From the NCBI RefSeq assembly GCF_009914755.1, contig NC_060928.1: 64,000 nucleotides of DNA; one strand, 5' to 3'. Numbering within the stretch: the stretch's first letter is position 1; each line of letters starts with the position of its first letter. Position numbers and translations under genes: made by a program. This DNA is from the human T2T-CHM13v2.0 reference genome, Homo sapiens. The notes under the pieces are model-generated. The model was not told where the DNA came from. It did not search any database and worked only from the letters and a program-made list of their open reading frames with translations. Positions 1-64,000 of the stretch are shown one piece after another.

Positions 1-268
1 AAAAAGTTTTTTTCCACCTTAAGTAGTAAATAAGAGCAAATCTTCAGTGCCAGAATACAAGTCATCATTCCACACTGGGCTTCTAATTTCCTTGTCTGAC
101 CATTATTTTCCCACCTATAAATTAACAGATGGTAAGATCTACTTCTGAAGGTTATCGTGACAATCTGATGCGACAATATATGAGAACACTTTGTAAGCTG
201 CAAAAAGTACTAAGTATTAGATATATTTTTCTATTAGTTTAATACAGCCAGTGACTGGCCAACATTTA

Positions 269-493
<225 letters not shown>

Positions 494-1248
494 TTAATAG
501 TTACAATGATATGTCTTACTATTATAATTAAATAAAATAAACAACCTTAAAATGGCTTTCTTAATATTTAGAAAGATTTGGGGCATATATAAACAAAGAA
601 TACATTTAATCATATGCTTTACTTTTGTAAAACATACAAACTGACTTACTTTCCATTCATTTGAAAGGGTACGGTTTTCATCAATATAGATTAAAAGGGA
701 GAAATAAATTCTTGACTTTCTGTAGTTTCTTTTATGGCATTTGCTATCTTGCAATCTCACTCTTTAGTCAAAATTTAAATGAAAAAAATATCAATGCCAT
801 TGATTCACTTAAAAGGCAATCCCTCCCTGAAAATAAATTAATCGCCTGTATGGACACTTGGTTTGTTAAATAAGTTAAGCTGAACCCTACAGCTTTTACC
901 TAAAATTTTTATGGGAATGATATCACCTACCCGACAAACTTGGCTTCAAGATTAAGATCACATTAAAGGATTTTGTAAACTACAACATACTAAGCAAATG
1001 TGTTAATACTACTAGACCTTTTTTTAACTTGGAAAATAATTCTCCTTTACTTAAGACAAAGAGAAAACCAATCACTTTGCTTAGAGATCTGTGAGTTTCA
1101 GCAACTAAATTATATATTTGCACATTTGAATTGAGGAAATTAAAATTAGTTTTTAAAAATAAGGCATTTTTACAGGTGCAATTTTAAATACTCAAATAAT
1201 AATTGGGGGGAAAAAACACAAGCATTTTCAGCCAAACATATTTGTTGA

Positions 1249-1386
<138 letters not shown>

Positions 1387-2171
1387 TAGCTCAGATTACA
1401 GGCATGCGCCACTACGCCCGGCTTTTTTTTTTTCTTCTGTTTTTAGTAGAGATGGGGTTTCACCGTGTTGGTCAGGCTGGTCTCGAACTCCTGACCTCGT
1501 GATCCGCCCTCCGCAGCCTACCAAAGTACTGGGATTAAAGGCATGAGCCACTGTGCCCAGCCAAGAAACATCTTTCAATTAATCTATTTTTATTTTCAAA
1601 TCAAAGTTTTAAGAGAAAAAGTAGTGCCTTGAAAAAATTTTGTGTTTGGGGAAAAAATCCATTTTGATCATTCAACAACTTTTAACCAAACACAAAGTAT
1701 GTTATAGAGGATCCAAATTCAGTGCTATATAGGAAACATCCCTGCAGTATCTATCAAAAATAATAACTGAGGCCAGGCATGGTGTGTGGTGGCGGGTGCC
1801 TATAATCCCAGCTATTCAGGAGGCTGAGGCAGGAGAATCGCTTGAACCCAGGAGGTGCACGATGTAGTCAGCCTAGATCACACCACTGCACTCCAGCCTG
1901 GGTGACAGAGCAAGACTCCGTCTCAAAAAAAACAAAACAAAAAAAACCAAAACACTACAGCCAAGTAAAATAACAGAACTGATTAGGTCACAGAATAAAT
2001 GGTAGTGGGAAGAGGTGTGGTGGAAATATAAGAGAAAGAGATAAATGTTAATTAGTCAAAGAAAGGATTAGAACAAAATTAATATTTTTAATTACTAGTT
2101 TTATTTTCAGAGCAACCACTTTCAATTTCTGGGAAGAACAAACCTTTTCTTACTTACTTTACAGGATACTA

Positions 2172-2369
<198 letters not shown>

Positions 2370-3039
2370 TCAAATATGCTAAAAATATAAGTAATTTTAT
2401 TAGTATTTTAAATTTTAGTTATTCCTAACCCAACTACCAAAGCCCATATACCTATTTGCCTGTCAGATGAAGTCCTAAAATAAACAGTAGAGAAAGTTCT
2501 CAAATTAACTGACTTAAAGTGGTAGAAACATAAAGTCCATAAAGCAATGAAAAGGAAAAAGGAGTAACTTAAGAGACAAGTTTTGGGAATCGTTTTTTTT
2601 GAACCTAAAACAGTAAACTATCCATGAAATACAGGTATTAAAATGTAAGTTCACATAACCGGTTCACAATTCATTCAGTTTACTCATTTATATTTTTTAT
2701 AACATTGATACATACAAAAGAATGTATAACCAGTAATGAAGCACAATAACAAAAAGACTATTATTCACTGCTAGTTACAAAAGCTATGTATTTTAGGAGG
2801 TGGCTGGGTTTTTTGGGGTGGGGGAAGGGAATAGGTTTTGTTTGGTTTAGAACAGTTTGTTCAGGAGTTGGAATATCCAAAATGTAGGAAGAATTAAAAG
2901 ATAATTCCAAGTGATTCTACTTCCAGCTTTCTTTCCCTTCCAATAACAGAGACTGCAAATAATATTTTCTTCTTTTTACCACTCATTAAGATCAACAATA
3001 TTTTCTATGATGGTTAAATATGTTATACAAAATCCTTTA

Positions 3040-3333
<294 letters not shown>

Positions 3334-4202
3334 CTATTTATATTTCCAATATTTGTCTACTTACAGTTCCAATATGAAAATACAAGAAATTCTTCTCTAA
3401 AGACAAGAATTTATTCCTATATTTCCCTAGAATGGTCTACTTCTGAGCTCAAATCGGAGCATAAAGCAGTATATTAGGGTAAGATTAGTAACAGGATAAC
3501 TGCACATCATCTCTGGAAGCACTAGGTTTATGTGAAGTTTCTGGGGAGAAGATGAAGGGGGTGGCATTTTATGTAGAAACTGATATAACATGCAGAATTC
3601 ATGTCAAACTGCATAATTTTTTTTGAGACACGGTCTCGCTCTGTGGTTCACTATAGCCTTGACCTCTGCCCTCAAGCAATCCTTTCACCTCACCCTCCCT
3701 AGTAATGGGGACTACAGGCATGCCAACACACCCAGCTGTTTTGTATTTTTTGTAAAGAGGGAGTTTCGCCATGTTACCAGGCTGGTCTCCAACTCCCTGA
3801 GCTCAAGTGATCCACCCACCTCACCTCCCAAAGTGCTGGAATTATAGGTGTGAGCCACCATGACCCACCTGCATAATTTTTTAAAAAGTGACTTTAAGTT
3901 TCAGAAGCCGGGCACAGTGGCTCACGCCTTAATCCCAGCACTTTGGGAGGCTGAGGTGGGTGGATCACTTGAGGTCAGGAGATTGAAACCAGCCTGGCCA
4001 ACGTGGCAAAACCCCATCTCTACTAAAAATACAACAACAAAAAAAAATTAGCCAGGCGTGGTGGTGCAGGCCTGTGGTCCCAACTACTCATGAGGCTGAG
4101 GTGGGAGAATCGCTTGAACCTGGGAGTTGGGAAGCTGCAGTGAACTGAGATCACACCACTGCACTCCAGCCTGGGCAACAGAGTGAGACCTTGTCTAAAA
4201 AA

Positions 4203-4241
<39 letters not shown>

Positions 4242-4365
4242 AATCTCTATCTATCCATCCACACACTAAGTTTCAGTAGGCTATTTCCCAGGTACTTCCT
4301 CCACATTTCTGAGGTAACCAAATCAGTGTATTTCAGTGGAAGTCTGCATCCTAACGTATTTAGTG

Positions 4366-4857
<492 letters not shown>

Positions 4858-5937
4858 TAATTAGAGCAGGAAGAGGAAGAAACTGCATAGTATGATGCTG
4901 GATTAGAGCTCAAGAAATCCTTATTCTTCTCATTTTTGCCCTACCATTAACTAGATCTGTGGTCTTGGTTAAATCATGAACTTTTCAGGCCTATTATTGT
5001 GTTGTTTAATGAAGTATGTAGTTACCCTCTGAATGAGAGGTATTTCACATGTCTCTCCTAATGCCTTTCCACCCCGCTTTAATCCTGTAAGAGCTAAAAG
5101 GCTCAGGCATTGGTTTCTCATCACTGAAATAGATGGTTTCTTCAGGTCTCAGCTTCTATTAAGTTAGTCTAATTATTAATGTGGTTGAAAAAGGTACTGA
5201 ATCACTTTTTGCTGTTCCTTTAAATCCTTTGTTGGTCCAGAAGATCCTTCAATAAAGTCCTTTTTATGAGTCTCCACTAAGAATTCCTCAGTCATCTAAC
5301 AAATATTTTTGTATGTCCATTACACATAAGGCAGTATAGGAACTGTGCCTTTTCTTGGTATAGCAGTTTAAAAGACCACACTAAGCTCCTTTTTTCTGTT
5401 CTCCTCCTACAGTTAGTTCTCACCTTAACCATATGCTCCACTGTAATTCTTATATAACTTTAAAGATGTGTATAGTACATAGTCTGTAAGATAGTTATGC
5501 TGATTTTTCTTTTCCTTTTTTTGGAGACAGGGTCTTGCTCTGTCACCCAGGTCATGCAGTGGCATGACCTCAGCTCACTTCAGCCTCTTTCTCCTGAGCT
5601 CAAGTGATCCTCCTGCCTCAGCCTCCCCAGTAGCTAAGACTACAGAAGCATGCCATCACTCCTGGCTAATTTTTGTATTTTTAGTGGAGACAGTGTTTCA
5701 CCATGTTGCCCAGGCTGTTTGTGCTGATTTTTCTTGCGTGGTTTATATAAATCATAAAACTATTTCATTAAAATTACACCATGCTATGGTTACATGATTA
5801 CATGTGTTTGCTTTATGAAAATTCATTTATTTGTGTACTTTCTACGTGTATGTTATACTCAATAAAAGCTAAAAAATACACAATGTATTAGAGTTAACAG
5901 TACTATGACTATCTGTAGGACTAAGTGCAAGCATTCA

Positions 5938-6282
<345 letters not shown>

Positions 6283-6700
6283 CTAACAGACAAAAAATAA
6301 CACTAAAAAATATAAGTGAGGAACCAGTTGCTAAAATATGCTGAAATAAAAGGGTAGAAAAAAGGGCTGCTATTGATGATGTATAAGAACACTTCATTTA
6401 CTGAGTTTATAATATGCAATGAGGTGACTGGGTGTGAGAAGAAAAAGCAATTCTCAACGTAAACTGGTGCCTGGGAAAGGTAATGAAGATCAGCCTTAAG
6501 TAATATAAATACAGAGAAAGAACTACTAGGGTTGACAATACACAAGTGATTTTTTCAGCTATTTAAAAAAAACTTTCCATTCTACTCAGTACCACCATGT
6601 ATAGGTTATAACTAAGATAATCTGTTAGTTTTAAAAACTATTTCACTTGCAGAGAGTAATTTTCACAATGGATCATTTACTTACTAGCACTACTACTTAC

Positions 6701-6737
6701 CTAAAAAGCTGATAGCATGGAATATATTTCTGAATGT
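6701..6737 (-). CDS. ABRAXAS1: ABRAXAS1 coding exon 3 (37 nt)
   Basis: CTTCCAG|AC ATT CAG AAA TAT ATT CCA TGC TAT CAG CTT TTT AG|GTAAGT; (D)IQKYIPCYQLF(S). Confidence 0.95.
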
Positions 6738-6799
6738 CTGGAAGAAAAGGATTTTTAGTTATGATTACATTAATTCAATTCAGAATCACCTGAATGCTG

Positions 6800-7000
6800 C
6801 ATATTGAGCCTTTACCTCACGCCAGGAAGTACTTTACCACTGATTATCTGATTTTTATCCTCACAACAAATCTGCGACATATACTATCATTATTCCCCTT
6901 TCAAAGATGATATAACAGGTAAAGAGAGATAAGTGGCTCACCCAATCCAGTGGTAGGGCCAGAGTTCAAAACCCAGAGCCTCGCCTGGAACCACAATGCT
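6800..7000 (+). mobile_element. MIR fragment
   Basis: tcctcacaacaa...attattccc...agatga...aagtggctcaccca...agagttcaaaacccag. Confidence 0.55.
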
Positions 7001-7491
7001 ATATTTCCTCTAAATAACGGTCTAATAAGTCCAACACAAAAGATAAATTCAAAGTTGTCACATTTTCACCGAGTTCTAAAAAGGCTGTGCTCTAAATGTG
7101 CCCAATTAATAAACTCACCTGTTAAAGGAATTTAAAATGATGAAAATCTCCTTAACCAAAGCAATGGAATAATATGTTGATCTTGGATTTTACGTGTTTA
7201 AACATCTGTGATAATCCAACATTTAAAATAACTGGAGCAAATACCTTAGAGCTTAGCACTGTACCTAATACCACAATGCAGTTGCTCAGTACACATTTGC
7301 TTAATTAAATGCCTAGAACTATGTTAGATACTTTGGGCGGCACGCTAATTTCAATTAGGGAAAAAAAATGCTCTAAGGGCTTGCTTTTATTTTTTAATTT
7401 TTAAAAAATAATCTTGTATTGCTATAAAGGGCTTGCTTTTAAAACTCAAGTGTCCGAACCAAAAAAAAAAACTACAGTAAAATTATAAACT

Positions 7492-8896
7492 ACAGGGTTT
7501 TAATGCTTCCGGGTTGCCACTGCAGTGGCATTTCTGACTGTGGGAGCCTCAGTTTCCCAGTCATCTGATGAGCCTGAGCAGCAGCAAAGTACCACTGTAA
7601 GCCATGAGATGTCTCGTCTGAACTGGAAACCCTTTGTATATGACGCCTTGCCTCTATCACTGCTGAGTTTGGAACTTTCCCCATGGACCTTGCCAAAACA
7701 CGACTTCAGGTAGGTTCAAGGCCAAAGCATTGATGTCCGTTTCAAAGAAACAAAATATAGACGGATGTTTCATGCTTTGTTTTGGATCTATAAAGCGGAA
7801 GGTGTATTGGCTCTGTATTCAGGAATTGCTCCTGTTTTGCAAAGACAAGCATCATATGGCACCATTAAAATTGGGATTTACCAAAGCTTGAAGCTATTAT
7901 CTGTAGAACGTTTAGAAGATGAAACTCTTTTAATCAACATGATCTGTGGGGTAGTGTCAGGGGTGATATTTTCCACTATAGCCAATCCCACCGATGTTCT
8001 AAAGATTCGAATGCAGGCTCAAGGAAGTTTGTTCCAAGGGAGCATGATTGGCAGCTTCATCGATATATACCAACAGGAAGGCACCAGGGGTCTGTGGAGG
8101 AGTGTGGTTCCAACTGCTCAGCATGCTGCCATCGTTGTGGGAGTAGAGCTACCAGTCTATGATTTTACTAAGAAGCACTTAATATTGTCAGGAATGATGG
8201 AAGACACAACTTTAACTCACTTTGTTTCCAGCTTTACATATGGTTTGGCTGGGGCTCTTGCCTCTAATCCAGGTGATGTGGCAGGCACTCACGTGATGAA
8301 CCAGAGGGCAATCGTGGGACATGTGGATCTCTATAAGGGCACTTTGGATGGTATTTTAAAAATGTGGAAACATGAGGGCTTTTTTGTATTCTAAAGGATT
8401 TTGGCCAAACTGGCTTTGGCGTGGACCCTGGAACATCATTCTTTAAATTACATATGAGTAGCTCAAGAGGCTTTAAATCTAAGGACTGAATTATATGTGA
8501 GCCCAGCCCTGCCAGCCTTTCTACTCCTTTTCCCTTTTCCCGTGTTCTAATGTATTTTGGCAAAGTTCTAAGTGTTTACCAAACCGTTGGTCTCCTAAGG
8601 GCCTCCTGATGGAAGAACAGTAGGATGTTGGTTCAAAGTTATTTATATGTTTGTGTTACCATGTTAACTTTTCCCTGAGAGAAAGTGTTAACATTGAGAC
8701 TCTAGCCCCAGATTGGTATCTTCTATGAAGATGGATACTAATGGATGACACTGAAAATGGCCTGCTTTCCAAATGTGGGTTAAATGTAACTGGTTGGGCC
8801 CCAGACTTGGGCTAGAGCAGAAGGCATAGGCCAGGGTGGTTACTGCTATATATATTATAGACCTCGGTTCTCATTAAAGTGTTTATTGACAGAAAA
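7492..8896 (+). pseudogene. SLC25A14P1: Processed pseudogene of SLC25A14 (UCP5/BMCP1 mitochondrial carrier), antisense within ABRAXAS1 intron 2
   Basis: Intronless match to UCP5 protein (STTVSHEMS.LNWKPFVY; [25 protein letters not shown]; [16 protein letters not shown]); frameshifts at ~7645, ~7710 and ~8390; ATTAAA 8873-8878; short A tail; TSD AAAATTATAAACT at 7479-7491 and 8897-8909. Confidence 0.93.
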
Positions 8897-9178
8897 AAAA
8901 TTATAAACTGTATTAGCATATGTATAAAACATGACAAAAGCCCAGTTTCCTTAAGTAATGTGATTACAAATCACTAAAAGCAAAACAGTACAAATGCAGC
9001 CAAAGAATAGGCCTATCCTTTTCAGAGAAAATGGCCAAGAAAAAAAGTAAAAAGTATCAAAAAAATACTTAACCTCTTTTGTAATTAAGAAATGCAAATT
9101 AAAATGCTATTTTTTTCACTTATCAAATTGGCAAAGATTAAAAGATTTGATAATACCTAGTGTTGGCAAGAGCATGGG

Positions 9179-14227
<5,049 letters not shown>

Positions 14228-14599
14228 TATATTAAGGCAATTTTGAGTAAAATAGACGTTATATCTTAAAATGAACTTAGCAGAAATTACTAGGCATTGT
14301 TCAGCAGGGTATTCTCCGAACTGTACCACACAGCAGGGAAGTGTATTTCAGATGCTTAGACTTTCTTTCTGCAAGTTACTGAAAGTGCTACAGGACATTA
14401 ACTACTTCCGAGCTCAACGTTTTACAGCGTTTCTTTAATTTCATAGAACTTTTAGAAAATAGGCAACGTACTTTTAAAAACTGTTTTAACAAATTTAATA
14501 ACGCAAATAAAAAGATATCTGATATACCAGATTAAGCTGTTCCATCCACTAAGATTTGCCACTGGACGCAACATCTATTTTTATTCCCTTACCATCCTA

Positions 14600-15430
<831 letters not shown>

Positions 15431-15837
15431 CTGTCACAAACATGCAAAGCTATCAAAATGAACACGGTTGACAGGGTCATTTTAAGACAAGCAATGATTA
15501 CAAGAATAAAAGAGTTGAGTAGCAACATTACGATGCCACAGTGGATATGCCACGGTTTTGGTTTTCAAGCTGCATTTTAGCACCCTTCACTCACTGAAAC
15601 TTACAGAATACTAATAACCATTTGGGGATTGTCTTTGCTAGAACTCTCTAGCCATGTTCTGTGTCTGTGTGTTTGTGTGTGTGCATGTGTGTGTTCCCTT
15701 GCTTTTAGAAAACTTCAGCCTAATTTAAACAATACATGGATATTTAATGTTCTGACAGTTTAATGATAGGCATAATCATAGTAAGCTGGTTCATTTAATG
15801 TAAATGGTAAGGTGAGTGGACCAGGGCTTGGCAAATG

Positions 15838-15843
<6 letters not shown>

Positions 15844-15871
<28 letters not shown>
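15844..15871. repeat. (CA)n microsatellite
   Basis: About 14 CA units, ~0.7 kb upstream of the ABRAXAS1 ATG. Confidence 0.9.
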
Positions 15872-16050
15872 GTAAAGGTATGTTTCTTAAATGACTGAAA
15901 GTAAGCATAATAGCAGACTACTGAATTAGTGTGGCACATTTGTGGGTTTTGTTGTCAAGCAGTTGTCTGTGGCTGCGTAACACACAATACATATGTATAT
16001 AATTAATGATTATATATTTATTCCCTAGAATTAAGTTTCTTGCCTTCATT

Positions 16051-17163
<1,113 letters not shown>

Positions 17164-17431
17164 CTAGTTTTACTTCCTGCAACCCAGAGCAGCACAGTAG
17201 CTGAACCAAATACTCCTTCGGAAGCCAAAAAAGCTTGGGTATGAGTGGAGATAAGGAGAAATAGTAGATGAGAGTAAAGGAATAAATAAACGGGTTATAT
17301 AATGAGGGAAATCCAATATTCATTAAGACCTCCAAAGAAACTCAAAGCAAGGGATGATATTGTCTCTTATCTTAATTATATCAGATGCCTGAAATAATGA
17401 AGATATATATTGCTAAGAACTCTGCTTTTGA

Positions 17432-17793
<362 letters not shown>

Positions 17794-17930
17794 TGGCATT
17801 TTCATATGATAGGCTGATGGACTGGACAGGTTATTAGTAATTGAATGGGGTTTTAGAAATGTGCAACTATCTTTTAACTCTTATGATTCTTTGCTATAAG
17901 GAATCAGTGGTCAAAGATCAAGGATTTGTC

Positions 17931-18089
17931 TGTAGTATAGTAAAAAAGAAAATAAATATTTAGTCTTTGTCCTGAGTTCCTGGCGTGGGAGCTTCTAAAA
18001 CCTTAGGAATTTACTGGTTTTTGTATGCTAAAGAATGACTCATGGGAGAGTGTATTCGTCCCTTCTTGCACTGCTATAAAGAAATACCT
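17931..18089 (+). mobile_element. MER21-like LTR 5' fragment plus short THE1/MST fragment
   Basis: tttgtcctgagttcctggc..gagcttctaaaacctt; tcttgcactgctataaagaaatacctg. Confidence 0.5.
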
Positions 18090-19508
<1,419 letters not shown>

Positions 19509-20490
19509 TTAGCTGCTGTATTAGAATCATGTTAATGATAGGGTTGATTGCTTCAGAAGGATGTGCTTGCTTGCTTAAATTGGGATCCAATAATATTCAT
19601 CTCTGTTAAATTTTTGGTATTCTATTTTAAATAGGAGGGTTAATGGAACCTCAAATAATTGCAAGAAAAAACTGTATCTTTTACTTTTCTATTTGAATTT
19701 TTAGATATTGATTTTTTTCGCATGAAAAGGATAAGAATATGATTTTTAAGTAATGATTTCACTCACAACAGATCAACTTTTAAACAAATATGCTTGCAAA
19801 TAAATGAGTATCATAAAGGGAAATATATCTTATCTTCATAGCATATTATTAATTATACTATTTATTCAAAATGAATGGAGAATGTGATGGCCATGGACAT
19901 GCTCCACTCTGGTTGAACCTGCTGGGGGAGCCACGGTTGGCAGAAAGCCTCCCACTTCAGCTCCTGTGAGCATTGCTGCCCTCTAACCTTCCCTGCCACA
20001 GCATCAGTGACCATGGTGGGGTATTAACACAGGCCCATTCTTATAAGATGCAGGATTCCTGTAATGGGACTTTGGCTCAAGGACTCTCCATCAGCCTGGC
20101 TAAGATTATGTTAGCTTGCACTGAAGTCTGAGACTCCTATCCTTCCCTTCCTCCTTTCCCAGGTGTCAGATAAGCATGGTTTTCTGCAGCCTCTCCTTGC
20201 TTACTCCTGCTCTCTTCCCTTTATCTTTCACAGACATTTCCCCAATAGGTCTCTCTCTTGCACATGGACTCCTGTCTTTGTGTCTGCTTTTCAGAGCATC
20301 AAAAGTGAAACAAAGTGCTTGCTTTTCCATATCACCTATAAAGGGCTTTCAGAGCCATAAAGATCACATTTTCAAATATCTGCCAATTAAAAAAAACTTC
20401 AAATACAAACATACTCAAAATATAATATGATGAATTTCATTTTTTAATTATAGACATGATTTATTTCTAATGGTGAACAAGTATTATTTT

Positions 20491-20708
<218 letters not shown>

Positions 20709-22075
20709 TGAGATGGGGAGGTCTCACTATGTGGCCCAGGCTGGTCTCGAACTCTCGAGCTCAAGCAATCCTCCCGCCTCAGTCTCTCAAAAGGCTAGGA
20801 TTACAGGAGTGAGCCACTGCACCTAGATAAGTATTATTTGTTAAGGCTATGTTATCTGGGAAATACTATTATAAACACATTTTGTTTTCTTTGTAATATT
20901 TTTGTGTATTAAAAACGTAATGAGAGTTTTAAAAATCTCTGATAAAACTTGATATAACTCTAAGATTATAGACACAGAAATAAATTTATCTGAGGTTCCA
21001 GGGAAATTTGAAGATGTATTAATGTGATAACATTCCAACTTGTTATTATTTCATTCCATCTGTTAAAGAGGCATAAGGAAAATTACACAAACACCGTTAA
21101 GAAATATGCCCCCTCAGGATGCACCTCTACCTGGTGACCTGCAGGGGACACTGTGATAGTAGTTCTGAAGGAAAAGGCCTTTGATTGGGGTTCAGAGATT
21201 ATTATTATGTAAAAATAGTTAATAGGGCTTAATCTGTTATAATGTGTTAAAATAGGCTACTTTGAAAATCCATGGTGATTTAGTAAAAATGACTTAAATG
21301 CTGTATCTTGGATAAGAATCATTGTTTTTTTTTTAAAAAAATACCCTTGCACATCCACAAATATAAAAACAATAGAACTCTGGCAAAGGAGATAAAGTAA
21401 CTGCAGAAATAGTAGTGCTGACTGATGCTTTAAGAATTATTGCAGACAGGGTTAAGAAGCTAATTTGAATTCCAACAGAGTCCTCCTTAGGATAAATTCC
21501 AAGACCAAAGTAAAAGTTTCAGCAGTGTCAGTTCAGCTAATCCTGAGAAGGCATTCAGATAGAAAATTCCAAGAGGCATTAGTTTGATCTGAGCTTGTAT
21601 GGACAACTCTAGGTATAAGGTTGTTTCTGGTAGAAAATTAATTTCTATAGCTTCAGTGAATAATTTACGCTAGTTTAAATAATGAATAAGTGACTGGCTT
21701 GGGTTAAACAAAAAAAGCACCTGCCTCTGGGTGAGGTGGCTCACACCTGTAATCCCAACTACTAGAGTGGCTGAGGTGGGAGGATTAATTGAGCCCAGGA
21801 ATTTAATGTTACAGTGAGTTATGATGGCACAACTGCACTTTAGTCTGGGCAACAGAGCAACGTGCTGTCACAAACAGACAAAAAGTATGTTATATATTTA
21901 TATAATGAAATAAGAGAAAGTTCCCATAATCCTTCCATCCAAAGATATTACAGTGAATGGTTTGGCTTATATTCTTTCAGGTTTTTATCTATTCATATGT
22001 GTATTAATGTATATAGGTATTTGTGTATATTTTGATTATTATATTATATTACATTATATTTATTTATTTTTTTGA

Positions 22076-22180
<105 letters not shown>

Positions 22181-22420
22181 TAGCAGAGACTACAGGTGAG
22201 CACCATTCCCAGCTAATTTTTGTATTTTTAGTAGAGACGGGGTTTCGCCATACTGGCCAGGCTGGTCTTGAACTCCTGAGCTCAGGTAATCCTCCTGCCT
22301 TGGCCTCCCAAACTGCAGGGATTACAGGTGTGAGTGAAAATCATTTAAAAATCAAAATCTATTTTCACTTTTAAAAATACATATTATACTTTATTATTAA
22401 TTTTTGTAATTTAAACTTAT

Positions 22421-22745
22421 TAATGGGGTTCAGGACACACCACCCCAAAATAGGACTGTAGAATCCAGAATGTGCTATCCCAAATATGCCTCTTTGTCAT
22501 AAGAATTATTTTGAGCTGGTTATTTTGAGAAACGACAGACATAGGAGCAGTTCTGGAAAGTTACCCTTTTGTAAGAGAAATTTAAAGCTATAAAGGAAAT
22601 ATCTATTTGTAAGTGTATCTCCCTCTCTGAATCAGGAAGAGAAGGACGACTAAATCTTTAGAGACTTAATCATTGGAAAAGGCATCACCTTAATCTGTAT
22701 TAAAAAAACTTACCCTGGATTTATGATATCTTTCCTGGCCATGTC
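22421..22745 (+). mobile_element. MER34-like LTR fragment
   Basis: ggggttcaggacacaccaccccaaaatag...ttttgagctggttattttgagaaac; similar to the 54016 element. Confidence 0.55.
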
Positions 22746-23491
22746 ATTTTTTTTTTTTTTTTTTTGAGACTAGGTTTTGCTCTGTTGCCCAGCTTCTCAC
22801 TACAGCCTCAGTCTCCTGGGTTCAAGTGATCCTCTCGCCTTGGCCTGCCAAAGTGTTGAGATTAGGTATTACAGTTGTGAGCCACTGTACCTGGCATTTT
22901 GGTTCTTAATTATTGAACTGCTGGGCATAGTTGGGCACAGCTAAGTGTTTCCTGGATTTTTTTTTCTTTCCCTAGGAAAATTCTCATCTCTTAAAGGGCA
23001 AAAATCTTGCTTTCCACTTTCCTTATGGTCATGAATTCACAGCTATTGACTGCCTGCTTTACATCAGGCACTGTGCTAGTTGCTGGAGGTACATTGAATA
23101 ACAAAATAGAGATAGTGCCTGCCCTAATAGTATTTATAATCCAGTGGGGGAAAGGAAAATTACATACATCATCTCTCATATGATGACATAATTACGATTC
23201 TAATAAATACGTAGTAGGAAAAATAGAAAACTAGAAGCAAGGGTAACTGAGATACCCACTCCCCTATTGCTGGGATCAGAGAAAGTCTTCTCAAGGACCT
23301 GGATACTTGGGAAAAGGAAAAGAAGTGGGGAGGAGTGTTCTCAGTTAAAGGAACACCATGTGTGAACACCCTGAGGCAATTAGAAGATTCTAAAACCTGG
23401 AGTGTGAGAGGGAGGGAGGCAGGAGGTAAAAGCTGGCTAGTGAGAAGGGCCAGACCATGCTGGCTGTTGTAGCATAGGATTTTAGAATTTG

Positions 23492-25533
<2,042 letters not shown>

Positions 25534-25609
25534 AGAATACTGAATGGATAGAAGCTAAAAATGCTACAAAACTCATCTAATTAGTTGCTGTCAATATTAC
25601 ATGTTTTTT

Positions 25610-27460
<1,851 letters not shown>

Positions 27461-28650
27461 CGTAGAACCAAGCCTGGTGACATATTGATTTTGAACTTAG
27501 AGCTTCCAGAACTGTGAGAAAGTACATTTCTGTTTTTTAAGCCACCCAGTCTAATGTAACAATAATATATTTAGATACCTTTTAACTTCTCTCCCTGCCC
27601 CCACCAAATATCTAATGGTCAGAATAAATAATAACAGGGAAGACAAACATGTTTTGTTTTGTTTGAGAATGAGATGCACCTGATCACAGTGGATTTTAAG
27701 CTCTTTTTGTATATATACTAGGGAATGGCTGGATGTCTTTTTTCATAATTATTATACTAGGATCACATACTAGTTAGTAACTTCAAATAGGGCAGTCAGA
27801 TAGGCTTCACGTGCCTCCTTCAAGCACCAAAAGCTATACTCTGGAAACTCCAAGATCAGTGTTAAAGTCCTACACAATTTCTCACACCAGATGCTGGATG
27901 AGACATTTGAAAAATAAAAGTTTAGTGAACTTCTAACAATGTCTGGTTTCAAGGAATGCCAGAGTGCCAGGCCTGTAGTGATAAGATTTCTTCACTCCCT
28001 GCTTGATTTGCAGGCAATCAGCTTAGAAAGAGCTGTGGTATAGAAAACTTGTTCCTTACCAGCCCCCTGCCTTTTGCCTGGAGCTCAGCAAGCTAGAGGT
28101 GGCATTGATACCAGAAAGAGATGGCTGAGCAGCTGCAAACACAACTGAGAGAGGATCTGGGCTATGTAAATTTTATTTCAAAATAAATTGCTACCTTCAC
28201 AAAGTTGTGGAAAAGTTACTGCATTTAGATGTGACAATTAGGCTAGGTGCAGTGGCTTACACCCTAATCCTACCACTTCAGGAGGCCGGAGCAGGAAGAT
28301 TGCTTGAGCATAGGAGTTAAGAGGCTACAGTGAGCTATGACTGTACCACTGTACTACAGCCTGGGCAATGGAGCAAAAACTTGTCTCTTGGAGAAAAAGA
28401 AGGAAAAGAAAAGAGGAGAGGAGAGAGAGAAAGAAAGAAGAGAGGGAAAGAAAGAAAAAGGAAAGAAAGAAAGAAAAAGGGAAGAAAGAAAAAGAGAGAG
28501 AGAGAAAGAAGGAAAAAAAGAAGGAAAATGGACTCTCTATGTCCTGTGGGTTCATGCTGAAAAGTTAAAAAACAATAAAATAAGGACAAATTCTTTGATA
28601 GCTGTTTAAAGAGACAGAGAGGAAATACATATAATGATCTTATATATTAC

Positions 28651-29150
28651 TGTGTGTGGTAGTTTGTCTGCAAACATGGCCATCAACAATTTCTCCTACC
28701 CTATGCACTCATGCTGCTTCTCCCATCAAGTAGTCTATTTTCCCTTCCTTTTAACTGAGGTGGCCTGGTGACTTCCTTTAATCAATACAATGCATCCTGT
28801 GTGACTCTGCCACTTCCACACTTAGGCTTTAAGTGTTCTGGAAGCTTCCACCTTCAACATCTTTGAAGTCAGCCACTGTGCTGTACAAAAGCTCAGGCCA
28901 GACCACTGAATGATGAGAGCCATGTGGAGAGACACTCTAGAAGATGAGCTTCTCTGGAATGGTTTGGCCCCAGGTGTGCTTCGGGCTGAACATAGCCTCA
29001 TGAGTGACTTCAAATACAACAAGTGGAGTGGAAGAACCACCCAGCTAAATTCAGTCAACCTACAGAATCAAGAGAAATAATAGATCATTGTTATTTTAAG
29101 CTACTAAATTTTAGAGTGATTTTTTTTTTATGAAGCAAGAGAAAACTAAA
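28651..29150 (+). mobile_element. MLT1-type (MaLR) LTR
   Basis: tgtggtagtt...catggccatcaac; 3' end ttattttaagctactaaattttagagtgat. Confidence 0.55.
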
Positions 29151-29185
29151 ATATCTTGTGTAAATGTTTATTTTTATTTTTTTGA

Positions 29186-29389
<204 letters not shown>

Positions 29390-29446
29390 TGATGTCAAGT
29401 AATCTGCCAGGCTTGGCCTCTCAAAGTGCTGGGATTACAGGCGTGA

Positions 29447-29713
<267 letters not shown>

Positions 29714-29848
29714 TGAGCTCAGACGATCCACCCGCCTCAGCCTCCCAAAGTGCTAGGGTTACAGGCATGAGCCACCGTACCTGGCCATTTATGTATTTTT
29801 CAGTCTCCTGAGTGGCTAGACTATAGACATCCACCACTAGTCAGCTAA

Positions 29849-30004
<156 letters not shown>

Positions 30005-30140
30005 TGAGACTGTGATGATAATTTGGGACATCTGGTCTCCAAAGAGAAAGAAGCTGGATGGCTCATGGCCTGACAATTGATGTAGCTTTACTGAATGCTT
30101 TACAGATACGGAAAGCTAAGAGTAATGCAAAACTACAAGG

Positions 30141-31530
30141 GCTGCATAGTATTCCATGGAGTATATGTACCACATTTTCTTTATCTAGTCTTCCATTGAT
30201 GAGAGCATGTCCTTTGCAAGAATACGGATGGAGCTGGAGGCCATTATGTTACTGGTGGAAGGTATCTGAGTTACTGGTGGCAAATCTGTATGGGTCTGCA
30301 GCAACTTCAATTCTTACCTCCTCAGAAGAAAGAATTCAACTGAGAGGTATAAGGCAGAAAAGGAGACCGAAACAAATTTCAGAGCAGGAGTGGAAGTTTA
30401 TTTAAAAGGCTTTAGAACAGGAAAGAAAGAAAAGGAGAGTAGGCTTGTAAGAGACCCAAGCAGGCACTGAGATCAAGTGTGGTGTTTAACCTTGACCCTG
30501 GAACTTTATAGGCTGGCTTTCCCATGACTCTTCCCTTAGGATGGGCTGCCTACACACACAGCGCCCTCCTTATCTTTGGGTGCACGTGTTTAGGAAGTTG
30601 TACACATGCCCATCTGAAGCTTTCTCCCCTTTTTTGGTGGTGTTTTCTTGGAGGGTCATACTCCACCATTTTGTCTCTTAATGCGCATGCCTGGGAAGTT
30701 GCTTCGCCCTGGTGTCTGTATTCAATTAACACCTTAGTGCAAAAGGTGTGGACCATCAGGAAATGGCCTCTCCCTGGCACCGGCTGCCAATGTATCACTT
30801 TTAGAGAGGTGATGTGATAATTACTGAACCATCATCCACATTCCTAGTGGGTTGGGGAGTCTTCTCCTGACCCCTGCTCATGCCTAACTACCTGTAACAA
30901 TTATCCTTAGCAAACTAATCCAGGAACAGAAAACTGAATATGCATGTTTTCACTAACAAGTAGTAGCTAAATGACGAGAACACATGAACACAAAGAAAGG
31001 AACAACAGACACTGGTGTCTACAGGAGGGTGGAGGGTGGGAGGAGGGAGAGGATGAGGAAAAATAACTAATGGGTACTAGGCTTAATACCTGGGTGATGA
31101 AATAATCTGTACACCAAACCCCCATGACACAGACTTACCTATGTAACAAACCTGCACACGTATCCCTGAACTTAAAAATTAAAGTTTTTTATTTTACTTA
31201 TTTATTTATTTTTTAGACAGAGTCTCGCTGTGTTGCCCAGGCTGGAGTGCAGTGGCGCAATCTTGGCACACTGCGAACCTTTACCTCCCAGGTTCAAGCG
31301 ATTGTCCTGCCGCAGCCTCCCAAGTAGCTAGGACTACAGGCACCTGCCACCACGCCTGGCTATTTTTTTTTGTATTTTTAGTAGAGATGGGTTTCACTAT
31401 GTTGGCCAGGCTGGTCTTGAACTCCTGACCTGGTGATCCACCCACCTCGGCCTCCCAAAGTGCTGAGATTACAGGTGTGAGCCACTGGGCCCGGCCTAAA
31501 ATTAAAGTTAAAAACAAAACAAAACAAAAA
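30141..31530 (+). mobile_element. 5'-truncated, 5'-inverted L1PA element carrying a nested MER51 LTR and an Alu
   Basis: Antisense L1 piece 30141-30201, then sense L1 3' end (gagctggaggccatta|tccttagcaaactaa...gaacttaaaa); TSD AAAACTA(C/T)AAGGGC at ~30129 and ~31528. Confidence 0.8.
30247..30899 (-). mobile_element. Solo MER51-type LTR inserted in L1
   Basis: TG...CA termini; TSD ATTA at 30243-30246 and 30900-30903; MER51-like sequence. Confidence 0.78.
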
Positions 31531-32051
31531 ACTATAAGGGCCAGACCCTTACTCAGGGTCTTTTATGGAACTTTCTCTGACTGGCCCCAAACCAACACTG
31601 CTATAGCCCAAGTCTCAGTCCCACTACTACTGTGTGTAGCGTTAAGATTCTCTACTCTCAGAGTCTAAGCCGAATGGCAGAAGACAAGATAAAGGAAAGG
31701 TTTTCCTTCCTCCTTCTAATGAAAGGTGCACTGCCCCACATTATTTTCTGTTCTAGAATCCGTCTCCCCTCAGGAGGACTGCCACACCTCCAAGGGAAGA
31801 ACTGCACCATCACAGAGGGTGTGGTCTTGCCCTCCACAACTCTCTTAGACCAATTGCCTCAGAACCCATTGAACATTTCTCTTTCTTCTTTCTTTCTCTT
31901 TCTTTCTTTCTTTCTTTTCTTTCTTTCCTTCCTTCTTTCTTTCCTTCTTTCTTTCCTTTCCTTCTCTCTTTCTTTTCTTTCCTTTCTTCTTTCTTTTCTT
32001 TCTTTCTTCTTTCTCTGTCTCTCTCTCTCCCTTTCTCTCTCTTTTTTTTGA

Positions 32052-32213
<162 letters not shown>

Positions 32214-32670
32214 TAGATGGGGTTTCTCCATGTTGGCCAGGCTGGTCTCGAACTCCTGGTCTCAAATGATCCACCCGCCCCAGACTCCCAACATGCTGGG
32301 ATTACAGGTGTGAGCCACTGTACCCAGCCCCACTGAATATTTTGCTTAAATCTTTGGCACCCTTTAACAAGGTAATGGCATTTGATGCCCTTTTAAGTAA
32401 ATTAATTAACAACACATTTACATCCCAACTAAAAGAAAGTACTAGAATATATGAATGAGGATTTTGTATAAGTAGCTGAATAGTGGGATTGGGAAGTAGT
32501 ATAAATAGCACTCGGAAAATCAGGTTTTAGTATACCAGTAATATATATGTCTATAGAACCCCATTATAAACCTGTTACATTTTAGTGGGAAGTCATTAAA
32601 GCCTGCAAAAATGAGGAATGTACCCAATAGGCAGAACCGGAGACTATGATTTTAAAAACTATTTAATGTA

Positions 32671-33477
32671 GGCTGTGAAGAACTTTGCATTGTGAGAACT
32701 CCTTCCTTTCTTGCTCCCTGGCTATCTTGGTGGCTGCTCTTGACTGGGGGGCATCGCATCTCTAAGGCAGGAAGATGCTGGCTGCAGTGAAGATGAAAAA
32801 GTCACTAGAGTTGATAAACTCTAGGTTCCAACTCATTGTGAAAAGTGGATAGTACATGCTGGGATGCAAGCAGACTCTGAATATGATCAGACAAGGCAAA
32901 GCGAAATCAGTTGACCTCACCACAACTGCCCAGCTTTGAGGAAATATAAAATAAAGTACAATGCCACACTGGCCAAAACTGGTGTCCATCACCACAGTGG
33001 CAATAATTTGGAATTGGGCACAGGTTGGGGAAAATACTGCACACACTGGCTATCATTGACCCCATTCTGATATCATTAGTAGCATGCCAGAGCAGACTGG
33101 TGAAAAGTAAAACAAGCACAATTTTTCTTTTTCTTTTTTTCTTTTTCTTTTTTTTTTTGTCCAGGCTGGAGTGCAGTGGCATGTGATCTTGGATCACTGC
33201 AAGCCCTGCCTCCTAGGTTCAAGCAATTCTCTCTCCTGCCTCAGCCTCCCAAGTAGTTAGGATTATAGGCGCCTGCCACCATGCCCAGCTAAGTTTTGTA
33301 TTTTTAATAGAGAAGAGGTTTCACCATGTTGGCCAGGCTAGTTTTGAACTCCTGACCTCAAGTGATCTGCCCGCCTCGGCCTCCCAAAGTGCTGGGATTA
33401 CAGGCATCAGCCACCGTGCCCAGCCATCAAGCAAAATTTTTCTTTAATAAAACTTGCCTCAGCTTGTTTCAAACAAA
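32671..33477 (+). pseudogene. Processed pseudogene of RPL30 (probably RPL30P5), with an Alu inserted in its 3' UTR
   Basis: ATG 32775 to TAA 33110 is a degenerate [20 protein letters not shown]...IIRSMPEQTGEK with an in-frame stop and indels; RPL30-like 5' UTR; AATAAA at ~33446 after the Alu. Confidence 0.9.
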
Positions 33478-34609
33478 TATTTAACATAAAAGTGAAGTCA
33501 TAATTTTTTAAGAAGAATAAACTATGGTACAAGTGGCCCAATTTCCAAAAATTAGACTCTTCCCCCAAACTTTTTTTCTTTATTAATCGGAGAAAGAAAC
33601 CAGTGATATACCACTGGGCATATTTTGAAGGTTGCATATATGCTACAATATTGTCTCATGCATTTGGACTTTTCAGGTTTTTTTCTTAAGATGGTCATTT
33701 TTTTCTTCACTCATATATTTTTCATCCCTATTTCATTTTATTTATTTCTGAGATGGAGTCTCGCTTTGTCGCATTGGCTGGAGTGCAGTGGCACAATGAT
33801 GGCTCACTGAAACTTTGAACTCCTAGGCTCAAGCAATCCTCTCACCTTGGCCTCCCAAAGTGCTGTGCTGGGATTACAGGTGTGATCTACTGCACCCGGC
33901 CTATTTATGTGTGTGTGTTTTTGTGTGTGCGTTTGAGACAGGGTCTTGCTCTGTTACCCAGGCGGGAGTGCAGTGGCACAATCATGACTCTGCACGGCCT
34001 CAACCTACCAGGATCCAGTGATCCTCCCATCTCAGCTTCCCAAGTAGCTGAGACCACAGGCATGTGGCACCACACCTGGCTAATAAAAAGATTTTTTTGT
34101 AGAGACAGAGTCTTCCTATGTTGCCTAAGCTCTATTTATGTTTTAAATTAATCTTTGCTCATTACTGTGGTGAGTTACTCTTCACAGAAATGCATCAGGA
34201 AATTGAAACAGACTTTTTTGTAATGTAAAAGTTGTGATTGGCTGGCTGGGGCTGGGGGCAGGGGCAGGGGCAGGAAGTGGAGAAGTACTGTGTGTCTGTT
34301 GTGTTTGTACACTATTTCATTTCATAACAAACCACTATTCTACTATATCAAAGTCATAGATTAAAAAATTTAGGCTCACAGAAGTTATTTGCTGAAGGCC
34401 ATGCTCACTTCAGACCAGACACTTTGCATTCATTGTATTACATAATTTTGTCTCACTAAGGTCCTAAGAGATGCTGTACTTTTCCTGTTTAGGAAGAAAC
34501 TGAGGCTTAATGCTTTCCTTCAACTCAAACTCACTGTTATCTGACTCTAAGGTCTGCACCTTCACCTGAGTTCACTGTGAGTGAACCTGTAGCCTGGGGA
34601 CAGAGATCT

Positions 34610-35027
34610 TGTTACTGAAACATGAGTGGTTTGGTCTAGGTCCTGCTGCTTGCTGCATAGAAAGCCAATCACTGAAACGACGAGTATCACCAAGGAAGAA
34701 AGCTTTAGTCAGATGCTGCAGCCAAGGAGATGTGAGCTCAGTCTCAAGTCCATCTCCCTGACTACTAAAATGCCAGGTTTATATATCAGGGACGAAGTGT
34801 AACAATGTGTAAGAAAACAAGAACTGGGGAGGGGCAAGGAAGCAGTCACCTGGTGCCGTGATCTGGTGACTTTCAGTTCTTTGATACTTATATTTTGAGA
34901 GGCCTGAAGGACCTTTCCTGAGGAAGGAACTCTGATAAAATAAATATAACCTTCAAGCTGAGACCAGAAGGGTCAATTTCTGTGTTAATCAAAAAGAATA
35001 GTCTATGAGACTATTGGGCCAGTTTCA
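34610..35027 (-). mobile_element. Solo ERV1 LTR (LTR26-like)
   Basis: Minus strand reads TGAAACTGGCCCAATAGTC...TAACA; 4-bp TSD ATCT at 34606-34609 and 35028-35031. Confidence 0.65.
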
Positions 35028-35044
35028 ATCTTTTTTTTTTTTTT

Positions 35045-35359
35045 GGAGCAACATGCTGTTTTAATGAGCACTTGGGTGCAGGCGGGCTGAGGCCTAAAAT
35101 GGTGTCAGCCCCAAGTGAAGATGAGGCAAAGATTTTATAAACAGGAAGTGTCCTAGTCTGACGTAACTGCTACGTCGTACCTGGATGGCCTCTTTCTTGA
35201 GCTTCAGGCGTACGTGACTTCCGGCTGGCTCTCTTCCTGCTTCTGCTGTCTTGCTGACACACGCTGCTGATGCAGGTGGCCTTGCGCCTTGGGACTGGGC
35301 CTGAGCAGGCAGGAGTCACTCATCCCCTTAGGCTTTCAGGCCCTGGGGAGAATCTTACA
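35045..35359 (-). repeat. 3' LTR remnant, U3-R only (MER48), followed by poly(A)
   Basis: Begins TGTAAGATTCTC; TATAAAA; ATTAAA at 35065-35060; ends GTTGCTCC then an A run; no U5. Confidence 0.88.
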
Positions 35360-35544
35360 TTCTTGTCTATTTGGTTATAGCAAAGGGAAAAGGAATGACT
35401 TTCTCAATAACTACTTCAGGCATGACATAGGGGGTGGCGTGGACACCTTGGAAAAAGAAAACCTTAATTTTTTGGGTATTCTTGAGAGATGGGTTGGTAG
35501 CCACCACGTCGTTCTAGCAGGAGCATTGTTTGGATTGTCTGGAA

Positions 35545-38330
35545 ACACATCTGTGCCTGCAAGACAGTTATGTTGAGAGGACAAGGCGGTGTTGACAGGG
35601 AGAGGCATGGCCTCATTTGCTGCTTCACAAATGAAAGACCATGTCTGGATTAAGGAAGGGAGGTAATTCTTGAGTGGCTCAGAGTCTGGTAAGGGTGGAG
35701 GCCCCAAAACAAAAGTTTGGCCATACATGATTTCAAAGGGACTATAAAAAGAGGATGTCTTTGGTGTTGTGCAGAGTCTCATGAGGGCAAAAGGGAGATT
35801 TTTTTGTTCACGACTGGTGGGTGTCTAGAGCCAGCTTGGTGAGTTGGGCTTTAAGGACAGAGATAACTTTTTAAACTTTGCCTGAAGATTGAGGCCTGTA
35901 GGGTGTGTGGAGGACCCATTTTATACCTAAGGATGTAGAGACGCCTTGGGTAATTTGGCTGGTGAAGGCAGGTCCGTTATCGGACTGGATGGCTATTGGG
36001 AGTCCGAAACCGGGAATTATATGCATGATGAGAGTTTGTGTGACAATATTTGCACTTTCTGAAGTTTGTGAAGTTGTTGGGAATGCTTCTACCCACCCGG
36101 AGAAAGTACAGACAAAGACTAGAAGATAGCAGAGCTGTTTATCGGGTGGCATGTGAGTGAAGTCTACTTGCCAATCTTGCCCAGGTACCTGGCCCTGGGC
36201 TTGGTGGGTAGGAAAAGTCCGAGGCAGGAGGGAGCCCTGGGGTGACACTGAGTGGCAGATAGAGCAGGACTGGGTAATTTCTCAAACACGGCTGGAAAGG
36301 TGAGGACAAGTGAGAATAGGGCGGAGAAGTTGCAGGAGAGGTTTGTAACCAACATGGAAAGAGTTGTGGAGGCTTTGGAGGTGAGGAAGGCTTTGAGAGT
36401 GAGGAAGAATAAAGCTCCGTTTCTTGACATACCATGGTCCTTGCTTTTGAAGGTTTTGGGCCCGGAAGTCCTCCTTTTCTTCTGAGGAGTAAAGAGGAGA
36501 GAACAAGGATAGGGACAGAGCATGGCTGGGTTTAGATGGGAGCTGGTTAGCATGGTGATGTGGGGAGTTTCAATGAATAGAGCATACAGTTGGAGGAGCT
36601 GTGGGGCAGAGAAGAGACTTAGTACACTGCGGTGAGCCAGCATGTCTTTGATGTTATCGGTTGAATAAACTGTTAGGTTGGCATGGACAGAAAGTTTTAG
36701 GCTTTCAAGGCCTAAAAGGAGAGCAGCTGCCACCAATGCTCAGAGACAGGCAGGCCATCCGGGAACTGTGGCTTTAAGCTGTTTAGAGAGGTAGGCAACA
36801 ACCTGGAGAGTGGGTCCCTTAGACTGGGTTAGAACGCCTAATGCAACTCCACGCCGTTCATCGCTATAGAGGGAGAAAGGTTTGGTGAGGTCTGGGAGAG
36901 TGAGGAGAGGGGCTGAGATGAGAGCCTTTTGGAGTAGATGGAAAGGTTGGGTAATAGGCTGTGCAGGGTTTGAAGGCCCATGGAGAGGGCCTTTAGTGGC
37001 TTGGCATAACGGTTTGGCAAGTAGAGCAAAGGAGGGAACCCAGAGTCTAAAATATCCTGCTAGTCCTAGAAAAGAGAGAATGTCTTGCTTAGTTTGTGGA
37101 GGCGGGAGGGACTGGAGGAGGGATACGTGGTCGGTTGTGAGCCCTCAGGTTAGCGGGGTAAGGGCTAGGCCTAGATAGTGAATGAGGGGGTGCATATTTG
37201 TGCTTTCTTAGGGGAGACCTGATACCCCTGTTCTGCCAAGAAGTTTAAAAGAGAGAGATACTATGGGCGTTGCAGTCTCTTTGGGAGGGGCTACACAGGA
37301 GCAGATCATTAACACATTGAAGGAGAGTGGACAGTTTTAGGGATAAGGTACAGAGGTCACAAGCAAGGGCCTGTCTGAAAAGGTGGGCGCTGTCTCTGAA
37401 ACCTTGAGGTAGTACGCACCAGGTGAGTGGACGTGAAATGTGGGTGTCAGGGTTTTCCCACGTAAAGGCAAAGAGGTTTTGGGAATCAGGGTGTAAAGGA
37501 ATTGTGAAAAAGCATCCTTTAAGTTTAGGACAGAAAAATGGGTGGTATTGGAGGGAACTGCGGAAAGTGAAGTACATGGGTTAGGAACTACTGGACATAC
37601 TGGGAGTACAGCTTGGTTAATGAGCCTGAGGTCCTGGACTAAGTGATTAAGTTCCATCTGGCTCTTTAACAGGTAGAATTGGTGTGTTACAAGGGGAGTT
37701 TGTTGGGCAGAATAGATGACTGGTGAGGAGGTGAGAAATGATAGGCTTTAGGCATATGAGAGCTGCTTGGGGGATGGGATACTGCTTCTGTGATAGGAAA
37801 TGGGTGGGCTGTTTAAGGGTAATGTGGACGGGGCTATGGTGTTCTGCGACTGAGGGTGTGGAAGTATCCCAAAAAGCGGGGTTAACTACGGATGGGGGAT
37901 AAGAAAAGGTTGCATGTTTTAAGGTGGGAGGTTGGAGGAGTAGAAGAAAGTTAGAAGCCCCAGAGGGGTCTGGGTTGATGTGTTGGATACGATGGGGAAC
38001 GTGGAAGTGGAGAGTATTGTGAAGTTTTGAAAGGATATCTCTGCCTAGGAGCGGAGATGGGCTCGAGGGCAGGACTAAGAAAGAGTGAGTGAAGGAAAAG
38101 GTGTTCAGGGAGCAGAAAAATGAAGTGGGGGGCTCGGGGTTTGGAGACTTCTCTATCAATTCCCACAACAGAGACTTGGGAGGACTGGATGGGTCTTGAA
38201 AAATTAGGTAAAGCAGAGTAGTAGGTTGCTCGGTATTAATTAAAAAAACATACTGGCCTACCCGCCACCATCAGGGTTACCCTTGGCTTGGATGAAGCGA
38301 TGGTAGTTGCCGGGGTGTCCGTTCCAGGGC
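35545..38330 (-). pseudogene. Defective ERV pro-pol (protease, RT, connection, integrase; RNase H apparently deleted)
   Basis: PLLGRDIL (protease), LVQDLRLIN, LPQGFRDS, CVNDLLL (degenerate YVDD), WQVDFTHMP, IQSDNGPAF, HTPYRPQSSGKV; multiple frameshifts. Confidence 0.88.
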
Positions 38331-38334
38331 ACCA

Positions 38335-40053
38335 TCAGTCTTCAGCGGCTAGGCCAATGAGATCCGGGTAGGAGGTTCTGGCCAGCTCAGGAAGGGATGG
38401 GGCAGTCCTTGCGGGGGCTGCTCACAGTCCCACTGCCAGTGGGGTCCTCTGCAGAGGGGGCACGGCTTGGTGGTCTTACTTGGGTTTGGGCATTGTTTGG
38501 ACAAGTGGCCTTCATTGCCGCACTTGAAACAGGTGCCAAGTGGAGGTGGATTGCTAGGAGGCTTCTGTGTGGAGCTGTGGCCTCGTGGGCCTGCAGGGCC
38601 TCTAATGGCAGAGGCAAGCATTTGAAACTCTGCGTGTTTTTGCCTTTTACTTTCCTCATCATGATTGTTAAAGACTTTGAAGGCTAAATTAAGAAGGTCT
38701 CGTTGTGGGGTTTGAGGGCTGTCGTCAAGTTTCTGAAGCTTGCACCAAATATCGGGGGTGGATTGGGAGATGAACCAAAGGTTTAAAATGGTGGTTCCTT
38801 CTGGGCTGACTGGGTCTAGGTTGGTATATTTTCTCATGGTTTCAGTTAAATGAGAGAGAAAAAGGGCTGGGTTTTTGTCAGGACCTTGGGTGATTTCTGA
38901 AAGTTTTTCATAGTTTACTGCTTTATGGGAACCCTTTTTGAGTCCTGCAAGAAGACACACAATCATGTGGTCTTGATGGCGGCATCCAGAGGCCCCCGTT
39001 TTGATAATCCCAGTGGGGGTCCTGGTTGGGGACCCCCTTTGCACCAGTAGGCTGGGCAGGAGCTTGGTGATGAATTGTATCAGCGTATACCTGAGCTAGG
39101 GTCCAGATATGGTCCCAGTCTTCTGGGGTGAGGGTGGAAGAGAGGATAATGTAGAGGTCATGCCAGGTTAGTTCATAAGACTGCATAAGGTACTGAAACT
39201 CCCAAATATAAGAGGTCGGGTCTTCTGAAAATGAACTGAGTCTTTTGTTAATTTGAGAGAGATCAGTGAGGGAGAAGGGAACATGAACTCTAACAATACC
39301 TTCAGTTCCTGCTACTTCCTGAAGGGGGCACTCTAGCACAGGAGCTGAAGTAAGAATGGGGCATGGGCCAAAGATGGCGCCTGAGCCAGTATGGGCAGGA
39401 GAGAAGGAAGAACTTGGAAGTGGTTCCTGCTGAGGGTTTGAAGGGGGAAGGGGAGTTAACAGGCAGTGGAGGATAGATAGGGGCGTAAGGTGGTGGAATG
39501 GGTTTACAAACCTCAGGAGAGGGCAGTAGAGGAGGAGAATGGGTACAGGCAATACTAGAATTGCCCTGAGGAGGGGATGGTGTAGGAAAAGAAGTGGATA
39601 CAGCTGACTGGGAAGATGGTGGCTGGGAAGATGATCACTGGGAAGACGTTGGCTGGGAAAATGGCAGCTGGGAAGATGGCGGCTGAGAAGATAACAAGGA
39701 GGCTTGGGGGGTTAAAGAAGATGATTGAGAGGAAGGGGTAGGGGCTGGGAGGGGTGAACAGCAGTCAGCTAGATTGAACGAGGGAAAAAGAGGTAGGGTC
39801 GGGAGGAGAAAGGCTATCAGGGCGGTGAGAATGGAGGAGAAGGATTTGAACAGATAAGCAAGAATTGCAGAGGTCAGGTTGTGAGCTGAATGCAAAAAGG
39901 CCTGGACATAAGGAATTTCTCCCCATTTCTCCAGACGTTGGCAATAATTGCTTAAGTCAGTTAAAACTGTAAACTCGAATGTTCCATTGTGGGCCATTTG
40001 GAGAGGCAGCCTAGAGGGTTGTTTTTTGGAATGTAGGACCAGGAGTTTCCCAT
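38335..40053 (-). pseudogene. Defective ERV gag
   Basis: MGNSWSYIPKNNPLGCL start; CA-like VRVHVPFSLTDLSQI and MHR-like ITQGPDKNPALFL; zinc knuckles CFKCGNEGHLSKQC and CPLCRGPHWQWDC; frameshifted. Confidence 0.85.
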
Positions 40054-40480
40054 AACTGAGGGTAGGCTCGGGAGAACAGGGAAAAGTAGACCATCCTGGA
40101 CAGCCGGAGGGAGACAATGAAAGGAGCAATCATCACCGCTGCCTTTTTCGTTTGGGAACAGGATCAAATGGCTTAGAGGTGTCCCCCTAAGACCAGATGA
40201 TCAGCAAGTGCCTGGCACACATGGGAGCCTTCTTGGACCAATGTTGGATTTTCGTACCGGAGAAACCAAGAGAAGCCGTGCAGATTTTCCCCTGTAAACC
40301 AAACCAGGCTCCCGGGGAAACTTACCAGTAGGCGAGTCCAGTGATGGATGTGCATGCACAGAGAGGTGACTGGAGGCTGAGGAGCTTCCTTTGTCTGGCT
40401 ACTGTGGCCTGCTTTCTGGGGTGGAGGGGTAGGTCCATAGGGGATGCAGACCTGAACCCCTCCCGGGTTTCGGCACCAGA

Positions 40481-40607
40481 TGTAAGAGTCTTGTATCGGT
40501 CTGAACCCTGAGAGCGAGCTGACAGACAATATGGGGCGGTGTGGAGCAACATGCTGTTTTAATGAGCGCCTGGGTACAGGCAGGCTCAGGCCTAAAATGG
40601 CGTTAGC
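40481..40607 (-). repeat. 5' LTR remnant, R-U5 only (MER48)
   Basis: Begins at GCTAACGCCATTTTAGG (R start) and ends ...CTTACA just before the PBS; no U3. Confidence 0.88.
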
Positions 40608-41028
40608 GGGCCAGTTTCAATCTTAAGCACATTGTTGACAAATAGACCACTTTCCAATTTAGGGCAGCACTATTTGCAGCTCTCTACCTTATGACCTCTT
40701 ACTACAAATAAGACTTATGCAGTGATGATCAAAACTTGGGGAAAGGGTTGCCTGAGCTGAAAGAGAAAACTAAAATATATTTTGGAATCTCATTTTGAGT
40801 CAATTGTGAACTGTTTCTTTGTTGTGGGAAATCATGTGAATGGACCCTTTAATTGCACAAATGTAAAGCAAGCACTTATCCTTCATTTTTAGGAGGAAAC
40901 TGAAAGAAAAGATTGTAGATGTTTTAGACATAAGTGGTGGGCAGTGCCAATTTTAAGTAATTGTGTATGGTTAAATGATTACTGTGCCCTGGGACTCATT
41001 TACTTCTGTGTTGAAAGATGTTTCTTGA

Positions 41029-44325
<3,297 letters not shown>

Positions 44326-44356
44326 GAACTGCCCCTCAGGAGCACTTTTATAAAGT

Positions 44357-47792
<3,436 letters not shown>

Positions 47793-48209
47793 AAAAAGGC
47801 AGATCAACAGGAAAATTTAAGAGGCTGAGACTTCAGTCCGTAGTAAGAAAAGAGATATTTTCCTTGATTCGTTTGACACATGTAGGTAAGTGAATCACCT
47901 GCTTTTTAAGGTCTTTTATAATAATCTCATAAGCTAGGTTTTCCTGGTTTCAAAAAACACTTCCTCTAGCTTCAAGTTCATCAGATTCAGAACCATATCA
48001 CCATTCTCCTAGGATGCTCAAACAGGAGAATTCTCAGATCCCAGAGTTGTTGTTTATAAACTCTAACTTAATAAATATTAGGCTAGGCACAGTGGCTCAT
48101 CCATGTAATTAATCTCAGTGCTTTGGGAGGCAGAGATGGGAGGATCACTTAAGCCCAGGGGTTCAAGGCTGCATTGAGTTATGATCACACCACTCACTCA
48201 ACAGAGTGA

Positions 48210-48353
<144 letters not shown>

Positions 48354-48937
48354 TGAGCAGCTGAGATTACAGGCACGCGCCACCACGCCTGGCTAATTTT
48401 TGTATTTTTATTATAGACAGGGTTTTACCATGTTGGCCAGGCTGTAAAAATCTTTTTTTAAAAAAGAAATATTGGATTTAAAGAATAGGTGTCAGCCATG
48501 TTGTAAGTGCAAATTTGGCAATATACAACTCTAAATGGTTACTCATGAGGCATGTGCTAATTGTAGGTCATCCTATTAATGAAAACCAAAACAAAAATTT
48601 TTCACAGGTGGCTTACAGGCCTTTGAGAGTGTGTCTGTGCCCCTCATGAGTTCCAGGGACCCCATTTTGAGAACCAATGAGAATTCTTTTCATAGGATTA
48701 TTTACTCATGCATTGCATTTATATTGAGATCTTGCCCCAAATGTTATCAGTCTTCTAGTGAAAACAATATCTGATAGATTTAAATATAAGTAAAACAAAA
48801 AAGTTTTTGTTAAAATAACAATAAGAATAGTGGAAATAAGTGAAGCATAGGAATCATGCTAGGAAATTAGGGTCCTTGACACCATTACCTGTTTCAAACT
48901 CTGGTTTGATGGGGAGTGTTTTTCCTTCAGAACTCTA

Positions 48938-49324
<387 letters not shown>

Positions 49325-49836
49325 TTATTTTTAACAGAGGCCAGGGTACATTGAAGCTAGTAATTAGTCAGCAAATTATTTTCTTTTTAATTGTTGCCAT
49401 CAGCTAGTTGCTCTCTGCTCAAAGTGCAGAAATAAACTTTAGCACTTTATATTACAGGGTGGTGACAGCAGTCCATTAATTAAAGACAACTCTTGATTTG
49501 AACAGACTTTTAGCTTGTGAACTTGTAGAATAAAAGAGTTCAAGACTAATTCTGGGAAAAATTTGTTCTCTTTATCAATCTACTTATTTTTATCCTGCTT
49601 TAGTAAAGGGAGGGTATGCCTCTTAATAACATTTAAGAAACTGATAAGTTTCTAGTTTGGGCAGCCTGTCTAAATAGTTAATTCACAGCTGCATTTTGTT
49701 TTTTTTTTTTATCTAATTTTTAAGTTTTTTAGGCCAGGCATGGTGGCTCATGCCTGTAATCCCAGCACTTTGGGAGTATTGCTTGAGTTCAGGAGTTTGA
49801 GATCAGTGTGGGCAACATAGTGAAACTCTGTCTTTA

Positions 49837-50025
<189 letters not shown>

Positions 50026-50816
50026 TTAAAGATTTTTATTTTCCCTGAACTGTTAATAATACTTTAAGGACCAAAGACAGAAAAGTCAATCTCTATGACT
50101 TTTCTAATCACGAATGTCTCTTGGTGGTGTGTGATTATACCATTAGAGATTTATAAATCATGCTCGATGTCACCAAATCATCAGGACATTATGTATATGC
50201 CTATGTGTATGTGTGCACGTGTGTGTGTAGATGTGGTTGCAATACTCTCTCTAAAGAGGTGAGAGCCTTACCCACTCAGGTAGGGTTAGAAGGCTAGATA
50301 TTGTATCAGCATCTAGATAAAATGTTGCTATCATCCAGAAAATTCTAATATAAAGCCAAATTTAAAAAGCCTGTTAAAGGTTTTCATGGTTATAATAATA
50401 ATAATAATTCTAAAATCAGAGAAATATTCTGGGTGGATATTATTGGGGATAATGTAGCTAAAACTTCCTGAGGAAGAAGCCTCTCCCTGAGTGAGTATTT
50501 TTTTTTAGTGGAAACTTTTAACAACATTTTTATCATCTTTCCATTTTATTCTCCTTCATCACCTTTCTTCACTTCCCAGAGGTGTCAAAGTCTATGGTGG
50601 AGTTTTTGGTCCTAGTATTATCCTGGCAACACAGGGTACTTGGCCCTCAAATTCCTTCTCTAATCTTTCCTTAAAAGAAAGAAGGAAAGAAGGAAAGAAA
50701 GAAGAAAAGAAAAGAAAGGAAGGAAGGAAAGAAAAGGAAAAACTTACTTCTTCATGGGAATCGGCTACTGGGGCTCAGAACACAATACCCCAAACTAAGG
50801 GCATGCTGAGTAATGG

Positions 50817-52311
<1,495 letters not shown>

Positions 52312-52514
52312 CCAGAAGCAAGGTCTTTCTGACTTTCCCCAATTCTCCTGTCTCCCCACTCTGCCTGTCTTTCTCCCCGGAAGCAATTCCTCTTTTCCAA
52401 GGTGGGTCATAGACACTAGAACCTCTCTGCCCCAAAGCAAGCCATAAAACCTAGAACATTCACTCTCTATTTCTTTGCCTTTCTTCCTTGAACACCATTA
52501 TTCCAGAGGGATTC

Positions 52515-53058
52515 TGTGAGAGGCATTTGAACCAGAGCAACTCCATCTTGAATAGGGGCTAGGTAAAATGAGGCTGAGACTTATTTATGGACTGCATTCC
52601 CAGATGGTTAGGCATTCTAAGTCACAGGATGAGACAGAAGGTCAGCACAAGGTCGTGAAGACCTTGCTGATAAAACAGGTTGCAGTAAAGAAGCCGGCTA
52701 AAAGACACCAAAACCAGGATGGCAACAATAGTGAGCTCTGGTCATTCTCACTGCTACACTCCCACCAGCACCGTGACAATTTACAAATGACATGGCAACA
52801 TCAGGAAGTTACCCTATATGGTCTGAAAAGGGGAGGCATGAATAATCCACTCCTTGTTTAGCATATCATCAAGAAATAACCATAAAAATGGGCAACCAGA
52901 AGCTCTCAGGGTTGCTGTGTCTATGGAGTTGCCATTCTTTTATTCCTTTACTTTCCTAATAACTTGCTTTCACTTTACGGACTCATCCTGAATTCTTTCT
53001 TGCATGAGATCCAGGAACCCTCTCTTGGGGTCTGGATCTGGACTCCTTTCCTGTAACA
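52515..53058 (+). mobile_element. Solo MER41A-type LTR
   Basis: TGTGAGAGGCATTTGAACCAGAGCAACTCCATCTTGAATAGG...CCTGTAACA; lacks the tandem GAS segment between GGGAGG and CATGAATAATCC. Confidence 0.82.
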
Positions 53059-53552
53059 GTCCTGCCTTACCTGGGAGGAAAGAATGCTACACAGAGAGGC
53101 CAAGAAGAATCTGAATGGACAGGCCTTGCTGGGTGTCTGCCCTCAGTCTATTACCATTAGGCTATAGCCTTTTGTCCAATCACAGTTCTACATACCTGTC
53201 CATTCTTCATCGAAGTGAAGCATAAAAATAGACAGTTTTCCTTGGGGCTTGAGGTCTTCATTTCTGAAGGCGCCTATGTCGTGTTAAACTTTGATTAAAT
53301 AAATTTGTCGTTCTTTTCTCTTGTTAACCTGTCTTTTGTTATAGGGCTGTTGGCTGTGACCCTGGTGATGAGTGAGGAAAGGTATCACACCTTTCCTTAC
53401 GAATACTGAAAATCTAAAGCTTTGTAGTGTTGGGGTATTAGAAGTCCCAGGGGAAGAGGTTCTGATTAACTGGCACTAACTGAAGTTTATCAACAGTTAA
53501 ATTCAAATGCCTACTGAAAGAGGCTGGACAGGTGATGAAAAGCAGAAAGTAA

Positions 53553-53828
<276 letters not shown>

Positions 53829-54015
53829 TGAACCCCTGACCTCAGGTGATCCACCCACCTCAGCCTCCCAAAGTGCTGGGATTACAGGTGTGAGCCACTG
53901 CTTGATATAAGAGATATGTCAATGCCAGGGTGATGACAAAAGACCGTGGAAGAGATGGAGAGGGGACACACTGAAGAGGTTACGTTCTGCAGACATGTGA
54001 GCTCAGGGTTGCCTG

Positions 54016-54980
<965 letters not shown>

Positions 54981-54996
54981 CCTGATTTTAGAATAA

Positions 54997-55350
<354 letters not shown>

Positions 55351-55432
55351 TGAGCCTGGCCATTTATTTATTGAAACAGGGTGTTGCTCTGTTGCCCAGG
55401 CTGGTGTGTGGTGACATGATCATGGCTTACTG

Positions 55433-56132
55433 TGTAATCACCTAACAGGTTCTTCCTGTGGGCTGCACAGACAAAATCAATTCACTGTGACCATGACATT
55501 GTAGTAAGGAAAGAGTTTAATTGACATAAGGCTGGCCACACCACATAGGGAGATGGAGTTATTACTCAAATCAATCTCCCTGACAATTCAGAGGCTAGGG
55601 TCTTTCAGGGATAGTTTGGTGCACAGTGGGCTAAGGGAATGGGTGCTGCTGATTGGTTGGAGAAGCAATCATAGGGCTGTGGACAATGGTCCTTGCACAC
55701 TGAGTCTGCTTCTGGGTAGGGGCTACAGGACCAGTTGAACTAAGAGTTGAGGGTCTGGGTGGAGCCATCTAGTTCTCAGAAATGCAAAAGTCTAAAGAGA
55801 TGTCCCAAAAGGCCAATCTTAGGTTCTGAAATAGTGAATTGGAGAAGTTGCGAGTCTTGTGACCTCCAGAATAATGGCTGGTAATTGTTTAAGCCCACAT
55901 TTTAGCAGAATTCGGGCCCCTGTCATCCTTCTAACCTGCTGGACTTTCTTTAGTTTTAGAAAGGCAGTTTAGTTTTGGGAAGGGTTACTATCATTTAAAC
56001 TACAAATTTCTCCCAAAGTTAGCTTGGTGTGCACCCAAGAATAAGCAAGGATAGCTTGGAGGTTAGAAGCAAGATGGAGTCAACTATGTCAGATTTCTCT
56101 TACTGTCATAATTTTGCAATGGCAATTTTTCA
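55433..56132 (-). mobile_element. Solo LTR8(A)-type LTR inserted inside an AluJ
   Basis: Minus-strand start TGAAAAATTGCCATTGCAAAATTATGACAGTAAGAGAAATCTGAC; TSD ACTG at 55429-55432 and 56133-56136. Confidence 0.8.
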
Positions 56133-56699
56133 ACTGCACCCTCTATCTCCCAGGCTCAAGCAATCCTCTCACCCCAGCCTCCTGAGTAGTGGGGACTACA
56201 AGTGTATAACACTTGGCCTGGCTAATTTTTAAAATTTAGTTTTTGTAGAGATGGGGTCTCACTGTGTTGCCCAGGCTGGTCCAAACTCCTGGGCTCAAGC
56301 AATCTTCCCACCTCAGCCTCTCAAAGTGCTGGGATTGCAGGTGGGAAACACTGCCCAGCCAACTCAAAGTTTTTAGAGAACATTTTATGAGACCTTTGTA
56401 AAGGGCATCTGGCCTGTGGTTCTCTGGCTTGTGACTGCTGATTTACATATAACCAGTATATAAATGAGTTGGGAAGAGGAGAGCCTGGGCTTTCTCTTCA
56501 GAGGTTTCTCTTCACCTGTGTACCCACTCCTTCAAGCTTCATACTTGCCCCTGTGAGACCCTCCATTCAATTCAGCAAGTGTGTAATGACAACATCGTTT
56601 GCCCTGGGATGAAAATTCTCACCTCTAGCTCTCACTACTACTTTGAAGACTTGATATAGTAGGTTCAGGTATCAGATACTATGACAGTGGTTCCAATAA

Positions 56700-57393
<694 letters not shown>

Positions 57394-57539
57394 GTAGATC
57401 CAAGGATTAGGCTTTAAGCCTAAGAAAAGCCTAAGAAAAAGTTGGATGTATCAATCAATATTATCCTTGAAAAGTTCCCTAGAAATTCGCCATCATGGTG
57501 ACCATTTTAGACGACCTCTCACCATGTTAGTTTTCCTTC

Positions 57540-58040
57540 TGAAACTGCCTTTTGCAAAAATTATGACAGTAAAAAAAAATCTGACATAGAAAAATTATGA
57601 CAGTGAAAGAAATCTGACCTAACTGACTCCTTCTTGCCTTTAACCTCCAAGCTGCCCTTGTCCATTCCTGGGTGTAGGCCAAGCTAACTACAGGAGGAAT
57701 TTAGCTTATCATTTAACTTTGAAACAAAGACGATAGCTGGGATAACAAAGGTTCAAGCGATTCTCCTACCTCATCCTCCTGAGTAGCTGGAATTACAGGT
57801 GCCTGCCACTATGCCTGGCTAAATTTTGTATTTTTAGTAGAGATTGTGTTTCACCATGTTGGCCAGGCTGCTCTCAAACTCCTGATCTCAGGTGATCCGC
57901 CCACCTTGACCTTCCAAAGTGCAGGGATTACAGGTGTGAGCCACCGCACCTGGCCTAAACTCTCTATTGCAATTCTCTTGTCTTAATAAATTGGCTTTAT
58001 TTGGGCAGTGGGCAAGAAGAATCTGTTGGGCAGTTATGCT
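57540..58040 (+). mobile_element. LTR8-type LTR whose centre is replaced by a partial Alu
   Basis: TGAAACTGCCTTTTGCAAAAATTATGACAG start; LTR8 3' end aaactctctattgcaatt...gttgggcagtta. Confidence 0.65.
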
Positions 58041-58869
58041 TCCATTATTGGAATAGATTCATTACTTCTTGGACTGAGCACAAATGAAGTACTTATGTGG
58101 CTTTTAGGGCTGAGCAGTTTGAAAATATAAACTATAGCTTTAAACACTAGGATTGCACTCCATGGAGAAAATGTTCACATTTTGAGAGACCTTCCCCCAG
58201 GAACTGAGAGTTCTAGAAGGAAAAGCACATTTATATTCCCCATTTCAAAAAGGTCTCCGAGTGGAATGACCACTATTTTAATTTTTGTTATTTACATTAT
58301 TTTAGTCATATAATTTAATTCACATATGTTAAATAGGGCACAGGGTATTAGGCAATTCCACTGTAAATAATGTACCTCCAAGTGGCATTATTTTTTGTTG
58401 GATACTTACTTTCATGTAATCCAGCATTTTTCCAAGTGTAGCCCAGCTACTCCTGGAAGGCTTCGCCACCTTTCAGGGGGACTGGGCACTGTGGCTCATC
58501 CCTGTAATCCCAACATTTTGGGAAGTTGAGGCAGCAGGATTGCTTGAGCCTGGAAGTTCAATACCAGCCTGGGAATAAAGAAACTCCATTTGTACAGAAA
58601 AATTAAAAATTTAGCTGGGTATGGTGGTGTGCATCTGTAGTCCAGCTACTCTGGAGGCTGAAGTGGGAGGATCGTTTGAGACCAGTAGGTTAAGGCTGTA
58701 GTGAGCTGTGGTCATGCTACTGTGCTCCAGCCTGGGTGACAAAGTGAGACCCTGTCTGGAAAACAAAAATCTTTCAGAGGGTCCATGAGGTCAAAACTAT
58801 CTTTTTTTTTTTTTAATACTGAGATGTTATTTTCCTTTTTTAGCCTCATTCTCTCATACATGGGATTTA

Positions 58870-60985
<2,116 letters not shown>

Positions 60986-61235
60986 GATGGATCCCTGACC
61001 TGTGAAGTGAGGGATGTGGATGAGAACAGGAGACAGGTGTGTGTGTATGTGCGCTGGGGGAAGCACTGGGATGTGACCAAAGACCCAGAGAAGAAGAAAC
61101 CCTGCATAAAACAGAAGGTGGGAAAGATTTTTTTTGGCATGTGATGAAAATTGGGTTGGATGCAGACTGTGGAATGCTTCCAGATCTAACCTAAGATGTT
61201 CAGTATTTCAGCTTTAACTTCTGGCTATTAGAGAG

Positions 61236-61972
<737 letters not shown>

Positions 61973-62633
61973 GAAGTTGCTGCTGGCTTTAAACAAGGGT
62001 GTGTCAAGAAGTGAAATTCTGTGCAGGTGGAAAAGGGGTAGAATAACAGGCAGAAAGGTATGATGAATGCTGTAGCTTCTGATATCAAGCAATGAGTTCA
62101 CAGTGGGAAAATTCATCTAATACACAAACCAAGGCAGGATATAATGAAAGCTCAAGAAATGTGTGAAATAAAACCAGAGAAAAGAAAGATTTTATAAAGA
62201 TACTGGAGATAAGCAATGCAACTTGTCTGTTGAATAAAGTACTTCAAAAGTCTGCTTCACCCCCAGACTTCTGAGTTCTACCATACCTTTTAAATTGAAC
62301 GAATAGTCTTTGTTTGGCTTCAGCTATGACGTATTATTTGCCATAGGCTTCTATTCATGACAATATTGACAACTGCTCAAAGTTTTTTAGCCTAAATTCT
62401 GTTCACATTGGCCACAATTGCTGTAAAAGCAGAGGCTTGAAGAAGACTTGAATAACACAATGAGTTAACAGGTAAGGGCAGCTGTTTGGAATCAATTATT
62501 TTTGCTTTGATATCCATACACTTAGCTGGACCTCAATGGGTTTTTTTTTTGCTTTTTATACAGGGTCTTCTTCTGTTGCCCAGGCTGGAGTGCAGTAGGG
62601 TACATGTCGTCAGGACCTCCTGAGGCTGTCATG

Positions 62634-62664
<31 letters not shown>

Positions 62665-62849
62665 TGTATACACACACACACATACACGTAGCCTATAATC
62701 CTAGCACTTTGGGAGGCCGAGGCAGGTGATCTCCCCGCTATGGATATGACCTTATTTGGAAAAAGGGTCTTTGCAGATTAAGGCAAGAAAAAGATGGAGA
62801 GTTTTTGCCCTTGCACCAGGCTGCCTGCTGATCTCTGCATAGAGCTTTG

Positions 62850-63345
62850 CATATATACAGTATGTATATATATACAGTATACTATATGTATATACACACT
62901 TATATATACACTATATATGTGTATATATACATACATACTATACATACAGTATATATACAATGTATGTATATATACTGTATGTATATACTGTATATATAGT
63001 ATACGTGTGTACATATAATATATATAATATGTGTGTATTATATATGTATATATGTATATGTGTATATATACACACACTCCTGTATATATATATACATACA
63101 CACCTGTACATACATATATATGTAGAGATCAGCTGTTTGTGTGTATATATATATACACACATATATATACATATGTGTATATATATGCATATATATACAC
63201 ATATATACACATATGTATGTATATATATGTGTACATATACACACAGGTGTGTAAGTGTATATATATACAGGTGTGTATATATATTCATAGTTACGGGTGT
63301 TAGGACTTGGACATATCTTTTGGGGAGGCATGTATATATATACAT
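62850..63345. repeat. (TA)n/(TATG/TACA)n low-complexity tract
   Basis: Alternating TA/CA/TG dinucleotide mosaic. Confidence 0.9.
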
Positions 63346-63491
63346 GCCTGGATTAATAGGTAAAAAAACAGGATTATGGATAAATTCATTACTAAGCATT
63401 GACTATCAACTACCATTTAATACATACTCTCCAATCCCAATAACAACCTCTGCAGGTAGGTGTTATTATCCTCATTTTACAGAGATGGTAA

Positions 63492-63935
63492 TTATAACGG
63501 GTTGAATTGCACCTTCCCCAAAAGGTATGTCCAAGTCCTAACACCCCTAACTATGGATATGACCTTATTTGGAAAAAGGGTCTTTGCAGATTAAGTTTAA
63601 TTCAGGGAAGAATCTCAAGATTAGATCATCCTGGATGAGGGTGGGCCCTAAATCCAGAATAATGTGTCTTTGTAAAAGAAAAGATGGGAAGAAGAGACAG
63701 GAAGGTCATGTGAAGACTGAGGCAGAGATGTGTGTGCTGCCACAAACCAAAGAATGCTGGGATCCACCAGAAGCTGGAAGATTCTCCTCTACAGTTTTTG
63801 GAGGGAGTGTGACCTTACAGACAGACACCTTGATTTCACACTTCTGGTCTCCAGAACTGAGAGAATCAATTTCTGTTGTGTTAAGTCCTTAAATTTGTGG
63901 TGATTTGTGAAGGCATCCCTAGGAAACAAATACAG
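63492..63935 (+). mobile_element. MLT1A/B-type MaLR LTR
   Basis: gggttgaattg...ccccaaaaggtatgtccaagtccta...gaccttatttggaaa...ccagaactgagagaat...ctaggaaacaaataca. Confidence 0.75.
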
Positions 63936-64000
63936 TAAGTAAAGGGGGTCTTGACTTCAGGGACGGAGAAAGTAGGTTCCTACCTAGGTTTAAGTCTCAA

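What the first reader, a model, noticed from the sequence alone, without database searches (positions are those of the whole stretch)
35016..40624. HERV-Fb/HERVH48 genomic RNA retrotransposed by L1: a processed retroviral pseudogene, not a provirus
Seen in the sequence: on the minus strand the element starts at R (40607) with no 5' U3. It ends at R with ATTAAA (35065-35060) and poly(A) ~15 nt later, with no 3' U5. It is flanked by a 17-bp duplication, AAGATTGAAACTGGCCC (40624-40608 and 35032-35016), preceded by TT, giving a TT/AAGA L1 endonuclease-type site. Established: retroviral integrase yields two full LTRs and a 4-6 bp TSD, whereas R-U5...U3-R-poly(A) with a long TSD is the L1 target-primed signature, best documented for HERV-W. 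Inference: an RNA of the family that includes the suppressyn locus ERVH48-1 was expressed in the germ line or early embryo and copied in trans by L1. The copy would also record the MER48 TSS and poly(A) site to the base.
Basis: partly seen in the sequence, partly recalled or inferred. Interest (0 to 1): 0.8.

Follow-up and report, generated by a model that had tools for sequence, protein, structure and literature searches.

The report
L1-made retrocopy of HERVH48 retroviral RNA
This is an old, dead copy of an endogenous-retrovirus RNA that the LINE-1 machinery, not a retroviral integrase, pasted into chromosome 4; at least four more copies of the same family were made this way, a route so far credited to HERV-W.

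Summary
On the minus strand the element runs R-U5-PBS-gag-pro-pol-U3-R-A14. It lies between two exact copies of the 17-mer AAGATTGAAACTGGCCC, the only two in the window (0 expected by chance), and the upstream copy follows TT. U3 and U5 each occur once in the 64 kb and R occurs twice, so neither refuting condition is met.

The element starts 30 nt after a TATAAAA box. Its R+U5 is 127 nt, the length a MER48 LTR gives to the 5'-RACE-mapped EVADR transcript. It ends 15 nt after ATTAAA.

The family is the one that includes the chr21 provirus with the 160-aa suppressyn-length ORF. The copied RNA was an unspliced, env-deleted variant that several two-LTR proviruses also carry.

The pattern is not unique to this locus. 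In T2T-CHM13, 5 of 40 examined 3' ends that carry internal sequence lack U5 and end in a tail. Two of these copies are full length and three are 5'-truncated. Two of the other four have 16-17-bp duplications. They sit in different clades, so several sources were copied.

The mechanism is the one known for HERV-W, here in another family. My searches found no report of it, and one review calls HERV-W the sole L1-mobilised group. I could not test the empty site in other primates.

The parts
40608..40624 (-). Upstream copy of the 17-bp target-site duplication AAGATTGAAACTGGCCC, preceded by TT (TT/AAGA)
40542..40607 (-). 5' R. The element starts here, at the inferred transcription start, with no U3 upstream
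   Evidence: (L009)
40481..40541 (-). U5. The LTR ends ...CTTACA at 40481, so R+U5 is 127 nt
   Evidence: Solo and other LTRs match element positions 18-144; sequence
40461..40478 (-). Primer-binding site TGGTGCCGAAACCCGGGA, 2 nt after the LTR end. The assignment to tRNA-Phe is recalled, not tested
   Evidence: sequence; identity of the tRNA from memory
38350..40053 (-). gag remnant. The ATG is at 40053-40051 (MGNSWS...). Gag_p30 spans 38667-38993 and zf-CCHC 38484-38537. It is broken by frameshifts and stops
35560..38270 (-). pro-pol remnant, split over many stop-to-stop pieces in three frames. RVP-like 38010-38099 (17.4 bits, below cut-off); RVT_1 37263-37523 (29.4 bits against a 29.6 cut-off); RT_RNaseH_2 36764-36949; rve 35892-36185
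35542..35543 (-). Approximate junction of the env deletion, from the integrase C-terminal part to the last codons of env. Other copies carry 750-950 nt more here, and the chr21 provirus carries about 2 kb more
35110..35359 (-). U3 of the 3' LTR. It starts TGTAAG after a purine-rich tract, with TATAAAA at 35139-35133
   Evidence: 5' and solo LTR hits begin at query position 102, which is 35359
35044..35109 (-). 3' R with ATTAAA at 35065-35060. No U5 follows
   Evidence: (L001)
35031..35044 (-). A-run of 14 (poly(A) tail). The last two A also belong to the duplication
35016..35032 (-). Downstream copy of the 17-bp target-site duplication

Best explanation
A two-LTR provirus of the HERVH48/MER48 family, belonging to an env-deleted variant, was transcribed in a germ-line or early-embryo cell from the start site 30 nt after its 5'-LTR TATA box. 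The RNA was polyadenylated about 15 nt after the ATTAAA in its 3' LTR.

LINE-1 proteins then acted on this unspliced RNA of about 5.56 kb in trans. The L1 endonuclease nicked chromosome 4 at a TT/AAGA site. The exposed T-run primed reverse transcription on the poly(A) tail (target-primed reverse transcription), and copying ran to the cap. A staggered second nick gave the 17-bp duplication.

The product has no promoter and has decayed. gag, pro and pol are full of stops and frameshifts, and no function is expected.

Shown here: the anatomy, the duplication, the lack of U3 and U5, family membership, and recurrence at four other loci. Inferred: the L1 enzymes, the cell type and the date.
For: Anatomy of this copy:
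- The 17-bp duplication is exact, with 2 matches in the window and 0 expected.
- The site reads TT/AAGA, an A14 tail follows R, and ATTAAA lies 15 nt before the tail.
- The two ends share only R, 59 of 66 identical, and the alignment stops at both R edges.
- U3 and U5 each occur once in the window.
- R+U5 is 127 nt. Gibb 2015 says the MER48 LTR contributes 127 nt to EVADR exon 1, with 5'-RACE ends downstream of the TATA box (passages).

Normal copies look different:
- 28 of 30 examined 5' ends have U3 before R.
- 38 of 40 non-self LTR hits have U5 after R.

The same truncation recurs at other loci:
- chr1:226.82 Mb starts at the same base (GCTGAC...) and lacks U5.
- chrX:130.17 Mb is 5'-truncated, with A14 and a 16-of-17 duplication AAAATCTTGTG[C/T]CTACC.
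- chr2:106.43 Mb is 5'-truncated, with a 16-of-16 duplication AAAATCACTTGTTGCT.
- chrX:121.44 Mb is 5'-truncated, with a long A tail.

Colinearity with unspliced RNA: the R-to-R length is 5563 nt here, against about 5512 and 5598 nt in two two-LTR proviruses on chr14. I derived those two figures from the coordinates.

Retroviral content: Gag_p30, zf-CCHC, RT_RNaseH_2 and rve pass their Pfam cut-offs.
Against: - The orthologous empty site in other primates could not be examined, so the pre-insertion state is inferred only.
- The L1 endonuclease motif is one base off the TT/AAAA consensus (the consensus is recalled).
- The chr1 full-length copy has no clean duplication, and its tail is now (CA)n. 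That copy is weaker support.
- Nothing here shows directly which enzyme made the copy.
Confidence: 0.93

Rival explanations
1. An ordinary integrase-made provirus that later lost its 5' U3 and its 3' U5 through two separate deletions.
For: Old proviruses often carry deletions. This element is old: the nearest relatives are only 85-88% identical.
Against: - Both deletions would have to end exactly at the transcription start and at the poly(A) site.
- A 14-A run would have to arise exactly at the R end.
- An exact 17-bp repeat would have to abut both new ends.
- Integrase duplications are 4-6 bp (established knowledge).
- Four other loci show the same ends.
Confidence: 0.02
2. A reverse-transcribed copy of the same RNA, but made and inserted without L1. 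For example, the retrovirus's own reverse transcriptase made a cDNA that was captured at a chromosome break.
For: The family once encoded its own reverse transcriptase (RVT_1 and RNase H remnants). The enzyme cannot be read from the product.
Against: - Retroviral reverse transcription rebuilds full LTRs and does not keep a poly(A) tail.
- Break capture does not give 16-17-bp duplications that start with A-runs.
- Such duplications occur at three independent loci, and three copies show the 5' truncation typical of L1.
Confidence: 0.04
3. Not an independent insertion: the shape was inherited through segmental duplication of another retrocopy locus.
For: None found.
Against: - The 243-nt 5' flank matches only itself in the genome, 1 hit of 1 candidate.
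- The flanks of the five loci differ.
- The best non-self identity is 88% or less.
Confidence: 0.01

Closest known systems
HERV-W processed pseudogenes (Pavlicek et al. 2002, cited but not held here; Grandi et al. 2016, PMC5016936, passages read)
   Same: - The same architecture: a 5' LTR reduced to R-U5 and a 3' LTR reduced to U3-R.
- As I recall the HERV-W literature, those copies also have a poly(A) tail, L1-type duplications and frequent 5' truncation.
- The same inferred mechanism, L1 acting in trans.
- A similar era, in catarrhine ancestors.
   Different: - A different retroviral family: HERVH48/MER48 in the HERVHF supergroup, not HERVW9.
- Here such copies are a minority, 5 of 40 examined 3' ends. 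In HERV-W, 135 of 213 elements are pseudogenes.
Ordinary mRNA processed pseudogenes, such as RPL30P5 about 2 kb away in this window (hub annotation)
   Same: A promoterless copy of a polyadenylated RNA. The L1 origin of such pseudogenes is recalled; I did not examine RPL30P5.
   Different: The template is a retroviral genomic RNA. The copy therefore carries a U3 promoter internally at its 3' end and the repeated R at both ends.
Canonical HERVH48 proviruses, including the chr21 locus with the 160-aa suppressyn-length ORF (ERVH48-1/HERV-Fb1)
   Same: The same LTR, leader, gag-pol and env tail. Identity is 81% over element 5082-5581.
   Different: - Those copies have U3-R-U5 at both ends.
- The chr21 locus keeps env sequence that is deleted here.

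Membership tests
L1-mediated processed pseudogene (retrocopy) | 5' end at the transcription start of the source RNA, with no promoter (U3) upstream | tested here: met
   - The element starts 30 nt after the TATAAAA homologue.
- No U3 lies within 1.5 kb upstream or anywhere else in the window.
- R+U5 is 127 nt, the same as the MER48 share of the RACE-mapped EVADR exon 1.
L1-mediated processed pseudogene (retrocopy) | 3' end at the poly(A) site, followed by an A tail | tested here: met
   ATTAAA, then 15 nt, then A14, with no U5.
L1-mediated processed pseudogene (retrocopy) | Target-site duplication of about 7-20 bp directly abutting both ends | tested here: met
   17 of 17 bp identical; 2 matches in the window against 0 expected.
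L1-mediated processed pseudogene (retrocopy) | Insertion at an L1 endonuclease-type site (TT/AAAA-like) | tested here: met
   TT/AAGA, one base from the consensus. The consensus itself is recalled.
L1-mediated processed pseudogene (retrocopy) | Colinear with the mature source RNA | tested here: met
   - R-to-R is 5563 nt, against about 5512 and 5598 nt in two two-LTR proviruses (derived from coordinates).
- The env deletion is shared with two-LTR proviruses.
L1-mediated processed pseudogene (retrocopy) | An empty orthologous site with one copy of the duplicated sequence in species that lack the insertion | not testable with these tools
   No primate genomes are held. The flank is unique in the human genome, so there is no paralogous stand-in either.
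HERVH48 / MER48 endogenous retrovirus (HERV-Fb1 type) | LTR and internal similarity to family members, including the suppressyn provirus | tested here: met
   - 40 non-self hits for U3-R and 40 for R-U5-leader, at 77-87% identity.
- The chr21 provirus is among them and carries a 160-aa minus-strand ORF, as Sugimoto 2013 describes.
HERVH48 / MER48 endogenous retrovirus (HERV-Fb1 type) | Gammaretrovirus-like gag-pro-pol | tested here: met
   Gag_p30 2e-19, zf-CCHC 1.7e-6, RT_RNaseH_2 1.7e-9 and rve 7e-21. RVT_1 and RVP fall just below their cut-offs.
HERVH48 / MER48 endogenous retrovirus (HERV-Fb1 type) | Primer-binding site for tRNA-Phe | tested here: inconclusive
   An 18-nt site, TGGTGCCGAAACCCGGGA, lies 2 nt after U5. 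Its match to tRNA-Phe is recalled and was not compared with a tRNA gene.
HERVH48 / MER48 endogenous retrovirus (HERV-Fb1 type) | Classification against the Dfam/Repbase MER48 and HERVH48-int models | not testable with these tools
   No repeat library is on hand.
Integrase-made provirus | Two complete LTRs (U3-R-U5) and a 4-6-bp duplication | tested here: not met
   The 5' U3 and 3' U5 are absent, and the duplication is 17 bp.

The most novel reading that the evidence does not exclude
HERVH48/MER48 is a second human endogenous-retrovirus group that LINE-1 mobilised repeatedly. At least five independent events came from several source lineages, about one in eight of the examined copies that carry internal sequence. 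This would contradict the statement that HERV-W is the sole such group. It would suggest that L1 copying of retroviral RNA was a general side effect of germ-line or early-embryo LTR activity in catarrhine ancestors. These retrocopies also act as base-resolution fossils of the MER48 start and poly(A) sites.
Probability: 0.6. Interest if true: 0.5.

Novelty: new member of a known kind. Interest (0 to 1): 0.4.

Why it matters
- **Amplification route.** The LINE-1 route of retroviral amplification is treated as a HERV-W peculiarity in the review read here. This locus and its four siblings show that it also acted on another family.
- **Effect on catalogues.** HERV catalogues and transcript studies may count promoterless retrocopies as proviruses. 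Vargiu 2016 states that the two were not told apart.
- **Transcript ends.** The retrocopies fix the transcription start and poly(A) site of MER48 LTRs, a family with active promoters at the suppressyn and EVADR loci.
- **This locus.** The element itself is dead, and nothing suggests a function.

Tried and rejected
- **Paralogous empty site.** The 243-nt 5' flank matches only itself in the genome, so no stand-in for the empty site exists.
- **Looser screen for more retrocopies.** A pattern of the R end plus A6 with up to 3 mismatches gave 34 hits.
  - 3 are retrocopies already known.
  - 13 are regular LTRs that read ...CCACAC.
  - 5 look like a different repeat (GCATGGTAC..., L1-like by recall).
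  - 3 are further chr1 copies with the same 24-mer as one tested locus.
  - I fetched the other 10, and 0 of 10 had any U3 or R similarity upstream. I take these as chance matches.
- **Was the missing env spliced out of this RNA?** Rejected. The same junction is present in two-LTR proviruses (L002, L003, L042, L043, L051).
- **Dating from the two R copies.** Rejected. They come from two different LTRs of the source and were not necessarily identical at insertion.
- **Sources not available.** Pavlicek 2002 (PMC155283) is not held, so I could not check whether it mentions other families.
- **Literature searches.** Seven searches found no description of HERVH48, MER48 or HERV-Fb processed pseudogenes.
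Full report
**1. Observation**

Read on the minus strand, the stretch 40624-35016 has this order:
- the 17-mer AAGATTGAAACTGGCCC;
- a block starting GCTAACGCCATTTTAGG...;
- a leader with an 18-nt primer-binding site;
- decayed gag, pro and pol;
- a U3 with a TATAAAA box;
- a second copy of the GCT.AC.CCATTTTAGG... block, containing ATTAAA;
- fourteen A;
- the same 17-mer again.

The 17-mer occurs exactly twice in the window even when 2 mismatches are allowed, and 100 shuffles gave none. The upstream copy follows ...GTGCTT, so the target reads TT/AAGA.

A local alignment of the two ends covers only 40607-40542 against 35109-35044. It is 59 of 66 identical and stops at both edges. Across the whole window U3 occurs once, U5 plus leader once, and R twice.

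**2. What the parts are**

- **U3 start.** Genome hits of the U3-R query begin either at query position 1 (3' ends with internal sequence) or near position 102 (solo or 5' LTRs). That places the U3 start at 35359, TGTAAG....
- **LTR end.** LTRs elsewhere match element positions 18-144. The LTR therefore ends at 40481, and R+U5 is 127 nt.
- **Transcription start.** R starts 30 nt after the first T of TATAAAA (35139). Gibb et al. 2015 (PMC4375928, passages) report that a MER48 LTR contributes 127 nt to exon 1 of the EVADR RNA. [quoted passage not shown] The 5' end of this element therefore coincides, within a few bases, with an experimentally mapped MER48 start.
- **Coding remnants.** Pfam finds Gag_p30, zf-CCHC, RT_RNaseH_2 and rve above their cut-offs. 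RVT_1 and RVP fall just below theirs, and no env domain is found. The reading frames are broken into many stop-to-stop pieces in all three frames.
- **Primer-binding site.** Its reading as tRNA-Phe is from memory and was not tested.

**3. Family**

The U3-R query and the R-U5-leader query each gave 41 scored hits in the window's own assembly, one of them the element itself, out of 180 and 173 first-look candidates. Identity to non-self hits is 77-87%.

One hit is a provirus at C21:41.305-41.314 Mb. Its minus strand carries a 160-aa ORF in the env position. Sugimoto et al. 2013 (PMC3598002, passages) describe suppressyn as a 160-aa product of HERV-Fb1 env, in reverse orientation on 21q22.3. The Frank et al. 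preprint (passages) calls that provirus HERVH48. The family assignment is therefore supported.

One naming point: Vargiu et al. 2016 (PMC4724089, passages) list HERVH48 (HERVH48I/MER48) and 'HERVFB' (HERVFH21/LTR21A) as separate groups.

**4. Which RNA was copied**

Compared with the chr21 provirus, this element lacks everything from the integrase C-terminal part (after ...CLAGTDVF) to the last codons of env. Several other copies keep 750-950 nt there.

The same junction as here is present in two-LTR proviruses (L002, L003, L042, L043, L051). The deletion therefore belonged to the source lineage and was not a splice of this RNA.

The R-to-R length is 5563 nt. Two two-LTR proviruses on chr14 give about 5512 and 5598 nt, which I derived from the coordinates. 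The template was an unspliced genomic RNA of an env-deleted variant.

**5. Family-wide screen**

*5' ends.* Of the 41 hits, 30 were cut as loci and examined.
- 28 of 30 have U3 directly before R.
- 2 of 30 do not: this element and C1:226.83 Mb.

*LTR 3' sides.* Of the 40 non-self hits:
- 38 have U5 after R, one of them after an inserted stretch of about 290 nt;
- 1 breaks off inside R against an inverted LTR, so it cannot be judged;
- 1 lacks U5, at the same chr1 locus.

*Pattern search.* The R end plus ten A, with up to 3 mismatches, hit three places: this element and two chrX loci. The reversed control pattern gave 0.

*3' ends with internal sequence.* A query aimed at these listed 39 non-self hits, scored from 156 candidates.
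- 35 have U5.
- 4 do not: chr1:226.82 Mb, chr2:106.43 Mb, chrX:121.44 Mb and chrX:130.17 Mb.
- Counting this element, that is 5 of 40.

*The four other loci.*

| Locus | 5' extent | Tail | Duplication |
|---|---|---|---|
| chr1:226.82 Mb | Full length; starts at the same base (GCTGAC...); matches element positions 18-4108 and 5083-5581 | (CA)n | No clean one |
| chrX:130.17 Mb | Starts near element position 4850 | A14 | AAAATCTTGTG[C/T]CTACC, 16 of 17 |
| chr2:106.43 Mb | Starts inside the env remnant | (CA)n | AAAATCACTTGTTGCT, 16 of 16 |
| chrX:121.44 Mb | Starts near element position 4142 | At least 24 A | Ambiguous (see below) |

The chrX:121.44 Mb copy lies in an A-rich part of an older repeat. 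Its two flanks abut in a diverged paralogous copy of that repeat in this window (27328-27153), but the alignments are weak, at about 75% identity.

A looser pattern search added nothing. Of its 34 hits, 10 candidates were fetched, and 0 of 10 had U3 upstream.

All counts are lower bounds, because each genome search scored only 40 candidates.

**6. Relationships and age**

I built a maximum-likelihood tree from 37 3' segments covering element positions 5083-5581.
- 43 HSPs covered the query well, and 6 were dropped as duplicates of the same place.
- Loci with split HSPs (L057, L076, L077, L080, L083) and LTR-only loci were left out.

The tree is star-like. The mean terminal branch is 0.080, and this element's is 0.095. 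The five retrocopies sit in different parts of the tree (support values were not inspected). Several source elements were therefore copied, not one master.

With a recalled neutral rate of about 2.2e-9 per site per year, the branches suggest roughly 35-45 million years as an upper bound. That is in line with two published observations:
- the catarrhine age (27-38 My) given for the suppressyn provirus;
- the absence of the EVADR MER48 from New World monkeys and prosimians (figure legend).

The estimate is rough. It rests on 500 nt, CpG decay was not removed, and the terminal branch includes time spent in the source lineage.

**7. Mechanism and rivals**

The combination seen here is the signature of LINE-1 target-primed reverse transcription acting on a cellular polyadenylated RNA:
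- a start at the cap site;
- an end at the poly(A) site with a tail;
- a 16-17-bp duplication that begins with A;
- 5' truncation in three sibling copies.

The rivals fare poorly.
- Two precise deletions of a normal provirus cannot explain the tail, the duplication or the recurrence.
- A non-L1 cDNA capture does not predict long duplications starting with A at three loci.
- Segmental duplication is excluded, because the flank is unique.

The enzyme and the cell type are inferred. Expression in the germ line or early embryo is required for inheritance. The suppressyn LTR is reported as open from the 8-cell stage and in embryonic stem cells, which fits but concerns one present-day locus.

**8. 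Comparison with what is known**

The closest known case is HERV-W. Grandi et al. 2016 classify 135 of 213 HERV-W elements as L1-processed pseudogenes with R-U5 and U3-R ends (passages). [quoted passage not shown] Vargiu 2016 notes that 'proviruses' may include processed pseudogenes and that the two were not separated.

Seven full-text searches found no description of such copies for HERVH48, MER48 or HERV-Fb. Pavlicek 2002 is not held, and neither it nor Costas 2002 could be read. Either may mention other families, and supplements were not consulted.

**9. Verdict**

It is a new family member of a known kind of event, extended here from one locus to at least five.

L1 can copy any polyadenylated RNA, so a specialist would find this a useful correction rather than a surprise. 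The locus has no expected function. Interest is moderate.

Noticed in passing
L064 (C1:226.82 Mb) and L088 (C2:106.43 Mb): Two of the five retrocopies end in a long (CA)n run where the A tail should be. In both, R ends ...TACA before the run. The tail may have turned into a CA microsatellite, perhaps seeded by the CACAC at the R/U5 border.
   Followed up: partly
window ~35542-35543; L005-L008, L040, L041: The family has at least three env states: about 2 kb of env at the chr21 provirus, a 750-950-nt remnant in many copies, and none in this element and several two-LTR proviruses. The env-less form evidently still amplified as proviruses.
   Followed up: partly
window 38440-38540 (minus): The nucleocapsid remnant has a standard CCHC knuckle (CFKCGNEGHLSKQC). 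It is followed by a second, shortened one (CPLCRGPHWQWDC, which is CX2CX3HX4C), the form Grandi 2016 describes for HERV-W and some HERV-H.
   Followed up: no
L090 777-1211 (minus), chr21 provirus: Besides the 160-aa ORF, the chr21 provirus keeps a 144-aa ORF that looks like the transmembrane part of env (...YQNRLALDYLLAEEGAGCGKF... followed by a hydrophobic stretch).
   Followed up: no
window 32775-33110 and 7496-8679: The hub annotation lists two ordinary pseudogenes in the same window (RPL30P5 about 2 kb away, and SLC25A14P1). If they are retrocopies, which I did not check, the region took several L1-mediated insertions.
   Followed up: no
L031/L046 (C16:38.217 Mb): This locus has two LTR units about 560 nt apart, with a short piece of the 3' internal region between them and a normal leader after the second. 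It is a rearranged or tandem HERVH48 arrangement.
   Followed up: no
window 27153-27328 (minus): This is a diverged copy of the repeat (L1-like by recall) into which the chrX:121.44 Mb retrocopy inserted. It served as a rough paralogous 'empty site' for that locus.
   Followed up: partly
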